64,000 bases of DNA. It comes from an uncultured Chloroflexia bacterium (GTDB taxonomy: Bacteria > Chloroflexota > Limnocylindria > Limnocylindrales > CSP1-4). The translations under genes and the position numbers were made by a program. This document shows positions 1-64,000 of this stretch, one piece after another. How positions within the stretch are numbered: position 1 is the first letter of the stretch; every line of letters begins with the position of its first letter. The stretch covers positions 1,935,032 to 1,999,031 of the forward strand of contig CAVPYV010000001.1 in assembly GCA_963710105.1 (NCBI GenBank), written 5' to 3'. Under the pieces are notes generated by a model. It saw only the letters and a program-made list of their open reading frames with translations, did not search any database and was not told the origin of the DNA.

Positions 1-146
1 CTCGTGTCGCAGCAGCCGGTCAGGCCGCAGATGCGGCACTGCCGGAGATGGAGCCAGGTCGAGCCGACCGCGACGCAGGCGGGGCAGACGTCGAGGCCGG
101 GGCCGACGTCGGCGATGAGCCCAAGGTGGCTGCAGGTGGTGCGCAT
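1..146 (-). CDS. UBP-type zinc-finger domain protein, N-terminal part only (gene runs off the left edge)
   Basis: Own translation of the minus strand from ATG 146-144 gives MRTTCSHLGLIADVGPGLDVCPACVAVGSTWLHLRQCRICGLTGCCDT... The Cys/His spacing (C-x-H, C-x2-C, W-x-H-L-R-x-C-x2-C-G, CCD) is typical of zf-UBP proteins. It is missing from the ORF track because the window edge truncates it. Confidence 0.5.
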   Translation of the reverse strand, partial: MRTTCSHLGLIADVGPGLDVCPACVAVGSTWLHLRQCRICGLTGCCDT

Positions 147-281
147 GACCGGAACGTACACCGCCCGCGCCGCCAGCGCAGCGGCGTTGCCCGTGGTCGG
201 CGTGGTCGCCGGACGCGATCCTCGCTAGACTCCCAACTCCGCGTCGATTGCCCAGATCGGCGCCGCCGCCCCGGAGCCCTC

Positions 282-1283
282 ATGCCCGATCTCATCTCCG
301 CCCACGGCCTCGTCAAGGTCTACCGCGGCCGCAAGACCGAGGTCCGCGCCCTCGACGGCGTCGACCTCGCCGTCCCGGAGGGGACCGTCCTCGGGCTGCT
401 CGGCCCGAACGGTGCCGGCAAGACGACGACGGTCCGGATCCTGGCGACCCTCCTGAAGCCGGACGCCGGCAGCGCGACGATCGCCGGCCACGACGTCGTT
501 CGCGAGCCCGACGCCGTCCGCCACCTGATGGGCCTGTCCGGCCAGTACGCCGCGGTCGACGAGAACCTCACCGGCAGCGAGAACCTGTGGCTGTTCGGGC
601 GGCTCTACCAGCTCCCGTCGCGCGAGGCGCGCGCCCGGGCCGACGAGCTGCTGACCCAGTTCGACCTCGACGACGCCCGCGACCGCGTCGTGAAGACGTA
701 CTCGGGCGGGATGCGCCGCCGGCTCGACCTTGCCAGCGCCCTGATCGGCCGGCCGCGGCTGCTGATCCTCGACGAGCCGACGACCGGTCTCGATCCGCGC
801 AGCCGGCTCGGGATGTGGGACGTGATCCGGGGCCTCGTCCGCGACGGGGTCACCCTCCTCCTCACGACCCAGTACCTCGAGGAGGCCGACGAGCTGGCCG
901 ACATGATCGCCGTCGTCGATCACGGGAAGATCATTGCCCGCGGCACGGCCGACGAGCTGAAGTCGCAGGTCGGCGGGGAGCGGATCGAGGTCGTCATCCG
1001 CGATCGGGCGGCCGTCGGGGCGGCGCGCGAGCTCCTCGCCCGCGACGCCGGCAGCGACACGACGCTCGACGAGCACACCCGCAAGCTGACCGTCCCGGCC
1101 CATGGCGGCGCCCAGACGCTCGTCCAGGTCGTCCGCGACTTCGACGAGGCGGGGATCCACATCGACGACATCGCCCTTCGGCGGCCGACCCTCGACGACG
1201 TGTTCCTGGCCCTGACCGGCCACGTGTCCGTCGAGGAGGAGCTTGCGGCCGCGGACCGGGGAACCGATGGGAGGGCCGCATGA
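282..1283 (+). CDS. ABC transporter ATP-binding protein (ABC-2 / DrrA-like exporter)
   Basis: Walker A GPNGAGKTT, signature YSGGMRRRL, Walker B LLILDEPT. Start moved to ATG 282 (MPDLISAHGLVKVY), with GGAG at 273-276. The upstream part of ORF 48..1283 is Arg/Gly-rich run-on. Confidence 0.9.
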   Translation: MPDLISAHGLVKVYRGRKTEVRALDGVDLAVPEGTVLGLLGPNGAGKTTTVRILATLLKPDAGSATIAGHDVVREPDAVRHLMGLSGQYAAVDENLTGSENLWLFGRLYQLPSREARARADELLTQFDLDDARDRVVKTYSGGMRRRLDLASALIGRPRLLILDEPTTGLDPRSRLGMWDVIRGLVRDGVTLLLTTQYLEEADELADMIAVVDHGKIIARGTADELKSQVGGERIEVVIRDRAAVGAARELLARDAGSDTTLDEHTRKLTVPAHGGAQTLVQVVRDFDEAGIHIDDIALRRPTLDDVFLALTGHVSVEEELAAADRGTDGRAA

Positions 1284-2098
1284 CCGCCGTGACCGATCGC
1301 CGCCGCAGCCGGGCCGGCGATGCCGTGACCGACGGGCTGCTCGTCGGCTGGCGCAACCTGAAGCGGATCCCGCGCATCCCGGAGCTGGCGATCTTCGCCG
1401 TCCTCCAGTCGATCATGTTCGTGCTGCTGTTCGCGTTCGTGTTCGGCGGGGCGATCCCGATCCCGGGCGGCGGCGACTACAAGGCCTACCTGATGCCGGG
1501 CATCTTCGCCCAGACGATCGTGTTCGCCGCGGGCACGACCGCGATCGGGATGGCCGACGACGTCCACAAGGGGATCATCGACCGGTTCCGCTCGCTGCCG
1601 ATGTCGCGCTCCGCGGTCCTGACCGGCCGGACGTTCTCCGACGTCATCTACAACGCGATGATCCTCGTCGTCCTGATGGCCACCGGCTTCGCCATCGGCT
1701 GGCGGGTCGAGTCGATCCCGGCCTTGGTCGCCGGGTTCCTGCTCCTGCTCTTCTTCGCCTACGGGATGGCCTGGCTCGGCGTTTGGCTCGGTCTCAACGT
1801 TCCGACGGTCGAGGTCGGCCAGCAGGTGATCTTCACGACCCTCTTCCCGATCACGTTCATCTCGAACGTCTTCGTCCCGCTCCAGGGCCTGCCGTCGTGG
1901 CTCCAGCCCGTCGCCGAGTGGAACCCGACCTCCACCCTGACGGCGTCGCTGCGCCAGCTCTGGGGCAACCCCAACCCGGCCACGTCGGACAGCCTGGCCG
2001 TCCAGCAGCCGATCCTCGTGACGATCGCATGGGTCATCGTGATCATCGCGATCTTCGGGCCGCTCGGCGTCCGTCGCTACCGCTCGATGAGCCGCTGA
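1280..2098 (+). CDS. ABC-2 type transporter permease
   Basis: Six-TM-like hydrophobic protein (MTAVTDRRR...LVGWRNLKRIPRIPELAIFAVLQSIMFVLLF). ATG 1280 overlaps the ATPase stop (ATGA), indicating translational coupling. Confidence 0.85.
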   Translation: MTAVTDRRRSRAGDAVTDGLLVGWRNLKRIPRIPELAIFAVLQSIMFVLLFAFVFGGAIPIPGGGDYKAYLMPGIFAQTIVFAAGTTAIGMADDVHKGIIDRFRSLPMSRSAVLTGRTFSDVIYNAMILVVLMATGFAIGWRVESIPALVAGFLLLLFFAYGMAWLGVWLGLNVPTVEVGQQVIFTTLFPITFISNVFVPLQGLPSWLQPVAEWNPTSTLTASLRQLWGNPNPATSDSLAVQQPILVTIAWVIVIIAIFGPLGVRRYRSMSR

Positions 2099-2099
2099 C

Positions 2100-3143
2100 A
2101 TGACCGACGACGACGCTCCCGCCCCCGCCCGCCGCCCGTCCCGCCGCGCGCCCGCGCCCGGCTCGCGGGCGGCCGATGCCCAGGCCGCCGGACCCGCGCC
2201 CGAGGGTCCGATCCGGGCGGCCAACCAGGCCGAGCCCGGACCGGCCAACGCCCGCTGGCGCGCGCTGCTCGCGGAGGGCGGGCCGATCCTCGCCGACGGC
2301 GCGATGGGCACGATGCTCTTCGCCTCCGGGCTCCAGTTCGGCGACCCGCCCGAGGCCTGGAACGTCAGCAACCCCGAGGTCGTCCGGCGGATCCACCGCG
2401 GCTACCTCGACGCCGGCTCGCGGATCGTGATGACGAACACCTTCGGCGGCAACCGGCTGCGGCTCCGCCTCCACGGCCTCGACAAGCGGGTGTCCGAGCT
2501 GAACCGGACGGCGGCGATCCTCCTCCGGGCCGAGGTCGACGCGGCCGGCGGGCGGGCGCTCGTGGCCGGCGACATCGGGCCGTCGGGCGAGATCATGGCG
2601 CCGCTCGGGACGCTCGACGAGGACGAGGCGGTCGACGTCTTCGCCGAGCAGGCGGCAGCCCTGATCGCCGGCGGCGTCGACGTGATCTGGATCGAGACGA
2701 TGTCGCACCTGTCCGAGATCGGGGCGGCGATCCGGGGCGTCCGGCGGGCGTCGGCCGCGATCCCGATCATCGCGACGATGACGTTCGACACCCGCGGCTT
2801 CACGATGATGGGCGTCTCGCCGGAGCAGGCCGCGCGATCGCTCCTCGAGGCCGGAGCCGACGCGATCGGCGGCAACTGCGGCAACGGGCCCGACGAGCTG
2901 CTGCCCGTGATCGAGAAGATGCACGCCGTCGCCCCGGACGCGGTGCTCGTCGCCAAATCCAACGCCGGGATGCCCGAGCTGGTCGACCTCCGCGCCGTCT
3001 ATCGGGCCGACCCGCCCACGATGGCCGAGGCCGGGCTCGGGTTCCGGGCAGCCGGCGCCCGGATCATCGGTGCCTGCTGCGGATCGTCGCCGGCCCACCT
3101 CGCGGCGATGGCGGAGGCGCTCGGAGTACCCCACCCCGGCTGA
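2100..3143 (+). CDS. Homocysteine S-methyltransferase family protein (MmuM / MetH N-domain like)
   Basis: ADGAMGTML, MTNTFGGN, GGNCGNGP and IIGACCGSSPAHL (Zn-binding Cys) motifs. The first 60 or so aa are Pro/Ala-rich, so the true start is uncertain. Confidence 0.8.
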   Translation: MTDDDAPAPARRPSRRAPAPGSRAADAQAAGPAPEGPIRAANQAEPGPANARWRALLAEGGPILADGAMGTMLFASGLQFGDPPEAWNVSNPEVVRRIHRGYLDAGSRIVMTNTFGGNRLRLRLHGLDKRVSELNRTAAILLRAEVDAAGGRALVAGDIGPSGEIMAPLGTLDEDEAVDVFAEQAAALIAGGVDVIWIETMSHLSEIGAAIRGVRRASAAIPIIATMTFDTRGFTMMGVSPEQAARSLLEAGADAIGGNCGNGPDELLPVIEKMHAVAPDAVLVAKSNAGMPELVDLRAVYRADPPTMAEAGLGFRAAGARIIGACCGSSPAHLAAMAEALGVPHPG

Positions 3144-3148
3144 TCAGC

Positions 3149-3490
3149 TCAGGCCGGATCGAGGACCCGGAGCGGGGTCCGGCAGGCGAACCACACGCCG
3201 GGCCGCACCTCGCCGCCATACAGCTCGACGCGGTCGCCGGTGGCCGCGATCGTCCGGCCGAGCGGGTCGATGACGAACAGCCGGTCGCCGACCGCGCGGA
3301 AGGAGAACCCGTCGCGCCAGTCGATCTCGACGTGGCGCGCGCCGTCGAGGTATCCGACGTCGGACCCGAGGGGCTCGAGTGTCCCGGTGGTCACGTTCGC
3401 CGGGCAGGCATCGACGAGTGTCCCGGTCGGCCCCGTCCCGCAGGCGGCGAGCAGCGCGGCAAGGACGAGGATCGCCGCCCGCGCGGTCAT
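3149..3490 (-). CDS. Small lipoprotein, function unknown
   Basis: MTARAAILVLAALLAACGTG has a signal peptide plus lipobox (LAAC). Start trimmed to ATG 3490 within ORF 3149..3685. Confidence 0.6.
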   Translation of the reverse strand: MTARAAILVLAALLAACGTGPTGTLVDACPANVTTGTLEPLGSDVGYLDGARHVEIDWRDGFSFRAVGDRLFVIDPLGRTIAATGDRVELYGGEVRPGVWFACRTPLRVLDPA

Positions 3491-3494
3491 CGCG

Positions 3495-4145
3495 TCAGTG
3501 CTCTTCGCTCCCCCCGGCGAGGCGCTCGCCGGCGTGGATCGGAACGGGGAGCCGGTTCTCGGCCGGCGTGAGCGGGCACGAGAACTGGGGCGCGTAGACG
3601 CAGGACGGGTGGTAGGCGAGGTTGAAGTCGATCGCGTACGTCCCGTCCTCGTCGGGCTCGAGGTCCAGATAGCGGCCGGCGCCATACGTCTCGGTGCCGC
3701 TCGTCGCGTCGAGGAACGGCAGGAAGAGCGACTCCGGCCGGCCGTCGTTGAGGACGTAGGCGGTCAGCTGACGCGGCGCCCCATCGAGCTCGAAGCGGAA
3801 GACGCCGGCCCGATGGGCGGGTCGGAGGCGCCCGTCGGAGGTCGGGATCTCGAACCTCGACGGCTCGCTGCCGGTGTACGGCTCGAGCGTCAGGCCCTCG
3901 AAGACGAGATCGACATCGACCGGGTAGTACGGCAGGCCGGTGAAGGCATCGCGCTCTTCCAGGGGGATTGGGCTGCCCGGCGCCGACTTGAAGAAGGCGT
4001 CCTTCTCGGCCCGGTACCCGGCGATCGCGGAGCCGTAGTCGTGCGGCCCGTCGTGGTGGTGATGGTCGTGGCCGTGCTCGTCATGGCCGCCGTGGTCGTC
4101 GTGGCCGTGGTCGTCGTGGCCGTGGTCGTCGTGCTCGGTCGTCAT
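3495..4145 (-). CDS. DUF1684 domain protein with N-terminal His/Asp-rich tract
   Basis: The C-terminal 170 or so aa (YRAEKDAFFK...GLPYYPVD...GAGRYLDLEPDEDG...DFNLAYHPSCVY) match the DUF1684 pattern as I recall it. The N-terminus is HDDHGHDDHGHDDHGGHDEHGHDHHHHD. Confidence 0.75.
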   Translation of the reverse strand: MTTEHDDHGHDDHGHDDHGGHDEHGHDHHHHDGPHDYGSAIAGYRAEKDAFFKSAPGSPIPLEERDAFTGLPYYPVDVDLVFEGLTLEPYTGSEPSRFEIPTSDGRLRPAHRAGVFRFELDGAPRQLTAYVLNDGRPESLFLPFLDATSGTETYGAGRYLDLEPDEDGTYAIDFNLAYHPSCVYAPQFSCPLTPAENRLPVPIHAGERLAGGSEEH

Positions 4146-4156
4146 GGCGCTCCCTG

Positions 4157-4243
<87 letters not shown>

Positions 4244-4365
4244 GCGACGGAGAATAGCGGGCGGCGGGGCTCGAGGGCGCGGATTCACACCCGGCTCGAC
4301 CGTCGGCCGGCGACGCCCGGCGAGGGCGGGCGTCGCGACGCGAGGATGTTGGGAGCGACGATCGA

Positions 4366-4764
4366 TCAGGCGTGCTCGTCGTCGGCGTCGGCTTCCGCCT
4401 TGGTCCGATGGATCGTTCCGGGCGCGTGCTGGGGCGGCGCGTAGACCGTGTACAGCTTCAGGTCGGCCGCGCCGTCGTTGACGAAGTTGTGCCGCGTGCC
4501 CGCCGGGACATGGACGAGGCGGCCGGGGCCGACCGGGCTTCGCTGGCCCTCGAGGACGGCGGCGCCCGCGCCCGCGACGAACACGAGGACCTGATCGACG
4601 TCGGGGTGGACCTCCTCGCCGATCTCGCCGCCGGCGGGGATGCTCATCACGACGACCTGGGCATGCGGCCCGGTCGAGACGACCTCGCGGAAGAAGGAGT
4701 TGGCCTTCGCCCGTGCGGCGATGTCGGCGCTGAATGGCTCGAAGACCTTCGGGGTCATGGTCAT
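4366..4764 (-). CDS. Cupin domain protein
   Basis: GGEIGEEVHPDVDQVLVFVAGAG...LVHVPAGTRHNFVN matches the two cupin motifs. Start set at MTMTPKV (ATG 4764), with AGAGAGG upstream. Confidence 0.75.
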   Translation of the reverse strand: MTMTPKVFEPFSADIAARAKANSFFREVVSTGPHAQVVVMSIPAGGEIGEEVHPDVDQVLVFVAGAGAAVLEGQRSPVGPGRLVHVPAGTRHNFVNDGAADLKLYTVYAPPQHAPGTIHRTKAEADADDEHA

Positions 4765-4854
4765 GTCGACCTCTCTTTCAGGCCAACGATGGCCCCATGT
4801 CCGGCGAGCGCGCCAGAGCCGAACGGGGGGGTCGCGATCGACCACGCGTGGGCC

Positions 4855-6201
4855 TCAGGTGCGGGCAACGATCGCGTCGCGGCCGAGATACGGGCGGAGG
4901 ACGTCGGGGACCTCGACCGAGCCGTCCGGCCGCTGGTACGTCTCGAGGATCGCGGCGACGACCCGGGCCAGGGCGAGCCCCGACCCGTTGAGCGTGTGGA
5001 CGAGCTCCGGCCTGGCGCCGGGCTCGGGCCGCCAGCGGATCGCCATCCGGCGCGCCTGGTAGTCGCGGAAGTTCGAGCACGAGCTGACCTCGAGCCAGGC
5101 CTCGACGCCCGGCGCCCAGACCTCGAGGTCGTACTTCTTCGCCTGGACGAACCCCATCTCCTTCGTCGCCATCAGGAGGACGCGGTACGCCAGCCCGAGC
5201 CGTTGGAGGAGGATCTCGGCCCGCTCGGTGAGCCATTCGAGGGCGGCCGCGGACTCGGCCGGCTTCTCGAAGAACACCATCTCGACCTTGTCGAACTGGT
5301 GGACCCGAAGGATCCCGCGGGTGTCCTTGCCGGCCGCCCCGGCCTCGCGCCGGAAGCACGGCGAGTAGGCGGCGTAGCGGATCGGGAGCTGGTCGGCCTC
5401 GAGGATCTCGTCGCGATGGAGGTTCGTGACCGGGACCTCGGCGGTGGGGACCAGGTAGAGCTCGTCGCGGGTGACGACGTACATCTGGTCTTCCTTGTCG
5501 GGGATCTGGCCGGTCCCGGTGGCCGATGCCGTGTTGACGACGGCCGGCGGCCAGACCTCGGTCATCCCGTTCTCGCGGGTGTGGACGTCGAGGAAGAAGT
5601 TGATCAGCGCCCGTTGGAGCGCGGAGCCGGCGCCCTTGTAGACCGGGAAGCCGGAGCCGCTGATCTTCGCGCCGCGCGGGTTGTCGATGATGTCGAGCTC
5701 GGTGGCGAGCTCCCAGTGCGGGCGGCGGCGCCAGGTGGCGGCGCCGACCGCCGCGTCCGCGCCGACCTCGCCGACGACCGGCTGCTCGACGGGCAGGAGC
5801 TCGCCCCACGTTCGGACGGTGACGTTCGCCTCCTCGCCGCCGACGGGCACGTCCGGGTCGGCCGGGTTCGGGATCCGGAGGAGGAGCTGCTCGACCTCGG
5901 TCTCGACCGTGGCCAGCTCGGCGTCGATCGTCTCGATCTTGCGGCCTGCCTCGACCGACGCTGCCTTGAGGGCGGCAACCTCGGGGCCGTCCGGCTTCGC
6001 GCCGGCCTTGATCGCCGCGCCGACCTGCTTGCTGGCGGCGTTCCGCTCGGCCTTGAGGGCGTCCCCCTCGCCGAGGAGCGTCCGGCGGCGCGTGTCGAGC
6101 TCGAGCGCCCGGTCGACGATCGCGGGGTCCTCGCCCTTGTCGATCGCGCCGCGGCGGATCGTGTCCGCGTCCTCGCGGAGGCGTTGCAGCCCGACGCTCA
6201 T
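4855..6201 (-). CDS. serS: Serine--tRNA ligase
   Basis: N-terminal coiled-coil arm (LRRGAIDKGED...ELDTRRR...) and class II core (FRREAGAAGKDTRGILRVHQFDKVE, TLNGSGLA). Confidence 0.95.
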   Translation of the reverse strand: MSVGLQRLREDADTIRRGAIDKGEDPAIVDRALELDTRRRTLLGEGDALKAERNAASKQVGAAIKAGAKPDGPEVAALKAASVEAGRKIETIDAELATVETEVEQLLLRIPNPADPDVPVGGEEANVTVRTWGELLPVEQPVVGEVGADAAVGAATWRRRPHWELATELDIIDNPRGAKISGSGFPVYKGAGSALQRALINFFLDVHTRENGMTEVWPPAVVNTASATGTGQIPDKEDQMYVVTRDELYLVPTAEVPVTNLHRDEILEADQLPIRYAAYSPCFRREAGAAGKDTRGILRVHQFDKVEMVFFEKPAESAAALEWLTERAEILLQRLGLAYRVLLMATKEMGFVQAKKYDLEVWAPGVEAWLEVSSCSNFRDYQARRMAIRWRPEPGARPELVHTLNGSGLALARVVAAILETYQRPDGSVEVPDVLRPYLGRDAIVART

Positions 6202-7808
6202 GCCGTCCCCCCCGTCGCCGTCCCGGCCGCCCGCAGGCGCTCGATCGCGAACGCGCGATCGAGCGAGGCGAGGAGCCAGCCGGCGCGCGGTCCGTTGGAC
6301 CGGCCGAGGAACGCGGCGTAGAGCGCTGCGAACGCCCGGCCGTTCGCCAAGCCGGCGTCACCGGCGACCGCGAAGATCAGGTTCTGCCAGGCCTCGCCGG
6401 ACGCGGGCGGCGCGGCGGCCGAGCGGGCGGCGTCGGCAAGCGCGGCGAGGTAGCGGCGCTGGTCCTCATCGAGGGCCGCGACAGACTCGGTTGGAAGCGC
6501 CTCCCGGATCGCGACGATCGCCCGCTCCGGTGCGTACGTCTCGAGCCACGCCCGGGCGGCGCGGACCCGCTCGTCGAAGATCGCCGACTCGCGAGGCGTC
6601 AGGGCGCTCCCCTTCTCCGCCGCGACCCGCGCCGCGAGATCGACGTTGGGGATCTGGAGGAGCAGGGCGAGATGCGAGAACGCCGGCCGGAACGCGGCCG
6701 CCTCGGCGGCGGGATCGGCCGCGGGGTCGAGCAGCGAGTAGGCGAACGTCGCGGCATGGCCCGGGGCGATCTCGCCGCGGACCTCTCTGCCGGCGGTCGC
6801 CGCGGCGAACTTGTCGAACTCGTCGAAGAGGCGCGGGATGGCGTCCGTGCCCTCCGGCTCGAACTCGATCACCTGGTTCGGGCGGGGCCGGATGAACATG
6901 AACCGGAGCTGCTCGGGCGGGACGACGTCGGCGATCTCGTGGGCGGCGGCGCCGCGGCCCTTCGAGGTCGACATCTTCTTGCCGCCGATGTTCAGGAACT
7001 CGTAGGGCACGTTGAGTGGCGGCTCCCGCTCGAAGATCTCGCGGGCGATCGCGTCGGCGCGGTCGCGCGATCCGCCCGCGGTCGAGAGGTCCTTGCCGCA
7101 CGGCTCGATCGTCACCCCGAAGAGCGACCATTGGGCGGCCCACTCGAGGTTCCAGCCGAGCTTGCCGGTGCCGCCGAAGGGGGAGATCCAGCCTGACGTG
7201 CCGCAGCCGCGGGCCCAGGTCACGAGCTGCTCGCGGCACTCGAAGAAGACCCGGTCCCCGTCCCACTCGGTGACGATCGTCGTCCCGATCTTGCCGCAGT
7301 GCGGGCAGACGACCTGGATCGGGTGCCAATTGTCCGCGTGCTGGACGTTCGCGACGCGGCGGTAGATGTCGCGGACGGCCGCGGCGCGATCGAGGGCGGT
7401 CCGGATGAAGCCGTCCATCTGTCCGGTCGGGTAGATGTCGCTCATCCAGTAGTAGCGATCGGGATGGATCCCGAGGCCGGCGAAGATGTCGATGAACGTC
7501 TGGGCGTGGTGGCGGGCGTAGGACTCGTGGCCGTCGGCGACCTGGTCGGGGACGTGGGCCAGCGGCCGACCCATCTCGTGATCGACCGCGTCGGGCGTCA
7601 GGAGCGCCTGGGCATCCATCGGATCCATGTCGTCGATGCCGTAGAGGAGCGTCGTCTCCAGGCCGCGGGCGCGGAGGGCACGGGTGATGACGTCGAGGAT
7701 CACCGGGCCGCGCAGCGAGCCGACGTGGACGGTCCCCGACGGCGTCTTGCTGTCATTGACGACCTGCGGTCCGCTGACGCTGGCCGCGAGCTCGTCGGCC
7801 CAGTCCAT
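6198..7808 (-). CDS. lysK: Lysine--tRNA ligase, class I
   Basis: HVGSLRG (HIGH-like) and KMSTSKGRG (KMSKS) motifs, 536 aa, overall class I LysRS layout. The stop overlaps the serS start by 4 nt. Confidence 0.9.
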   Translation of the reverse strand: MDWADELAASVSGPQVVNDSKTPSGTVHVGSLRGPVILDVITRALRARGLETTLLYGIDDMDPMDAQALLTPDAVDHEMGRPLAHVPDQVADGHESYARHHAQTFIDIFAGLGIHPDRYYWMSDIYPTGQMDGFIRTALDRAAAVRDIYRRVANVQHADNWHPIQVVCPHCGKIGTTIVTEWDGDRVFFECREQLVTWARGCGTSGWISPFGGTGKLGWNLEWAAQWSLFGVTIEPCGKDLSTAGGSRDRADAIAREIFEREPPLNVPYEFLNIGGKKMSTSKGRGAAAHEIADVVPPEQLRFMFIRPRPNQVIEFEPEGTDAIPRLFDEFDKFAAATAGREVRGEIAPGHAATFAYSLLDPAADPAAEAAAFRPAFSHLALLLQIPNVDLAARVAAEKGSALTPRESAIFDERVRAARAWLETYAPERAIVAIREALPTESVAALDEDQRRYLAALADAARSAAAPPASGEAWQNLIFAVAGDAGLANGRAFAALYAAFLGRSNGPRAGWLLASLDRAFAIERLRAAGTATGGTA

Positions 7809-7874
7809 GCTCTTCGATCCCTTCCGCGGCCTCGGCGGGCCACCGGCCCGGGCGAGCCGACGGCTCGGTCCGGA

Positions 7875-8342
7875 CTAGCTGATGCTGACGACCTTGTAGG
7901 TGAAATCGCCGGCCGGGACCCGCACGAGGACCTTCTCGCCCTTCTTCTTGCCGAGCAGCGCGCGCCCGACGGGGCTCTCGTTGCTGATCCGGCCCTCGGT
8001 CGGCTTGGCCTCGGTGGAGCCGACGATCGTGAACGATTCCTCGCCGCCGTCGTCGCTCGCGACCTTCACGGTCGAGCCGATCTGGACGTGATCGGTCGAG
8101 TGGTTCTCGTCGATGATCGTGGCGTTCTTGATCAGGGCCTGGAGCGTCTGGATCCGGCCCTCGACGAACGCCTGCTCGTTCTTCGCGTCCTCGTACTCGG
8201 CGTTCTCGCTGAGATCGCCGTGCTCCTTGGCGTCGTGGATCCGCTGGGCGACCTCCGGCCGCTTGACGGAGGTCATCTCGTCGAGCTCCGTGCGGAGCTT
8301 GTCGAGGCCATCCTTGGAGAGATACGTCGGCTTGCTGTTCAT
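7875..8342 (-). CDS. greA: Transcription elongation factor GreA
   Basis: LSKDGLDKLRTELDEM...HGDLSENAEYEDAKNEQAFVEGRI...; typical GreA length and motifs. Confidence 0.95.
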   Translation of the reverse strand: MNSKPTYLSKDGLDKLRTELDEMTSVKRPEVAQRIHDAKEHGDLSENAEYEDAKNEQAFVEGRIQTLQALIKNATIIDENHSTDHVQIGSTVKVASDDGGEESFTIVGSTEAKPTEGRISNESPVGRALLGKKKGEKVLVRVPAGDFTYKVVSIS

Positions 8343-8463
8343 CGGGTCGGGCGCCCCCAGGTCGTGGGTCGACGGGCCGATCGGCCGCGTCTGCGGGGTT
8401 CAGATAAAGGAAAGAACTCCAGGCTGCGCACCCTACGTCGCGCCTGAAGTTCGACCGGCCGAA

Positions 8464-8492
8464 AGGGTAGCGCGGGGGGTCGGCCGTGTCAA
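8464..8492 (-). promoter_or_regulatory. Putative sigma-70 type promoter for greA (TTGACA-17 nt-TACCCT)
   Basis: The minus strand reads TTGACAcggccgaccccccgcgcTACCCT about 120 nt upstream of the greA ATG. Sequence match only. Confidence 0.3.
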
Positions 8493-8528
8493 AAGGAAGT
8501 CCCGGACCAGAGGGCCTGCGAACCGCCC

Positions 8529-8993
8529 TCAGCCGGCGTAATCGCGAACGCGGGACGCCACCCGGCGGAGCGCCGTCCGATCCGGGCAGGCGACGAATAC
8601 CGTGTCGTCGCCGGCGATCGATCCGGCGACCTCGGGCCAGCGGGCGCGGTCGAGCGCGGCGGCGATCGCGTGGGCCGACCCCGGCAGGGTCCGGATCACG
8701 AGGAGGAGGCCAGCCTCGCGCAGCTCGACCGGCAGGTCGCGGAGCAGGGCGCGGAGGCGGTCCTCACCGGAGGTCTCGGCCTCGACCAGTCGCTTCGGCA
8801 GGGCGTACGCCTGGGTCCCGTCGCGCGCCGCCTTCACGAGCCCGAGCTCGGCGACGTCGCGCGACATCGTCGCCTGGGTCGTCCGGAAGCCGCGGTCGCG
8901 AAGCGCGGCGGCGAGCTCCTGCTGGGTCCGGATCGGGCGCGTCGCGATCAGGTCGCGGATCGCCCGGTGGCGGAGCTGCTTCATCACTTCCAT
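8529..8993 (-). CDS. argR: Arginine repressor
   Basis: RHRAIRDLIATRPIRTQQELAAALRDRGFRTTQATMSRDVAELGLVK (winged helix) plus the C-terminal oligomerisation/Arg-binding region GDDTVFV. The start could be 8993 or 8984. Confidence 0.85.
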   Translation of the reverse strand: MEVMKQLRHRAIRDLIATRPIRTQQELAAALRDRGFRTTQATMSRDVAELGLVKAARDGTQAYALPKRLVEAETSGEDRLRALLRDLPVELREAGLLLVIRTLPGSAHAIAAALDRARWPEVAGSIAGDDTVFVACPDRTALRRVASRVRDYAG

Positions 8994-9078
8994 CGTTCGC
9001 GAGGGTACCGCCTGGAGCACCGGCCGCGGGTCGGCCCCGGCCGGTCGGGCCTGCCCGAGGCGGCCGACGGCGCGACGC

Positions 9079-9897
9079 TCAGCCGAGCCAGACGATCAGC
9101 ACCGCCGCGGCGAGGATGACCCGATAGGCCACGAAGACATCGGTCGACTGGGTTCGCAGGAATCGCAGGAGGACGGCGATCGCGAGGACGCCGAACACGA
9201 ACGACGTCACGAGCCCCGCGGCCATCGGGCCCACCTGGATCGCCACGCCCTCGCCGCGGACGACCTGGAGCAGCTCGTAGGCCGCGGCGGCGGCGGTGAT
9301 CGGCGTCGCCATCAGGAAGCTGAACCGCGCGGCCTCGGCGCGGCGCAGCCCGAGGAAGAGGCCCGCCGAGATCGAGATCCCGGAGCGGCTGATCCCCGGG
9401 ATCAGGGCGATCGCCTGGGCGCCGCCGACCACGAAGGCCTGCGGGATCGACAGGTCCAACGCCATCCGGCGGCGGCTGCCGGTTCGCTCGGCGAGCCACA
9501 GGATCGCGCCGCCGACGACGAGCATGACGGCCACGAGGCCGACCTCGCGGATCACGTTCTCGAGGTCGCGCAGCAGGAACCCGATGATGAGGGCGGGGAC
9601 CGTCGCCGCGGCCAGCAGGATCGCCAGGCGGCGGTCCGGGTCGCCGTCGAGCGAGCGGTGACGGATGGCCGCGAAGAAGGCCGGCACGAGACGCAGCCAG
9701 TCGGTCCGGAAGTACAGGAGGAGCGCCGCGAGCGTGCCGATGTGGAGGATCACGCTGAACTCGAGCGACGTGATGAACGGATCGTCGATCCCGAGCAGGT
9801 ACGGGACGATGATCAGGTGCCCGCTCGAGGAGACGGGCAGGAACTCGGTCAGGCCCTGGACGATGCCCATGATCACGGCGGCGAGGAGCGTGTCCAT
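9079..9897 (-). CDS. uppP: Undecaprenyl-diphosphate phosphatase
   Basis: GIVQGLTEFLPVSSSGHLII and PGISRSGISI motifs of the BacA/UppP family. Confidence 0.95.
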   Translation of the reverse strand: MDTLLAAVIMGIVQGLTEFLPVSSSGHLIIVPYLLGIDDPFITSLEFSVILHIGTLAALLLYFRTDWLRLVPAFFAAIRHRSLDGDPDRRLAILLAAATVPALIIGFLLRDLENVIREVGLVAVMLVVGGAILWLAERTGSRRRMALDLSIPQAFVVGGAQAIALIPGISRSGISISAGLFLGLRRAEAARFSFLMATPITAAAAAYELLQVVRGEGVAIQVGPMAAGLVTSFVFGVLAIAVLLRFLRTQSTDVFVAYRVILAAAVLIVWLG

Positions 9898-9993
9898 CAG
9901 TTCCGATCAGCTGGTCCGGGCTGGGCGGGCCCGGTCGGGGGGACGGCGGCGGGCGGCGCGGCGGGCCCGGCCCGCGACGCCGCCCGGCGACGG

Positions 9994-12201
9994 CTAGCGG
10001 ATGAAGAGCGGGGCGAGGACCAGGGTGATCGTCGCCAGGAGCTTGACGAGGACGTGGAGCGACGGCCCGGCGGTGTCCTTGAACGGGTCGCCGACCGTGT
10101 CGCCGACGACGGCCGCGGCGTGGGCGTCGGAGCCCTTGCCGAGGATGCCGCCCGAGACGTCCTTCAGGTTGCCCGACTCGATGTACTTCTTCGCGTTGTC
10201 CCACGCCCCGCCGCCGTTGTTGAGGACGGTCGCGAGGAGGACGCCGGCGATCGTGCCGACCATGAGCATCCCGGCGACGGCCTCGGCCCCGAGGAGGAGC
10301 CCGACGACGATCGGGGTGGCCACGGCGACGACGCCCGGGGCGATCATCTCGCGCAGGGCGGCGCGGGTCGTGATGTCGACGACCCGGGCGTAGTCCGGGC
10401 GCTGGGTGTAGTCCATGATCCCGGGCATCTCGCGGAACTGGCGGCGGACCTCGACGATGATCGCCTGGGCCGTCGTGCCGACGGCGCGGATCGCGAGCGA
10501 CGAGAAGAAATAGACGAGCATCGCGCCCATCAGCCCGGCGATGAAGACGTTGACGTTGGCGAGGTTGACCGAGGTCAGGAGCGCCTCGCCGCGGTTCGCG
10601 TGGATCAGGTTGACCTTGTCGATGTAGGCGCTGAACAGGAGGAACGCGGCCAGCGACGCCGAGGCGATCGCGTAACCCTTCGTGAGGGCCTTGGTCGTGT
10701 TGCCGACGGCGTCGAGGCGGTCGGTGATCTCGCGGGCGCCTGCCTCGGCCCGGCTGAACTCGGCGATGCCGCCGGCGTTGTCGGTGATCGGTCCGAAGGT
10801 GTCCATCGCCAGGATGTAGGCGGTGGTCATCAGCATGCCCATCGTGGCGACGGCCGTCCCGAAGATGCCGCCGACGTCCTTGCCGTCGGCGTTGGTGATG
10901 TGCGCCTCCGAGCCCAGCCAGTGGCTGGCGAAGAGGGCGATGCCGATCGTGATCGCGGTGACGAAGGTCGTCTCGAAGCCGACCGCGACGCCCGAGATGA
11001 TGTTCGTCGCGGGACCGGTCCGCGACGCCTCGGCGATCTCGCGCACCGGCCGGAACGTGCCGGCGGTGTAGTACTGGGTGATGTAGACGAAGGCGACGCT
11101 CGTGGCCAGGCCGACGACGCCGGCGGCGAAGTAGTAGACCCAGACGGGGATGCCCGACGGGGCGTTGCCGTTGGTCTGGAGCATCACGTTCGTGACGAGG
11201 AGGAGCGCCGCCGCCGACAGGATCGTCGTGACCCAGTAGCCGCGGTTGAGCATGTTCATCGGGTTCTCGTCCTCGCGACCGCGGACGAAGAAGATCGCGA
11301 CGATCGTGGACAGGAGGCCGAAGGCGCGGACGACGAGCGGGAAGAAGATCCAGGCGGTGGGGTTCGGCCAGCCCTGGGCCAGGGCGATCGCGTAGACGCC
11401 GACGCCGAGGATCATCGCCCCGATGTTCTCGGCCGCGGTCGACTCGAAGAGGTCGGCGCCGCGGCCGGCGCAGTCGCCGACGTTGTCGCCGACGAGGTCG
11501 GCCACGACGCCCGCGTTGCGCGGATCGTCCTCCGGGATGCCCTTCTCGACCTTCCCGACGAGGTCCGAGCCGACGTCGGCGGCCTTCGTGTAGATCCCGC
11601 CGCCGAGCTGGGCGAAGAGGGCGACGAACGAGGCGCCGAAGCCGAAGCCGACGATCAGGAACGGGGCGTCATGGGTGGCCTGCCCGCCGCCGAGGCCGCC
11701 GAAGAGGCTGAAGATCCCGTACACGCCGAGCAGCGACAGGGCGACCACGAGGAAGCCCGACACGGCCCCGCCGCGCATCGCGACCTGGACCGCCTCGACG
11801 AGGCTGCGGCGGGCGGCCGCGGCCGTCCGGACGTTCGACTTCACGCTGATGAACATCCCGATGATCCCCGACGCCATCGAGCACGCCGCGCCGACGATGA
11901 ACGCCAGGCCGGTCCGCCAGCCGAGGTCGATGCCGAACGTCTTCGTGTCGGCGACCTTCTCGGTCTCGAAGATCGTGATCACGCCGGCGATGACGAAGGC
12001 ACCGACGACGGCCAGGATGCCGATCGTCGTGTACTGGCGGCGAATGAAGGCGACCGCGCCCTCGAAGATCGTCCCGGCGACGTCTTCCATCTCCTTCGTC
12101 CCGGTGTCGCGCGACAGGACGTCGCGGGCCAGATAGAGGGCGAACAGCACGGCGACGATGCCGGCCGGCAGGATGATCAGCTGGAGCGTGTCTGCGCTCA
12201 T
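9994..12201 (-). CDS. hppA: Membrane-bound proton-translocating pyrophosphatase, K+-independent type
   Basis: GGGIYTKAADVGSDLVGKVE, DNVGDCAGRGADLFES, GDTVGDPFKDTAGPSL; the AVGNTTKALTKGYAI motif carries the Lys variant. Start trimmed to MSADTLQL (ATG 12201), with GGAGGA upstream. Confidence 0.95.
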   Translation of the reverse strand: MSADTLQLIILPAGIVAVLFALYLARDVLSRDTGTKEMEDVAGTIFEGAVAFIRRQYTTIGILAVVGAFVIAGVITIFETEKVADTKTFGIDLGWRTGLAFIVGAACSMASGIIGMFISVKSNVRTAAAARRSLVEAVQVAMRGGAVSGFLVVALSLLGVYGIFSLFGGLGGGQATHDAPFLIVGFGFGASFVALFAQLGGGIYTKAADVGSDLVGKVEKGIPEDDPRNAGVVADLVGDNVGDCAGRGADLFESTAAENIGAMILGVGVYAIALAQGWPNPTAWIFFPLVVRAFGLLSTIVAIFFVRGREDENPMNMLNRGYWVTTILSAAALLLVTNVMLQTNGNAPSGIPVWVYYFAAGVVGLATSVAFVYITQYYTAGTFRPVREIAEASRTGPATNIISGVAVGFETTFVTAITIGIALFASHWLGSEAHITNADGKDVGGIFGTAVATMGMLMTTAYILAMDTFGPITDNAGGIAEFSRAEAGAREITDRLDAVGNTTKALTKGYAIASASLAAFLLFSAYIDKVNLIHANRGEALLTSVNLANVNVFIAGLMGAMLVYFFSSLAIRAVGTTAQAIIVEVRRQFREMPGIMDYTQRPDYARVVDITTRAALREMIAPGVVAVATPIVVGLLLGAEAVAGMLMVGTIAGVLLATVLNNGGGAWDNAKKYIESGNLKDVSGGILGKGSDAHAAAVVGDTVGDPFKDTAGPSLHVLVKLLATITLVLAPLFIR

Positions 12202-12549
12202 CAGGGTTTCGGGGTCCTCCACTCTCCACTGGGGCACCGGACCACGGGTCGCGCGGCGGTATCCGCGGGTCGACCGGGGAACGGGGCAGCCCGCAGGCGA
12301 ACTCGGCGGGCGGGGCCGCGGGGAGTGTAGCAAAGCGGGCAGCCCCGCCGCCACACGAGCGGCGGACGGGACGGCGCGGACGCGCGGCCAGGGGCGGCGC
12401 CGGAGCCGCGGACGGGGAGCGGCCGCGAGCTCCGCCGAGCGACGCGAGCTCCGCTGAGCAGGCAAGCCGGGGCGCCGGCGAGAGCGCTACGGCGGCCCCG
12501 CCGATCGTCCCGGAGACCGGATCGCGCCGGACCCCTATCCTTCAGCGCT

Positions 12550-13215
12550 GTGACCAACCGACGAGCCCTCGGCTGTCTGCTGGAGATCGTCGAGACGGTC
12601 GTCCTGACGCTGGTCCTGTTCTGGGTGATCCAGTCGTTCGTCGCCCAGCCGTTCCAGGTCCAGCAGTTCTCGATGCAGAACACGATCCAGGACGGCCAGT
12701 TCGTGCTCGTCGATCGGCTGACCCCGCGGTTCGACGGATACCACCGCGGCGACATCGTCGTGTTCACCCCGCCGGCGAACGCCGAGTCGCCCGACCAGAA
12801 GCCATTCATCAAGCGCGTCATCGGCATCGCCGGGGACACGATCTCCGTTCGCGACGGGCGGGTCCTGGTGAACGGCATCGCCCTCGTCGAGCCATACGTG
12901 TTCCGGTCCGAGGGCGTGGCCCAGGCGACGCAGCCGGACGGCGACGTGGACACCTGGACGGTCGGGCCGGGCGAGCTCTTCGTCATGGGCGACCACCGCG
13001 CCCGATCGTCCAATTCGCGCCTGTTCGGCCCGATCAAGGTCGACTCCGTGATCGGCCGGGCCTGGCTTCGCTACTGGCCGCTCGACGCGTTCGAGGTGCT
13101 GCCGACGGCGACCCACCCCGAGCTCGCCAGCCCCAGCCCTTCGGGGTCTGACGCGTCCGGGTCGGCCGCGCCGGGAAGCCCGTCGGCGCGGCCGGCGGCG
13201 ACCGCGAAGCCCTGA
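12550..13215 (+). CDS. lepB: Signal peptidase I (copy 1)
   Basis: N-terminal TM segment, catalytic Ser box FQVQQFSMQNT, Lys box KRVIGIAGD, GDHRARSSNSR box. GTG start. Confidence 0.9.
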   Translation: MTNRRALGCLLEIVETVVLTLVLFWVIQSFVAQPFQVQQFSMQNTIQDGQFVLVDRLTPRFDGYHRGDIVVFTPPANAESPDQKPFIKRVIGIAGDTISVRDGRVLVNGIALVEPYVFRSEGVAQATQPDGDVDTWTVGPGELFVMGDHRARSSNSRLFGPIKVDSVIGRAWLRYWPLDAFEVLPTATHPELASPSPSGSDASGSAAPGSPSARPAATAKP

Positions 13216-13305
13216 GCCGAGCGGCCCGTCCCGCCGGGCGTCCGGGGTCCTCCCCGCCCGACGACCCTATACTGCCGGACTTGTGACCACCCTGACCCCC
13301 ACGAC

Positions 13306-13899
13306 GTGACCCGGAAGCCCGCGCTCGGGTGCCTCCTGGAGATCGTCGAGACCCTCGTCCTGACCCTGATCATCTTCTGGGTCATCCAGTCGTTCGTCGC
13401 CCAGCCGTTCCGCGTTCAACAGCAGTCGATGGAGCACACGCTCGAGCCGGACCAGTACGTCCTCGTCGACAAGCTCACGCCGCGGTTCGACCCCTACAAG
13501 CACGGCGACATCGTCGTGTTCAACCCGCCCGACACGTGGGTTGCCTCGAACGGCCAGCCGTACATCAAGCGGGTGATCGGCGTCGGCGGCGACAAGATCG
13601 ACATCCACGACGGCTCCGTCTTCGTCAACGGGACGAAGCTCGTCGAGCCGTACGTCTTCGAGGAGAACGGCCAGCCGCAGCCGACCGAGACGTTCGGCGG
13701 GGTCGACAGCTGGGTCGTGCCCCCCGGCCAGCTCTTCCTGATGGGCGATCACCGCGGCAACTCGGCCAATTCCCGCGAGGGCGGCACGGTCGACCTGTCG
13801 CAGGTCATCGGCCGGGCCTGGCTCCGGTACTGGCCGGTCGACTCGTTCGAGATCCTGCCGACCCCGACGCATCCGGAGCTCGCGACTCCCGCGCCGTGA
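13306..13899 (+). CDS. lepB: Signal peptidase I (copy 2, tandem paralogue)
   Basis: The same boxes are present (FRVQQQSMEHT, KRVIGVGGD, GDHRGNSANSR). The N-terminal 40 aa are nearly identical to copy 1. Confidence 0.9.
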   Translation: MTRKPALGCLLEIVETLVLTLIIFWVIQSFVAQPFRVQQQSMEHTLEPDQYVLVDKLTPRFDPYKHGDIVVFNPPDTWVASNGQPYIKRVIGVGGDKIDIHDGSVFVNGTKLVEPYVFEENGQPQPTETFGGVDSWVVPPGQLFLMGDHRGNSANSREGGTVDLSQVIGRAWLRYWPVDSFEILPTPTHPELATPAP

Positions 13900-13924
13900 T
13901 CAGCCGCGCCCGGCCCCGTTCGGC

Positions 13925-15004
13925 GTGAACCCGGCCCTGGCGGCGATCGCCGCGATCACGATCGCCGGCGCCGTCCTCGCCGTCTCCGCCCGCGACGTCC
14001 GGGCGACCCTGCTCGGCCTGCTCGTCGTCCTCCTCGGCGCGCCCCTCGTCACCGCCCCGTGGCCCGATCCCCTCTCGGTCCTCGCCCGGATCGCCGCCAC
14101 GCTCCTCGCCGTGCGACTTGTCTCGATCAGCCTGCGCGGTGACCTCACGACGAACGGAACCCGGATCGGCTGGCCGGCCGAGGCGCTGCTCGCGGGCTCC
14201 GCGGCCGTCGTCGGCTTCGGCAGCCACGGCCTGGGGGCGGCGCCGCTCGGCCCGGCCGAGGCGCAGGCCACCGGCTTCGCCCTGGTCGTGCTTGCCGTCG
14301 CGCCGCTGTTCGCCGGCCGCGACGCCATGCGGCTCTCGGTCGGCGCCCTCCTCCTGCTCGTCGGGGCCACGGCGATCCGGACGGCCCTCGACGCGCCGGC
14401 GAGCCAGGCCGAGCAGCTCGTCGGCGCCCTGCTCACGATCGCCCTCGGCGGCGCGATCGCCGTGATCGTCGTCGCCGCCCGCGCGGCCGGTGGGCTGGCC
14501 GCGGTCGATGCGGCCACGATCGGGCCGGCAGCCGTGCGACCGCCCGACGCCCATCGGCCCGCCGAGCGGGCGCCGCGAACCGCCACCTCGCGACGCGCCC
14601 CGGCGCCGGCGGTCGCGAGGGCGGGCGCCGGTTCGGCCGCGCCGCGATCCGGTTCGGCCGCGTCGCGATCCGGTTCGGCCGCGCCGGGATCCGCGCCAAC
14701 CGAGCCGCCCGCCCCCGGAGCCCGGGGACCGCGGCGCCCACCTCCGGAGCCTGTCCGTCCGACCGCTCCCGAGCCGGCCCGGGTCCGACCCGCGCCGGTC
14801 GCGCAGCCCGGGCTGTGGGGTCAGCTGCCTGTCGAGCCCGACGCACCCGATCCTCCGACCGAGCGCCTGCCCGAAGCGACCGCCACCACGCCGACGGCGG
14901 AGCCGAGCCCCGGCGCGGCCGTCGAGCCGCGCCCGACCCGGCCCGCCCGCGCCGCGCGCTCGACCCGCCGCAAGCCGGGCCCGACGCCGGAGGACCGGCC
15001 GTGA
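13925..15004 (+). CDS. Polytopic membrane protein with Pro/Ala/Arg-rich C-terminal tail, function unknown
   Basis: About 6 hydrophobic segments in the first 200 aa, then a low-complexity tail (RSGSAASRSGSAAPGSAP...). The stop overlaps the next gene's start (GTGA at 15001-15004). Confidence 0.5.
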   Translation: MNPALAAIAAITIAGAVLAVSARDVRATLLGLLVVLLGAPLVTAPWPDPLSVLARIAATLLAVRLVSISLRGDLTTNGTRIGWPAEALLAGSAAVVGFGSHGLGAAPLGPAEAQATGFALVVLAVAPLFAGRDAMRLSVGALLLLVGATAIRTALDAPASQAEQLVGALLTIALGGAIAVIVVAARAAGGLAAVDAATIGPAAVRPPDAHRPAERAPRTATSRRAPAPAVARAGAGSAAPRSGSAASRSGSAAPGSAPTEPPAPGARGPRRPPPEPVRPTAPEPARVRPAPVAQPGLWGQLPVEPDAPDPPTERLPEATATTPTAEPSPGAAVEPRPTRPARAARSTRRKPGPTPEDRP

Positions 15005-16620
15005 CCGTCCTGCCGTTCGTGATCGTCGCCGCGGCGGCCGGGACGGCCGCGCTCGTCGTCCGTGCCCACCGCGGGTGGTCGACCCTGATCGCGCTCGCGG
15101 GCCTCGCCGCGATGATCGCCGTCGCGGCCTCGATCGACCCCCGGGCCGCCATCCGGATCGGCGGCACGACCCTCGCCGCGTCGGAGTGGCTGCGTCTCTA
15201 CGCCCTCCTCGGCAGCGTCGTCGGGCTGCTCCTCGTCGCGGTCGACGCGTCGGCGATCCACGAGCCGGACGTTCCCGGCATCGTGGTCCTCGGCCTGGGG
15301 GCCGCCGTCCTCGCCCTTGCCCTGCCCGATCCCGGGATCGCCGTCCTCGCCGCCACGGCCGGCGGTCTTGCCGGGATCCTCGTCGCGGCCCCGGTCGGGG
15401 CGGCCGCCCGGGCTGCGTCCGTCGGCATCCGCGAGCTGCGGGCGATCGCCGTCGCCGGGACGCTCGCGATCGTCGCCACCGCGTGGCTCGCCCGGCCGCT
15501 CGACGACCTCGTGGCGGCGCCCGAGGTGTTCGGCCTGGCCTACCTCGCGTTCGCGGTCGCGGTCGCGATCCGCTTCGGCGCCATCCCCTTCCACCTCTGG
15601 GCGGCCCGCGTCGCCGACGCGGCTCCGGGCGTCGCCCTGCCGCTCCTCATGGCCTGGGGCCCGGCCGCCCTCGCCGCGGTTGCCCTGACCTGGGTCGACC
15701 AGGCCGTCGCCCCGCTCGCCCTGCCGCTCGCCAACGAGCGGACGCTGATCGCCGCCATCGGCGCCGCCAGCGTCGTGCTCGGGATCGTCGCCGCCCTGAT
15801 CCAGGACGACCTCGAGCACGTCGTCGGCTACACGATCGTCGCCGACGCCGGGTTCGTCGTCCTCGCCCTCGCCGGGCTCGACCCCGGTGTCTGGGAGTCG
15901 AGCCGGACCTGGCTCCTGGTCTTCGTCGTCGGCCGGAGCGCGTTCGCCGCGTGGGCGGTGGCGATCCACGGCGGATACGGGACGCGGCGCCTGCCGGACC
16001 TCGCCGGCTGGGCCCGGCGGACCCCGCTGCTGGCCGTCGCCCTGGCGGTCGGCTCTGTCGCGGCGATCGGCTGGCCCGGGCTCGTGGCCTGGGAGGCACG
16101 GGCGACGCTCGCCCGGTTCGCCCTGCCGGACGTGGTCTCCAGTCTCGTCGCCATCGCCCCCGTCGCGGCGGCGGCGATCTACATCCGGATCCTGTGGATC
16201 GGCGTCCAGCGGCCCGGGCCGGCGGTCCGGGCCGGATCCGGCGAGCGACCCGGCTGGCCGATCCGCTGGCCGCACCGGCCGATGGTCGGGCTGGGCACGA
16301 CCGAGCGCCTGTTCGAGCGGGCGGCCCACGCCTTCGCCGGGCTGCTCGACCAGCTGTGGGCGCTGCCGGCGGCGGCCCGCCTGAACCGCGTCCCGCTCGC
16401 GTCGGTGGCGGTCCTCGCCCTGGCCGTCCTGGCCTTCGCCGTCGGGGGCGGCGGCCTCGGCGTGCCCGAGGCGGCGGCCGCGGTTCCGGTCATCGGCGGA
16501 CCCGCCAGCGACGGCGGGGTGGCGCCCTCCGCCGGGCCGGATGGCGGGCAGCCCGGGGAGACACCGGGCATCACGTTCCAGCCGGTCGGCGGGTCGGCGG
16601 CGCCGGACGAGGCCAACTGA
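15001..16620 (+). CDS. Divergent complex I subunit N/M / MrpD-like (antiporter-type) membrane protein
   Basis: [21 protein letters not shown] and [20 protein letters not shown] align to the K-x-G-x2-PFH-x-W-x-PD and L-x-Q-x-D-x-KR-x-x-AYSS boxes of the proton-antiporter family, but key residues are replaced. About 14 TM segments. GTG 15001 chosen as start. Confidence 0.6.
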
Positions 16621-16666
16621 GGGCGGGGTTCCCCCGCGTCGGGCGCGACCCGACGACGGACCCGGC

Positions 16667-17129
16667 CTACTCCTCCGGAGCGAGGACCCAGCGGTCGATC
16701 TCGCGCTCGTAGGCGTGAAGCTCGGCTGCCGCGAACCACAGCTCGATCTCGGCGGCGGCGCTCTCGGGGCTGTCCGAGGCGTGGACGAGGTTCTGGGCGG
16801 TCTCGAGGGCGAAGTCGCCGCGGATCGATCCGGGCGCCGCCTCGTGGGGGCGGGTCGCCCCGTTCATCGCCCGGACGACGGCGATGGCGTTGGGACCCTC
16901 GAGGACCGCCGCGACGAGCGGGGCGCTCGTGATGAACTCGACGAGGCCGCGGAAGAACGGCTTCTCGCGATGGACCGCGTAGTGGCGCTCGGCCAGGTCC
17001 GAAATCGACCTGGATCAGCTTCAGCGCGACGAGCTTCAGGCCGCGGTCCTCGTAGCGGGCGAGGATCCGCCCGGTCAGGAGGCGCTGGACGCCGTCAGGC
17101 TTGATGAGGACGAGGGTGCGTTCGTTCAC
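16667..17129 (-). pseudogene. ndk: Nucleoside diphosphate kinase, reading frame broken by one extra nucleotide
   Basis: The N-terminal part [42 protein letters not shown] is in one frame. [50 protein letters not shown]...NLVHASDS is in the +1 frame. The switch must lie inside TCCAGGTCGATTTCGGAC, at the T3 run (plus-strand AAA 17002-17004). Confidence 0.85.
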
Positions 17130-18280
17130 GGGGTCTCCTGGTCGGGGCTGGGGGATTGCCGATCGGGGTGCTGGTCGTCGGGGTCGCCACCGTCGCCGGG
17201 TCCGTCACCGTCGTCGGGGTTGCCGTCGTCGGGGTGGCCGTCGTCGGGGTGGCCGTCGTGGTCGCCGTCGTCGGGGTGGTCTTCGTCGGCCTCGCCGGGG
17301 CCGGCCTCCTCGCCGCTGCCGGGCTCGTCCCCGCCGCCGGGTTCGGGTGCGGGCTCGGCGTTCACCTCGTCCGCCGCGGCAAGGCCGCCGGCCGCCACCG
17401 CGTGGTCGCGGACCGCCTCCAGCTCACGCCCGACGATCCGCTGGGCGTCGCCCCGGACGAGGGCCAGGATCGGCTCGCCCCGGCCGGCGAGGAGGTCGAG
17501 GACGGCGGGCGCCAGGCTGGGCGAGGCGCGGAGGGCGAGGATCAGGCCCGTCGCGGCCTCGGCCTGGGCCCCGGCCTCGAGCGCCGTCCGAGCCCGGTGG
17601 AACAGCGCCGTCGGATCGAGGTCGTCGTCCGCGGCGGCAACCGCGCCCGCCGCATCGTCGCCCCACAGGCTCGGCCCGTTGGCGATCGCCGCCGGCAGGC
17701 TCGGCTCGAACGGCTCGGCCGGATGGCTGCCGGGCCCATCGGCCGTCGCGTCGCCTTCGCCGCCGGTCGCCCACGCCGGCAGCGGCGCCAGGGCCTGCGG
17801 CCCGGGGTGGAGGTCGTCGAACAGCACGCCGACCGGGCCGACCGCCGCGCCCGGCTCGACCGGCCAGATCGCGCTCCGCTGCATCCCGGCGAAGACCGGG
17901 TCGAGCGACCCGTTGGCGCGCTCGATCGCCCGCCCGGCGAGACGGCGCGCTTCGCCCGGCCGGCCGAGCGCCGCCTGCGCCTCGGCCGCGATGACGAGCC
18001 CCAGGATGTCGTCGGGCCGGCTCTCCAGCCAGGCGGCCGCCGCCTCCCCCGCCCCGGCGAGGTCGCCCGTCCGCCAGCGCGCCTCCGCCAGATCGCGGAT
18101 CGCGTCGTCGTCGAGGAGGCCCCGGCCGGCGAGCGTCTCCAGCTCCGTCCGGGCCAGGCTGAGCGACCCGAGCAGCAGGTGGACCCGGGCGAGAGCGAGG
18201 TCCGGGTCGCGCTGGGCTCCCGTCGGAGCCGCACCGGCGCCCGGGCCGGGCGGCCCGGGGAAGACCGAGGGCGTGGTCAT
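17126..18280 (-). CDS. TPR-like helical repeat protein with acidic His/Asp/Pro/Gly-rich C-terminal tail
   Basis: Start set at MTTPSVFPG (ATG 18280), overlapping the M16 peptidase stop (ATGA). The stop overlaps the ndk start. Tail: [38 protein letters not shown]. Confidence 0.6.
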
Positions 18281-19569
18281 GCCGGCAGCCTCAGGCGTCG
18301 CTCGAGGCCGCGCAGCGAGCGGGCCGGCGCGACCACCGCGAGGCGCAGGCCGTCGTCGCAGATGAGCTCGCCGGCCAGGCGCTGGACGTCGGAGCTGTCG
18401 ACCGCCGCCACCGCGGCGAGCGCCTCGTCGAGGTCGAGGACCCGGTCGTGGAGCGCCTCCTGGCCGCCGATCCACGAGGCGAGGTGGCGGGTCTCGTCCA
18501 TCCGCAGCTCGAGCCCGCCCGAGAGGTAGGCCTTCGTCTTCGCCAGCTCGTCGGCCGGGACCGCCTCGTCGCGGAGGCGGGCGAGCTCGAGGAGGACCGC
18601 GTCGAGCGCCGCGGGCAGCCGCTCGGGATCGACGCCGGCGGAAACCTCGAGCGAGCCGGCATCGGCGTAGTCGACGAGCCCCGACGACACGTCGTAGGCG
18701 AGGCCCTGGGCCTCCCGGACCGAGAGGAACAGGCGGCTCGACATCCCGTCGCCGAGGACCCCGTTGAGGACCGCCAGGATCCACGCGTCGGGATGGTCGC
18801 GGTGGAGGGCCGGGACGCCGACGATCAGCTGGGCCTGGGTCGCGTCGCGGCGGGCCTTCAGGAGGGCCCGCTCACCGGCCGGCAGGGCCGGGGCGGGGGC
18901 GTAGCCCGGGATCGGGCCGTTGCCGGTGCCGAAGGCGGTCGCCGCGAGATCGACCGCGGTCCCGTGGTCGAGGTCGCCGGCGACGGCGACGACCGTGTTC
19001 GCCGGGCGATACATCGTCCGCCAGAAGCCGCGGATCGTCTCCGACGGCAGCGCCCGGATCCCGTCCTCGTCGCCGCAGATCTCGCGGCCGAGTGGGCCGC
19101 TCCCGAACATCGCCTGCTGGAAGAGCGTCTGGGCGTGCTCCGCCGGGTCGTCGAGGTACGAGCGGATCTCTTCGACGATCACCGTCCGCTCCCCGTCGAT
19201 CTCGGCCTCCTCGAGGCGCGGCCGGACGATCAGCTCGCCGAGGACGTCCATCGCCCGGGTCGCCTCGCGGAGCGGGACGCGGACCCAGTACACCGTCGAC
19301 TCGCGATCGGTGGCGGCATTGAAGGAGCCGCCGACGCCCTCGATCGCCTCGGAGATCGCGCGGGTCGAGGGGAAGCGCTCGGTGCCCTTGAAGGTGAGGT
19401 GCTCCATGAAGTGGGCGGCCCCGGACTCCTCGGGCGTCTCGAGGCGCGAGCCGGCGAGGACGTATGCCGCGATGGAGACCGAACGGGCGCCCGACAGCCT
19501 GGCGCTGATCACGCGCGGCCCACCGGCCAGCGCGGTACGTTCGAACATCGTGTCGATGGTAGCGGACAA
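18277..19569 (-). CDS. M16 family (pitrilysin/insulinase) zinc peptidase
   Basis: Inverted zinc motif HFMEHLTFKGT (HxxEH) plus a downstream Glu region; 430 aa. Confidence 0.9.
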   Translation of the reverse strand: MSATIDTMFERTALAGGPRVISARLSGARSVSIAAYVLAGSRLETPEESGAAHFMEHLTFKGTERFPSTRAISEAIEGVGGSFNAATDRESTVYWVRVPLREATRAMDVLGELIVRPRLEEAEIDGERTVIVEEIRSYLDDPAEHAQTLFQQAMFGSGPLGREICGDEDGIRALPSETIRGFWRTMYRPANTVVAVAGDLDHGTAVDLAATAFGTGNGPIPGYAPAPALPAGERALLKARRDATQAQLIVGVPALHRDHPDAWILAVLNGVLGDGMSSRLFLSVREAQGLAYDVSSGLVDYADAGSLEVSAGVDPERLPAALDAVLLELARLRDEAVPADELAKTKAYLSGGLELRMDETRHLASWIGGQEALHDRVLDLDEALAAVAAVDSSDVQRLAGELICDDGLRLAVVAPARSLRGLERRLRLPA

Positions 19570-19624
19570 CGAACGACCGGCGGCCCGCCGGGCCGCCGGT
19601 CGTGGGATCTCCGTCGCAGCTCGC

Positions 19625-20971
19625 CTAGCTCGGCAGCATGCCGATGATCCAGTTCTGGAGGAAGAACACCAGGAAGCCGATCGAGACGATCCACATCAGC
19701 GGGTGGATGGCGTCGAAGCGGCCGCGGAACAGCTTGATGACGACCCACGAGATGAACCCGGCGCCGATGCCGACCGTGATGTCGTAGGTCAGCGGCATGA
19801 GGATCATCGTCAGGAGGGCGGGGATGCCCTCGTCGACGTCGCCGATGTCGATGCCCTTGACCTGGGTGAACATCAGGTAGCCGACGAGGATCAGGGCGGG
19901 CGCCGTGGCCACGCCCGGGATGATCCCGGCGATCGGCGACAGGAAGATCGCGAGCAGGAACAGGACGCCGGTCACGACCGAGGCGAACCCGGTCCGGCCG
20001 CCTTCGGCGACGCCGGCCGCCGACTCGATGTAGGTCGTGTTCGAGCTGACGCCGGCGAGGCCGCCGACGGCCGCGGCGACGGAGTCGACGAGGAGGACGG
20101 GCCCGACGTTCGGGACCGAGCCGTCGTCACGCGTCAGGCCGGCCTCGCTGGCGACGGCGGTGACCGTCCCCATCGTGTCGAAGAAGTCGGTGAGCATGAT
20201 CGAGAAGACGATCAGGACCGCCGCGATCACGTTCAGCTTCTGGAAGACCTGGAAGGGATCGACATGGCCGATCGTCGAGAACGACGGCGTCAGGACGAAG
20301 TCCGTCGGGATCTTGGTCACCCCGGCGACCAGGGCGATCACCGTCGTGACGAGGATGCTGATGACGAGCGCCGCCCGGATCTTCAGGACCCACAGGCCGA
20401 CCGTCAGGATCACGCCGATCCAGAAGACGAAGTCGGCGGGCTCGGTCGGCAGGTGGAAGGTGACGGGCGTCGCCGGCGGGTTGGCGACGACGAAGCCGCC
20501 GTTGGCGAAGCCGATGAAGAGGATGAACAGGCCGATGCCCGCGCCGATCGCCCGCTTGAGGCCGAGCGGCACGGCGTTCATCACCGCCTCCCGGAAGCCG
20601 ACGATGACGAGGATCGTGACGACGATGCCCTCGAGCAGGATCACGCCCATCGCGCCGGCCGGCGAGAGGCCCTGGCCGATCAGCGAGAACGCGACGATGC
20701 CGTTGATCCCGAGGCCCGCGGCCAGGGCCAGCGGGTAGTTGCCGACGATGCCCATCGCGATCGTCATGATCCCGGCGATCAGGGCCGTGCCCGCCGAGAG
20801 CGCGACCGCGGTGAACGCCGGGTCGAGATCCTTGAACCCACCGGTGAGGATGCTCGGGTTCAGGAAGATGATGTAGGCCATGACCATGAAGGTCGTCAGG
20901 CCGGCTCGGGCCTCCGTCCCGATGGTCGTTCCCCGCTCGGAGAACTTGAAGTAGCTGGCAATTCCATCCAC
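19625..20971 (-). CDS. NCS2 family purine (adenine/guanine/hypoxanthine) permease, AzgA/PbuG type
   Basis: YFKFSERGTTIGTEARAGLTTFMVMAYIIFLNPSIL N-terminus and TTYIESAAGVAEGGRTG box. Confidence 0.9.
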   Translation of the reverse strand: MDGIASYFKFSERGTTIGTEARAGLTTFMVMAYIIFLNPSILTGGFKDLDPAFTAVALSAGTALIAGIMTIAMGIVGNYPLALAAGLGINGIVAFSLIGQGLSPAGAMGVILLEGIVVTILVIVGFREAVMNAVPLGLKRAIGAGIGLFILFIGFANGGFVVANPPATPVTFHLPTEPADFVFWIGVILTVGLWVLKIRAALVISILVTTVIALVAGVTKIPTDFVLTPSFSTIGHVDPFQVFQKLNVIAAVLIVFSIMLTDFFDTMGTVTAVASEAGLTRDDGSVPNVGPVLLVDSVAAAVGGLAGVSSNTTYIESAAGVAEGGRTGFASVVTGVLFLLAIFLSPIAGIIPGVATAPALILVGYLMFTQVKGIDIGDVDEGIPALLTMILMPLTYDITVGIGAGFISWVVIKLFRGRFDAIHPLMWIVSIGFLVFFLQNWIIGMLPS

Positions 20972-21129
20972 GTCGAGTCAGTCCCTCCAACTCCCTCGCG
21001 CGCCGAGGCCCGGGCGGGCTCGGACCACGCCTCGTGCTCCCGGGCCGTCCGGATCCCCGGTCGGGCCCGTCTCCCTCCCAACCGATCCCCTCGCCGGCGC
21101 GCCGCTCCTCCTGGGCGAACGCGCCAGAC

Positions 21130-21561
21130 CTACTCGATCTCGCGAGCCTCCAGCCCCTGGAGCTCCATCTGGACGAAGCCGCTGGTGTCGAACGTGAGCT
21201 GCTCGGCGCCGCCGGACGCGCTGTCGTCGATCGTCAGCGGGGCGTACTCGATGATCACCCGCTCGTCGCCCTGGACGAGGGCATAGACGAGGAGCTGGTC
21301 CGGGCGGGTGTCGAACTCGAGGTGCTCGAAGGAATCCACGTTGAGGCTGATCGAGATCGGGGTGAAGTAGGTCGAGATGTCCGGGTCGTCCGAGACGATC
21401 CGCTCGACCCAGCCCGTGCCGTGGGCGACGAGCTCGCGGCCGCGCTGGTAGCGGTACGAGACGGTCTGCTTGAGGAGAGGCCGGAGGAGGTTCTGCATGT
21501 CGACGCGGCTCGTGACGACGCCCTGGTTGACGAAGAACTTCGCGGACGGGACGGAGGTCAC
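21130..21561 (-). CDS. Conserved-looking hypothetical protein (143 aa)
   Basis: Good coding character (VTSVPSAKFFVNQGVVTSRVDMQNLLRPLLKQTVSYRYQRGRELVAHGTGW...). GTG 21561 is preceded by GAGGAG 8 nt upstream. I do not recognise a family. Confidence 0.6.
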   Translation of the reverse strand: MTSVPSAKFFVNQGVVTSRVDMQNLLRPLLKQTVSYRYQRGRELVAHGTGWVERIVSDDPDISTYFTPISISLNVDSFEHLEFDTRPDQLLVYALVQGDERVIIEYAPLTIDDSASGGAEQLTFDTSGFVQMELQGLEAREIE

Positions 21562-21744
21562 GGCGGATGCTCCTCGGCGGTCGGAGAGGTCGGGGGCTGG
21601 ACCGAGCGGTGGGCGGCGGTGGGCGGCGGTGGGCAGGCCGATGGTAACGCAGCGGACCGCCGGTCGACACCCGATTTCACGGCGGAATTGGGCGCCCACG
21701 CGGGGCAGTTCGGCGTTGGTTCGAGGGCACCGCCCGGCGACCCG

Positions 21745-21750
21745 TATGAT
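21745..21750 (+). promoter_or_regulatory. -10-like hexamer TATGAT, 6 nt upstream of the coaX ATG (leaderless-type promoter)
   Basis: cccgTATGATcggcccATG, with no Shine-Dalgarno in between. Confidence 0.4.
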
Positions 21751-21756
21751 CGGCCC

Positions 21757-22572
21757 ATGCTGCTCGCGCTCGACATCGGCAACACCAACCTCACGACCGG
21801 CCTGTTCCGGAACGGGTCCCTCGCCGCGACGCGCCGCGCGGCGACCGATCCGCGGGTCTCGGCCGACGAGCTCGAGCTCCTCCTCGAGGCCCTGCTCCGG
21901 CTCGACGACGCCTCGTTCGCCGACGTCTCCGCGATCGCCTGCTGCTCGGTGGTCCCGTCCCTCACCGCCGCCCTCGAAGCCGTCGCCGCCCGGCGTGAGC
22001 GGCCGCTCCTCGTCGCCGCCGCCGGGACCGTCCCGATCGCGATCCGTGTCGACCGTCCCGCGGACGTCGGCGCCGACCGCCTCGTGAACGCGCTCGCCGC
22101 GGCCCGGATCCACGGGACGCCGGCCGTCGTCGCCGACTTCGGGACGGCCACGACGATCGACTGCGTGGCCGCCGACGGGGCGTTCGTCGGCGGGGCGATC
22201 GCGCCGGGGCTGGAGCTCGGCCTCGAGGCGCTCGCGGCACGGACCGCGAAGCTGCCGCGGGTCGAGCTGCGAGCGCCGGACCGGGCGATCGGTCGCGACA
22301 CGGTCAGCGCGATCCAGAGCGGGAGCATCCTCGGCTACCAGGCCCTCGCGGACGGCCTGATCGCCCGGATCCGGGTCGAGCTCGCCGAGGCGTCCGGGGT
22401 CGCGCCCGGTGACGTCCGTTTGATCCTCACGGGCGGCCTCGCGGCGGCGCCGTGGGCCCAGGGGCTCGCGAACGTGGACGCGATCGACCCGACCCTGACC
22501 CTTAAGGGCCTCGCGATCCTCCACGCCGAGGTCGGCGGCGGGCAGCCGCTCGAGCTCGGGCTGCCGACGTGA
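21757..22572 (+). CDS. coaX: Type III pantothenate kinase
   Basis: MLLALDIGNTN, GADRLVNA, VADFGTATTID and TGGLA motifs. Confidence 0.9.
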   Translation: MLLALDIGNTNLTTGLFRNGSLAATRRAATDPRVSADELELLLEALLRLDDASFADVSAIACCSVVPSLTAALEAVAARRERPLLVAAAGTVPIAIRVDRPADVGADRLVNALAAARIHGTPAVVADFGTATTIDCVAADGAFVGGAIAPGLELGLEALAARTAKLPRVELRAPDRAIGRDTVSAIQSGSILGYQALADGLIARIRVELAEASGVAPGDVRLILTGGLAAAPWAQGLANVDAIDPTLTLKGLAILHAEVGGGQPLELGLPT

Positions 22573-23927
22573 CGGCCGATTCCGGCATGCCGCCCGCCGG
22601 CAGGCTCGCCGGCCGGCTGATCGCCGTCGGGATCACCGGCTCGATCGCGGCCTACAAGGCCGCCGACCTCGTCCGCCGCCTCGGCGACGAGGGCGCCGAC
22701 GTCGTCGTCCTGATGACCCCGACCGCGACGCGCTTCGTCGGCGCCCTGACGTTCGCGGCGCTGACCCGGCACCCGGTCGAGACCGATGTCGGCGGCGGCC
22801 TCCTCGACGACCAGCGGATCGGCCACATCGTGATCGCCGACAGCGCGGACGCGATCGTCGTCGCCCCGGCCACGGCCCACTGGCTCGCGGCGATGGCCGC
22901 CGGGCTCGCCGGCGACGCGGTCACGGCGGCCGTCCTCGCGAGCGCCGCGCCGGTCGTGGTCGCCCCGGCCATGGACGGCGAGATGTACGGCCACCCGGCG
23001 ACCCGGGCGAACGTCGCCCGGCTGCGCGACGACTTCGGCTATGCGATCGTCGAGCCCGAGGCGGGGCCGCTCGCCAGCGGCCAGACGGGCCGCGGCCGGC
23101 TCGCGGAGACCGGCGCCATCGTCGACGCGGTCGTCGCCGCCGTCGCGGGCCGGCCCGTCCGGGCTCCGGATCCCGCCGCCCGCCCGCCGATCAGCGGCGA
23201 GGTCCGTGACGCCGATCTCGCGGGCCGCCGTGTGGTCGTCAGCGCCGGTGGCACGGCCGAGCCGATCGACCCGGTCCGGTTCATCGGCAACCGGTCGACC
23301 GGCAGGATGGGCGTCGCCCTGGCCGAGGCCGCGCTCGCGCGCGGCGCGCGGGTCACGCTCGTCGCGGGCCAGGTGAGCGTGGCGTTGCCCGGCGATCCGG
23401 CCGTGACCGTCGTCCGAGCCGAGACGACCGCCGCGATGGCCGACGCCGTCCGGCAGGCCGTCGGATCGGCCGACGCCCTGATCATGGCCGCCGCCGTTGC
23501 CGACTTCCGGCCGCGCCGGTCGGCATCGACCAAGCTCAGCCGCGACGAGGGCCTGACCCTCGAGCTGGAGCCGACCGAGGACATCCTCGCCGGCATCGCC
23601 TCGGCGGTGCCGCCTCCCGGCGATCCGGCCCGGCCCGTCCTCGTCGGCTTCGCGGCCGAGACGGGCTCGCTCGATCGGGCGCCCGACAAGCTGCGCCGGA
23701 AGGGCGTCGACCTCCTCGTGGCGAACGACGTGTCCGAGGCCGGCTCCGGGTTCGGGACCGACACGAACCGGGTCGTCATCCTCGCCGCCGACGGCTCGCG
23801 CGACGAGCTGCCGCTGCTGTCGAAGCGCGAGGTCGCCGATCGGATCCTCGATCGCGTGGCCGCCGCGCTGGACGCCCGCGGCAGCGGGTCGCAGACTGAG
23901 CCCGTCACGCAGGAGACCCGACCTTGA
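22569..23927 (+). CDS. coaBC: Bifunctional phosphopantothenoylcysteine decarboxylase / phosphopantothenate--cysteine ligase
   Basis: The N-terminal flavoprotein domain (GITGSIAAYKAADLVRRL, PAMDGEMY) and the C-terminal CoaB domain (NRSTGRMG, AAAVADFRP, KLRRKGVDLLVANDV). GTG overlaps the coaX stop. Confidence 0.95.
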   Translation: MTADSGMPPAGRLAGRLIAVGITGSIAAYKAADLVRRLGDEGADVVVLMTPTATRFVGALTFAALTRHPVETDVGGGLLDDQRIGHIVIADSADAIVVAPATAHWLAAMAAGLAGDAVTAAVLASAAPVVVAPAMDGEMYGHPATRANVARLRDDFGYAIVEPEAGPLASGQTGRGRLAETGAIVDAVVAAVAGRPVRAPDPAARPPISGEVRDADLAGRRVVVSAGGTAEPIDPVRFIGNRSTGRMGVALAEAALARGARVTLVAGQVSVALPGDPAVTVVRAETTAAMADAVRQAVGSADALIMAAAVADFRPRRSASTKLSRDEGLTLELEPTEDILAGIASAVPPPGDPARPVLVGFAAETGSLDRAPDKLRRKGVDLLVANDVSEAGSGFGTDTNRVVILAADGSRDELPLLSKREVADRILDRVAAALDARGSGSQTEPVTQETRP

Positions 23928-24856
23928 GCGCCACCTCGGAGACCATCCGCCGCCTGACCGTCGGTGACATCGCCAAGCTCCACGCCGACGGCCAGCGGAT
24001 CGCGATGCTGACCGCCTACGACTATCCGACGGCGAAGCTCCTCGACGAGGCCGGGATCCCCCTGCTGCTCGTCGGCGATTCGCTCGGCCGGGCGATGCTC
24101 GGCTACGAGAACGAGATCCCGGTGTCGATGGCGGACATGCTCCATCACACGGCCGCCGTGACCCGCGGCGCGAAGCGCGCGCTCGTGATCGGCGACATGC
24201 CCTTCCTGAGCTACGCGACCCCCGAGACCGCGGTCGCCAACGCCGGCCGGTTCCTGTCCGAGGCCGGGGCCCAGGCCGTCAAGGTCGAGGGCGGGGTGCG
24301 CACGCAACGGACGATCGAGGCGATCGTCAAGGCCGGGATCCCGACGATGGGCCACATCGGCTGGACCCCCCAGGCGGCCAACGCCGCGGGCAAGGTCCGG
24401 GTCCTCGGCAAGAACCGCGAGCAGGCCCGGACGCTGCTCCACGATGCCCTCGCGGTCCAGGAGGCGGGCGCGTTCGCGATCGTCCTCGAGCTCGTTCCCG
24501 AGCAGCTCGCCGCGGCGATCACGGATCGGCTGCGGATCCCGACGATTGGCATCGGCGCGGGCGCGGGCTGCAGCGGCCAGGTCCAGGTGATCACGGACCT
24601 CCTCGGGATCGACGCCTGGCACCCGAAGCACGCGAAGCCGTATGCCGATTTAAGGGGGACGATCCTCGCCGCCGCCCAGGCCTACGCGGCGGACGTCGCG
24701 GCCGGCACGTTCCCGGGGCCCGAGCAGACCGTCCGGATGGACGACGAGGTCCTCGACGAGGTGCTCGGCCGCGGCGCGTCCGACCGCGGCGCGTCCGATC
24801 GCGATGCCGACCGGGACGCGATCCCGGGCGGGATCCCCCTCGACCGCGACCTCTGA
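23924..24856 (+). CDS. panB: 3-methyl-2-oxobutanoate hydroxymethyltransferase
   Basis: IAMLTAYDYPTAKLLDEAGIPLLLVGDSLG, VKVEGG and GHIGWTPQ motifs. The TTG start overlaps the coaBC stop, with AGGAGA 7 nt upstream. Confidence 0.95.
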   Translation: MSATSETIRRLTVGDIAKLHADGQRIAMLTAYDYPTAKLLDEAGIPLLLVGDSLGRAMLGYENEIPVSMADMLHHTAAVTRGAKRALVIGDMPFLSYATPETAVANAGRFLSEAGAQAVKVEGGVRTQRTIEAIVKAGIPTMGHIGWTPQAANAAGKVRVLGKNREQARTLLHDALAVQEAGAFAIVLELVPEQLAAAITDRLRIPTIGIGAGAGCSGQVQVITDLLGIDAWHPKHAKPYADLRGTILAAAQAYAADVAAGTFPGPEQTVRMDDEVLDEVLGRGASDRGASDRDADRDAIPGGIPLDRDL

Positions 24857-25027
24857 GGGGGCGGCGCGCCGACCCGGCCGCGCCGACCGATCGCCCGTCC
24901 TCGTCACGCCACAGCGGGCGCCGTCCGGCAGCGGTCGCCCAGCGCCGCGGAATCGCGGTCGTTACCCGAACGCGGAACGACTTCACGACGACGGCTGACC
25001 GTCGGCTGCGCGACGACGGGATCGCCG

Positions 25028-25777
25028 GTGAAATGCGGCTACTCGCCTCGTGGTCTGCGGGCACTCGCCATCGTGGTCTGCGGCTCTCCCCCAGCGATAT
25101 GCGGCTATTCGCCGCCGCCGCGCGGTGGGACAAGGGAGCGAGCGGGCGGCGCCGGCGCCGGGGCCGGGGCCAGCGGCGCCGTGGCCGGGCGGGCCGCCCC
25201 AACCGTGCTCGACCCCGGGCCCAAGGTCACGCACAACGACCAGGGCCAGCTCGTCGACCGCGGCAAGACCGAGGGCGCCCAGGCGATCCTCGCCCTCCTG
25301 ACGAATGACTGGGGCTTCAAGGTCGATTCGAACGAGCTGAACCCGAACCACCCGCTCGTCAACACGGCCAGCGAGTACATGTACCAGATGGCCACGATCT
25401 CGTACCACACCCTCCACGCCGCCACCACCGTCACCTTCCCCGCGGATGTCGTCGTCGACGGCAAGGTCGTCCAGGCGGCCGGCACCTATGACTTCCAGAA
25501 CACCGGCAAGTACTGGACCGGCTTCGACCGGACGAACCCGATCGAGGGTGCCGCCCGCGACAAGATCTGGACCGGCACCGCGCATGCCCTGATCGCCGAG
25601 CTCGGCGTCGGCAGCGTCACCGCCTCCGCCCTGACGATGGGCCTCGGCATCGCCGCCCTGTTCGCCCTGATCGGCGCGACGGTCCTCCTGACCGGGCTCG
25701 GCCTGGTCTGGGCGACCCGGGCGGCCACCGAGAGCGCCAAGGCTCCGGCCTTCCAGCGAGCGTTCGAACCGGCCTGA
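25028..25777 (+). CDS. Hypothetical protein with C-terminal transmembrane anchor (start uncertain; GTG 25181 or 25205 possible)
   Basis: Clear coding character from about 25200 (KVTHNDQGQLVDRGKTEGAQAILALLTNDWGFKVDSNELNPNHPLVNTASEYMYQMATISYH...). C-terminal TM segment LGIAALFALIGATVLLTGLGLVW. No family recognised. The first 50 or so codons overlap a repeat region. Confidence 0.55.
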   Translation: MKCGYSPRGLRALAIVVCGSPPAICGYSPPPRGGTRERAGGAGAGAGASGAVAGRAAPTVLDPGPKVTHNDQGQLVDRGKTEGAQAILALLTNDWGFKVDSNELNPNHPLVNTASEYMYQMATISYHTLHAATTVTFPADVVVDGKVVQAAGTYDFQNTGKYWTGFDRTNPIEGAARDKIWTGTAHALIAELGVGSVTASALTMGLGIAALFALIGATVLLTGLGLVWATRAATESAKAPAFQRAFEPA

Positions 25778-25882
25778 ACCCACGCGGGCCGGCGCGCGAT
25801 CGCCGGCACCCACCCCGCCTCCCGCGAACGGCGAGGATCCCCTCGGGTCCTCGCCGTTCGACGCGTCCCGGCCCCGATGCCG

Positions 25883-25888
25883 TAGCCT
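25883..25888 (+). promoter_or_regulatory. -10-like hexamer TAGCCT, 6 nt upstream of the panC GTG (leaderless-type promoter)
   Basis: gccgTAGCCTcaccgcGTG. Confidence 0.35.
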
Positions 25889-25894
25889 CACCGC

Positions 25895-26761
25895 GTGACC
25901 ACGATCGAGCTCCGGCCGACGACCCGGATCGTCCGCACCCGGGCCGCCCTGCGCGAGGCCCTGGCCGACGCGCCGCGGCCGCTCGGCCTCGTCCCGACGA
26001 TGGGCTGGCTCCACGCGGGACATCGGTCCCTCATGGAGCAGGCCCGCGCCGGCAACGCCACGACGATCGTCACGATCTTCGTCAACCCGCGTCAGTTCAA
26101 CGAGGCGGCCGACTACCAGCGCTACCCGCGGAACGAGGCGCGCGACCTCGCGATCTGCGCGGAGGAGCGGGTCGACCTCGTGTTCGCCCCCGAGGTCGAG
26201 GAGGTCTTCCCGCCCGGCTTCGACACGACCGTGTCGGTCGGGGCGGTCGCCCGACCCCTCGAGGGCGCGGCCCGGCCCGGCCATTTCGACGGTGTCGCCA
26301 CCGTCGTCGCCATCCTGTTCGACCTGATCGGCGCTGATCGCGCCTACTTCGGCCAGAAGGACGCCCAGCAGGTCCTGGTCATCCGCCAGATGGCCCGGGA
26401 CCTCGCGATCCCGACCGAGGTCATCGCCTGCCCGACCGTCCGGGAGCCCGACGGGCTCGCCCTGTCGTCGCGGAACGTCCACCTCACGCCCGACGAGCGC
26501 GCCGCCGCCCCGGTCCTCCATCGGGCCCTCCTCGCCGCCCGGGCCCGCTGGGAGGCGGGCGAGCGCGGCGGCGACGCCCTTCGCGACGCGATGTGGGAGG
26601 TCCTCACGGAGGAGCCGTTGGCGACCCCGGCCTACGTCAGCGTCGCCGACGGGCAGACGCTGGCGGAGCTCGACCAGGTCGCCGACGGAGAGCCGGCGCT
26701 CCTGTCGCTGGCGGCCCGGCTCGGTGACACCCGCCTGATCGACAACGAGCCACTCGTCTGA
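25895..26761 (+). CDS. panC: Pantoate--beta-alanine ligase
   Basis: LVPTMGWLHAGHRSLM (HIGH-type), FVNPRQFN, YFGQKDAQQ and ALSSRN motifs. Confidence 0.95.
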   Translation: MTTIELRPTTRIVRTRAALREALADAPRPLGLVPTMGWLHAGHRSLMEQARAGNATTIVTIFVNPRQFNEAADYQRYPRNEARDLAICAEERVDLVFAPEVEEVFPPGFDTTVSVGAVARPLEGAARPGHFDGVATVVAILFDLIGADRAYFGQKDAQQVLVIRQMARDLAIPTEVIACPTVREPDGLALSSRNVHLTPDERAAAPVLHRALLAARARWEAGERGGDALRDAMWEVLTEEPLATPAYVSVADGQTLAELDQVADGEPALLSLAARLGDTRLIDNEPLV

Positions 26762-26855
26762 CGGATCCACCGTGGCGGGGCGATGACCGCCCGACATCCG
26801 GGTTCAGTGGTCTCATCGCTCGCCCGGACGCCCCCGGCCGCCGACGATCGACGGC

Positions 26856-27821
26856 ATGGACGACCTTCCGAACCGGCGCACCCTGTTCATCATCGTCGGC
26901 CTCCTGATCGGCGGGGCCTTCCTCGCGTCCTCCGTGTTCATGGGCGGCCAGGTGTCGACCGTCCTCTCGACGGTCGGCGCCGCGATCCCCGACCACCAGG
27001 GCGGCGGCACGTCGGACACCACGGATGGCACGGATGGCAACGGGGCGACCGGCGAGGGGGCCTCCGGACCGGTCGCGGATGCGGCCGCCGCCCCCGTCCA
27101 GGCGCTCCTGATCGTCCGGACCGGCGAGCTCCGCCTCGAGGTCGCGGACCTCGCCGCGGCCGTGCGCGACGGGGATGCCGCGGTCCTGCGGGCCGGCGGC
27201 TACGTAAGCGGATCGAGCCAGACCGCCAGCGCCGCCGACGCGTCGGCCGAGGTCACCTACCGGATCCCGAGCGCCGCGTGGGACGCGACGCTCCGGTCGC
27301 TCCACACGCTGGCTCGGAAGATCGACCGCGAGCAGATCACGACCGAGGAGGTCACCGGCCAGGTCGTCGACCTCGGCGCCCGGATCGCCAACCTCCGGGC
27401 GACCGAGGCGGCCCTCCAGGCGATCATGGCGAAGGCGACGAAGATCAGCGACGTCCTCGACGTCCAGGACAAGCTGACGACCACGCGCGGCGAGATCGAG
27501 AAGGCCGTCGCCGATCGGCAGCAGCTCGAGGATCGCGCGGCCTACGGCAGCCTGGACGTGACGTTCCACCTCCCCGCCGTCGTGCGCCCGGCCGCCACGC
27601 CGGCGCCCGTGAAGGGCTGGGACCCGGCCGACGACGTTGCCCGGGCGAGCGGCAAGCTCGTCCGGATCGGCCAGACGACGACCTCGATCGGGATCTGGCT
27701 GGCGATCGTCGGGCTGCCCCTGGCGGTGGGTGGCGGGATCCTCCTGATCGCGGCGTGGCAGGTCGTCCGGATCGGACGCTGGATGGCGCGGCGGCGCGAG
27801 CGCGCGTTGCAGGGCGCCTGA
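26856..27821 (+). CDS. DUF4349 domain protein (membrane anchored, coiled-coil)
   Basis: N-terminal TM segment, LIVRTGELRLEVADL..., a coiled-coil region (LRATEAALQAIMAKATKISDVLDVQDKLTTTRGEIE) and C-terminal TM segments. This is the layout I associate with DUF4349. Confidence 0.8.
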   Translation: MDDLPNRRTLFIIVGLLIGGAFLASSVFMGGQVSTVLSTVGAAIPDHQGGGTSDTTDGTDGNGATGEGASGPVADAAAAPVQALLIVRTGELRLEVADLAAAVRDGDAAVLRAGGYVSGSSQTASAADASAEVTYRIPSAAWDATLRSLHTLARKIDREQITTEEVTGQVVDLGARIANLRATEAALQAIMAKATKISDVLDVQDKLTTTRGEIEKAVADRQQLEDRAAYGSLDVTFHLPAVVRPAATPAPVKGWDPADDVARASGKLVRIGQTTTSIGIWLAIVGLPLAVGGGILLIAAWQVVRIGRWMARRRERALQGA

Positions 27822-27843
27822 TCCAGCTGGCCCAGCTCCCGGC

Positions 27844-29034
27844 TCAGCCCGCGGGGACCTCCGTCGCGACCGCCAGGATCCGCTCGATGTCGAGGTGCTC
27901 GGCGACGAGGGCCTTGATCAGCGAGATCTTCTCGACGTCGGCGGGATGGGTCTTGACGAGCAGGTCGTGGACCTCCGACGCGACGAGGTAGGTGTCCTCG
28001 GGGACGATCGTCGCGAACAGGTCGGCCTGGCGGATCGCGGCGAGGACCGCGTCGCGCGGCCGGTAGCCGCCGGTCAGGAGGAGGCCGATCGCGGCGCCCT
28101 CGTGACCCTCGACGTTGGCCGTCCGCTCGTTCGTCGCCTCTGCCGCGACCTGGGCGATCCGGGCGGCCTCGGCCGCGCCGGCGATCCGGAAGCGCCGGGC
28201 GAGGTGCGCGGTCGTCAGAGTCAGGATCACGTCCTCGCGGTCGCCCGGGACGATGACGAGCGTGCCGGGGCCGACGCGCTGGAGCATGTGCTTCGGCTCC
28301 ATCGCCCCGATCGCGACCCCGTCGATCACCCGGTCGAGGTCGGGGCCTGGGTGGATCGTCTCGCCGCCCACGCCCTCGAGAACCATCCCGAGCGTCGGGT
28401 TGGAGAGGATCGGGCGGACCGGCAGGACGCCGAGGAGGCGGATCCCGTTCAACGCCAGCCCCCGCTCGAGGACGCGCTCGATCCCGGGCTGGGCGTCGAG
28501 GTCGACCTTGTTGACGATCGCCCCCGCAACGGGCACGCCGTGGGCGGCGAAGTGCGAGGCGTTGAGGACGATCTCGTCGATCGGCCGGCCGACCCCGCCC
28601 TCGCTGACGATGATCGCGGGCGCCCCGAGCATCGCCGCCACGACCGCGTTCGACAGCCCGATGACCGCGCCGACGCCGGCATGGCCCGTCCCCTCGATCA
28701 GGAGGATGTCGTGGTCCGCCCGGAACGTGTCGCGGGCGGCGACGATCCGCTCCCCGAGGTCCTCGACGACGTCGCCGGCGATGTACTTCTTCGTGAAGCC
28801 GCGCGGGATATGGACCGGGCTCATGTTCGCGTAGTCGGCGGCGAGGGGGAAGACCTCGTGCATGAGGACCGCGTCCTCGTCGGCCGGCTGGTCGTGGTCG
28901 ATGACCGTCCGCTGGCCGACCGGCTTCATGAACGCCGTCCGCAGGCCCGCTCGGAGGAAGCCGTCGAAGAGCCCGAGCGAGGCGGTCGTCTTGCCCCTGT
29001 TCTGGCCGGTGGCGGCGAGGTACAGCTGTCTCAC
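27844..29034 (-). CDS. Stand-alone phosphotransacetylase N-terminal-like protein (BioD/CobQ-type P-loop plus DRTGG domain), no PTA catalytic domain
   Basis: P-loop ATGQNRGKTT, LLIEGTGHAGVG, VNKV, then VIVPGDREDV ... LLLTGG (DRTGG signature). GTG start at 29034. Confidence 0.75.
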   Translation of the reverse strand: MRQLYLAATGQNRGKTTASLGLFDGFLRAGLRTAFMKPVGQRTVIDHDQPADEDAVLMHEVFPLAADYANMSPVHIPRGFTKKYIAGDVVEDLGERIVAARDTFRADHDILLIEGTGHAGVGAVIGLSNAVVAAMLGAPAIIVSEGGVGRPIDEIVLNASHFAAHGVPVAGAIVNKVDLDAQPGIERVLERGLALNGIRLLGVLPVRPILSNPTLGMVLEGVGGETIHPGPDLDRVIDGVAIGAMEPKHMLQRVGPGTLVIVPGDREDVILTLTTAHLARRFRIAGAAEAARIAQVAAEATNERTANVEGHEGAAIGLLLTGGYRPRDAVLAAIRQADLFATIVPEDTYLVASEVHDLLVKTHPADVEKISLIKALVAEHLDIERILAVATEVPAG

Positions 29035-29190
29035 GGTCGGCGACCGCTCGACCGGCGGGTGGCGGGCGGCGGACCTGGCCAGATCTCCATGGCTGGAACG
29101 TTAGGCCCGGTTCGAGCTGTCGTCACGGCGTCGGCGCGGGGTCCGCGGCGGCGAGACGAAGCCGGCGCAGCGACTCGGCCGCCCCGACGA

Positions 29191-29796
29191 TCAGCTCCGG
29201 GACGCCGTCTTGCGCTCGATCAGGGCGACCGCGTCGCGGAGGCGGGAGAGCGTCTCGGCATCGACGGCGTCCGGCTCGAGGTACGGCCCGAGGCGCTCCA
29301 TGATGTCGGTCACGAGCCCCAGGAACACGCTCGCGTCGGCCTGGAAGAACTGCGGCTCGTTGTTGTAGCGGACGAGCGTCAGGCGGCCCTGCAGGACGCG
29401 GCGCTCCTCGACATGCGCCACCTGGGTCGCGAAGTTGTGGCCCTGGATGCCGTCGGGGTTGTTCAGGAAGTTCAGGGCGTTGTCGATCGCCAGCCCGAAC
29501 CGGGCGCGCCACGCGACGAGGCGCTCGTGGACCTCGGACGGGATCCGGACCTCGGCGACCTCCTCGAAGACCTCGGGCGCGACGGTCAGGAGCCCGACGA
29601 GAGTCGTTCCGGCCCGCGGCCCGAGCATCACCTGGAGGCTGCGCTCGAGGGTGAACACCTCGGAATCGAAGCGCGGGCTCGTGATCACGTCCGTCAGGAG
29701 GTCCTCGACGTTGTCGAGGGCGCCGGGCTCCGCCACCGCGTTGGCGAGGTGGAGGATCTCCTCCTTGAACAGGAACTTCTCTTCGTGGTCGAGCAT
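29191..29796 (-). CDS. Hypothetical protein (201 aa), no family recognised
   Basis: Non-repetitive, balanced composition (MLDHEEKFLFKEEILHLANAVAEPGALDNVEDLL...). The ATG is preceded by TACCAT 7 nt upstream. Confidence 0.6.
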   Translation of the reverse strand: MLDHEEKFLFKEEILHLANAVAEPGALDNVEDLLTDVITSPRFDSEVFTLERSLQVMLGPRAGTTLVGLLTVAPEVFEEVAEVRIPSEVHERLVAWRARFGLAIDNALNFLNNPDGIQGHNFATQVAHVEERRVLQGRLTLVRYNNEPQFFQADASVFLGLVTDIMERLGPYLEPDAVDAETLSRLRDAVALIERKTASRS

Positions 29797-29803
29797 GCCT
29801 CGG

Positions 29804-29809
29804 ATGGTA
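29804..29809 (-). promoter_or_regulatory. -10-like hexamer TACCAT, 7 nt upstream of the ATG of the 201-aa hypothetical
   Basis: The minus strand reads ctgcTACCATccgaggcATG. Confidence 0.3.
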
Positions 29810-29873
29810 GCAGCCGCCCGATCGCCGGAGGTCGACGGAGCCGACAGCTGCGGTCGGACCGCCAGTCACTCCG

Positions 29874-31133
29874 TCATGTCCAACCGAAGGTTCCGATCGG
29901 CAGCTCGATGACCTGTCCGGACGCGAGGTCCAGGAGCCTCGCCGGGATCGCCGGCAGCGCCGTGGCCTCGACGAACCACGGCTCCAGGAGCACCCAGGAG
30001 CCCGGCAGTGCGGTCGGCGACACCAGGATCGACTGATCGCTCGGGCTCGGCAACAGGCCGCGGAGCGCGATCGACCTGGCCCCGGATCCGACCTCGTACT
30101 CGACCACGTTCACGGTCGCGCCCGCGAGGATCGGATCGGCGCCGACGAGGATCGTCCGGCCGCCCGTTTCGATCACCCGACCGACCCCGACATGGTCGTC
30201 CGTCACGAGGTGGCTGACGCCGTCCGATCGTCGGATGGCCCGGACCGGCAGCGGGGCGTCCCCCGTGTCAGCCCAGCACGCGGCGTCATCCTGGACGACG
30301 AGCCAGTCGCGGGTCACACCGACGATCCCGCAGACGATCGGCGGATGGCCCGGGAGGGTGCGCGGCGCCGGGGCGGCCACCGCATCCGGCGGCACCTCCC
30401 AGACCCGGCAACCGTCGAGCTCCGCACACGCCTCGACCACCAGGACGCCGTCCGCGTCGAGCGTCAGGTCGTAGCGCTCCGTCGGGATCGCGTCGGGCGT
30501 GAACCGGCCGTCGAGCCGGATCAGGACGTCGTCGGTCGACCCGTCGAACGAAAGGCGGTGGATCGCCACGCCGCCCGTCGCGAGAGTCGTCGCCAGATAC
30601 GCGAGCCGACGCTCCGGGTCGACAGCGAGCTTGCCGGTCCCGTCGCCGGCAACGTCGATGGCCGCCGCGATCGCGCCGTCGACGGCGTGCCGGATCTCGA
30701 GGTGGACGCCGCCGCCTGCGGCTGCCGTCGTGGTCGCGATCTCGCCTGCCACGGCGACGAGCCACGGGTACCCCGCCGGGCGGGTGACCTCGAACCGAAG
30801 CGTCGGCCCGTGGTTCAGCAGCCCGCTGAAGACGTGCTCGACGGAGCTGCCGTCCGGAAGCGTCTCTGCCTGCGCGCCACCCCAGGCGAACGTCTCGATT
30901 GCCGCCGGAACGCCGGCGGCGGGGTCCGCGATCGGGAATGCCCCGGACGTTGGGCTCGGCTCGGTCGTCGAGGGCCCGACGGACGACGTCTGACTGGCGC
31001 TGGGGACCGGCCGCGCCGCGCGTGACGGGCTTGCGAGGTCCGGAAGGGACTCGGTCGGGCCCGGTGCGCCGGATGGCGCCGGCTGGGCCACGCACGCGGA
31101 CAACAGGAGAAGCAGGGCCAGGCAGCGGATCAT
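29874..31133 (-). CDS. Lipoprotein, function unknown (419 aa)
   Basis: MIRCLALLLLLSACVAQP has a signal peptide plus lipobox. This is followed by a Pro/Ser/Thr linker and then a globular part. Start trimmed from ORF 29874..32612. Confidence 0.65.
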   Translation of the reverse strand: MIRCLALLLLLSACVAQPAPSGAPGPTESLPDLASPSRAARPVPSASQTSSVGPSTTEPSPTSGAFPIADPAAGVPAAIETFAWGGAQAETLPDGSSVEHVFSGLLNHGPTLRFEVTRPAGYPWLVAVAGEIATTTAAAGGGVHLEIRHAVDGAIAAAIDVAGDGTGKLAVDPERRLAYLATTLATGGVAIHRLSFDGSTDDVLIRLDGRFTPDAIPTERYDLTLDADGVLVVEACAELDGCRVWEVPPDAVAAPAPRTLPGHPPIVCGIVGVTRDWLVVQDDAACWADTGDAPLPVRAIRRSDGVSHLVTDDHVGVGRVIETGGRTILVGADPILAGATVNVVEYEVGSGARSIALRGLLPSPSDQSILVSPTALPGSWVLLEPWFVEATALPAIPARLLDLASGQVIELPIGTFGWT

Positions 31134-31221
31134 GCACGCTCTCGGTCGGACGGGATGGCTGGCCGTGTGACGAATGCGCCCGTCGATTGTGGTGCTCTGC
31201 GGCGCATCAATCGAACGACGA

Positions 31222-31245
31222 AGCCCCGGTCGAATGACCGGGGCT
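31222..31245 (-). terminator. Intrinsic terminator-like hairpin downstream of gdhA
   Basis: AGCCCCGGTC-attc-GACCGGGGCT (10-bp stem), followed on the minus strand by TCGTCGTTCGATT. It begins 26 nt after the gdhA TAA. Confidence 0.55.
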
Positions 31246-31270
31246 CGTTCGGTGCAGCAGAACGGTTGGC

Positions 31271-32536
31271 TTACGGGTAGAGGCCCCGCATCGCGGTCGC
31301 GTCGGCGACCCGCTGGACGGCCAGCAGGTAGGCGGCGGTCCGCATGTCGCACTGCTCGCGGCGGGCGATCGCGAGGGTCTCGCTGAAGGCCTTGACCATG
31401 ATCTCCTTGAGCTTGGCGTTGACGACGCTCTCGCTCCAGTGATCGCGGTTCAGGTCCTGGACCCACTCGAAGTAGCTGACGGTCACGCCGCCGGCGTTGC
31501 AGAGGATGTCCGGGATCATGAACTTGCCGGCCTTGAACATCATCTGGTCCGCCTCGGGGGTCGTCGGGCCGTTCGCGGCCTCGGCGATCAGGCGCGCCTT
31601 GATGTTCGCGGCATTGTGGTCGGTGATCTGGTTCTCGAGGGCGGCCGGGATCAGGATGTCGCAGGGGACCTCGAGGAGGGCGGCGTTCGTGATGTCCGTC
31701 GCGCCCGGGAAGCCCTGGACGGTCCCGTGCTCCTTCTTCCAGTTGATGACCCGCTTGATGTCGAGCCCGTCCGGATTGTGGATCCCGCCGGTCGAGTCGG
31801 AGACCGCGACGACGGTTGCGCCCTCGTCGGCGATCAGGGTCGCCGCGATCGAGCCGGCGTTGCCGAAGCCCTGGACCGCGACCTTCGTCTTCGGCAGCTC
31901 CATCCCGAGATGGCGGGCGGCCTCGACGATGCAGAACACGGTGCCGCGGGCGGTCGCCTCGTTGCGACCCTCCGAGCCGCCGAGGCTGATGGGCTTGCCC
32001 GTCACGACGCCCGGGACGGTGTAGCCCGCGTGCATCGAATAGGTGTCCATCATCCAGGCCATGATCTGGCTGTTCGTGTTGACGTCCGGCGCGGGGATGT
32101 CCCGCTCCGGGCCGATCAGGACCTCGATCTCGGTGAAGAAGCGGCGGGTCAGGGCCTCGAGCTCCTTCTGGCTGAGCTTCTTGGGGTCGACGATCACGCC
32201 GCCCTTGCCACCGCCGTACGGGATCCCGACGACGGCGCACTTCCAGGTCATCCACATCGACAGGGCCTTGACCTCGTCGAGGGACACGTCCTGGTGATAG
32301 CGGATCCCGCCCTTGGCCGGCCCGCGGCCGAGGTTGTGCTGGATCCGGTAGCCGGTGAAGACCTGGACCGAGCCGTCGTCCATCTTCACCGGGAAGTGGA
32401 CGGTCAGCTCGCGGCGCGGCTCGCGCAGGACGCGGCGCAGGCCGGGGTCGAGGTTGAGGCGTTCGGCGGCCAGGTCGAACTGCTGCTGCGCGACCAACCA
32501 GGGGTTGATCGTCGCGGCGACGTGCTCGGTCGTCAT
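31271..32536 (-). CDS. gdhA: Glutamate dehydrogenase (Glu/Leu/Phe/Val dehydrogenase family)
   Basis: PAKGGIRYHQDVSLDEVKALSMWMTWKCAVVGIPYGGGKGGV and GFGNAG (Rossmann fold). GGAGG upstream of the ATG. Confidence 0.95.
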   Translation of the reverse strand: MTTEHVAATINPWLVAQQQFDLAAERLNLDPGLRRVLREPRRELTVHFPVKMDDGSVQVFTGYRIQHNLGRGPAKGGIRYHQDVSLDEVKALSMWMTWKCAVVGIPYGGGKGGVIVDPKKLSQKELEALTRRFFTEIEVLIGPERDIPAPDVNTNSQIMAWMMDTYSMHAGYTVPGVVTGKPISLGGSEGRNEATARGTVFCIVEAARHLGMELPKTKVAVQGFGNAGSIAATLIADEGATVVAVSDSTGGIHNPDGLDIKRVINWKKEHGTVQGFPGATDITNAALLEVPCDILIPAALENQITDHNAANIKARLIAEAANGPTTPEADQMMFKAGKFMIPDILCNAGGVTVSYFEWVQDLNRDHWSESVVNAKLKEIMVKAFSETLAIARREQCDMRTAAYLLAVQRVADATAMRGLYP

Positions 32537-32839
32537 GATGCGAGGCGAACCTCCGTGATGACCGGTCGCGTCGACCGGCCCGCAATGTGAGCCGTCTCCC
32601 GGACGGCCCCACGGGGCGCCGCTCGCGTCAAAAGGGCGGTCGGCGCGTCAAGAGCCACGCCCGAGTATAGCCACCCTCGCCCGCGTGGGACGGAGTGCCG
32701 TTCACCATGGCGCAACCCGGGCGCAACCTCACCGCAACCCGGGCCATTCGGCCCACGGTGGCGCCGAGCGGCGCGGCGCCGGCGTCGACCCGCCTGTGCA
32801 GCCCGCCCCGTCGGCGGCCGGACGGGACCGCGGCCGCCC

Positions 32840-33685
32840 TCAGCGGCGGTACAGCACCGCGGCGCCGACGCAGCCCGGCCCGAGGTGGGGCCCGACCGAC
32901 GGCCCGACGAGCGAGACCGGGACATCGGCCTCGGCCAGCCCGGCGCGCCGGATCACCTCGGCCCGGAACGCGTCGACGTCGGGGGCCATCGTGTGGAGGA
33001 TCGCGATCCGCTCGATCGGCCTGGCCGTGATCATCTCGATGCAGCGCTCGCGCGACTTCGAGCGGGTCCGCGGCTTGTCGGCGGTCTCGACCTTGCCGTC
33101 CTCGACGGCGATGATCGGCTTGACCGACAGGAGCGTCCCGATGGCGGCCTGGGCGCCGCTGATCCGGCCGCCCTTCTTCAGGTACTCGAGGGTCTCGAGC
33201 GAGACGTACATCCGGAGGTCCGACGCGCGGTCCGAGAGGATCTCGGCGATCTCGGCCGCCGGCAGCCCGCGATCCGCCAGCTCCTCGCCCATGAAGCACA
33301 GGATCGACTCGGCCATCGACGCCCCCGTCGAATCGACGATGTGGATCTCGCGGTCGGGCAGCATCGACTTCGCGATCTCGGCGCTCTTGATCGCGCCCGA
33401 CAGGGTGCCCGCGACATGGACCGACACGATCGCGTCGGCGCCCTCGGCGAACGCGCCGTCGTAGATCGCCTTCACGTCGCCAGGGCTCGCGGCGGCGGTC
33501 TTCGGGAAGGGCGCGTCGGGCGCGGTCATCCGCTCCCAGAACTCGGCCGTCGAGAGGTCGACGCCGGCCCGGTAGGTGTCGGCGCCGAACGTGACGACGA
33601 GCGGCACGATCCGGATCCCGTGGGCCGTCGCGACCGCCGGGTCGAGGTCGGACGCCGAGTCGGTGACGAAGACGATGCGGGCCAC
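32840..33685 (-). CDS. DegV family fatty-acid-binding protein
   Basis: IVFVTDSASDL, VPLVVTFG and HVAGTLSGA motifs. GTG start with GGAGGGAG upstream. Confidence 0.9.
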   Translation of the reverse strand: MARIVFVTDSASDLDPAVATAHGIRIVPLVVTFGADTYRAGVDLSTAEFWERMTAPDAPFPKTAAASPGDVKAIYDGAFAEGADAIVSVHVAGTLSGAIKSAEIAKSMLPDREIHIVDSTGASMAESILCFMGEELADRGLPAAEIAEILSDRASDLRMYVSLETLEYLKKGGRISGAQAAIGTLLSVKPIIAVEDGKVETADKPRTRSKSRERCIEMITARPIERIAILHTMAPDVDAFRAEVIRRAGLAEADVPVSLVGPSVGPHLGPGCVGAAVLYRR

Positions 33686-33782
33686 GGCTCTCCCTCCACG
33701 GTGGCGATCCCCGCCGCGATGATACGGGACGGGATCGGCGCCGCGGACGCCGCGGCTCAGGCCGCGACGTGACCCGGCGGGC

Positions 33783-35096
33783 TCAGGCCGCGACGTCGCC
33801 CGGCGGGAAGGACGCCGCGGGGGCGGCCGTCCCGACCCGGTGCTCGAATGGCCGCAGCCGCCGCAACGGCACGAGCGCGACCAGGAGCAGCCCGAGGGTC
33901 GCCCCGAGGATCCCGTCGATTCCGAAGCCCTTCGCCGCCTCGGCGCCGACGAAGCTGCCGATGATCTGGCCGACGGCGAGGAACACGGAGTACAGGCCCA
34001 TGATCGCGCCGCGGTCCGAGGGGTAGGCCTCGCTCATGTCGGCCAGCAGCCCGAGCGCGGCTGGCGTCGCCCCGGCGAGGACGAACAGGCCGACCCCGGC
34101 GAGCAGGGCCGCGACGAGGGCCAGCGGCACGATTCCGGCCGCGTGGTTGACGATGCCCGCACCGAGGACGCTCAAGGCCCCGCCGCCGATCCCGTAGAGG
34201 ATGATCGTCGTCCGCCGGTAGCGCCGGAACCGCTCGCCCCAGAAGGCGAGCCCGGCGAAGAACACGAGCAGCGCCACCCCGAGCCCGAGCGCGATCTGAG
34301 CGCCCACGAAGCCGCCCATCAGGGCCTGGTCGGCGAAGCGGGGGTCGGGCTCCTTGATCAGCTGGAAGATCGACTGGCTCGCCCACAGGCCGAGCGCGGC
34401 GTTGATCGCGATCCAGGTCGGCGCGAGCAGCCAGACGTGGGAGCTCGTGAGGACGGCCGCGTAGCGGCGCCAGCCGGTGTGGCTGCCGGCGACCGCGGCG
34501 GCCTCGCCGGGCGGCTCGCCGACGCCGTAGCGGTAGATCAGGAGGGAGACCACGTAGAAGCCGGCGTTCAGCAGGAAGGCGTCGCGCTGGAGGCCACCCC
34601 AGACCTCCGGGATCCCGTCGTACAGGATGCCGGCCGCCACCGCGCCCGCGCCGATCCCGGCCAGGGTTGCTCCCTCGAAGCGTGCCGAGGCGCGACCGCG
34701 GAGCAGCTCGTCGCCGGCCGTGAACATCGCGATGAAGCCGAGGATCGACGGGACCGAGGCGGCCGTCGAGGCACCCTCGAGGAGGCGGGTCCCGCCGATG
34801 ACGACGAGGTTGACCGACGCCCACGTCAGGATCGAGGCGACGATCCCGAAGAGCGGGCCGATCTGCATGACCCGGTGGTGCCCGATCCGGTCCGAGAGCA
34901 GCCCGAACGGCGTCGAGAGAACCAGCTCGGAGGCGAAGAAGAGGGCCGTCATCACCGCGAGCGTCGTCTCGTCGGTCCGGGGCCCGCCGTAGTCGCGCTC
35001 GAGGTGGGTGAAGTAGAACAGGAACAGCCCGCCGGTCAGGCCGGTGCTGAAGCGGAGGGTGAACGTCCCGAGGAAGACCGCGTACAGGGGTCGCAC
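33783..35096 (-). CDS. MFS transporter
   Basis: 12-TM-like protein with GLLSDRIGHHRVM (MFS motif A). Start chosen at the second in-frame GTG (35096) because TACCCT lies exactly 6 nt upstream; GTG 35102 is also possible. Confidence 0.8.
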   Translation of the reverse strand: MRPLYAVFLGTFTLRFSTGLTGGLFLFYFTHLERDYGGPRTDETTLAVMTALFFASELVLSTPFGLLSDRIGHHRVMQIGPLFGIVASILTWASVNLVVIGGTRLLEGASTAASVPSILGFIAMFTAGDELLRGRASARFEGATLAGIGAGAVAAGILYDGIPEVWGGLQRDAFLLNAGFYVVSLLIYRYGVGEPPGEAAAVAGSHTGWRRYAAVLTSSHVWLLAPTWIAINAALGLWASQSIFQLIKEPDPRFADQALMGGFVGAQIALGLGVALLVFFAGLAFWGERFRRYRRTTIILYGIGGGALSVLGAGIVNHAAGIVPLALVAALLAGVGLFVLAGATPAALGLLADMSEAYPSDRGAIMGLYSVFLAVGQIIGSFVGAEAAKGFGIDGILGATLGLLLVALVPLRRLRPFEHRVGTAAPAASFPPGDVAA

Positions 35097-35102
35097 CCGC
35101 AC

Positions 35103-35108
35103 AGGGTA
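35103..35108 (-). promoter_or_regulatory. -10-like hexamer TACCCT, 6 nt upstream of the MFS GTG
   Basis: The minus strand reads gcTACCCTgtgcggGTG. Confidence 0.35.
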
Positions 35109-35123
35109 GCGGCCACCGCGACC

Positions 35124-35129
35124 TACAAT
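35124..35129 (+). promoter_or_regulatory. -10-like hexamer TACAAT, 6 nt upstream of the ggt ATG
   Basis: accTACAATcccggcATG. It sits back-to-back with the MFS hexamer 15 bp away. Confidence 0.4.
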
Positions 35130-35135
35130 CCCGGC

Positions 35136-36818
35136 ATGCCCGACCTGCCCCTCGTGCCGATGCCCCTCGTGCCGATGCCCCTCGTCCGCGGCGCCCACGG
35201 GGCGGTCGTCGCGCCGCACCATCTCGCGACCGCGGCCGGCCTCGCGATCCTCCGAGCCGGCGGCCACGCCGTCGACGCGGCGATCGCGACGAACGCGGTC
35301 CTCGGCGTCGTCCTGCCGTCCGGCTGCGGGATCGGCGGCGACGCGTTCTGGCTCATCTGGGACGAGGCCGACGGCCGCCAAACCGCGCTGAACGGATCCG
35401 GGCGCGCTCCGGGCGCCGCCGATCCGGGGCGGATGCGCGCGCAGGGGATGGTCACCCTCCCCTATCGCGGCCCGCACGCGATCACCGTCCCTGGCGCGGT
35501 CCGGTCGTGGGGCGACGCCCACGCCCGCCATGGCCGGCTGAGCCGGGCGGAGGTCCTCGGGCCGGCCATCGAGCTGGCGTGGGACGGCTTCCCGGCGTGG
35601 GATGGCTTCATCACCGCGGTCGAGACGATCCTGCCGGCGGTGGTCGAGGCGCTCGGACCGGGGTCCGGCTTCGAGCGGGTCTACCGGCCGGCCGGGCGGC
35701 CCTGGCGTCCCGGCGAGCGCGTCCGGCTGCCGGCGCTGGCGGCCACGCTCGAGCGGCTGGCGGAGGTCGGCTTCGACGACTTCTACGACGGCGAGCTCGG
35801 CGAGCGCCAGGCCCGCGGGCTCGCCGCGGCGGGCTCGGCGATCACGGTCGAGGACCTCCGTGGCCACGTCTCGACCTGGACCGACCCGATCGCGACGGAC
35901 TACCGCGGCGTCCGGGTGACGACCCACCCGCCGAACAGCTCCGGGATCGTCGCGCTGGAGATCCTCAACCTGCTCGAGACGTTCGAGCCGCCCGTGCCGG
36001 GCGCGTTCGGGCCCGAGGGCGTGGCCGACGCGCGTTGGATCCACCTCGGGATCGAGGCAGCGAAGCTGGCCATGGCCGACCGGGACCGCTGGCTGACCGA
36101 TCCGGCGTTTCTCGACATCCCGGTCGAGCGGCTGACCTCGAAGGCGCACGCCGGCGAGCTCGCCGCGCGGATCGATCCGCTCCGGGCCACCCGCCCACCG
36201 GCCGCGACGAACCCCCGCGGCGGCGGAACGATCTACCTCGCGACGGTCGACGACGCGGGCAACGCCGTCAGCCTGATCGAGTCGAACTACATGGGCTTCG
36301 GGTCCGGCGTCGTCGACCCCGACACCGGCGTCCACTACCAGAACCGCGGCTCGTACTTCAGCCTCGACCCCGAGCATCCGAACGTGCTCGCGCCGGGCAA
36401 GCGGACCCTCCACACCCTCCTGCCGGGGATGCTGTTCCGGGCCGGCGAGCGGCGGCCGTGGGTCGTCACCGGGTCGATGGGCGGCGACGCCCAGCCGCAG
36501 ATCCACGCCCAGGTCGTGTCGGCCCTGGTGGACGGCGGGTTGGACGTCGCGACGGCGGTCGGCGCGCCGCGCTGGTTCGTCGACGGGAAGGCCCACTTCG
36601 CGCCGCCGCTCGACGTCCGCGCCGAGCGCCGCTATCCGGCGGCGATCCTCGACGAGCTCGAGGCCCTCGGCCATCCGGTGACCCGGACGATCCCGTTCAA
36701 CGGGCTGCTCGGCCACGCCCATGCGATCGAGCTGGTCGACGGCGGCCCGGCTGCCGACGACGGTTCCCTGGCCGCGGCGACGGACCCCCGGAGCGCGGGG
36801 CTGCCGGCGGTCTGGTAG
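35136..36818 (+). CDS. ggt: Gamma-glutamyltransferase family protein
   Basis: GGHAVDAAIA, GIGGDAFWL and a GGGTIYLATVD autoprocessing Thr region, plus GSMGGDAQPQ. The N-terminus has the repeat PLVPMPLVPMPLV. Confidence 0.9.
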   Translation: MPDLPLVPMPLVPMPLVRGAHGAVVAPHHLATAAGLAILRAGGHAVDAAIATNAVLGVVLPSGCGIGGDAFWLIWDEADGRQTALNGSGRAPGAADPGRMRAQGMVTLPYRGPHAITVPGAVRSWGDAHARHGRLSRAEVLGPAIELAWDGFPAWDGFITAVETILPAVVEALGPGSGFERVYRPAGRPWRPGERVRLPALAATLERLAEVGFDDFYDGELGERQARGLAAAGSAITVEDLRGHVSTWTDPIATDYRGVRVTTHPPNSSGIVALEILNLLETFEPPVPGAFGPEGVADARWIHLGIEAAKLAMADRDRWLTDPAFLDIPVERLTSKAHAGELAARIDPLRATRPPAATNPRGGGTIYLATVDDAGNAVSLIESNYMGFGSGVVDPDTGVHYQNRGSYFSLDPEHPNVLAPGKRTLHTLLPGMLFRAGERRPWVVTGSMGGDAQPQIHAQVVSALVDGGLDVATAVGAPRWFVDGKAHFAPPLDVRAERRYPAAILDELEALGHPVTRTIPFNGLLGHAHAIELVDGGPAADDGSLAAATDPRSAGLPAVW

Positions 36819-36906
36819 CGATCGTCTGGCGCCTGGCCGGGGTTGCCGATCGCGTCGTGGCTGGTGATGCACCGATGCATCGCATTCCAGTCGGCCGCGC
36901 TCGCCC

Positions 36907-37370
36907 ATGGCCGCGATTCGTCGAACCGTGACACTGGCCTCGCTCGTTCGGCGCCGAATCGAGTCACCGGCGCATCGCGCGGCAGCCCGCCACCTCCGAC
37001 GGCCGAGGACGGCAGGCGGCAAGGCAGCCATCGTCGTTCCGCCGCGACAGCCAAACGGCTCTGGCAAGTCTCGCGACTGCGTTCGTCGCGGATGGGCGCG
37101 TCAGCGCAAGGCGGCCGCGAGCACCGGAGCGAGCAGGCGCCAACGCCTGTGAGCGAGGCGCGCAGCGGCCAACGCGGCGATGGCGTGCCCAGGCGCGACA
37201 GCCATCGGCTCTGGCAACCCTCGCGACTGCGTTCGTCGCGGCGGGGCGACGAGGTCAAGGCGCCGCCGAGGACCGCAGCGAGCGCACTCGGACGTGCGTG
37301 AGCGAGGACCGCAGGCGGCAACGCCGCCATCGTCGTTCCGCCGCGACAGCCAAACGGCTCTGGCATCGTC
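36907..37370. repeat. Tandem array (about 3 units) of a roughly 150-bp GC-rich intergenic repeat
   Basis: Units start at 37075 and 37225 (GACTGCGTTCGTCGCGG...), an exact 150-bp period. A more degenerate unit lies at about 36907-37074. Shared blocks are GAGGACCGCAGGCGGCAACGCCGCCATCGTCGTTCCGCCGCGACAGCCAAACGGCTCTGGCA. Confidence 0.75.
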
Positions 37371-37463
37371 CCGAGGGGTGACGTATCCTGCGCGAAACCG
37401 GTGGCGGGCTGCGCTCACACGACGCCGCCACCGGTTTTCCCATACCCGAGCCTGGAGGCGTGC

Positions 37464-37736
37464 GTGAGCTCGAACGTCGGTCAGAACTACCCGTACACGA
37501 GCGAGACCGAGGCCGAGCGCGCGACGCGGATCGGGGCGCTCGTCGAGGCGCGCGAGGGCCTGTCCGACACGCTCCGGGCCGAGACGACGCCCCTCGACGC
37601 CAACGAGCGCTGGTGGGTCTGGAAATGCCCGACCACGGGCTGCCCGGGCCTCCTCCACGTCGCCGGCTACGCGGCCGAGAAGCACGCCCTCTACGTCGTC
37701 TGCGACGGGACGTGCGGCAAGACCTTCCTGCGCTGA
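37464..37736 (+). CDS. Small zinc-ribbon-like protein (90 aa), function unknown
   Basis: GGAGG at 37454-37458 with 5-nt spacing to GTG 37464. Cys pairs WKCPTTGCPG and VVCDGTCGKT. Confidence 0.5.
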   Translation: MSSNVGQNYPYTSETEAERATRIGALVEAREGLSDTLRAETTPLDANERWWVWKCPTTGCPGLLHVAGYAAEKHALYVVCDGTCGKTFLR

Positions 37737-38512
37737 CCGCGCCCCGTCCGGACGCGACGGACGCCGGGGAGCTGCGGCGGGCCCGGCGCCGGCTCGTCCT
37801 CGACGGGCTGGGGATCATCGTCAGCGCGTTCGGGTTCGGCTTCGTCTTCGGCCTGACGGCCCGGACGAACGGCCACTTCTCGGTCATCGAGGCGATGGCG
37901 TTCAGCCTGATCGCGTTCGCCGGCGCCGCCCAGTTCGCGGCGATCGGTTACGTCGTGGCCGGCCTGAGCTGGCCGCTGATCGCGCTCCTGACGTTTCTGC
38001 TGAACGCGCGCCACGTCCTCTACTCGGCGGCGCTCGCGCCGTGGTTCCGCGGGCGGAGCCTTCTCGAGCGGGCGGTCGCCGCCCAGCTCCTGACCGACGA
38101 GGCCTTCGCCCTCTCGATCGCCCACTTCCGGCGGCTCAGCCGGTACGACGGGTTCGGCTACTGGTACCCCGCGATCGTGACGACCCTCATCCCGTGGAAC
38201 ATCGCGACGTTCGCCGGGGTGATGATCGGCGACGCGATCGTCGAGCCGAGCCGGTTCGGCATCGACGTGATCTTCCCGGCGGCGATGGCCGGCCTGGCGA
38301 TCGGGCTCCTCTCCGGCCGCCGCGAGGTCGTCGCGGCGCTGGCCGGCGCGGCGATCGGCGTCGTGGCGTCGCTGGCCGTGAGCCCGACGATCGGGGTCAT
38401 CGCCGGCGGCGTCGCCGGACCGTTCGTCGGCCTGCTCGTGCCGCCCCGTCCCGGCGCAGCGACCGGGCTGGACGGGACCGCACTCTCCCCGGTCGGCGCG
38501 CCGCAGCCATGA
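37712..38512 (+). CDS. azlC: AzlC family branched-chain amino acid transport protein
   Basis: GFGFVFGLTA...SLIAFAGAAQFAAIG...NARHVLYSAAL is the typical AzlC core. The start is uncertain; GTG 37712 is the first plausible in-frame start and overlaps the preceding small ORF. Confidence 0.75.
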   Translation: MRQDLPALTAPRPDATDAGELRRARRRLVLDGLGIIVSAFGFGFVFGLTARTNGHFSVIEAMAFSLIAFAGAAQFAAIGYVVAGLSWPLIALLTFLLNARHVLYSAALAPWFRGRSLLERAVAAQLLTDEAFALSIAHFRRLSRYDGFGYWYPAIVTTLIPWNIATFAGVMIGDAIVEPSRFGIDVIFPAAMAGLAIGLLSGRREVVAALAGAAIGVVASLAVSPTIGVIAGGVAGPFVGLLVPPRPGAATGLDGTALSPVGAPQP

Positions 38513-38838
38513 GCGTCGACCTCGTCCCGCTGGCCGTCCTGATGTTCGCGGTGACGTACCCGTCGCGGGCGATCGGCCTGCTCAACCCGGCGATCGACCG
38601 GATGCCGCGGCGGGCCCTCGCCTACCTCCAGCTGGTCGGGCCCGCGGTCCTCGCCGCGCTGGCCGCCGTCAACGTCATGGTCGTGACGATCGACGGACGC
38701 TCCGCGTTCACGATCGGCCTGCCATGGCTGTCCGTGGCGGCCTGCATCGCCCTCGTCGCATGGCGGCGGAACCTGTTCCTGGGCCTGCTCGCGGCGGTCG
38801 CGATCGCCATCGCCGGGCGGGCCGCCGGGCTGTCCTGA
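38509..38838 (+). CDS. azlD: AzlD family branched-chain amino acid transport protein
   Basis: 109-aa, 4-TM-like protein (LAVLMFAVTYPSRAIG...). The ATG overlaps the azlC stop (ATGA). Confidence 0.8.
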   Translation: MSVDLVPLAVLMFAVTYPSRAIGLLNPAIDRMPRRALAYLQLVGPAVLAALAAVNVMVVTIDGRSAFTIGLPWLSVAACIALVAWRRNLFLGLLAAVAIAIAGRAAGLS

Positions 38839-38916
38839 GCGCGGGAGCCGGCCCTGGCCCGGTGGATTCATGCCCGGTTCGGATTGACCCTCGGGCGGGC
38901 GTCTCGCTGTCGGGCG

Positions 38917-39294
38917 TCAGGGGCCACCTTGGAGCGCATAGTCGAGGTACGAATCCTCTCCGACACGCACGTAGACCACCGTATGGCAGGGACCACTCTG
39001 CGCCACCGTGGTGCATGGCCCGGCAGGGCACGGCGCGAACAATCCAGGGTCCACGACGACGGGCTCGATGCTGTCCCGCGCCCGGATCTCCGCCAAGCTC
39101 AACGCGCGATTCAGCGCGTCCTTGCTCCAACTGCGCCCGCAGATTCGGATGTGCTCGGGCAGGGCGGCGGCGTCATGAACGCCACCCGCGCCCCCGAAGG
39201 CATTCCCGATCCGAGGAACGATCACGGTGCCGACGAAGAGGGCGGCCGCGGTGAGTGCAACCACGACGATTCCGCGCCTGACCGTCCTGGACAT
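38917..39294 (-). CDS. Membrane-anchored hypothetical protein (125 aa)
   Basis: MSRTVRRGIVVVALTAAALFVGTVIV is an N-terminal anchor. The Cys-containing ectodomain includes ICGRSW and APCPAGPCTTVAQSGPCH. Confidence 0.5.
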   Translation of the reverse strand: MSRTVRRGIVVVALTAAALFVGTVIVPRIGNAFGGAGGVHDAAALPEHIRICGRSWSKDALNRALSLAEIRARDSIEPVVVDPGLFAPCPAGPCTTVAQSGPCHTVVYVRVGEDSYLDYALQGGP

Positions 39295-39414
39295 CCCGGT
39301 TCTCTCCCTCGGTGTCGCCTTCACCCAACGTCCTCGGGGCCCGATTGCCTGACGTTCTCGTCGCGGTTCGTGCGCCGGCGGATCAGTCCACCTGCAGACT
39401 CCAACCACGAGGCG

Positions 39415-39807
39415 TCAGCCGCGGCGGGCCTCGAGCTCGACCTCGACGAGCATCGACGGATCGATGAGACCGGCGACCCGGACGAGGGTCGCGGCCGGGC
39501 GGATCGAGCCGAACAGCTCCCCGTTGACCGCGGCCACCGCGGCCGCGTCCTCCGGCCGGACGATGTACATCCGGGTCCGGACCACGTCACCGGCGGCGAA
39601 CCCCGCCTCCTCGAGGGCACCGAGCGCGATCGCGATCGCGGCCCGCGCTTGGGCAGCCGCGTCGCCGGCATGGAGCGAGCGCCCGTCGGGACCCGCGTCC
39701 GTCGTCCCCGCGACCCAGCACGAATCGCCGACCGCGACCGCCCGGCTGTAGCCGTAGCGGGCCTCGTAGGGGCTGCCGGACGAGACGAGCCGCCGCTCCG
39801 GGCTCAC
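39415..39807 (-). CDS. RidA/YjgF family protein
   Basis: YSRAVAVGDSCWVAGTT...RTRMYI...PAATLVRVAGLIDPSMLVEVELEA. The GTG start overlaps the M20 peptidase stop (GTGA). Confidence 0.85.
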   Translation of the reverse strand: MSPERRLVSSGSPYEARYGYSRAVAVGDSCWVAGTTDAGPDGRSLHAGDAAAQARAAIAIALGALEEAGFAAGDVVRTRMYIVRPEDAAAVAAVNGELFGSIRPAATLVRVAGLIDPSMLVEVELEARRG

Positions 39808-41060
39808 GAGGTCGCGGCGGGTCCCGCCTCCCGCCAGCCGCGGACGACCGGGTCGCGCCCGATGGCGAGGAGCAGTCCCGCGAGCAGGGCGGTCCGCGGA
39901 ACGATCGAGGCGACCTCGAGGTACTCGGCCGGCGAGTGGTCCATCCCGCCGATCGGCCCGAGACCGTCGATCGAGGGGACCCCCATCCCGGCGGTCGTGT
40001 TCGCGTCGGATGCGCCGCCGGTCGCCGCGTCGTGGATCTCGAACCCCAGCCGCCGGGCGACCGCCTGGGCGTGCTCGACGAGCCGCCCGGACCGCTCGAG
40101 CTTCTCCATCGGCCACCAGCGGGCCATCGGCTCGAGGTCGGCGGTGACGTCCGGAACGGCGAGCGAGCCGAGCATCGTCCGGATCTCGGCCTCGGCCGCC
40201 TCGAGGTCGGCCCGGCGGACGGCGCGGATGTCGACCTCGAGCGAGCAGCGCTCGCCGACGACGTTCGGGCGAGTCCCGCCGGCGATCACCCCGACGTTGA
40301 TCGTCACGCCAGGCCACCGCCCGTTGAGGGCGTGGAGGCGGGTCACGAGGTCGGCCGCGGCGAGGATCGCGGAGCGGCCCTTCTCGGGCTCGACGCCGGC
40401 GTGGGCGGCTCGACCGCGGACGGTGATCCGGGCGTCGAGGATCCCCTTGCGCGAGGAGACGATGTCGCCGTTGGCCCGGGCGCACTCCAGGACGAGGCAG
40501 GCGTCGGCGTCGGCGGCGACCGCCCGGATGTGGGGGGTCGAGCTCGGCGAGCCGATCTCCTCGTCGGGGTTGGCGACCCAGGTGAGTCGCTCGAACGGCA
40601 GGCGGCCGGCGGCGGCCAGCGCCTTCACCGCGTAGAGCCCGGCCAGCAGACCCGACTTCATGTCGGTGACGCCGGGCCCGCGGGCGATCCCCTCGGCGTC
40701 GATCGCGAACGGCCGCTCGGCGGCGGTGCCCGGGTCGAACACGGTGTCCATGTGGCCGATCAGGACGATCCGCGGGCCGCCCGCCGTCCCGCGCTCCCCG
40801 TCCCAGGTGCCGATGACCGTCGCCCCGCGGCTGCCCTCCGGGTCGGGCCGGACCTCGACGGTCGCGCGGTTGGCGGTCATGAACCCGGCGACCCAGCGCC
40901 CGACCTCGTCGACGCCGGCCGGCGTGTACGAGCCGCAGTCGATGTTGACGAGCCGGGCCAGGTCGGCGAGATACGCCGGCTCGTCGGCCCGGATCGCGGC
41001 CTGCAGGGCGAGCAGCTCGGCGTCGGCCACGGCCTCGCCCGGTGCGGTCGTCGTGTCCAT
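39804..41060 (-). CDS. M20 family metallopeptidase (carboxypeptidase G2 / ArgE / DapE-like)
   Basis: LIGHMDTVF, GPGVTDMKSG, NPDEEIGSPSS, and a dimerisation insert followed by GGASDAN. Confidence 0.9.
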   Translation of the reverse strand: MDTTTAPGEAVADAELLALQAAIRADEPAYLADLARLVNIDCGSYTPAGVDEVGRWVAGFMTANRATVEVRPDPEGSRGATVIGTWDGERGTAGGPRIVLIGHMDTVFDPGTAAERPFAIDAEGIARGPGVTDMKSGLLAGLYAVKALAAAGRLPFERLTWVANPDEEIGSPSSTPHIRAVAADADACLVLECARANGDIVSSRKGILDARITVRGRAAHAGVEPEKGRSAILAAADLVTRLHALNGRWPGVTINVGVIAGGTRPNVVGERCSLEVDIRAVRRADLEAAEAEIRTMLGSLAVPDVTADLEPMARWWPMEKLERSGRLVEHAQAVARRLGFEIHDAATGGASDANTTAGMGVPSIDGLGPIGGMDHSPAEYLEVASIVPRTALLAGLLLAIGRDPVVRGWREAGPAATS

Positions 41061-41066
41061 CGGCCA

Positions 41067-41072
41067 AGTCTA
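41067..41072 (-). promoter_or_regulatory. -10-like hexamer TAGACT, 6 nt upstream of the M20 peptidase ATG
   Basis: The minus strand reads ccgccTAGACTtggccgATG. Confidence 0.35.
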
Positions 41073-41149
41073 GGCGGCGGCCGAGGCCGCCGCCGGGCCG
41101 CCGAAACGGTCGCGTCGCGCCCCGATCGGGGCGTTATCCTCCCCGAACC

Positions 41150-42964
41150 GTGCGACTGATCGAGATCCGGCTGCTCGAGGGACCGAACGTCTACCGGCTC
41201 GAGCCGGTGGTCAAGATCGAGGTCGCGATCGGCCGGCGACGGACGTGGTATGGCCAGCGGAGCCCCGGTCGCCACGCCCTGGTCCATCTCGGCGCCGACG
41301 TCCCCGCCCGCGAATGGCCGCTCCCGATCGAGGAGCTCGTTGGCTGGCTCCGTCGCCTGCGGGTCGATCACGGCGAGGGACGTGGCGGCGTCGTCGTCCA
41401 CCGCTCGTCCGACCCCGGCCACTGGATCGTGACCTACGGCTGGACCGGGGCGGAGCGGGCCCGGACGATCGCCGAGGCGGCACTGGCCCTGACGGAGCGG
41501 GACGTGTCGTCGGTCCGGCGGACCCGCCTGACCGGCAGCCAGGAGCGCCTCCTCGCCCGCTGGACCGCCCGGATCGCCGACGCGCGGGCGACCCCGCCGG
41601 CCTGGGTCCGCGACGCCGATCGGCGGATCCCGATCGTCTCGATCACCGGGACGAACGGCAAGAGCACGGTCACCCGGCTGCTCACCCACATCCTCAAGGT
41701 CGCCGGCCGGCGAGTCGGGACGACGACCTCGGACGGAGTCCTCGTCGACGAGCGGCTCGTCGAGCCCGGCGACTGGACGGGTCCCGGCGGCGCGTGGCAG
41801 GTCCTCGAGCGGTCCGACGTCGACGTCGCCGTCCTCGAGACCGCCCGCGGCGGGCTGGTCCTGCGCGGGATGGGCTACGAGTCGAACGACGCCGCGATCG
41901 TGACGAACATCTCGTCGGACCATCTCGACCTCCAGGGAATCCACACCCTGCCCGAGCTCGCCGAGGTCAAGTCGACCGTCGTCCGGGCCACCCGCCCGGA
42001 CGGCTGGGCGGTGCTGAACGCCGACGACCCGCTCGTCGCCGGGATGGCTCGCCGGGTCCGGGCCAACGTCGCAGTCTTCTCGCTCGGCGACGGGGGCGCC
42101 GCCGCGGCGACCGTCCGGCGGACCGTGGCCGGCGGCGGACGGGCCTACGTCCTGCGCGACGGCTGGCTCGTCGAGATCGACGGCAGCCGCCCCTCGAGCG
42201 GCGCGGCCGACGGCGGTCGGCCGGCGGATGGCGGCGACCCGGTCGAGCACCGGATCCTCGAGGTCGAGCGCGTCCCGATCGCCCTCGGCGGGCTCGCCCG
42301 CCACAACGTCGCCAACGCCCTCGCCGCGGCCGCCGCTGCGCGTGGGATCGGGATCACCCTCGCGCAGCTCCGCGACGGCCTCGCCGACTTCCATCCGACC
42401 TCGGAGCGCTCGCCGGGCCGGCTCAACCTGTTCCGGGTCGGAGCGCGGATCGTCGTCGTCGACTTCGCCCACAACGAGGCCGGGCTCCACGCCGTGCTCG
42501 ACGTCGCCGACGGGATCGCCGGCGGGGCGGCCGGTCGGGCCGCCCCGGTGACCGCGATCGTCGGGACCGCCGGCGACCGGCCGGACGACACCCTCCGTGG
42601 GATCGGCCGGATTGCCGCCAAGCGGGCCCAGCGGGTCGCGATCAAGGAGACGCTGAAGTACCTCCGCGGGCGGAGCCGGGAGTCGATCGTCGGGGAGATC
42701 ATGGCCGGCATCGTGTCGACCGGCCGATCGGCCACGGACGTCCCGATCTATGAGTCGGAGACGGAGGCGCTGCGCTCCGAGCTGGCGCGCAACGGCGAGG
42801 GCGCCGCCCGGCCCGATGCGGCGCGGGTCATCGTTCTGATGTGCCACGAGGAGCGAGAGGAGGTCTTCGCCCTCATCGGCAAGCTCGGCGGCCGCCCGAT
42901 CGATGTCGGCAGCGAGCTGACGACCCTGGTCCCGCGTCTCCAGGCCCGGCCGCGCCGGAGCTGA
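41150..42964 (+). CDS. Cyanophycin-synthetase-like ligase: CphA N domain plus Mur-ligase (M) domain, lacking the ATP-grasp domain
   Basis: VRLIEIRLLEGPNVYRLEPVVKIEV parallels LKIVETRILRGPNYWAREPVVRMVV of the cphA in this window. It is followed directly by IPIVSITGTNGKSTV, ETARGG, VDFAHNEAG and GTAGDRPDD, matching the cphA M-domain boxes IPIVAVTGTNGKTTT, EVARGG, IDYCHNVDG and GIPGDRRDD. 604 aa versus 958 aa. Confidence 0.8.
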   Translation: MRLIEIRLLEGPNVYRLEPVVKIEVAIGRRRTWYGQRSPGRHALVHLGADVPAREWPLPIEELVGWLRRLRVDHGEGRGGVVVHRSSDPGHWIVTYGWTGAERARTIAEAALALTERDVSSVRRTRLTGSQERLLARWTARIADARATPPAWVRDADRRIPIVSITGTNGKSTVTRLLTHILKVAGRRVGTTTSDGVLVDERLVEPGDWTGPGGAWQVLERSDVDVAVLETARGGLVLRGMGYESNDAAIVTNISSDHLDLQGIHTLPELAEVKSTVVRATRPDGWAVLNADDPLVAGMARRVRANVAVFSLGDGGAAAATVRRTVAGGGRAYVLRDGWLVEIDGSRPSSGAADGGRPADGGDPVEHRILEVERVPIALGGLARHNVANALAAAAAARGIGITLAQLRDGLADFHPTSERSPGRLNLFRVGARIVVVDFAHNEAGLHAVLDVADGIAGGAAGRAAPVTAIVGTAGDRPDDTLRGIGRIAAKRAQRVAIKETLKYLRGRSRESIVGEIMAGIVSTGRSATDVPIYESETEALRSELARNGEGAARPDAARVIVLMCHEEREEVFALIGKLGGRPIDVGSELTTLVPRLQARPRRS

Positions 42965-42969
42965 GCGAG

Positions 42970-43488
42970 GTGGCCTGGGACGATGGGTTCCGGAGGCCCG
43001 AGGGACTCGATCGCGCGATCACGAGCGTTCACTCGGCCGACGACCTCGCGGCGGCCTATCGCGAGGCGGCCGACCGGGGCCGGCGGTCGGCGCGCGTCGA
43101 CGGGTCGCCGTACGTCGTCCAGCTCGGCGGGTCGGTCGAGGGGATGGCGGTCGACCTCGTCGTCCGGATCCTCCGGGCCGACGGGGGGCGGCAGCGGCCG
43201 AAGACGCGCCTCCGGGCGACCGGCTCCATCCGCGCCGGGGACGGGGGATCCACGCTCGAGGTCCGGATCGCCCCCGACGACCGCCGGACCGCCGCCTGGA
43301 CGATGGGCGTCCCGGCCGCGGCCGTCGCGCTCATGCTCGTCGCCGGCGTGCCCGTCGCCGGCGTCATCGTCGTCGGCGGCCTCGCGGTCCCGAACGTGCT
43401 GCTGGCGATCCGATCCGGCCAGCGGTTCGTCCTGCGCTCGCTGAGCCAGGTCGAGGCGTTCCTCGAGGCGATCGCCCACGGAGGCTGA
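42970..43488 (+). CDS. Hypothetical protein with C-terminal TM segments (172 aa)
   Basis: GTG 42970 lies 6 nt after the ligase stop, with GAGCGAGG just upstream. TM stretch VPAAAVALMLVAGVPVAGVIVVGGLAVPNVLLAI. No family recognised. Confidence 0.45.
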   Translation: MAWDDGFRRPEGLDRAITSVHSADDLAAAYREAADRGRRSARVDGSPYVVQLGGSVEGMAVDLVVRILRADGGRQRPKTRLRATGSIRAGDGGSTLEVRIAPDDRRTAAWTMGVPAAAVALMLVAGVPVAGVIVVGGLAVPNVLLAIRSGQRFVLRSLSQVEAFLEAIAHGG

Positions 43489-43545
43489 ACGGCGGCGGCC
43501 GAGGCCGCTCGGAATCAGTCGCGGGCCTGGCGTCGACCCGCCCGG

Positions 43546-44631
43546 TCAAGCCCCGCCGGCGGCGGCGAGCAGCTCCTCGAGGCGGCGGAACGGCTGCCAG
43601 GCACCCTCCGACACGTTCGACTGGACGACGACCCGCTCGCCGCCGGCGAACGCCCAGCAGCGGCAGCTGAACCCGGGGTCCTCGCCGCTGTGGCCGATCC
43701 GGGTTGTCGGCCCCGCCCCGCCGTGGACGACGCCGAGCCCGTAGCCGGCCTTCTCGACCGGGCTGACCGCATGGGGTCCGATCATCCGCGCCCGGGTCGG
43801 CGCGGTGAGATACGCCGCGCCGGCCGGCCCGCGCCGGGTCAGGCCGTCGAGCGCCCGGACGAGGTCGGCCGCGGTGGCCTGCGCGCCGCCGTCCGGCAGG
43901 CCCATCGCCGGCATCGCGAAGACGTTCGTCCGCCAGGCAGCGGCCGGCGCCCCCGCCGGCGCCTCCGGATCGGGCGGCAGGTAGCCGACCGCCAGGTCGG
44001 GCTCGATCGCATCGAGGGCCCAGAACCCGCTCGAACGCATCCCGAGCGGCTCGAGCACCTCGGCCCGGACGAGATCCGGATACGGCCGTCCGGTGCGCTC
44101 CTCCAGCGCCAGGCCGGCGAGCACGTACGCGCCGTTGTTGTAGCGAGCGGCCGCGCCCGGATCGCCGGTCCGGGTCAGATCCCGCATCAACGGGACGAGG
44201 TCGCGCGCGCCGCGGATCGCACCCGGCGGCACGCGCTCCCAGATCGTCTCGTACGGCGGCCCGTCGTACTCGTCGGCGTAGTCGCCGACGCCGGACGTGT
44301 GGCTCAGGAGGTGGAAGAGGGTCACGCGCTCGTCGAGGTCGCTCGGCCGAAGCTCCTCCGGCAGGCAGTCGACGAGGCGATCGTCGTATCCGACGACGCC
44401 GCGATCGACGAGCCGGGCGACGGTCAGGCCGGTCAGGAGCTTGGTCGTCGAGGCGATCCCGAAGCGGGTCCCCGCGTGGTTCGCGATGCCGGCGGCACGA
44501 TCCGCGAGGCCGAGCGCGATCGTGAGCGGCTCCTCGTCGTCGTCGCCGGCAACGTGGACGACGCCGCTGAAGTCCTCGTCCGAGAGCCAGTCGCGATATG
44601 CCGCGACGTCGAGCCGGGCGAGCCGGCTCAC
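43546..44631 (-). CDS. Serine hydrolase, beta-lactamase / PBP4*-like family
   Basis: S-x-x-K motif FGIASTTKLLTG and YNNGAY (Y-x-N). 361 aa, GTG start. Confidence 0.85.
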   Translation of the reverse strand: MSRLARLDVAAYRDWLSDEDFSGVVHVAGDDDEEPLTIALGLADRAAGIANHAGTRFGIASTTKLLTGLTVARLVDRGVVGYDDRLVDCLPEELRPSDLDERVTLFHLLSHTSGVGDYADEYDGPPYETIWERVPPGAIRGARDLVPLMRDLTRTGDPGAAARYNNGAYVLAGLALEERTGRPYPDLVRAEVLEPLGMRSSGFWALDAIEPDLAVGYLPPDPEAPAGAPAAAWRTNVFAMPAMGLPDGGAQATAADLVRALDGLTRRGPAGAAYLTAPTRARMIGPHAVSPVEKAGYGLGVVHGGAGPTTRIGHSGEDPGFSCRCWAFAGGERVVVQSNVSEGAWQPFRRLEELLAAAGGA

Positions 44632-44636
44632 CTAGA

Positions 44637-44763
44637 GACTGCGTTCGTCGCGGATGGGCGAGGCGGGCAAGGCGCGCCCGAGCACCGCAGCGAGCGCACC
44701 CGCAGGTGCGTGAGCGAGGACCGCAGAAGGCAACGCCGCCAGCGTCGTCCAGGCGCGACAGCC
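44637..44763. repeat. Single copy of the 150-bp repeat family, filling the cphA-hydrolase intergenic space
   Basis: GACTGCGTTCGTCGCGGATGGGCG...GAGCACCGCAGCGAGCGCAC...GTGCGTGAGCGAGGACCGCAG...GGCGCGACAGCC aligns block by block with the units at 37075 and 37225. Confidence 0.7.
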
Positions 44764-44767
44764 GTGT

Positions 44768-47644
44768 TCAGCCTTCCGGAACCTCGAACTCGCCCGGGTC
44801 GGCGAAGGCGGTGGTCCCGCGGGCGTGGCCCGCGGCCGCCATCGCCTCGCGGTAGACGCCGATCGCGTTGTCGACGCAGCACACCACGAGGTCGCCGGGT
44901 GCCGCCCGGCGGAGGCCGGCCCGGACGGCGGTCATCTCGTCGAGCATCTTCTCCGCCTTCAGGGTCCGGCCGCCATCGCCCCGCGCGGCGCGGATCCCGT
45001 CGATCACGTTGCCGGCAGACACGCCCGGGGCCCGGCCGCGGAGGTTGGCGTCCTCGCGGACGATGATCTCGTCGAAGGCGCGGGCCGCGATCGCCCCGTA
45101 CTCGCGCTGGTCGTCGTCGCGCCGGTCGCCGGGGATCCCGATCACGCCGATCGCCCGGCCGCTCCGGGTGTGGCCGTTCGAGGACGGCCCGATCCGGCCG
45201 GCCTTCGACTGCGGCTCGGTCATCATCCGTTCGACGAAGTCGGCCAGCTGGCGCATGCCGTCAACGTTGTGGCAGTAGTCGATCACGACGCGGATCCCGC
45301 CGACGTCGAGGAGGTTCAGCCGGCCCGGCGCCTGGAAGAACGAGGTCGAGAACGTCCGCAGCCCCTGGCGGATGTCGTGGAGATGGGCGCCGGCGGCCCA
45401 CGCGGCGGCGGCCGCGGCGAGCGCGTTCGCAACGTTCATCCGGGCCCGCCCGCCGAAGGTCGCCGGGATCAGGTGGGTATAGAGGACCGGCATCGTCCGC
45501 GGGCCATGGCGGAGGACGATCAGCTCGCCCTCGGGCCCGGGCTGGAGGACGAAGGCGGCGTTGCCACGGGCGGTGTGGCCATCGACCCGGTCGAAGCCGT
45601 CCTCGCCCTTGTGGGTCGCCATGCTGAACAGGACGACCCGGCCGGAGCAGTGCCGGCCCATCCGGTAGACGTAGCTGTCGTCGGCGTTGAGGACCGCCGT
45701 TCCCGACCGCGGCACCGCCTCCACGACGACGCCCTTGACGTTCGCCAGCTGGCCGAGCGAGTCGATGCCGCCGATGCCGAGGTGGTCGCCGGTGACGTTC
45801 GTCACGACCGCGACATCGTTGCGGTCGTAGCCGAGGCCCTCGCGCAGGATCCCGCCCCGGGCGACCTCGAAGACGGCCGTGTCGACGGTCGGGTTCTGGA
45901 GGACCATCTGGGCCGACTTCGGGCCCGACATGTCGCCCTTCTTGATCATCCGGCCGTCGATGACGATGCCGTCGGTCGAGGTCATCCCGACCCGCTTGCC
46001 CTTGAGCTTGAGGATGTGGGCGATCATCCGGACCGTCGTCGTCTTGCCGTTCGTGCCGGTCACCGCGACGATCGGGATCCGCGACGGCGAGCCCGGCGGG
46101 AAGAGGCCGTCGATGACCGGCCGGGCGACGTACTGCGGCTCGCCCTCGGTGGGGTGGGTGTGCATCCGGAAGCCGGGAGCGGCGTTGACCTCGACGATCG
46201 CCCCGCCGGTCTCGCGGACGGGCGTCGCGATGTCGGGGCAGATGAAGTCGATCCCGGCGATGTCGAGGCCGATGATCTGGGCCGCCGTCTCGGCGATCTC
46301 GACGTTGTCGGGGTGGGCCTCGATCGTCCGGTCGATCGACGTCCCGCCCGTCGACATGTTGCCGGTCAGCGCGAGCTTGACGAAGGTGTCCGCCGGCGGC
46401 ACGTCGTCGAGCTCGAAGCCCTGCTCGCGGACGAGGGACTCGGCGGCGGCGTCGAGGCCGATCCGGGTGAGGACCTTCTCGTGGCCGATCCCGCGCCGCG
46501 GGTCGGCGTTGGCGAGGTCGACGAGCTGGCGGACGGTTCGCTCTCCGTCGCCGACGACGCTGGCCGGGACGCGCTCGGCGATCGCGGCGACCTTGCCGCC
46601 GATGACCAGGCAGCGGTAGTCGTTGCCCGCGACGTAGCTCTCGACGACGAGGTCGCCGCTGCGGCTCTGGGCGCGGGCGCCGTGGAACGCGGCGCGGACC
46701 GCCTCGTCGCTCCGCAGGTCGAGGTGGACGCCCCGGCCGTGGTTGCCGTCGAGGGGCTTGACCACGCAGGGGAAGCCGATCCGGCGGGCGGCGGCGACGG
46801 TGTCCTCCTCGGTCGCCACGACGGCGCTCTTCGGGACGGGCAGGCCGGCCGAGTCGAGGAGCCGGTTCGTCAGGCTCTTGTCGCTGGCGATGTCGACCCC
46901 GATCGCGGACGTGATCGAGGTCATCGTCGCCCGGATCCGCTGCTGGTGGACGCCCTGGCCGAGCTGGACGAGGCTGTGCCGATCGAGCCGGATGTAGGGG
47001 ATGTCGCGGCTCGCCGCCTCGTCGAGGATCGCCTGGGTCGACGGCCCGAAGGCGGCCCGCTCGGCGAGCCGGATGAGCCGCTCGAGCTCGGCCATGAAGT
47101 CGAGGCTCGCGGTCTCGTCGTTCGGGGCGACGAGGTGGTTGACGAGGGCGACCGCGATCTTGCCGGCCTCGACGCCGACCGCCTCCTCGCGGAACTCGTA
47201 GATGACGTTGTAGCGGCCGTGCTCGCCGGTGCTCCGGGTCTTGCCGTGGCGGACGTCAGTGCCGGCGAGGTTCTGGAGCTCGAGGGCGATGTGCTCGGCG
47301 ATGTGGCCGGCCCATGTGCCCTCGCGGAGCCGGGTGATGAAGCCGCCCCGCCGGCCGAGGCTGCAGGCGTGGTCCTCGAGGCTCGGCAGGAGGCCGACGA
47401 GGGCGTCGGTGAAGCCCGGGATCTTGTTGCTCGGGAAGTCCTCGAGGACGCCGAGGTCGACGACCATCCGGACGACCGGCTCGCGGGCCCAGTAGTTCGG
47501 GCCGCGCAGGATCCGGGTCTCGACGATCTTCAGGGTCGGCTCGGGGCGGGTGCCGGTCGTGGGATTGTCGGCCGCGCGGCGACGCGGCTTCGCCGCCGTT
47601 TCGGTCGTCGTCCTGGACCGTGCCCTGGGTGCCGCCTCCGCCAC
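44768..47644 (-). CDS. cphA: Cyanophycin synthetase (N, ATP-grasp and Mur-ligase domains)
   Basis: N domain (ILRGPNYWAREPVV...), ATP-grasp domain (LLDSAGLPVPKS...VVKPLDGNHGRGV...) and M domain (VTGTNGKTTT, DYCHNVDG, GIPGDRRDD). GTG start with GGAGGG 4 nt upstream. Confidence 0.95.
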   Translation of the reverse strand: MAEAAPRARSRTTTETAAKPRRRAADNPTTGTRPEPTLKIVETRILRGPNYWAREPVVRMVVDLGVLEDFPSNKIPGFTDALVGLLPSLEDHACSLGRRGGFITRLREGTWAGHIAEHIALELQNLAGTDVRHGKTRSTGEHGRYNVIYEFREEAVGVEAGKIAVALVNHLVAPNDETASLDFMAELERLIRLAERAAFGPSTQAILDEAASRDIPYIRLDRHSLVQLGQGVHQQRIRATMTSITSAIGVDIASDKSLTNRLLDSAGLPVPKSAVVATEEDTVAAARRIGFPCVVKPLDGNHGRGVHLDLRSDEAVRAAFHGARAQSRSGDLVVESYVAGNDYRCLVIGGKVAAIAERVPASVVGDGERTVRQLVDLANADPRRGIGHEKVLTRIGLDAAAESLVREQGFELDDVPPADTFVKLALTGNMSTGGTSIDRTIEAHPDNVEIAETAAQIIGLDIAGIDFICPDIATPVRETGGAIVEVNAAPGFRMHTHPTEGEPQYVARPVIDGLFPPGSPSRIPIVAVTGTNGKTTTVRMIAHILKLKGKRVGMTSTDGIVIDGRMIKKGDMSGPKSAQMVLQNPTVDTAVFEVARGGILREGLGYDRNDVAVVTNVTGDHLGIGGIDSLGQLANVKGVVVEAVPRSGTAVLNADDSYVYRMGRHCSGRVVLFSMATHKGEDGFDRVDGHTARGNAAFVLQPGPEGELIVLRHGPRTMPVLYTHLIPATFGGRARMNVANALAAAAAAWAAGAHLHDIRQGLRTFSTSFFQAPGRLNLLDVGGIRVVIDYCHNVDGMRQLADFVERMMTEPQSKAGRIGPSSNGHTRSGRAIGVIGIPGDRRDDDQREYGAIAARAFDEIIVREDANLRGRAPGVSAGNVIDGIRAARGDGGRTLKAEKMLDEMTAVRAGLRRAAPGDLVVCCVDNAIGVYREAMAAAGHARGTTAFADPGEFEVPEG

Positions 47645-47703
47645 GGAGCCCTCCTGCCGTGCTCAACCCCTTCGCGAGAGGCGAGTGTAACCGCCGTCCG
47701 CCG

Positions 47704-48138
47704 TCAGGACGACGGAAAGACGGCGATCGGGAAGCCCTCCCTCGCGGCCGCCTGAGCCAGGCGATCGTCGAGGGTGACGAACGTCAGGCTCGAGGGGTCG
47801 CCCTCGCCAGCGGTCACCGCCGCCGCCAGTTGCAGGGCGTCGCCCGCGCGCAGCGGGTGGACGCGAATCAGGCGAATGGCCGTGCGACGGATCGGCGCTG
47901 AGGGCTGCATCTCCAGCCACGCAGCGGCAAGGACATCGAGCCGCTCGATCGCCGCGCTGGTCGTCCTGTCATCGTTGAGGCCGTCGCGCTCGCGTCGGGC
48001 GATGGCGGAAGCGCACTCGATGCTCGTCCCCCACCACGCGACCATCTCCGGATCGCGTCGGTATTCGGCGCCGACCGACCGGCTGAGCTCCTCCTCGAGG
48101 AGCAGCGGAACGATCGCCGACGAGTCCCAGAACCTCAT
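47704..48138 (-). CDS. vapC: PIN-domain toxin (VapC-like)
   Basis: MRFWDSSAIV (first acidic residue), a middle Glu, RAGDALQLAAA and FVTLDDRL, the typical PIN acidic quartet positions. Confidence 0.85.
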   Translation of the reverse strand: MRFWDSSAIVPLLLEEELSRSVGAEYRRDPEMVAWWGTSIECASAIARRERDGLNDDRTTSAAIERLDVLAAAWLEMQPSAPIRRTAIRLIRVHPLRAGDALQLAAAVTAGEGDPSSLTFVTLDDRLAQAAAREGFPIAVFPSS

Positions 48139-48141
48139 CGC

Positions 48142-48435
48142 TCAGCGACCGGTTCGCCGCTCTTCGAGCAACGCGTCGAGGAGGCTCGCGCCAGGGGAGC
48201 CCGCGGGCCCGGGTTGGAGAATCAGGTCGACGGGTGGCGGCGTCACGCCACGTTTGGCGAGACCGGCGCGTTCGAGGCGGGCCGCGCGCCCATCGCCATC
48301 GCCTGCCCCGGTGATCGGCTCGAGTCGGGCCACGGGTGTCCCGCGATCGAGGATGAGGATGCTCTCGCCGCTCTTGACCCGGTCGATCAGCGCGCTGAGG
48401 CCGTTCTTGGCCTGGGTGATCGTCGCCGTCTTCAT
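48142..48435 (-). CDS. vapB: Phd/YefM-type antitoxin (VapB partner)
   Basis: MKTATITQAKNGLSALIDRVKSGESILILDRGTPVARLEP is a Phd/YefM N-terminal fold signature. It ends 3 nt before vapC. Confidence 0.85.
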   Translation of the reverse strand: MKTATITQAKNGLSALIDRVKSGESILILDRGTPVARLEPITGAGDGDGRAARLERAGLAKRGVTPPPVDLILQPGPAGSPGASLLDALLEERRTGR

Positions 48436-48453
48436 CTGGCTATTCTAGCCAGA
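48435..48453 (-). promoter_or_regulatory. Perfect palindrome TCTGGCTA-gaa-TAGCCAGA overlapping the vapB start, with TAGAAT (-10) in its centre: putative operator/promoter
   Basis: The minus strand reads TCTGGCTAGAATAGCCAGATG. TAGAAT (48447-48442) lies exactly 6 nt upstream of the ATG, and the 8-bp arms are perfectly complementary. Confidence 0.5.
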
Positions 48454-48584
48454 TCGATCGGCCCTGCAAGCCCCCAGGAACCAGCGCTTTGCCCGAGGGC
48501 ACCTCCCGTACGGACTGCGCCTGGGACTGGCATTCGCGTGACGCGACGCCCTCGTCGCAATGCGTGATCTCGCCCGAGCGTCAG

Positions 48585-49427
48585 TCAGGACGAGGCCGCC
48601 TCCTCCACACCGCCGGGCAGGGCGTGCAGGGTCGGCGTCGCGAGCCGGTGCCGCCGGCGGAGGTCGAAGCGGTAGCCGGCCGGCAGCGAGTGGAGGACGA
48701 CGCCGCTGATCATCAGCGGCTTGTGGCCGCGGATCTCCCAGGCATCGGTCTCGGAGGCCGAGCCGTCGACGACGGTGATGCTCCCCCGTCCGATCACCTC
48801 CATCACGTGGTCGGGCCCGACGACGCCGGCGGTGTCCTCGTCGACGCCGAGGCCGAGCAGCGACGGGTTCTGGGCGATGAGCGAGAGGAGCCGCCCGAGC
48901 CGGTTCCGCTGCTGGAAGTGCTGGTCGACGATGACGCCCGGCAGCATCCCGAGCCCGGCCGCGATCTGAGCCATCCGGTGCTTCGGCGTCGCGCCGGACG
49001 CGCCGAAGGCGATCATGTGGCTGCTCATCGCCGACGCGCCGGCGGACGTGCCGGCCATCACCGCCCCGTGCCGGAACCGCTCGAGCATCGCGTCGGCGAG
49101 GCGCGTCCCGCCGATCGTCGAGGCAAGCTTGAGCTGGTTGCCGCCGGTCAGGAACACGCCGGTCGCATCGCGCAGCGCCAGGGCCACGGTCTCGTCGTTC
49201 GCCTGGGGCCGGGTCGTCGCGTGCAGCGTCCGGACCGCCTGGACCCCGAGGTCGGTGAAGATCTGGCGGTAGCGCTCGCCGGCTTCGGTCCCGAGGCTCG
49301 ACGCGGTCGAGATCACCGCGATCGTCGCGTCGCGACCGCCGGCGAGCGCGACAAACCGGTTGAGGATCACCCGATCGCGGATCTTGTCCTCGGCCCCGCC
49401 GATGATGATCACGGTCCCGTCGGTCAC
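48585..49427 (-). CDS. cphB: Cyanophycinase (peptidase S51)
   Basis: VIIIGGAEDK, FLTGGNQ, the nucleophile box MAGTSAGASAMS, and DQHFQQRNRLGRL. GTG 49427 has AGGGAG 8 nt upstream; ATG 49472 is an alternative start. Confidence 0.9.
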   Translation of the reverse strand: MTDGTVIIIGGAEDKIRDRVILNRFVALAGGRDATIAVISTASSLGTEAGERYRQIFTDLGVQAVRTLHATTRPQANDETVALALRDATGVFLTGGNQLKLASTIGGTRLADAMLERFRHGAVMAGTSAGASAMSSHMIAFGASGATPKHRMAQIAAGLGMLPGVIVDQHFQQRNRLGRLLSLIAQNPSLLGLGVDEDTAGVVGPDHVMEVIGRGSITVVDGSASETDAWEIRGHKPLMISGVVLHSLPAGYRFDLRRRHRLATPTLHALPGGVEEAASS

Positions 49428-49625
49428 GCGCGCGCTCCCTGAACTCGGATCGGGGAAGGATAGCGCGGGCATCGAGCCGAGACCCGCCGCCGGCCCGCGC
49501 GGCGGGTTGCGGTTCGGGGTCGGATGCTTCGCCGGCCCGACCCGCGCCAAAGGATCCGGCGAGCCGGATGACACCCCTCGCGCGGACGACGGTCGCGACC
49601 CGGGCGTCTGCGAGAATGCGCCGGG

Positions 49626-50642
49626 ATGGCCACGACGACGGACGCAGCGGACGGGGGCGCGGGCGAGGTCGCCCGACGGGGCGCGATCGACAGGCCGGCG
49701 CCCGGTCCCCGGCGGCGCCGCGCAGCCGTCGTCCGGCGCGCCCTCCGCCACGAGGTCAGCCGTCTCCGCGACCGGCGCCGGATCCTGGCGATGACGCTGC
49801 TGATCATCACCTTCGGCTGCCTCGCGGCCGGGCTCGTCGCCCGCGGCGAGCCGGCCGGCGCCGACGCCCGCGCCTACTGGGCCGCGGTGCGGGTATGGCT
49901 CGGCGGCGGGGATCCCTATCGCCCCACCGGACCGTTCCTCCCGTACGTCTACGCGCCGTGGATGCTGCCGCTCTTCGCGCCGTGGGCGCTGATGCCGTGG
50001 GACGTCGCGTGGTACGTCTGGCGCGGCGGGACGATCCTCGTCCTCCTCTGGACCATCCACTGGGCCTACAGCCGGCGGCCCCTCCAGACCGCGATCCTCG
50101 TCGCCCTTCTCGGGTTCCCGTTCGGCGCCAACCTCGACACGGGGAACATCAACCTGCTCCTGACGCTCCTCCTGTGGGGCGCCCAGTTCAGCGGCCCGCG
50201 CCTCGCCGGGGTCCTCTGGGCTTTCGCGGCCTGGATGAAGTGGGTCCCGGTCGTCTTCCTCGTCGTGCTGCGGCCGCGGGCCCGGCTGTGGGGCCTGCTC
50301 TTCCTCGCGATCTCGGTCCTGCTCAGTCTCGCCACCCTGCCCGGGACGATCGCCCAGCTCCAGGCCCTCGTCGGGTTCGGGCGACGGCCGATCCGCCTCG
50401 ACTACATCGTGTTCCTGTGGGCGCTCGTCCCGCTCCTCTGGCGGCGGCCGGATCCGTTCGGCTGGCTCCGGCCGGCCTGGTGGCGCGATCGGGTCGAGCA
50501 GTTCCGGGCCGAGCGCCGGTCGCGAACGCGGCGGGCCCGGACCTGGCTCGGGCTGCCCCACGGGTCGTCGGCCGATCGGCGGACACCGGCGGATGGGGGC
50601 ACCCCGTTGGCGGGATCGGAGGTCGGCCGCGACGGCGGGTAA
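49626..50642 (+). CDS. Polytopic membrane protein, GT87/DUF2029-like glycosyltransferase (tentative)
   Basis: ARAYWAAVRVWLGGGDPY...YVYAPWMLPLF...NINLLLTLLLW...AAWMKWVPVVFL resembles the DUF2029 mannosyltransferase-type pattern. Called from memory of the family only. Confidence 0.55.
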   Translation: MATTTDAADGGAGEVARRGAIDRPAPGPRRRRAAVVRRALRHEVSRLRDRRRILAMTLLIITFGCLAAGLVARGEPAGADARAYWAAVRVWLGGGDPYRPTGPFLPYVYAPWMLPLFAPWALMPWDVAWYVWRGGTILVLLWTIHWAYSRRPLQTAILVALLGFPFGANLDTGNINLLLTLLLWGAQFSGPRLAGVLWAFAAWMKWVPVVFLVVLRPRARLWGLLFLAISVLLSLATLPGTIAQLQALVGFGRRPIRLDYIVFLWALVPLLWRRPDPFGWLRPAWWRDRVEQFRAERRSRTRRARTWLGLPHGSSADRRTPADGGTPLAGSEVGRDGG

Positions 50643-50666
50643 CGCGAGCCGCCGGCCGCGCCGAGG

Positions 50667-52007
50667 TCAGGCTTGGCCGAGGACCGTCTGCAGGGGGGTG
50701 CGCCGGTCGGGCTCGACGACGGGCCGCAGGGCGAGCGCCCCGATGAGGAAGTAGCCGACCCCGAACAGGAACTCGACCCGTTCGCCGGTGCCGAGGCCCA
50801 CGCTCCGGTTGATGAGGTCGATCATCGGCCCGCCGATGATCACCGCGATCGTCGTCGAGGAGGCGGTGACGACGTTCGAGAGCCCCATGTACCGCCCGGA
50901 CGCCGCCTTCGGGACGATGTCCGTCATCAGCGCCCAGTCCACCGCGAGGAACGTCCCCTGGGAGGCCCCGAAGAGGGCGGCACCGACGGTCGCGACCGCG
51001 ATCGACGGGGCGAGCGCGATCATCCCCACGCCGGCGGCGCCGATCGCGGTGCAGACGTAGATCACCGGCTTGCGGCCGAAGCGGTCCGACAGCCGCGAGG
51101 CCGGGACGATCGCGAGGAGGCTGACGATCGTCGCCGCCAGCAGCATCACGAGGAACGCCGAGCCGGTCTCCTGCTGGGTGAGGCCGTGGCTGTCGGGCAG
51201 GTACAGGTTGATGAAGTTCAGGACGGCCGCCCCGCCCATGAGGATGAACAGGCGCGACGCGAGGAGCCACAGGTAGCTCCTTTCGCGGAGGATGTCGGTG
51301 CCCCATGTCTCGGCCGCGATCGTCATCCACGACCGGCCTTCGCGCGGCTTCGCCGGCGGCCCGTTCGGCACGCGGAGGACGACGCTCAGCATCGTCACGA
51401 GCTCGATCGTCGCGACCGCCAGGACGGCCAGGCCGACGTTGCCCTGGGTGTTGGCGATCGCCGCGAGGGCGAAGCCGACAACGTTGCCGAGGACTTGCAT
51501 CAGCCCGACCATCGAGCTCGCGAGCCCGACCTGGCGATCGGGCACGAGGTCCGGGACGTAGCCCTGGAACGGGCCGCGGGCGACGTTCGTGCTCAGGGCC
51601 AGGAGCGTCGCGAATGCCGTGATCGCGAGGAGCGAGTTCGCCGAGGCGATCCCGACGAGGAACAGGGCGTCGAACAGGGCGCCGCCGACGATGAACGGCT
51701 TGCGCCGGCCCCACCGCGTCGTCGCGTAGTCGGAGATCGAGCCGACCGTCGGCTGGATCGCCACGCTGAAGAGGAACGTGAAGGCGCCGATGATCGCGAG
51801 CGCCGAGCCCTCCGTACCCGGGTTGACCAAGTGGTCGAACTTCAGGCGCGAGGCGACCGCCGCGTTGACCACGGCGTCGATCGACGTCAGGCCGAGCCAG
51901 AACAGGGAGATCCGGACCAGGGCCTGGACCGGCAGGGCCGCCGTCGGGCGACCCCGGTCATCGGTCGGACCCGCGGTCGCCGCGGCCGAGCCATCGCTCA
52001 CGTCCAC
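50667..52007 (-). CDS. MFS transporter (GPH-like)
   Basis: 12-TM-like protein with GSISDYATTRWGRRKPF (motif A-like). Confidence 0.85.
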   Translation of the reverse strand: MDVSDGSAAATAGPTDDRGRPTAALPVQALVRISLFWLGLTSIDAVVNAAVASRLKFDHLVNPGTEGSALAIIGAFTFLFSVAIQPTVGSISDYATTRWGRRKPFIVGGALFDALFLVGIASANSLLAITAFATLLALSTNVARGPFQGYVPDLVPDRQVGLASSMVGLMQVLGNVVGFALAAIANTQGNVGLAVLAVATIELVTMLSVVLRVPNGPPAKPREGRSWMTIAAETWGTDILRERSYLWLLASRLFILMGGAAVLNFINLYLPDSHGLTQQETGSAFLVMLLAATIVSLLAIVPASRLSDRFGRKPVIYVCTAIGAAGVGMIALAPSIAVATVGAALFGASQGTFLAVDWALMTDIVPKAASGRYMGLSNVVTASSTTIAVIIGGPMIDLINRSVGLGTGERVEFLFGVGYFLIGALALRPVVEPDRRTPLQTVLGQA

Positions 52008-52169
52008 CCTCCAGTGCGCCGACGTGCCCTCCGCGTCAAGCGTACGACGCCGGGCGCCGGCGATGGGCGCGACGGCGCCGCCGGACGGCGGCGATGATTG
52101 GGTCCGCGGGCCGGCGCCATGGAGTGGGGTGAACGTTCCGCCGGCTCCGGTCGTCAGGTGAAGGCGAGG

Positions 52170-52739
52170 ATGGATGGACCTGATGGAGCCCTGGCGATCC
52201 CCCTTGAGCGCGGCCGCGTGATCGACGACCGGGCAGATTTCGCGGCGCTCCTCGATGCCCGCCTCGATCGTGCGTTCCGCCTGGCGACGGTGATCCTCGG
52301 CAGCGCCATCGATGCCGAGGACGCCGTTGCCGACGCCGCGCTCGCTGCCTGGCGGTCCCGCAGTCGACTGCGCGATCCGGATCGGTTCGAGGCCTGGTTT
52401 GCGCGCATCCTCGTGAACGTCTGCCGGGACCGGCTCCGTGCCCGACGGCGCCGTCCCGTGGCCGAGACCTCAGCGGCGGAGCTCGGCGGCCCGGCGGATC
52501 GCGGAGCGAGTGGCGTCGATTTCCGCGAGGGGGTCGCTGCCCGGGACCTGCTGAACCGTGCCTTCGAGACGCTCGAGCCGGACGAGCGCATCGTGCTCGT
52601 GCTGCGGTTCTGGCACGACCTGCCGATCGACGCGATTGCAAACCGGCTGGCGATCCCGTCGGGGACCGTCAAGTCGCGTCTCCACAACGCGACCGCGCGA
52701 TTACGGGCGGCACTGGCGGGCCAGGAGGACGCGCGATGA
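52170..52739 (+). CDS. ECF-type RNA polymerase sigma factor
   Basis: Region 2 (DAEDAVADAALAAWRS...FEAWFARILVNVCRDRLR) and region 4 (IVLVLRFWHDLPIDAIANRLAIPSGTVKSRLHNA). ATG 52170 is preferred; GTG 52158 or 52098 are possible. Confidence 0.85.
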   Translation: MDGPDGALAIPLERGRVIDDRADFAALLDARLDRAFRLATVILGSAIDAEDAVADAALAAWRSRSRLRDPDRFEAWFARILVNVCRDRLRARRRRPVAETSAAELGGPADRGASGVDFREGVAARDLLNRAFETLEPDERIVLVLRFWHDLPIDAIANRLAIPSGTVKSRLHNATARLRAALAGQEDAR

Positions 52740-53917
52740 CCGACGACGCCGCCTTCGAGCGCGAGCTCCGGGCGATGCTCACGTCCAGGGACCCCGGCGC
52801 GACGCCGGCGAGGCTGTCGCTCGCGATCGCCGAGCGTCTCGACGCCGACCGCGCGCCGGGCCGCCTTCGCCTGGTCGGCCGCTGGGTGGCCGCGGCGGGC
52901 GCGGTGGCGGTCGCGCTCGTCGCGATCGTCGCCCTCGCTGTGCTCGTCGGCCGGCCGGCCGGGACCGGGCCGGGCGGCACGGTCCCATCGGCGCCGGCAC
53001 CCTACGAGGTGAAGCCCGGGGACGGCGTCGCGGCGGAGCCGCCCCTCCCGCTCGTCCAGGGGACCGCCGGGCTGGTGGCCTTCGGAAGCCTGCTCGCGCT
53101 GGCGGCGACGACGGTCGACCGGCGGACGCGGGTCGCGGCCGCGCTCGGGAGCCTGGCGATCGCCTGGGTCGCGCTGAACGTCGGGACGTCCGACGCCCTC
53201 GGCTTTGTCGCCGGCGTGAGCGGCCTCGAGGACGGCCGGATCGGGCCTGCGGTCGACGGTGAGCCGACGGCGCTGTTCGTGGATGCCACCGGCGATCTCC
53301 CGTTCACGATGTACCTCACGGTGACCAACACCTCGGGCTTGCCGCTCGAGCTCGAGGGGCTCGCCGCGCCGCGGCGGCTGGGCCCGGGCATGGTCATCCC
53401 CATGCGGTTCGTGGGCGTGGCCGTCCTGCCGGACACGAGTGTCGAGCTGGCATCGGCGCCACGGGTCCCCTTCGCGCCGCTGACACTGGCGCCCGGTGGA
53501 TCGGTCGACCTCGCCGTCCTCGGCATGGCGGGCCAGTGCGCGATCTCGCCGCCGGATCTGGCGGGGGCCGGACGCACCTGGCTCGACCGGGTCGAGATCG
53601 TCTACGAGCAGCTGACGATCTATCACACCGCCAGCGTCGAGCTGCCCGATCCGATCTACGTCGCCGAGACCGACCCGTGCCTCAACCACTCGACGTCAGA
53701 CCGGATCGCGCCGGATCGTCCTCTCGTACTCGGGGAAGAACCGGCCGATCACGGTCAGCTCGAACGTCCGCAGGATGCTGCCGGGCGGCTCGCGATCGAG
53801 GAGGAAGGCCATCGACCGCTCGACGAGGTCGGTTGGATCGCGGTCCGCCGGAGCCAGGCGAGCGAGATCACCGGGCGCGACGCGGACCTCGTGCTCGGAG
53901 ACGATCCGACCGCCTGA
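52736..53917 (+). CDS. Putative anti-sigma / membrane protein downstream of the ECF sigma
   Basis: ATG overlaps the sigma stop (ATGA). Short cytoplasmic N-terminus, TM segment WVAAAGAVAVALVAIVALAVLV, further TM segments and an extracytoplasmic domain. The last 74 or so codons are antisense to the 97-aa gene at 53696..53989. Confidence 0.55.
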   Translation: MTDDAAFERELRAMLTSRDPGATPARLSLAIAERLDADRAPGRLRLVGRWVAAAGAVAVALVAIVALAVLVGRPAGTGPGGTVPSAPAPYEVKPGDGVAAEPPLPLVQGTAGLVAFGSLLALAATTVDRRTRVAAALGSLAIAWVALNVGTSDALGFVAGVSGLEDGRIGPAVDGEPTALFVDATGDLPFTMYLTVTNTSGLPLELEGLAAPRRLGPGMVIPMRFVGVAVLPDTSVELASAPRVPFAPLTLAPGGSVDLAVLGMAGQCAISPPDLAGAGRTWLDRVEIVYEQLTIYHTASVELPDPIYVAETDPCLNHSTSDRIAPDRPLVLGEEPADHGQLERPQDAAGRLAIEEEGHRPLDEVGWIAVRRSQASEITGRDADLVLGDDPTA

Positions 53918-53989
53918 TCGAACCGCCGCGAAGCAGGTCCAGCCTCGGCTCGCGTCGCCCGAGCAGTCGACCTCGACCGACCAGCTCAC
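53696..53989 (-). CDS. Small hypothetical protein (97 aa) translationally coupled to nei
   Basis: GTG 53989 overlaps the nei stop (GTGA). Sequence: VSWSVEVDCSGDASRGWTCFAAVRSGGRIVSEHEVRV...FELTVIGRFFPEYERTI. Confidence 0.6.
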   Translation of the reverse strand: MSWSVEVDCSGDASRGWTCFAAVRSGGRIVSEHEVRVAPGDLARLAPADRDPTDLVERSMAFLLDREPPGSILRTFELTVIGRFFPEYERTIRRDPV

Positions 53990-54777
53990 GCGACCGATCC
54001 CGGCTGGCACGACGGACACCAGTAGGTCGTGCGCGGGATCGCGGGATCCAGCGGCGCCGACCGGATGAGCGTGCCGCAACGACGGCACGGCCGGCCGGCC
54101 CGACGATAGACGGCCATCGGCGAGCGTCCCGGTGCGCTGCCGACGCTCGCCCGGAGGAGGCGGCGGGCGGTCTCGATGAGCCGGCGGACCGTCTCGCCGT
54201 CGAGGTCCGCGACACGTGCCCACGGGTCCGCCCGCTCGTGGAACAGGGTCTCGTTCCGCCAGATGTTGCCGATGCCGGCGAGCGCACGCTGGTCGAGGAG
54301 CGCCGCCGAGATCGTCATTCCCGCCCGGGCCGGATCGCGCAGCCGGCGGAGCCCCTCCGCCGCCATGATCGGACCCCAGTCGTCGGCGAGGAGGTCCGGG
54401 CCGAGCCGGGCCAGCGCCGGGTGGATCGCCTCCGCCCGCGTCTCGAACAGCTCGATCACCGGAGCGTCGAAGCAGACCGCGACCGCGCCCGGCACCTCGA
54501 GGACGAGTCGCGCCCGGGCGGCGGGCCGGCGCCAGCGCTCGCCCGGCCGGTAGCGGTGCCACGACCCGGTCATCCGCAGATGGGTCCGCAGCTCGAGCCC
54601 GTTGTCGAAGCGGATCAGGAGGTTCTTGCCGACCGCCTCGACGCTCGTGATCGCCGCGCCGACGACCCGCCGGACCTGCGGCCCATCGATCCGCGCCCGC
54701 GCCGCGGTGACCGTGCGGCCGACGAGATGCGGCGCCAGGCCGCTGGCCGTCCGGTGGAGCGTGTCACCCTCCGGCAT
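53986..54777 (-). CDS. nei: Fpg/Nei family DNA glycosylase (endonuclease VIII-like)
   Basis: N-terminal MPEGDTLHR (catalytic Pro2/Glu3), an H2TH region (LLDQRALAGIGNIWRNE) and a C-terminal zinc finger CRRCG...CPSCQ. Confidence 0.9.
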   Translation of the reverse strand: MPEGDTLHRTASGLAPHLVGRTVTAARARIDGPQVRRVVGAAITSVEAVGKNLLIRFDNGLELRTHLRMTGSWHRYRPGERWRRPAARARLVLEVPGAVAVCFDAPVIELFETRAEAIHPALARLGPDLLADDWGPIMAAEGLRRLRDPARAGMTISAALLDQRALAGIGNIWRNETLFHERADPWARVADLDGETVRRLIETARRLLRASVGSAPGRSPMAVYRRAGRPCRRCGTLIRSAPLDPAIPRTTYWCPSCQPGSVA

Positions 54778-54796
54778 GCCGTTCCCTGCCCCGCGG

Positions 54797-57700
54797 TCAG
54801 CGGAACCGGCCGGCCGCGGCGGACGACGCGACTCGCCCCGCCCCTCGACCAGCAGGGTCGCCGCTCGCCCGGTCGCCGGATCGGCGCAGCACGAGCCCGC
54901 GGTAGCCGGGGACGAAGCCGGCCGCCATGAGCCGCTCTCGGAACGCCGAATCGCCGACCGGCGCGCTGTCGACCTTCGTGATCACGAGCTCGCGGATCCG
55001 GCCATCGTCGACGAGGGCGCCGAGCGCGCGCGCCGCCGCCTCGCCGATCTCCGGATCGTCGGCCGCGGGCAGCACCTGGAGCGAGCCGCCGCCCCGCTCG
55101 AGGTACAGCGCGGCCACGCCGTCGACGAGCACCACCGACGCCCCGGCGGCGCGCTGGAGCGGCCGCCGGTCGTCGTCCCCCCGGCGTGGCCAGGCGATGG
55201 CGGCGCCGTACGGGTTGGCCGGGTCGGCGGCGGCCAGGAGGTGGATCGGGCGGTCCTCGGCACCGCGCCCGGGCTCGCGAACGGACCGCAGCCGCTCGAT
55301 CGCGCCGGCCAGGGCGAACTGGGCGGCGCCGAGGCCGTCGATGAAGTAGCCGCGCCGGATCCGGCCAGCGTCCTCGAGAGCCCGCAGGATCGGGTAGACC
55401 GCCGAGAACCCGCCCTCGACCGCCTCGCCGGCGACCGCCTCCCGGGTCACGATCCCGTGCCGGTCGAGCAGGGCCAGGGCCGTCGCGTGGAGGCGCTCGG
55501 TCGGAGAACCGGCCGGCGGCGGGACGAGGGACCAGCGGCCGGCCGCCTCGGGCGGCCCGAGCGACGTGAGGCGGCCCGGTCGCCGGCTCCGATCGCGGGC
55601 GGTTCGCTTCCAGCGCAGGGCCCGGAGGGGGGCGAACGTGTCGTTCGTGACCTCGCCGGCCCAGACCAGGTCCCAGATCGCGTCGAGGACCTCGCGATCG
55701 GGGCCGCCGCCGGCCGCGCTGAACAGCTCCCGGTAGAACGAGGCGCCACGGGCGGCCAGATGGGCCCGGATCGCCTCGTGGCGCGGCCCGTCCGGCCGCT
55801 CCTCGGCGTCGGCCGGGCCGGACGGCCGGAGCAGGTCCCGACCGGGCCGGACGAGCGCGATCCGGCCGTCGTCGCGGCCGAGGCTCCCCCGCCCCACCCA
55901 GCTGACCTCGCCGAGCGCGCCGAGCTCGTCGAGGAGGCGCGGCTGGTAGCCGGGGACTCGGGCGGGCAGGATGTCGCGCTCGAGGACCGACGCCGGAAGG
56001 GCGACCCCGGCGAGCTGGTCGATCACCTCGGCCAGGCGCTCGAGTGCGGCGCCCTGGCGGAGCGACGGCACGTTCTCGCCGACCGCGGCGACCCCGTGCC
56101 AGGCAGGGAGGAACCGGGCGAACGCGGCGGGATCGACCGGCTCGACCTCGCGCCGGAGGCGGGCCAGCGAGCGGCGCCGGAGCAGCCGCAGGACGTCGGG
56201 GTCGATCCAGTCGCGCTCGGCACCGCCCGGCCGGAACTCGCCGCGCAGGATCGTCCCGGCCGCCAGGAGCCGCTCGAGCGCGTCCCCAACCACCCCCGCC
56301 GGGAGCCCCCAGCGGAGCGCCGGCTCCGGAGTGAGGAACGGGCCATGGGTCCGGGCGTAGCGGGCGAGCAGGCCGTCGAGGGCGCCGACCGCGGGTCCCA
56401 GGAACGCCGCGGGCACCCCGGTCGGCGGCGACACGCCGACGCCGTCGCGGTAGCGGGCCACGTCCTCGATCGCGATCCAGCGATCCGCGCCGGCAATCCG
56501 GGCCGCGACCGCGCGGCGCGAGGCGATCAGCTCGGTCAGCCAGGCATCGCCGGCGGCGGGGCCGCCCTCGCAGCGGGCGGCGATCTCGTCGGCCGACAGG
56601 TCGCCGAGCCGGCGGAGCAGGTCGTGGAGCTGGTCCACGGTCGCGGCCCGGCGGTCCTCCGTCAGCGCCTGCAGGCTCAGCTCCAGGTCGGCCAGGGCGT
56701 CGGGGTCGAGCAACTCGCGCAGCTCCTCCTGGCCGAGCAGCTCGCGGAGGAGGTCGCGGTCGAGCGTCAGCGCGCCGGCCCGCCGCTCGGCCAGCGGGGC
56801 GTCCCCGTCGTACATGTACGCCGCGACATAGTCGAACAGGAGCGAGCTCGCGAAGGGGCTGGCCTTCGGCGTCTCGACGCTGTGGACCGTGATCTCGCGG
56901 CGGGCGATGCCGCCGAGGACGTCGCGCAGCGCGGGCAGGTCGAAGACGTCGGAGAGGACCTCGCGGTACGTCTCGACCAGGATCGGGAAGCTGCCGTAGC
57001 GGGACGCGACCGCCAGCAGGTCGGCCGCCCGCTGGCGCTGCTGCCAGAGCGGGGTTCGGGTCCCCGGCCGGCGGCGCGGCAGGAGGAGGGCGCGCGCGGC
57101 GTTCTCCCGGAAGCGCGAGGCGAAGAGGGCCGAGGAGGCGACCTGGCCGACGACGATGTCCTCGACCTCCTCCGGATCCGGGAACAGGAGCTCCTCGGCG
57201 ATCCCGACGACCTCGTCGCCATCGGGCAGGCGGATCGCGATCCCGTCGTCCGACCAGATCGTGCGGACCTCGCCGGCCAGCCGCTCCCCGAGCCGGGCCT
57301 CGAGGGCGAGCGACCACGGGGCGTGGACCCGGCCGCCGAACGGGGTGAGGATCACCAGGCGCCAGTCGCCGAGCTCGTCGCGGAAGCGCTGGACGACGAT
57401 CCGCCGGTCGGTCGGGACCGCCCCGGCCGCCTCGCGCTCGTCCTCGAGGTAGGCGACGAGGTTCTCGGCGGCCAGCGCGTCGAGGTCGTGGTGCTCGTGG
57501 AGGCGCTCGAGGACGGCGGCCCGGCCGCGGGCGCCCCGGGCAAGGTCCGCCTCGACCTCGCCGACGAACTCGCCGAGCGCCCGGCCGAGCTCGATCGGCC
57601 GCCCGACGGCGTCGCCGTGCCAGAAGGGCAGCTTGCCGGGCACGCCCGGCGCGGGCGAGACGGTCACCCGATCGTGCGAGATCTCCTCGATCCGCCAGCT

Positions 57701-59446
57701 GCTCGCTCCGAGGGTGATCACCTCGCCGGTCCGGCTCTCGTAGACCATCTCCTCATCGAGCTCGCCGACGCGCCGGCCGGGCGTCCCGGCCTCGCCGACC
57801 ATGAACACCCCGAACAGCCCGCGGTCGGGGATCGTCCCGCCGCTCGTGACGGCGACGACCCGCGCGTCGCGGCGGCCGGCGATGACGTCGGTCGCCCGGT
57901 CCCAGGTCAGGCGCGGCTTGAGCTCCGCGAACTCGTCGCTCGGGTACGCCCCGGCGAGCATTCCGAGCACTCCCTCGAGGACCTCCCGGCCGAGATCCTC
58001 GTACGGCGTCGCCCGGGTGATCGTGGCGAGGAGGTCGTCGACCGTCCAGCTGTCCATGACCGTCATCGCGACGATCTGCTGGGCGAGCACGTCGAGCGGG
58101 TTGCGCGGGATCTGGGTCGCCTCGATCGCCCCTTCGTGCATCCGGCGGGCGACGACCGCGGCCTCGAGGAGATCGCCGCGGTACTTCGGGAAGATCACCC
58201 CCTTGCTCGGGGCGCCGACCTGGTGCCCGGCCCGGCCGACCCTCTGAAGGCCACGGGCGACCGACGTCGGGGACTCGACCTGGATGACGAGGTCGACCGC
58301 GCCCATATCGATCCCGAGCTCGAGGCTCGACGTCGCCACGATCGCCGGGCTGCGGCCGGCCTTGAGGTCCTCCTCGATCCGGACGCGCTGCTCGCGGGCG
58401 ACGCTGCCGTGATGGGCCCGGACGAGCTCCTCGCCGGCGAGCTCGTTGAGCCGCTGGGCCAATCGCTCCGACAGCCGCCGGCTGTTGGTGAAGACGATCG
58501 TGCTGCGGTGCTCCCGGATCAGCTCGAGGATCCGGGGGTGGATCGCCGGCCAGATGCTGACCCGCGCCTCGGGCGAGGTCGCGGGGCCGCCCGGCTGCTG
58601 GTCGAGCGGGACGAGCTCGCCGGGCTGGGTCATGTCCTCGATCGGGACGATCACCTGGAGGTCGAGCGCCTTGCGCCCGCCGGCATCGACGACCGTCACC
58701 GCCCGATCCGGCCCGACGCCGCCGAGGAACCGGGCGATCAGCTCGAGCGGCCGCTGGGTCGCGGACAGGCCAATCCTCTGGGGGGCCGCGGCGCCCTCCC
58801 GCTCGGTGACGAGCCGGTCGAGTCGCTCGAGGGTGAGCGCGAGGTGAGCGCCGCGCTTGGACCCGGCGATCGCGTGCACCTCGTCGACGATCACGTGTTC
58901 GACGCCGCGAAGGACCTCGCGGGCCTGGCTCGTGAGCATCAGATAGAGCGATTCGGGGGTCGTGATCAGGATGTCGGGCGGCCGCCGGGCGATGGCCCGG
59001 CGGTCCTCGGCCGGCGTGTCGCCCGTCCGGCTCGCGACGGTGATGTCCGGTGCGGGCTCCCCGAGACGGGCCGCGGCGAGGGCGATCCCGGCAAGCGGCG
59101 CCCGGAGGTTGCGCTCGACGTCATAGGTCAGCGCCTTCAACGGGCTCACGTACACGACCCGGATGCTGCCGGGGTCGGCCCGGGTCGGGGCGGGGCGCGG
59201 CGGCCCCGACGCGAGGCGGTCGAGCGTCCAGAGGAAGGCGGCGAGGGTCTTGCCGCTGCCGGTCGGGGCGTGGATGAGGGTGTGGCGACCGGCGGTGATC
59301 GCCGCCCAGCCCTCGGCCTGGGCCTGGGTCGGCGCGGCGAACGAGCTCTCGAACCAGGCGCGGACCGCAGGCGAGAACGGGGCCAGCGGATCCGGGCTCG
59401 GGTCGCCGGCTGGCCTGTCGCGGGGCGGGCTCGACACGGTGGTCAC
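54797..59446 (-). CDS. lhr: Lhr-type large ATP-dependent helicase
   Basis: PTQAQAEGW, HAPTGSGKTLAAF (motif I), VDEVHA (DEAH), SATQ, and HHGSVAREQR...TSSLELGIDMG. The long C-terminal extension is typical of Lhr. Start set at GTG 59446 (TATACT 10 nt upstream); the ORF-track start 59560 is possible. Confidence 0.9.
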   Translation of the reverse strand: MTTVSSPPRDRPAGDPSPDPLAPFSPAVRAWFESSFAAPTQAQAEGWAAITAGRHTLIHAPTGSGKTLAAFLWTLDRLASGPPRPAPTRADPGSIRVVYVSPLKALTYDVERNLRAPLAGIALAAARLGEPAPDITVASRTGDTPAEDRRAIARRPPDILITTPESLYLMLTSQAREVLRGVEHVIVDEVHAIAGSKRGAHLALTLERLDRLVTEREGAAAPQRIGLSATQRPLELIARFLGGVGPDRAVTVVDAGGRKALDLQVIVPIEDMTQPGELVPLDQQPGGPATSPEARVSIWPAIHPRILELIREHRSTIVFTNSRRLSERLAQRLNELAGEELVRAHHGSVAREQRVRIEEDLKAGRSPAIVATSSLELGIDMGAVDLVIQVESPTSVARGLQRVGRAGHQVGAPSKGVIFPKYRGDLLEAAVVARRMHEGAIEATQIPRNPLDVLAQQIVAMTVMDSWTVDDLLATITRATPYEDLGREVLEGVLGMLAGAYPSDEFAELKPRLTWDRATDVIAGRRDARVVAVTSGGTIPDRGLFGVFMVGEAGTPGRRVGELDEEMVYESRTGEVITLGASSWRIEEISHDRVTVSPAPGVPGKLPFWHGDAVGRPIELGRALGEFVGEVEADLARGARGRAAVLERLHEHHDLDALAAENLVAYLEDEREAAGAVPTDRRIVVQRFRDELGDWRLVILTPFGGRVHAPWSLALEARLGERLAGEVRTIWSDDGIAIRLPDGDEVVGIAEELLFPDPEEVEDIVVGQVASSALFASRFRENAARALLLPRRRPGTRTPLWQQRQRAADLLAVASRYGSFPILVETYREVLSDVFDLPALRDVLGGIARREITVHSVETPKASPFASSLLFDYVAAYMYDGDAPLAERRAGALTLDRDLLRELLGQEELRELLDPDALADLELSLQALTEDRRAATVDQLHDLLRRLGDLSADEIAARCEGGPAAGDAWLTELIASRRAVAARIAGADRWIAIEDVARYRDGVGVSPPTGVPAAFLGPAVGALDGLLARYARTHGPFLTPEPALRWGLPAGVVGDALERLLAAGTILRGEFRPGGAERDWIDPDVLRLLRRRSLARLRREVEPVDPAAFARFLPAWHGVAAVGENVPSLRQGAALERLAEVIDQLAGVALPASVLERDILPARVPGYQPRLLDELGALGEVSWVGRGSLGRDDGRIALVRPGRDLLRPSGPADAEERPDGPRHEAIRAHLAARGASFYRELFSAAGGGPDREVLDAIWDLVWAGEVTNDTFAPLRALRWKRTARDRSRRPGRLTSLGPPEAAGRWSLVPPPAGSPTERLHATALALLDRHGIVTREAVAGEAVEGGFSAVYPILRALEDAGRIRRGYFIDGLGAAQFALAGAIERLRSVREPGRGAEDRPIHLLAAADPANPYGAAIAWPRRGDDDRRPLQRAAGASVVLVDGVAALYLERGGGSLQVLPAADDPEIGEAAARALGALVDDGRIRELVITKVDSAPVGDSAFRERLMAAGFVPGYRGLVLRRSGDRASGDPAGRGAGRVASSAAAGRFR

Positions 59447-59761
59447 GGGACTCGGGAGTATAGGCGCCGCGGCCGAATTCGACCACCTGTTCGAAACCGG
59501 GCGGTGGTCCCGGCCCCCGCATCGATGCTCATCCGCGAACATCGCCAATTGCGCGGTCATTGCGGTGGAGGACTACCCTGCTAGCGTGGGCCAGCGCTGC
59601 CGGGTCCCGGGACGTCGGGCCCAACGGCCCCCCGAGGACGGGCCGATTTGCACATCGAGCATGACCGCTCCCGGACGGACAGTAAAGGCCAGGAGATCAG
59701 ATCCGCTGCATCCCGGCCATGTGGCTGGCGGCGGAGGGATCCGTTGGAGGGCTCGAAAACA

Positions 59762-60532
59762 ATGTCTACCTATCGCCGCTATGTGACCGTGCTGGGCGTG
59801 ATCGCCGCGGTCATCCTCTTCCTGATGGAGAACCCCTGGTTCTCCATCGACGCCGGCAGCGCACTGCGCCTGCCGGCCACGATCGCGTTCTGGGTGCTCT
59901 TCATCGTGATCGTCGTCCTGATGTTCCAGGATCGGAAGAGTGCGGGGAACGAGGAGGTCCAGATCGAGGGCCCGGCGTTCACCCGCTACCTGTTCTCGAA
60001 CCGCGCGGCCGGCCTCTTCTGGCTGCCGATCCGCCTGTTCCTCGGCTTCTCGTGGCTCGAGGCCGGCTGGCACAAGCTCAGCGGCGACGGCTGGATCAAC
60101 AACGGCGGCTCGGCGCTCGCCGGCTACTGGAAGAACGCAGCCACGGTCAGCCCGGACACCGGCAAGGGGCCGATCTCGTTCGAGTGGTATCGCGACTTCA
60201 TCAACTTCCTGCTGAACGGCCATCACGAGGCGTGGTTTGCCTGGCTGATCGCCTTCGGTGAGACGGCGGTCGGGATCGGCCTCCTCGTCGGAGCGCTCGT
60301 CGGCGTCGCGGCCTTCTTCGGGGCCCTGATGAACATGTCCTTCCTCCTCGCCGGCTCGGCGTCGTCCAACCCGGTCCTGTTCACGATGGCGATCGGGCTG
60401 ATGCTCGCCTGGAAGGTCGCCGGCTACTACGGCCTCGACCGCTACCTCCTCCCGATGCTCGGCACCCCGTGGCGTGCCAAGGTCGACACGGGACGGCCCG
60501 GCTACGCTGAGCCGAGTCCAAGTCCGAGCTGA
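59762..60532 (+). CDS. DoxX/DoxD-like family membrane protein
   Basis: WLPIRLFLGFSWLEAGWHKL and AWLIAFGETAVGIGLLVG resemble the DoxX/DoxD pattern. GGAGGG upstream of ATG 59762. Confidence 0.7.
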   Translation: MSTYRRYVTVLGVIAAVILFLMENPWFSIDAGSALRLPATIAFWVLFIVIVVLMFQDRKSAGNEEVQIEGPAFTRYLFSNRAAGLFWLPIRLFLGFSWLEAGWHKLSGDGWINNGGSALAGYWKNAATVSPDTGKGPISFEWYRDFINFLLNGHHEAWFAWLIAFGETAVGIGLLVGALVGVAAFFGALMNMSFLLAGSASSNPVLFTMAIGLMLAWKVAGYYGLDRYLLPMLGTPWRAKVDTGRPGYAEPSPSPS

Positions 60533-60552
60533 CCAGACCATCCCCTTGTCGA

Positions 60553-60577
60553 AGACCCGGGTCCCCCGCCCGGGTCT
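60553..60577. terminator. Hairpin between convergent genes (bidirectional terminator candidate)
   Basis: AGACCCGGG-tcccccg-CCCGGGTCT (9-bp stem) followed by TTCGATT. It lies between the DoxX-like stop (60532) and the deacetylase-GNAT stop (60591). Confidence 0.55.
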
Positions 60578-60590
60578 TTCGATTCGGGGC

Positions 60591-62337
60591 TCAGGGCCGC
60601 GTTGCGACGAACGCGCGCGGATCGAGCCGGGCGACCGGGTCCGGCGCGTCCGCGATCGTGAAGCCCGCGCCATGGAGAAGGCGCCGGGCGACGTGGATCC
60701 GCGTCGCGTGGTCGAGCGGCGCGACGACGTCGCGCTCGGCGACCCCGATTGCCGCCGTCAGCCCGTGGCCCGTGGCGACCTCGGCGACGTGACGCGCGAG
60801 GAGCGCGGTCGCGACGCCACGCCGCCGCCAGTCGGGGGCGACGCCAAGCGCGAGAAGCTGCTCGCCCTGAATGGCTTCAGCCGCGGCGACCGAGATGGCG
60901 AGCCCGACCACCAGGCTTTCGACGACGGCGGCGGTCACCCGGGCGCCGTCGCGGAGCGCCACGGCGACGGTGGCGTGGCCGGCCGCGGGGTCGGCCGGCG
61001 CGACGACCCGCCGGGCGAGCGAGAGCCGGCCCCACGTCGCGGGGTCGAGCGCGGCGAGGATCGTCGGCTCGGAGCCCGGCGAGGGCGCGGGGCCAGCTGA
61101 CGGCTCCGACGCGAGGTCGGCGTCCGGGACGCCGGAACCGTGCCACCAGCCGCGATCCGCGGCGACCCGGAGGAGGAGCGGCACCGCCGTCGCCCGGACC
61201 GCCGCGGCGGTCGCCCGTGACTGGCGCTCGGCGGCCTCCTGGACGCGCGACGCCGGATCGCCGGCATTGGGCGGATCGGTGAACGTCGTCGGCAGGCTCG
61301 GCGTGCCGTAGCGGGCGGCCTCCCCCGCCCAGCGGTCGCGCCACGAGCCGGGCAGCCGGTCGGGCGCCTCGCGATGCGCCGCCGCGAGCCAGACGAGCGA
61401 CCACGACCGCGGCACGACGGCGTACACGCCGTAGCCGCCGCCGCCGGTCGCGAGCCAGCGGCCGCCCGCCTCGCGGTGAGCGACGGAATCGACGAGCCGG
61501 GCGGCCTCGCCCATCGCCGTCGTCGTGTTGCGGAGGTGGGCGAGCGGGTCCCAGGCGTGGCTGTCGGCCCCATGCTGGGACACGATCAGGTCCGGCCCGA
61601 ACGCCGCCGCGACCGCCGGGACGAGCGAGCGGACCGCCTCGAGCCAGGCGCGCTCGCCGGTGTCCGGCTCGAGCGGGACGTTGACGACGGTCCCGGCCGC
61701 CGCGCCCTCGCCGATCTCGTCGGCGAAGCCGGTCCCCGGGAAGAGGTAGCGGCCGCTCTCGTGGAACGACAGCGTGAGGACGCCCGGGTCAGCCGCGTGG
61801 ATCGCCTCGACGCCGTCGCCGTGATGGACGTCGAGATCGACGTACAGGACCCGCCGGCCGGCGCCACGGGCGAGGGCGATCGCAAGGGCGGGATCGTCGT
61901 AGATGCAGAACCCCGACGCGCGCGACGGCATCGCGTGGTGAAGGCCGCCGCCGGGATGGAAGGCGTGCTCGACGTCGCCGCGGAGGATCGCCTCGACGGC
62001 GCGGAGCGATCCGCCCGCGACGGCCGCGGCCGCGTCGTGCATCCCGTGGAAGGGCGGGTCGTCGCCGCCGACGCCGATCCCCGCCTCCGGCTCCATCCAG
62101 CCGTGGTCGAACTCCGAGAAGCGCTTCACGACCTCGAGGTAGTGGCGAGTGTGGCCGAGGAGCAGCTCCGCGTCGGTGGCGGGCTCGGGGGCCAGCCCCG
62201 GCTCCGCGCCGACGGCACCGCAGCAGGTCGATCCCGGGTCCGAACCGGCGGGGCGTCAGCGGGTGGGCGGGCCCGAAGTCGTAGTCGAGCGAGCGCGGGC
62301 CGAAGACGAGGAGCGGCTGATCGGGCATGGATGGCAC
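60591..62337 (-). pseudogene. AcuC-type (HDAC family) deacetylase fused to a C-terminal GNAT-like domain; N-terminal 40 codons are out of frame by one nucleotide
   Basis: Frame 1: (V)PSMPDQPLLVFGPRSLDYDFGPAHPLTPRRFGPGIDLLR. Next frame: AVGAEPGLAPEPATDAELLLGHTRHYLEVVKRFSE...GGLHHAMPSRASGFCIYDD...DLDVHHGDGVE...TGGGGYG. A linker follows, then LLALGVAPDWRRRGVATALLARHV (GNAT motif A). The frame switch is near 62217. Confidence 0.8.
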
Positions 62338-62347
62338 GATAGCCGCG

Positions 62348-62776
62348 ATGGACCGGGTCTACAGCACGCCGCTCCTCGACAAGCTCGGGATCCGGCCGGG
62401 GATGCGGGTCGCGATCGTCGGGAGCCTCGAGGACGAGGACGAGGATCTGCCGGCCGAGGGCTCGTTCCGGGACCGCCTGGCGGAGCGCACGAGCGATGTC
62501 ACCGTCGGGGCCCCGCTTCCCGACAGCGACGTCGTCCTGCTCGCCGCCGACACGATCGCCGCGCTGGCCCGCCTCTCCGCGCTGCGCAGCCGGATCCGTC
62601 CGGCCGGCGCGATCTGGGTCGTGTCGCGGAAGGGGCGGGCGGCGACGCTCCGCGACGTCGAGGTGATCGTGGCGGCCCGCGAGCACGGCCTCGTCGACAA
62701 CAAGGTCGTCGCGTTCTCGGCTCGCCGGACCGCGCTCCGCCTCGTCATCCCGGTGGCCCTCCGGCCGCTGGCCTGA
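62348..62776 (+). CDS. DUF3052 domain protein
   Basis: MDRVYSTPLLDKLGIRPGMRVAIVG...AIWVVSRKG...DNKVVAFS has the layout I associate with DUF3052. ATG 62327 is an alternative start. Confidence 0.7.
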   Translation: MDRVYSTPLLDKLGIRPGMRVAIVGSLEDEDEDLPAEGSFRDRLAERTSDVTVGAPLPDSDVVLLAADTIAALARLSALRSRIRPAGAIWVVSRKGRAATLRDVEVIVAAREHGLVDNKVVAFSARRTALRLVIPVALRPLA

Positions 62777-62782
62777 GGCGAG

Positions 62783-62788
62783 TACCAT
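62783..62788 (+). promoter_or_regulatory. -10-like hexamer TACCAT, 6 nt upstream of the tatA ATG
   Basis: gagTACCATccgcccATG. Confidence 0.35.
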
Positions 62789-62794
62789 CCGCCC

Positions 62795-62965
62795 ATGGGT
62801 TCCGACGTCCTCGTCGTCCTGGTCATCATCCTGATCGTCGCCGTGATCTGGCGCGGGCCGAAGACGCTGCCGCGGATCGGGCAGGCCCTCGGGCGCGGTG
62901 TTCGCGAAGCGCGTTCCGAGGCCGCCAAGCTGCGCGACCGCGAGGACGGCGATCCGCCCGCCTGA
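62795..62965 (+). CDS. tatA: Twin-arginine translocase TatA/E family protein (56 aa; not in the ORF track)
   Basis: Own translation: MGSDVLVVLVIILIVAVIWRGPKTLPRIGQALGRGVREARSEAAKLRDREDGDPPA. This gives an N-terminal TM segment, the hinge G-P-K-x-L-P, and an amphipathic helix. Confidence 0.8.
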   Translation: MGSDVLVVLVIILIVAVIWRGPKTLPRIGQALGRGVREARSEAAKLRDREDGDPPA

Positions 62966-63010
62966 CGTCGTCGGCTCCGCCGGTCGGTTCCGCGCCGTGG
63001 CGCTCCGCCC

Positions 63011-63628
63011 GTGAGCGAGATTCGGCCGGGCGGCGCCCTGCCGAGCGACGTCGAGAGCCTCCTCGAGCGGCCCGGCCCCGGGCCGCATCGGACCACGGTC
63101 GTCGTCGACGGTCGCTCGGTCGAGACCCTCGCCGACCTGCCGCCGCTCCGCGACCGGCTCCTCTTCGTCGGGCTGAACCCGTCGCCGGTCAGCGTCGAGG
63201 CCGGCCACTACTTCCAGGGACGGCTGGGCCGGCTCTTCTGGCGCCGCTTGATGACCGCCGAGATCCTCCCGCCGGGGACCGACATCGCGAGCGCCGACGA
63301 CGCGCTCGCCGCCGCCGGGCACGGCCTGACGGACCTGCTGAAGCTCCCGACGCCGCGCGACGAGGCGACCGAGGCGGCGCTCCGATCGGGTGTCGGGCCG
63401 CTCTGGCAGAAGGTTGCGATCTGGCGGCCGGCGGCGGTCGTGTTCGTCTACAAGCGGGCCGCCGAGATCGTCGCCTCAAGGCCGCTCGCCGAGCCGTGGG
63501 GCCAACTCGACGGCGTCGCCCTGTCCGGCCGGCCGTGCTTCCTGATGCCCGGACCGTACGCCCCGGCGACCGAGGTCGACGCCGCCCTGAACTTCCTGCG
63601 CAATCTCGGGGCCTCGCTGCCCCGCTAA
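63011..63628 (+). CDS. Uracil-DNA glycosylase superfamily protein, Mug/TDG-like (family 2)
   Basis: LLFVGLNPSPVSVEAGHYFQG matches G-(I/L)-NP-(G/S)...GHxF of mismatch-specific glycosylases. The C-terminal MPGPY region is also consistent. Confidence 0.7.
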   Translation: MSEIRPGGALPSDVESLLERPGPGPHRTTVVVDGRSVETLADLPPLRDRLLFVGLNPSPVSVEAGHYFQGRLGRLFWRRLMTAEILPPGTDIASADDALAAAGHGLTDLLKLPTPRDEATEAALRSGVGPLWQKVAIWRPAAVVFVYKRAAEIVASRPLAEPWGQLDGVALSGRPCFLMPGPYAPATEVDAALNFLRNLGASLPR

Positions 63629-64000
63629 CCGCCCCTGACGATCTCGAGCAGGCCCGAGCCGGCCGGGCCGAGGCGGACCCGGACGTCGGCGTCCGTCGGC
63701 AGCCGCTCGCCGTCCGCCAGCTCGCGGACCGGGTACGGCAGGTGGCGGCCGGCCGCCGGGGCGGCGAGGATCGGGATCCGGAGGGGGATCGCGACGGCCT
63801 CGGCGCCGGCCGCATGGTCGGGGTCCGGCGCGGTCAGGACGATCGCCCGGATGTCCCCGCCGCGGTCACGGGCGGCGGCGGCGATCGCATCGAGCGCCGG
63901 ATCGGACGGATCGCCCGGGTCCACGAGGACGAGGTCCCGCGAGCCGATGAGGGCCGTCTCGGACGTCCGCCCGGGGAGTGCCCCGGCCGCCCCGAAGATC
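63625..64000 (-). CDS. MBL-fold metallo-hydrolase (C-terminal part; gene continues beyond the right edge)
   Basis: The frame is open to the window end: ...TSETALIGSRDLVLVDPGDPSDPALDAIAAAARDRGGDIRAIVLTAPDPDHAAGAEAVA. The stop overlaps the glycosylase stop convergently. Confidence 0.5.
   Translation of the reverse strand, partial: IFGAAGALPGRTSETALIGSRDLVLVDPGDPSDPALDAIAAAARDRGGDIRAIVLTAPDPDHAAGAEAVAIPLRIPILAAPAAGRHLPYPVRELADGERLPTDADVRVRLGPAGSGLLEIVRGG

Follow-up and report, generated by a model that had tools for sequence, protein, structure and literature searches.

A probable three-gene cyanophycin core of cphB, cphA1 and a CphA-like N-M ligase in a Limnocylindria-type Chloroflexota genome, with an adjacent M20 peptidase as the best candidate for the last degradation step

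The DNA analysed in this study (the window, 64,000 nucleotides) derives from the genome of a soil-type, Limnocylindria-type member of the Chloroflexota, which is available as 3.47 Mb in three contigs. Gene identities at the locus were established by Pfam and NCBIfam scans, and the locus was compared with approximately 150 related loci, while the occurrence of individual genes was followed in 251 genomes of the class (N-M ligase and cphA1), in 401 Chloroflexota genomes (cph genes and CPG2-like homologues), in 80 cphB loci, Actinomycetota and Thermomicrobiales among them, and, for the serine hydrolase, in 41 genomes of the genus with an orthologue threshold of at least 55% identity. All genes listed in an earlier, sequence-only reading of the window were recovered by the scans, and in the same order, with small coordinate corrections (Table 1). 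The divergent spacer that it described between the M20 and ligase genes is present, at 89 instead of 90 bp; its small membrane protein is an ORF with a single C-terminal hydrophobic helix and revised limits; and the translational coupling that it proposed between the M20 and RidA-family genes stands, with the most likely RidA start moved to the GTG at 39807, which creates a GTGA overlap with the M20 stop codon.

Table 1. Features of the cyanophycin locus, in positions of the window.
Feature	Position	Strand	Supporting match or description
RidA/YjgF-family protein	39415-39807	-	PF01042, 67.8 bits, above cut-off
M20 metallopeptidase, carboxypeptidase-G2-like	39804-41060	-	PF01546, 102 bits; PF07687, 86 bits
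Divergent promoter spacer, M20/N-M ligase	41061-41149	.	89 bp
N-M ligase, CphA paralogue (N domain and complete Mur-ligase-like M domain)	41150-42964	+	TIGR02068, 371 bits
Orphan ORF, 172 aa	42970-43488	+	One C-terminal hydrophobic helix; after ligase
Beta-lactamase-fold serine hydrolase	43546-44631	-	PF00144, 172.6 bits
GC-rich intergenic repeat copy, 133 nt	44631-44763	.	86% identical to 37219-37351
cphA1, full-length cyanophycin synthetase	44768-47644	-	TIGR02068, 1134.5 bits (cut-off 850)
PIN-domain toxin candidate (VapC-like)	47704-48138	-	PF01850, 22.8 bits, E 1.5e-4 (cut-off 23.6)
Phd/YefM-type antitoxin, between cphB and cphA1	48142-48435	-	PF02604, 35.3 bits (cut-off 29.8); TIGR01552, 26.9 bits
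cphB, cyanophycinase (peptidase S51)	48585-49472	-	TIGR02069, 264.7 bits (cut-off 126.6)

The region is a genuine cyanophycin locus. CphB belongs to the S51 peptidases, as its score exceeds the equivalog cut-off and its catalytic serine motif, GTSAGA, is invariant in an alignment of seven sequences, while CphA1 possesses the N, ATP-grasp (G) and Mur-like (M) domains of the full-length synthetase, with matches to PF18921, RimK/ATP-grasp, Mur_ligase_M and Mur_ligase_C. cphB adjoins cphA1 in every related locus examined. In a published survey, cphA1 and cphB were clustered in 81% of the genomes having both (Sharon & Schmeing 2023, PMC10206079), and the present locus resembles the non-cyanobacterial clusters of that survey in that a full-length CphA1 and an S51 cyanophycinase are encoded next to each other on one strand. 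It differs from them in the addition of a conserved third gene, encoding a CphA paralogue that lacks the G domain, and in that IadA and IaaA were not found in the genome.

This paralogue, the N-M ligase, matches the cyanophycin synthetase model over positions 474-842 only. Identity to CphA1 amounts to 40% between its residues 159-521 and CphA1 residues 522-884, and to 35% between its residues 1-40 and the beginning of the N domain of CphA1. An ATP-grasp domain was not found in it by the Pfam and NCBIfam scans. The protein carries a GTNGKST P-loop at residue 167 and matches PF08245 (83.9 bits) and, just under the cut-off of 28.4 bits, PF02875 (27.6 bits); its score against the cyanophycin synthetase model far exceeds that against MurE (114 bits), which identifies its M domain as one of the CphA-type Mur ligases. 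Assignment of the protein to CphA2 was considered and rejected, as it has no ATP-grasp match and its M domain is of full length and includes the P-loop. In CphA2, which polymerises beta-Asp-Arg, an active G domain is the sole catalytic domain and the M domain is truncated and inactive (PMC10273328). Both proteins are thus shortened CphA1 paralogues encoded near other cph genes, but their truncations are opposite, CphA2 having kept G and the N-M ligase a full-length M. A functional description of a CphA paralogue devoid of the G domain was not found in the searchable literature.

The minus-strand run of cphB and cphA1 converges on the plus-strand gene of the N-M ligase, and the same convergence of ligase and cphA1 is seen in Limnocylindria, in a Chloroflexota family of another class (f19), in Thermomicrobiales and in many Actinomycetota. 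In the class sample, the N-M ligase and cphA1 co-occur in 47 of 73 genomes of one family and 80 of 83 of another, but in none of the 92 genomes of two further families, and nearly every positive genome contains exactly two matches to the ligase query, namely the ligase itself and cphA1. A clean joint loss was observed in ten genomes representing seven genera, from which ligase, cphA1 and cphB are all missing and in which M20 directly adjoins the gene that normally follows cphB. The trio is found together in all six loci of family f19 and in many Actinomycetota and Thermomicrobiales among the 80 cphB loci; cph genes as such are present in 51 of the 401 Chloroflexota genomes. The three genes therefore follow one pattern of occurrence, and their linkage holds across classes of Chloroflexota and in Actinomycetota. 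Among the extra genes of the locus, only the N-M ligase shares its presence and absence with cphA1 and cphB. Based on these findings, we conclude that the functional core most likely consists of three genes, not two and not seven, being the cphB-cphA1 operon and the convergent N-M ligase gene. The suggestion that the island represents a larger module than cphA and cphB is accordingly upheld for the N-M ligase, which tracks the pair, while the run as a whole is not one functional module.

[quoted passage not shown] IadA and IaaA were also not found by family-model searches of five f19 genomes, one Nocardioides and one Kribbella. The distribution of IaaA, which is present in 72 of 82 genomes of a family without cph genes (f3) and in two of 73 and none of 83 genomes of the families with cph genes and M20, is complementary at family level, a pattern that comprises very few independent events. 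More than a quarter of cyanophycin producers are without IadA and IaaA, other hydrolases clustering with the cph genes, and workers in the field have stated that many producers still lack an identified enzyme for the final step of degradation (PMC9974463, PMC10206079). All 35 cphA1-bearing Actinomycetota examined in one of these studies had IadA or IaaA; Chloroflexota were not treated separately (PMC10206079).

The M20 protein lies outside the known dipeptidase families (IadA, M38; IaaA, Ntn-hydrolase; CphZ, M14) and matches PF01546 and PF07687 instead, possessing both the catalytic and the dimerisation domain, like CPG2. Its closest solved structure is indeed CPG2 of Pseudomonas sp. RS-16 (1cg2; E 1.5e-38, residues 20-401), and H103, D133, E167, E168, E192 and H375 align with identical residues of that enzyme, in motifs which we take to hold the metal ligands (the two-zinc set) and the catalytic, general-base Glu. 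The protein is CPG2-like in this sense and not on the basis of specificity residues, and its best NCBIfam match, glutamate carboxypeptidase PRK06133, scores 274.4 bits against a cut-off of 349, which places it outside that subfamily. M20 enzymes of the CPG2, DapE and ArgE types remove N-acyl groups from amino acids whose alpha-carboxylate is free; beta-Asp-Arg, in chemical terms an N-acylated arginine whose alpha-carboxylate is likewise free, has the type of bond that CPG2 and the ArgE/DapE deacylases cleave. Of the candidates at hand for this last step, the M20 protein is the best, and a plausible and defensible one, while its outright identification as a beta-Asp-Arg dipeptidase is tentative and carries clearly less than even confidence. 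A precedent for the same kind of inference is CphZ (M14/AstE-AspA; Sharon et al. 2023, PMC9974463), which is likewise widespread in genomes without cphA1 (PMC9974463); the CPG2-like fold of M20 differs from M14, and M20 is a putative hydrolase of the dipeptide.

The most serious alternative, to which we assign a nearly even chance, is that M20 (with RidA) is a housekeeping hydrolase of N-acyl-amino acids or peptides, that the trio is adjacent to it by inherited synteny, and that an unlinked, unrecognised enzyme splits beta-Asp-Arg. Such a role would agree with the generic nature of the best family matches, with the sub-threshold score of the glutamate carboxypeptidase model, and with the persistence of M20, with or without RidA, at its place in the at least ten genomes that have lost the trio, where the M20 orthologues (53-68% identity) are free of internal stops. 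CPG2-like homologues (37-50% identity) were detected in 175 of the 401 Chloroflexota genomes, being common in families without cph genes (28 of 28 genomes in f25, 9 of 12 in f18 and 9 of 11 in f29); conversely, the trio is found without M20 nearby in f19, Thermomicrobiales and most Actinomycetota. Against this stands the adjacency of M20 and ligase, which was observed in all 44 class loci carrying the trio and in loci L125, L137 and L138, the two genes being adjacent and divergent in 14 of 14 loci of the genus, 10 of 10 of other genera and 10 of 10 of a second family. This adjacency outlasts a full turnover of the remaining flanks, as all other flanking genes differ in the second family, and it recurs in the block of trio and M20 on three MAG contigs labelled Actinomycetota, whose flanking genes look foreign to Limnocylindria, as does the RpoC of one of the hosts (59% identity, compared to 74% within the class). 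The divergent promoter region is likewise very compact and conserved, with back-to-back -10-like boxes and M20/ligase spacers down to 44 nt in relatives; within family f1 the conserved boxes are TAGACT, which lies 6 nt ahead of the M20 ATG, and (TTGC)TATCCT, which lies ahead of the ligase GTG. The boundary is, however, a very small target (44-100 bp), and part of its conservation could be neutral. The spacer further contains an 18-nt GC-rich palindromic motif, of which a second copy lies at 43491-43508. Finally, a candidate dipeptidase gene other than M20 was seen at none of the loci.

On balance we favour, with moderate confidence, a three-gene cyanophycin core that includes the N-M ligase, in which M20 is the leading candidate for the last step while the remaining neighbours are lineage-specific additions. 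In such a scheme, CphA1 would build multi-L-arginyl-poly-L-aspartate, CphB would cut the polymer to beta-Asp-Arg, and M20 would, as a candidate step, split this dipeptide. The M domain of the N-M ligase is the one with which CphA1 couples arginine to the side chains of aspartate, and the ligase therefore probably attaches such residues to the polymer or replaces lost ones, a role deduced from domain homology alone. If the M20 step is true, M20 would be a hydrolase of broad use that has been recruited to the neighbourhood of the cph genes, in the way of IadA and IaaA elsewhere, rather than an enzyme dedicated to cyanophycin.

A further proposal, which we regard as unlikely, is a charge/discharge cycle on the polymer side chains, run jointly by the N-M ligase and M20, whereby the ligase would spend ATP on loading arginine (or another amino acid) onto free beta-carboxyls of a poly-Asp backbone and M20 would detach it, acting on the polymer itself or on beta-Asp-Arg. 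Every arginine of the side chains, like a CPG2 substrate, has a free alpha-carboxylate. Were this cycle to operate, arginine could be stored and released without rebuilding of the backbone, and Limnocylindria and some Actinomycetota would have a second way of turning over cyanophycin, one so far undescribed.

It is most improbable that M20, RidA, the N-M ligase, the serine hydrolase, cphA and cphB constitute one extended module in which RidA processes products downstream of the peptidase, a model already largely refuted by the synteny data: the genes are contiguous here, M20 and RidA are translationally coupled and the whole block is collinear within the genus, but this collinearity is uninformative because unrelated flanks (azlC, a GT87 glycosyltransferase and an MFS transporter) are collinear too. 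RidA follows M20 in family f1 alone, some members of which are without it, and is missing from 10 of 10 second-family loci and from three first-family loci. The protein is a member of the family that probably falls outside the canonical RidA subgroup, with a TIGR00004 score of 41.7 bits, far below the cut-off of 106. Moreover, Asp and Arg, the products of beta-Asp-Arg hydrolysis, are neither enamine nor imine substrates as the chemistry of RidA would require. The involvement of RidA in downstream amino-acid processing, which the sequence-only reading had put forward, was therefore not sustained; the linkage in close relatives is kept for the N-M ligase and M20, partly lost for RidA, and lost for the serine hydrolase.

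The serine hydrolase, which had been named beside M20 as a candidate for the missing step, is a very doubtful choice as the beta-Asp-Arg (or cyanophycin-related) peptidase of the genus. It belongs to the beta-lactamase/transpeptidase-like proteins with intact catalytic motifs (S61-T-T-K, Y164-N-N and H314-S-G), no NCBIfam equivalog being matched; its gene is the next one after cphA1 in the same orientation, and in G015 and G017 the two abut; its orthologues stand beside cphA1 wherever contig coordinates allow a check, and an unrelated beta-lactamase-fold gene fills the gap between cphA1 and ligase in Nocardioides lijunqiniae. Orthologues were nevertheless detected in only approximately 18 of the 41 genomes of the genus, two copies being broken by stop codons, and were absent from all other genera and families, as judged from 28 other loci of the class and phylum and the 80 cphB loci, while the cphA1-ligase slot holds unrelated genes in other lineages. 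As it is present in less than half of the genus, broken in two members and absent elsewhere, the hydrolase cannot account in general for the missing step; it is a genus-specific accessory gene downstream of cphA1.

The remaining features are local insertions. The antitoxin and PIN ORFs lie 3 nt apart, and the same pair occupies the same place in one related locus (L105); the PIN match is marginal. Among the approximately 150 loci the Phd/YefM antitoxin was found only here and in L105, while the PIN protein has a homologue in L105 (63% identity) and a fragmentary one in L048/G019. The orphan ORF has a coding-like GC content by codon position (0.79/0.55/0.95), and yielded no family match, no homologue in 44 related loci and no paralogue in the genome. 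The repeat copy fills the spacer between cphA1 and the hydrolase gene, partial copies being present at 37004-37181. RidA, the serine hydrolase, the Phd/PIN pair, the orphan ORF and the repeat are thus lineage-specific additions outside the module.

The present analysis narrows the island, in that RidA, the serine hydrolase, the putative toxin-antitoxin pair and the small ORF need no pursuit, and it offers those who study cyanophycin two clonable targets, namely a CPG2-like M20 peptidase and a widespread CphA paralogue. The latter keeps only the side-chain-ligating half of the synthetase and is co-inherited with cphA1 and cphB in two phyla; if it alters the composition or yield of the polymer, it would be of relevance to the biotechnological production of cyanophycin.

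The G+C content of the window is 73%, and its reading frames were picked via third-position GC and then checked with Pfam and NCBIfam. This bore out the genes that the sequence-only reading had listed at the locus, and their order, with small corrections to coordinates.

Features of the cyanophycin locus (window coordinates)
Feature	Position	Strand	Remarks
RidA-family gene	likeliest start GTG 39807		GTGA overlap with M20 stop
M20 peptidase	39804-41060		89-bp spacer separates it from N-M ligase
N-M ligase	41150-42964	plus	converges on minus-strand cph run
Orphan 172-aa ORF	42970-43488	plus	converges on minus-strand cph run
Beta-lactamase-fold hydrolase	43546-44631	minus	
Intergenic repeat copy, 133 nt	44631-44763		
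cphA1	44768-47644	minus	TIGR02068, 1134 bits (cut-off 850)
PIN protein (marginal)	47704-48138	minus	
Phd-type antitoxin	48142-48435	minus	
cphB	48585-49472	minus	TIGR02069, 265 bits (cut-off 127)

Fourteen further loci of the same genus are fully collinear with that of the window. This collinearity was dropped as a sign of function, since within the genus it extends equally to unrelated flanks, namely azlC, an unknown gene and the genes for a GT87 glycosyltransferase and an MFS transporter, and is therefore uninformative. Across a class sample of 251 genomes, the N-M ligase and cphA1 co-occur in 47 of 73 and 80 of 83 genomes, respectively, of the two cph-bearing Limnocylindria families, f1 and f4, and in none of the 92 genomes of two other families. 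Twenty additional loci, ten from other f1 genera and ten from f4, all (20/20) present an M20 gene divergent from the ligase and a ligase convergent with cphA1-cphB; all other flanks differ in the f4 loci, which are bordered by thioesterase and 2-oxoacid dehydrogenase genes at one end and by DnaJ-domain protein and M16 peptidase genes at the opposite end. In ten genomes of seven genera the M20 gene, sometimes accompanied by RidA, abuts the GT87 gene that is normally next to cphB, with ligase, cphA1 and cphB all missing. The joint loss of these three genes beside a retained M20 indicates that the unit of presence and absence is the three-gene block (the trio), while M20 is no part of it and persists in its absence. 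We conclude that the cyanophycin locus is real and that its conserved core comprises cphB, cphA1 and the CphA paralogue devoid of a G domain, so that the earlier proposal of a module larger than cphA/cphB stands as regards the N-M ligase.

Beyond the class, a phylum sample of 401 Chloroflexota genomes revealed the trio in 6/6 loci of another family, f19, where its flanks are unrelated to cyanophycin and no M20 gene occurs within about 8 kb in any of the six; five f19 genomes each encode one unlinked M20 homologue (41-46% identity). Profile searching of a genome set with one representative per species yielded 80 cphB loci, and the arrangement of cphB-cphA1, a gap and a convergent N-M ligase proved common in Thermomicrobiales as well as in Actinomycetota (Nocardioides, Kribbella and many MAGs). 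Among the compared loci, M20 adjacency is restricted to Limnocylindria and three MAG contigs labelled Actinomycetota (L125, L137 and L138), whose proteins share 47-50% (M20) and approximately 45% (ligase) identity with those of the window. The genes flanking these three blocks look foreign to Limnocylindria, and RpoC from one of the hosts is 59% identical to that of the window genome, as compared to 56% for Nocardioides, 74% within the class and 68-73% within the phylum. Foreign flanks and a distant RpoC together imply that the four-gene block of M20 and trio occurs in two phyla, which is most simply explained by its transfer as a block.

The N-M ligase aligns through residues 159-521 with the M domain of the adjacent CphA1 (residues 522-884; 40% identity), and its residues 1-40 correspond to the beginning of the CphA1 N domain, but it lacks an ATP-grasp domain. 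A designation as ‘CphA2-like’ was considered and dropped, since the published CphA2 is truncated the other way round, its G domain being active and its M domain shortened and inactive (PMC10273328). A literature search for a functional account of a G-less CphA paralogue returned nothing specific. At the DNA level, window positions 41623-41784 and 45921-46082 form an inverted repeat of 162 nt (73% complementary), which reflects the similarity of the ligase gene to the convergent cphA1 gene across their M-domain parts and is a possible substrate for recombination. A 542-aa ORF matching only the M domain of CphA was observed in three loci of family f32 (L093, L095 and L096; 6-Mb genomes of approximately 50% G+C), remote from the cphB-cphA1 pair that the genome also carries (3.8 Mb off in G478, for example), and the M-type paralogue is therefore unlinked in that lineage.

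On the evidence of presence/absence and synteny, the other proposed partners, namely RidA, the serine hydrolase, the toxin-antitoxin pair and the orphan ORF, are incidental to the cyanophycin locus, as is the repeat. RidA is absent from 10/10 f4 loci and from three f1 loci, and the hydrolase from all 20 loci of the other f1 genera and f4. Within the genus, hydrolase orthologues (at least 55% identity) occur in approximately 18 of 41 genomes, in the slot beside cphA1 wherever contig coordinates permit checking, the remaining genomes having only paralogues of at most 41% identity located elsewhere; two of the copies next to cphA1 contain stop codons or are divided between two frames (G020:C79:1100-2166 and G645:C2:445214-446288). 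The cphA1-ligase slot was ruled out as a seat of dipeptidase genes, as in Actinomycetota neither IadA nor IaaA occupies it; the occupants are assorted unrelated genes (MFS transporter, cupin, Dyp peroxidase, trehalose genes and a single beta-lactamase-fold gene). Nocardioides lijunqiniae (L145, 14832-15776) has another beta-lactamase-fold gene (PF00144, 138 bits) immediately 3′ of its N-M ligase, within the gap that separates the ligase from cphA1, with no relation to the window hydrolase detectable at E ≤ 1e-8. Among the compared loci, the Phd/PIN pair occurs only in the window and one other Limnocylindrales MAG (L105, 1923-2650; 72% and 63% identity, between cphB and cphA1), with a fragment in G019; the insertion is thus shared rather than unique to the window genome. 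The GC-rich 18-nt motif GGCGGCGGCCGAGGCCGC has two exact copies in the window (chance expectation 0.05), one at 41073-41090 inside the M20/ligase spacer, where it is part of a 22-nt palindrome, and the other at 43491-43508 just 3′ of the orphan ORF, so that ligase and orphan ORF are bracketed; it is absent from the M20/ligase spacers of relatives.

Three enzyme types are known to hydrolyse beta-Asp-Arg, namely IadA, IaaA and the CphZ type, and IadA and IaaA are both missing from over a quarter of cyanophycin producers (PMC9974463, PMC10206079). The absence of an isoaspartyl dipeptidase from the window, remarked upon previously, holds and extends to the whole genome, as family searches of the source assembly (3.47 Mb in 3 contigs, marker completeness 82%) gave no match to IadA (TIGR01975), IaaA (PF01112) or CphZ-type AstE/AspA (PF04952, PF24827). 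The close homologues of the window genes bear the label ‘Candidatus Limnocylindrales’, which belongs to the Chloroflexota. IaaA is present in 72 of 82 f3 and 2/2 f5 genomes as against 2 of 73 in f1 and 0 of 83 in f4, and is thus complementary to the cph/M20 families at family level, although no more than two or three independent events underlie this pattern. Three small-genome relatives of family f2 (G025, G027 and G028; ~1.1-1.4 Mb) carry a gene of CphZ’s AstE/AspA family (PF24827, ~107 bits) and have neither cph genes nor an M20 orthologue. Family-model searches also detected neither IadA nor IaaA in the five f19 genomes. In a published survey, every cphA1-bearing member of the Actinomycetota examined had IadA or IaaA (PMC10206079). 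The contrast expected there, with these enzymes lacking where M20 is adjacent and present in typical genomes, failed: Nocardioides hwasunensis (L144) and Kribbella lupini (L171), both bearing cphB-cphA1 and the N-M ligase, also gave no PF01112 or TIGR01975 match at E ≤ 1e-10. No contrast is consequently available in that phylum, and the problem of the missing step is wider than this lineage.

Either the M20 peptidase or the serine hydrolase had been proposed for this step; the hydrolase, with its patchy and partly broken occurrence within the genus, is not retained, while M20, a lineage-specific conserved neighbour of the trio, is the only visible candidate among the genes of the locus. Among solved structures it is closest to carboxypeptidase G2 (CPG2; E 1.5e-38), a sequence match that fixes its predicted fold, and H103, D133, E167/E168, E192 and H375 are identical to CPG2 residues in what we take to be the metal-ligand and general-base motifs, so the protein looks active. 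Chemically, the bond in beta-Asp-Arg, an N-acyl-arginine whose alpha-carboxylate is free, is of the type cut by CPG2, ArgE and DapE. The f1 M20/ligase spacers, down to 44 nt in length, retain TAGACT 6 nt 5′ of the M20 ATG and (TTGC)TATCCT 5′ of the ligase GTG; boxes kept in such short spacers point to back-to-back promoters, which are probably leaderless. M20 orthologues are found in 59 of 73 f1 genomes, more than possess cph genes, and CPG2-like homologues (37-50% identity) in 175 of 401 Chloroflexota genomes, some of them from families without cph genes, compared with cph in 51 of 401; the phylum-wide profile failed as support, having no specificity at such identities. A search of the literature for a link between M20 and cyanophycin returned nothing specific. 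In one genus member (L044, G009:C11, 3339-4956) the M20 match breaks off at residue 325 of 418, and two pieces of RidA lie in different frames; both genes could be decaying, or the assembly could be in error. That M20 supplies the missing dipeptidase is a tentative assignment, which we consider rather more doubtful than probable; if true, the enzyme serving this step would be a general-purpose rather than a dedicated one.

Follow-up and report, generated by a model that had tools for sequence, protein, structure and literature searches.

Our study revealed that a gene within the window, the 64 000-nucleotide stretch of DNA that was analysed, encodes a paralogue of cyanophycin synthetase that is devoid of the ATP-grasp (G) domain. 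In this protein, hereafter the N-M protein, a CphA-type N domain is joined directly to a Mur-ligase (M) domain; this architecture had been the core of the original prediction and was confirmed by Pfam, NCBIfam, profile alignment and an AF2 model. On the evidence of its sequence, the N-M protein is probably an active, stand-alone CphA-derived enzyme that has lost the G domain and would act as an ATP-dependent ligase on cyanophycin-type acceptors, as an accessory to CphA1.

The N-M gene (41150..42964 on the forward strand, stop codon included; 604 aa, GTG start) was delimited using the list of open reading frames and domain scans, and its translation from the GTG at 41150 matched a 604-aa database entry (P0001) exactly. 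Close homologues of 588–634 aa aligned over 100 % of the N-M protein, and for this reason the start at 41150 was preferred over an upstream GTG at 41042. Comparison with orthologues generated dN/dS values of 0.13–0.30, in the N part and the M part alike, and the gene is intact and under purifying selection. These values, together with the placement of the protein in a separate clade (see below), bore out the expectation that it is not an obvious decayed duplicate. A near-leaderless, promoter-like TATCCT had also been proposed for the gene, but this was unsupported, as scanning for sigma-70 promoters (40900–43700) and for terminators around the gene returned no match.

Residues 159–604 constitute a complete CphA1-type M domain. 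The M core (residues 159–416; 41624..42397, forward strand) was defined by a Pfam match to Mur_ligase_M (PF08245; residues 165–397, 84.1 bits, cutoff 24) and by residue mapping to TeCphA1; it carries the P-loop TGTNGKST (41645–41668, forward strand), S194, E230, the ETARGG box, N253/D257/H258, K274 and H385. The M lid, a Mur-ligase C-terminal domain (residues 417–604; 42398..42961, forward strand), was defined by Pfam, residue mapping and conservation and carries R424, H441, GTAGDRPDD and KYLRGR. The lid match to Pfam Mur_ligase_C (PF02875; residues 423–546) scored 27.9 bits, just under the cutoff of 28.4, and the same family was above its cutoff in homologues, for example at 56.7 bits in Kribbella. 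All of the M-domain boxes that had been quoted as shared with CphA1 (IPIVSITGTNGKST, ETARGG, DFAHNEAG and GTAGDRPDD) were found in the N-M protein. The NCBIfam model TIGR02068 was matched over model positions 474–842 only (E 8e-111, 371.5 bits, cutoff 850), and the M domain was 40 % identical to that of the CphA1 encoded in the same window (BLASTP, 378 aa, E 3e-64).

In TeCphA1, residues N497, K499, T500, T522, E558, R731 and H748 bind ATP/Mg2+ and F692 stacks on the adenine (PMC9427784). The corresponding residues of the N-M protein are N169, K171, S172, S194, E230, R424 and H441, with H385 in place of F692. All of the ATP/Mg2+ residues that have been mapped in TeCphA1 are retained. Conservation was further examined across 98 M domains, 77 of which were from CphA1. 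Of 70 columns conserved at ≥90 % in the CphA1 M domains, 42 were also conserved in both types of G-less protein described below, and these include the P-loop, E230, the ARGG box, N253, DH (257–258), K274, R424, D438, H441, N442, G475, R477 and the RG of the RGR motif (R506-G507). The CphA1-conserved residues S577, R842, D845, F857 and D858 (numbering of the window CphA1) are replaced by G214, P478, T481, A493 and Q494, and these positions are altered in both G-less types. The changed lid residues are only suggestive of a specificity that may differ from that of CphA1's own M domain.

The N domain is a reduced form of the CphA-type domain (residues 1–120, extending to ~150; 41150..41509, forward strand), recognized by HHalign, the AF2 model and Foldseek. 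The model placed strands at residues 2–9, 20–26, 82–85 and 91–97 and helices at 58–73 and 101–116. The conserved LEGPNVY loop is present, and no other part of the N region is as well conserved across the N-M family, whereas the Cx19HxxEH peptidase motif, as defined previously (PMC9262961), is absent. A connecting segment follows (residues 121–158; 41510..41623, forward strand; delimited by profile alignment and the AF2 model), with a helix at residues 129–144. This segment corresponds to the helix by which the N domain of CphA1 passes into its G domain, and in the N-M protein it leads straight to the M domain.

Homology of this N domain to that of CphA1 was weak by single-sequence comparison, but clear by profiles and structure. 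A phmmer search with residues 1–160 against 1.84 billion representatives returned 146 proteins, none of them CphA1 and nearly all of them close relatives or frameshifted fragments. With BLASTP against the window CphA1, 14 of 40 N-terminal residues were identical (E 2e-5), and when 35 N regions were compared with 65 N domains of CphA1 by HHalign, the probability was 97.2 % (E 3e-11, 119 columns), a value that depended on the profile used (62 % for a shallow profile and 97 % for a diverse one). Net charge, considered for the N region as a possible sign of an acidic (poly-Asp) acceptor, was bimodal within the N-M family and carried no signal.

The Pfam scan found no ATP-grasp family in the N-M protein, while the neighbouring 958-aa CphA1 gave nine. 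As foreseen for the domain scan, Mur ligase domains were detected and ATP-grasp was not; Pfam PF18921 did not match the N-M protein, and Mur_ligase_C fell marginally short, as given above. A full-length profile aligned residues 1–166 to CphA1 residues 1–184 (94.8 %) and residues 156–579 to 482–900 (100 %). This alignment skips from CphA1 residue 184 to 482, and the absent segment amounts to CphA1 residues ~185–481, in agreement with the roughly 300 aa of ATP-grasp sequence previously reported as missing. Because the whole ATP-grasp G domain is missing, the N-M protein would be unable to extend the backbone and is predicted not to synthesize cyanophycin from Asp, Arg and ATP.

The structure model depended on the input alignment, with 45 close homologues (79–100 % identity) giving a pLDDT of 61.6 and the addition of homologues with 35–48 % identity resolving this to a model with a pLDDT of 89.1 and a pTM of 0.90. 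After the N region, the model has a single helix (129–144) followed by a beta-strand (162–166) leading into the P-loop, and no ATP-grasp fold was found in this interval in the model or by Pfam. The best PDB matches identified by Foldseek were the SuCphA1 structures 7lgj/7lgq/7lg5 (TMq 0.71–0.72), and the alignments, of ~920 columns, comprised the N domain, a G-domain-sized gap, and the M domain. The superposition on CphA1 that had been suggested as a check accordingly gave an end-to-end alignment with SuCphA1.

By alignment, the N-M protein falls within a family designated here as type A, defined by a ~150-aa N region that carries the motif E-x-R-x-L-[ED]-G-x-N and passes straight into a CphA-type M domain. 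Members were found in Chloroflexota and Actinomycetota (Kribbella, L009:9995-11671; Terrabacter, L017:10001-12184; and Nocardioides); the gene of Nocardioides mesophilus is split, with its N part in one reading frame and its M part in another. Type A formed a separate clade with 94 % bootstrap support in a neighbour-joining tree of M domains (Kimura distances), and its M domains are only ~36 % identical to those of CphA1, which indicates that type A is old and not a recent copy. The N-M protein belongs to this clade, and its gene is no degenerate version of the cphA1 next to it. Among the matches listed, cphA1 lay ≤10 kb from the type A gene in 19 of 20 informative loci, usually in a directly convergent arrangement, and cphB was also present at the type A loci with cphA1, except for L013, whose locus ends inside cphA1. 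The window gene is likewise within 10 kb of cphA1-cphB, and co-occurrence of orthologues with cyanophycin genes was nearly invariable in the informative loci. At locus L012 (Sphaerobacteraceae), there was no cphA1 in the 10 kb downstream, and the upstream stretch covered only 3.4 kb. Other neighbours varied by lineage, with an M20 peptidase and RidA in Chloroflexota and two SDRs in Nocardioidaceae.

A second G-less arrangement, type B, was observed in Proteobacteria, Myxococcota and Planctomycetota, for example in Luteimonas lutimaris (L068:11324-13294). Like the N-M protein, type B proteins consist of an N region and an M domain without an ATP-grasp core and are encoded adjoining cphA1-cphB, and their M domain is also CphA-type (TIGR02068 positions ~477–850). 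They differ in having another N region (DSRRLTGPN...) with a retained stub of the G domain, and their deletion (~199–458 of CphA1) has boundaries unlike that of type A, as well as occurring in different phyla. The type B gene was directly downstream of cphA1 on the same strand in 6/6 informative loci among the matches listed, and in L068 the gap to cphA1 is 10 nt, such that the genes look translationally coupled. Types A and B were grouped in a BLOSUM62 neighbour-joining tree, whereas with Kimura distances this grouping had 27 % bootstrap support. The genome survey (at least 600 stretches) provides examples of the two types rather than frequencies.

Within the window, the N-M gene, with its stop at 42964, is convergent with a canonical cphA1 (44768..47644, reverse strand; 958 aa, N-G-M), which scored 1134 bits against TIGR02068 (cutoff 850) and matched the Pfam families for Cyanophycin_syn, ATP-grasp and Mur ligase. 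Its P-loop is intact, and the Cx19HxxEH motif (PMC9262961) can be read in the N domain of its translation. With the neighbouring CphA1 above the model cutoff and its P-loop in place, the N-M protein is, from sequence, evidently no stand-in for a defective CphA1. The cyanophycinase gene cphB (48585..49430, reverse strand) scored 264.7 bits against TIGR02069 (cutoff 126.6) and matched Pfam Peptidase_S51, and its extent was set by tblastn and orthologues of 278–280 aa. Between the N-M gene and cphA1 lies a beta-lactamase-family serine hydrolase (43546..44631, reverse strand; Pfam Beta-lactamase, E 1.6e-50) with weak AmpH and D-aminopeptidase matches, which by synteny is kept at the same position in L001 and L002 only. 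On the other side, and divergent from the N-M gene, is a glutamate-carboxypeptidase-like M20 metallopeptidase (39804..41060, reverse strand; Pfam Peptidase_M20 and M20_dimer), which scored 274 bits against NF004788, under the cutoff of 349, and whose position is kept in the Chloroflexota relatives L001, L002 and L006. Downstream of this peptidase is a RidA/YjgF-family gene (39415..39810, reverse strand), identified by Pfam Ribonuc_L-PSP (E 1e-18) and synteny.

The characterized architectures, CphA1 with N-G-M and CphA2 with N-G plus a reduced M domain, were as had been stated in the original prediction (PMC10273328, PMC9427784). The N-M protein resembles CphA1 (TIGR02068; PDB 7LG5/7LGJ/7LGQ, 7WAC, 7LGM and 7LGN) in its N fold and its M core and lid, and its best sequence match in the PDB was 7LG5 (phmmer, E ~1e-69, M domain only). 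CphA1 differs in having a G domain, a longer N domain with Cx19HxxEH, and the lid residues R842, D845, F857 and D858. CphA2 is also a reduced CphA1 derivative that keeps a non-catalytic N domain (PMC10273328), but the reduction is reversed: CphA2 has the G domain and a truncated, inactive M domain without P-loop and lid (PMC10273328, PMC9427784), whereas the N-M protein has no G domain and a complete M domain with both of these elements.

The N-M protein shares the central ATP-binding and C-terminal domains (Mur_ligase_M with P-loop, and Mur_ligase_C) that define the Mur ligase superfamily, and would share the acyl-phosphate mechanism with MurC-F and pseudomurein ligases; MurE and other Mur ligases were the next-best structural matches (Foldseek, TMq ~0.5). 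Unlike these enzymes, it has no nucleotide-sugar-binding N-terminal domain and its context is not a cell-wall cluster, and it scored 110 bits against the murE model (cutoff 257), with all MurC-F models far below their cutoffs. MurT/GatD is similar in being Mur-ligase-derived, in having lost the usual N-terminal domain and in modifying a side-chain carboxylate. MurT-like amidation was rejected by a score of 33 bits against NF052464 (cutoff 800) and by the lack of both a DUF1727 C-terminal domain and an adjacent GatD-type glutaminase. PgsB-like poly-gamma-glutamate synthesis (27 bits) and a FolC-like function (46 bits) were likewise rejected by model score and context, and no unrelated biochemical assignment was found among close homologues. 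No Pfam or NCBIfam model describes type A or type B. A literature search of partial coverage, in which an earlier mention could have been missed, found no description of a CphA without a G domain, and 'CphA3' returned only unrelated Aeromonas beta-lactamases.

In CphA1, the M domain uses ATP to phosphorylate the beta-carboxylate of Asp, to which Arg is then joined via an isopeptide bond. The N domain tethers the polymer and, jointly with the M core, forms the walls of the groove in which cyanophycin is held at the active site of the M domain. A cyanophycin analogue bound at the M site of SuCphA1 is sandwiched between these two parts (PMC9427784), and a hydrophobic loop of the CphA1 N domain (Y14, I17) contacts the M domain (PMC9262961). 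The LEGPNVY loop is the counterpart of this loop in the N-M protein. What we infer of the acceptor, the added amino acid and the physiological role is that the N-M protein would bind cyanophycin, the poly-Asp backbone or short precursors, spend ATP in joining an amino acid to free Asp side-chain carboxylates, and assist the adjacent CphA1 as an accessory enzyme. Candidate roles are the filling or re-charging of unmodified Asp residues, or the addition of a residue other than Arg. The functions put forward in the original prediction, modification or re-arginylation of cyanophycin or an action on another polymer, are reasonable candidates. The simplest activity would be arginylation of a C-terminal Asp, but this would only repeat what the M domain of the adjacent CphA1 does, which leaves the selective advantage unexplained. 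More tentatively, the G-less paralogues may represent a third class of cyanophycin enzyme, that is, dedicated side-chain ligases that act in trans on CphA1-made polymer, either adding a non-Arg residue, which would yield a natural cyanophycin of distinct chemistry, or re-charging a de-arginylated backbone, which would allow Arg to be stored and released with no need to depolymerize the chain.

It is unlikely that the N-M protein is a Mur-type ligase of some other carboxylate, be it that of a cell-wall precursor, of a poly-amino acid other than cyanophycin or of a small metabolite, with the link to cphA1-cphB reflecting shared nitrogen regulation or ancestry. The alteration of several lid residues conserved in CphA1 and the variation of the remaining neighbours between lineages are consistent with such a role. 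However, linkage to cphA1-cphB is kept across phyla while all other neighbours change, the retained N domain is known only from cyanophycin synthetases, and the low MurT, PgsB, FolC and MurC-F scores and missing GatD-like partner also argue against it. Similarly, we regard as rather improbable a primer or dipeptide synthetase, which would couple Arg with the beta-carboxylate of free Asp or very short peptides and so supply CphA1 with beta-Asp-Arg or short primers in place of acting on the polymer. The chemistry would be that of the M domain, whose catalytic residues are intact, the first steps of CphA1 are very slow and primer-dependent (PMC9262961), and the tight linkage to cphA1 would fit. 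Such an enzyme nevertheless seems unneeded, as the window CphA1 has the Cx19HxxEH motif that confers primer independence (PMC9262961), and retention of a polymer-anchoring N domain favours a polymeric substrate.

A non-catalytic partner, regulating or scaffolding CphA1 in, for example, chain length or granule formation, would accord with the oligomerization of CphA1 via its G and M domains (PMC9427784), the apparent translational coupling of type B genes to cphA1 and the persistence of the CphA2 M domain as a purely structural module (PMC10273328). We judge this to be highly improbable, as the N-M protein, unlike CphA2, has kept the P-loop, Mg2+ ligands, lid and ATP-contacting Arg and His. Furthermore, these elements are (near-)invariant although the family has diverged to ~37 % identity, the pattern expected from selection on catalysis. 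Finally, that the gene is a cphA1 copy without its G domain drifting to a pseudogene, as its position beside a full-length cphA1 and the frame difference in N. mesophilus might suggest, is effectively refuted by the dN/dS values, ORFs intact in many genomes, the divergent separate clade and the conserved catalytic residues.

Accounts of cyanophycin biosynthesis currently recognize two types of enzyme, CphA1 and CphA2. A side-chain ligation that is split from backbone synthesis, and encoded beside cphA1-cphB in at least five phyla, would imply a cyanophycin step not previously described, in which the polymer could be modified in trans, repaired or re-charged, or could receive another amino acid. 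G-less genes occur in cultured hosts (Kribbella, Terrabacter, Nocardioides, Luteimonas and Plesiocystis), and established assays are available for CphA1. For the production of tailored cyanophycins, an active goal of biotechnology, a side-chain ligase that works on its own would be a useful tool. In databases, homologues are named just 'Mur ligase family protein' or, automatically, 'cyanophycin synthetase'; the latter label (JGI) is misleading for G-less genes, and cphA surveys that count by M-domain similarity will over-count.

The N-M gene, which encodes a 604-aa paralogue of cyanophycin synthetase (CphA) without the ATP-grasp (G) domain, is an intact ORF at 41150–42964 (+) in surroundings of 72–77 % GC. 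Translation from the GTG at 41150 yields a product identical to the public 604-aa protein P0001, and this start was preferred over the GTG at 41042 because at least 120 homologues span the protein fully (79–100 % identity; 569–806 aa, most 588–634); several close homologues derive from 'Candidatus Limnocylindrales' MAGs. Pfam placed Mur_ligase_M at residues 165–397 and Mur_ligase_C at 423–546 and found no ATP-grasp family. On the complete CphA1 (N-G-M) of the window it found Cyanophycin_syn, nine ATP-grasp families and both Mur ligase domains. TIGR02068 matched the N-M protein at model positions 474–842 only (E 8e-111, 371 bits, cutoff 850), and the MurE, MurT, FolC and PgsB models scored far below this, so an identity as MurT, MurC–F, FolC or PgsB was rejected. 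BLASTP against the window CphA1 aligned the M domain at 40 % identity over 378 aa and gave a short N-terminal match (14/40 residues, E 2e-5); the top PDB sequence matches were five structurally solved CphA1 proteins, over the M domain only. Full-length profiles paired residues 1–166 with CphA1 1–184 (94.8 %) and 156–579 with 482–900 (100 %, E 3e-100), in effect deleting CphA1 residues 185–481, the G domain. The original prediction of an N domain joined to an M domain without ATP-grasp, in a protein that is not MurT-like or another unrelated Mur-type enzyme, is borne out by these comparisons. The protein would work like the N and M half of CphA1, but it differs in lacking the G domain and in scoring under the TIGR02068 cutoff, and its architecture is the reverse of that of CphA2 (N-G plus a reduced M).

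PF18921 gave no match to the N-M protein, and phmmer with residues 1–160 against 1.84 billion representatives retrieved 146 proteins, mostly fragments or frameshifted copies of the N-M family, with no CphA1 among them. HHalign of a shallow N-region profile against the CphA1 N domain gave a probability of 62 %, which became 97.2 % (E 3e-11, 119 columns) with a 35-sequence profile to which distant relatives had been added and a set of 65 CphA1 N domains, four of them from solved structures. The AlphaFold2 model (80-sequence alignment, pLDDT 89.1, pTM 0.90) was confident in this region, with strands at 2–9, 20–26, 82–85 and 91–97 and helices at 58–73, 101–116 and 129–144. Foldseek against the PDB ranked Synechocystis CphA1 (7LGJ, 7LGQ, 7LG5) at the top (TMq 0.71–0.72), with alignments of ~920 columns spanning the N domain, a G-domain-sized gap and the M domain; alignments to other CphA1 chains covered M only (TMq ≤0.61), and MurE reached ~0.5. 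Such a 320-residue gap would probably not be bridged by a local aligner unless the N-terminal match scored strongly. Profile methods thus point clearly to residues 1 to ~150 as a reduced CphA-type N domain, as originally predicted, and the modelled structure agrees. The segment that would supply the Cys of the endo-cyanophycinase motif Cx19HxxEH is missing, and the helix that would bear HxxEH reads EELVGWLRRL. The window CphA1 has the motif (C-x19-HIAEH), which in CphA1 has been linked to primer-independent synthesis (PMC9262961).

Relatives of the N-M protein (type A) were surveyed by tblastn with separate domains in one genome per GTDB species, plus six single look-ups, and at least 20 loci had enough flanking sequence to be informative. 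Among the matches listed, cphA1 lay ≤10 kb from the type A gene in 19 of 20 informative loci, mostly directly convergent, in keeping with the predicted co-occurrence with cyanophycin genes. The cyanophycinase gene cphB was also there in every cphA1-bearing locus except L013, which stops within cphA1; the one locus of the 20 that lacked cphA1, L012 (Sphaerobacteraceae), has just 3.4 kb of upstream sequence. The linkage is specific to cphA1–cphB, because every other neighbour varies between lineages. Type A loci include the chromosomes of Kribbella sp. NBC_00889 and Terrabacter sp. BE26, Terrabacter aerolatus NBRC 106305, Nocardioides mesophilus, and Chloroflexia, Thermomicrobiales and Limnocylindrales MAGs. 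A search seeded with the divergent database protein P0258 found relatives that align end to end, N region as well as M domain, at 35–48 % identity. They come from Thermomicrobiales, other Chloroflexota, Nocardioidaceae and Vicinamibacterales and are annotated simply as 'Mur ligase family protein' or (JGI) 'cyanophycin synthetase'.

CphA1 extends the C terminus of the chain by Asp with its G domain, after which its M domain activates the beta-carboxylate of that Asp with ATP and attaches Arg. Its N domain tethers the polymer, and in the M-site complex 7LGQ the polymer has the N domain on one side and the M core on the other (PMC9427784, PMC9262961). The N-M protein keeps this N and M unit, with an end-to-end fold as in SuCphA1 according to the AlphaFold2 model and Foldseek, so that it is best read as a putative ATP-dependent side-chain ligase that would act on cyanophycin or on its backbone. 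It would act alongside CphA1, could not polymerise without a G domain, and might find its acceptor Asp at internal or de-arginylated positions, at chain ends or in short primers. Positions conserved in CphA1 are changed both in type A and in a second G-less group (type B), namely S577 to G214 (N-M numbering) and, in the lid, R842 to P478, D845 to T481, F857 to A493 and D858 to Q494. In Mur ligases the incoming amino acid is bound by the C-terminal domain, as established for MurE, and the lid changes therefore hint at, without proving, a specificity different from that of the CphA1 M domain. That the protein is a ligase for an unrelated substrate is nevertheless unlikely, set against its linkage to cphA1–cphB. 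A primer or dipeptide synthetase is slightly less probable again, since the window CphA1, with its Cx19HxxEH motif, would seem to need no separate primer maker. Simple redundancy is disfavoured by the changed lid residues and by a partner CphA1 that is fully intact.

The M domain of the putative side-chain ligase retains the catalytic residues. In TeCphA1, N497, K499, T500, T522, E558, R731 and H748 contact ATP/Mg2+ and F692 stacks on the adenine (PMC9427784). The aligned counterparts are N169, K171, S172, S194, E230, R424 and H441, with H385 at the F692 position, where the Tatumella and Acinetobacter enzymes also have His. Across 77 CphA1 M domains, 70 columns are ≥90 % conserved, and the 42 kept in both G-less types include every active-site motif. 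Against three orthologues, dN/dS was 0.13–0.30, with comparable values for the N part and the M part. Such a pattern is that of a working enzyme rather than a relic or a purely structural module like the CphA2 M domain, and a non-catalytic partner of CphA1 is improbable. A decaying duplicate is effectively excluded by the intact ORF, the dN/dS values, the kept motifs and a separate type A clade (94 % bootstrap), as the original prediction had held.

Type B comprises genes that encode an M domain but no G domain and lie immediately 3' of cphA1 in the same orientation, in Luteimonas lutimaris (L068:11324–13294), Lysobacterales, Steroidobacteraceae and other Gammaproteobacteria, and also in Plesiocystis pacifica and Nannocystis (Myxococcota) and a Planctomycetaceae MAG (Planctomycetota); further examples are L044:9485–11161, L048:11336–13057, L052:11407–13188, L065:11332–13110, L071:62–1750 and L081:11585–13300. 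The N-terminal 170–250 aa start DSRRLTGPN and align weakly to CphA1 1–198 (HHalign 65 %, E 6e-5), which is the N domain plus ~15 G-domain residues. The M domain starts at CphA1 459, after a retained G-domain stub, so that the limits of the deletion are not the ones seen in type A. NJ trees built from 98 M domains put type A and type B (96 % bootstrap for B) in separate clades, neither nesting within any CphA1 group, and gave their sister grouping 27 % bootstrap; mean M-domain identities were 36 % (A–CphA1), 35 % (B–CphA1) and 37.5 % (A–B). Pfam and NCBIfam hold no model for either type, and both N regions matched nothing there. A full-text literature search of incomplete coverage (two key papers lay outside it) found no CphA described as lacking the G domain, and none is mentioned in a bioinformatic survey of cyanophycin gene clusters from 2023. 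G-less CphA is judged to be a real, conserved, widespread and uncharacterised type. Full N-G-M cphA genes also occur as tandem pairs, mostly in Betaproteobacteria (L064, L067, L069, L073, L074, L077, L078 from Nitrosomonas europaea, L079, L082, L085); the upstream copy matches just the first 135–270 M-domain residues, and such pairs are a different arrangement in which a reduced CphA accompanies a complete copy.

The type A proteins of Terrabacter and of an Actinomycetales MAG related to it end in an additional domain of ~170 aa (L015:2447–4630; L017:10001–12184; L025:11585–13831, −). In L017 this is a TPR (Pfam TPR_5, E 7e-24), which suggests a protein–protein interaction module fused to the ligase. 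In Nocardioides mesophilus (CP060713.1, L003:9507–11218) the N region and M domain lie in separate frames with a ~49-nt overlap, and the annotation covers the 405-aa M part alone; a genuine frameshift, an error in sequencing or a split gene may account for this. The frameshifts close to the 3' end in L004 and L005 resemble assembly errors, since the L004 cphA1 is split too.

In the window, an M20 peptidase gene (glutamate-carboxypeptidase-like, 39804–41060, −) is divergent from the N-M gene and is followed by a RidA/YjgF-family gene (39415–39810, −). On the other side lie genes for a serine hydrolase of the beta-lactamase family (43546–44631, −), cphA1 (44768–47644, −), a PIN-domain toxin and Phd/YefM antitoxin (47704–48138 and 48142–48435, −) and cphB (48585–49430, −; TIGR02069 265 bits). 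A promoter consensus scan lent no support to the near-leaderless TATCCT promoter proposed for the N-M gene. Two relatives of 82–88 % identity (L001, L002) share the order RidA and M20 divergent from N-M, then convergent serine hydrolase, cphA1 and cphB. The RidA–M20 pair also occurs in L006, another Chloroflexota locus, and not in Actinomycetota. The 581-bp spacer from the N-M stop to the serine hydrolase stop (42965–43545, 76.6 % GC) had no match among the relative loci compared, and an overlapping ORF (42841–43488, +) had no family match; these two genes are just 12–58 bp apart in L001 and L002. Between cphA1 and cphB, L001 has an antitoxin gene and a small unannotated gene at the PIN/Phd position, and in L002 the two genes adjoin with no toxin–antitoxin genes between them. 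Farther upstream, L001 and L002 carry gamma-glutamyltranspeptidase, AzlCD and an MFS transporter, and the window has AzlCD upstream too (37460–38838). Ahead of the conserved N-domain start, the window CphA1 bears 37 extra N-terminal residues in which Ala, Arg, Thr and Pro are abundant.
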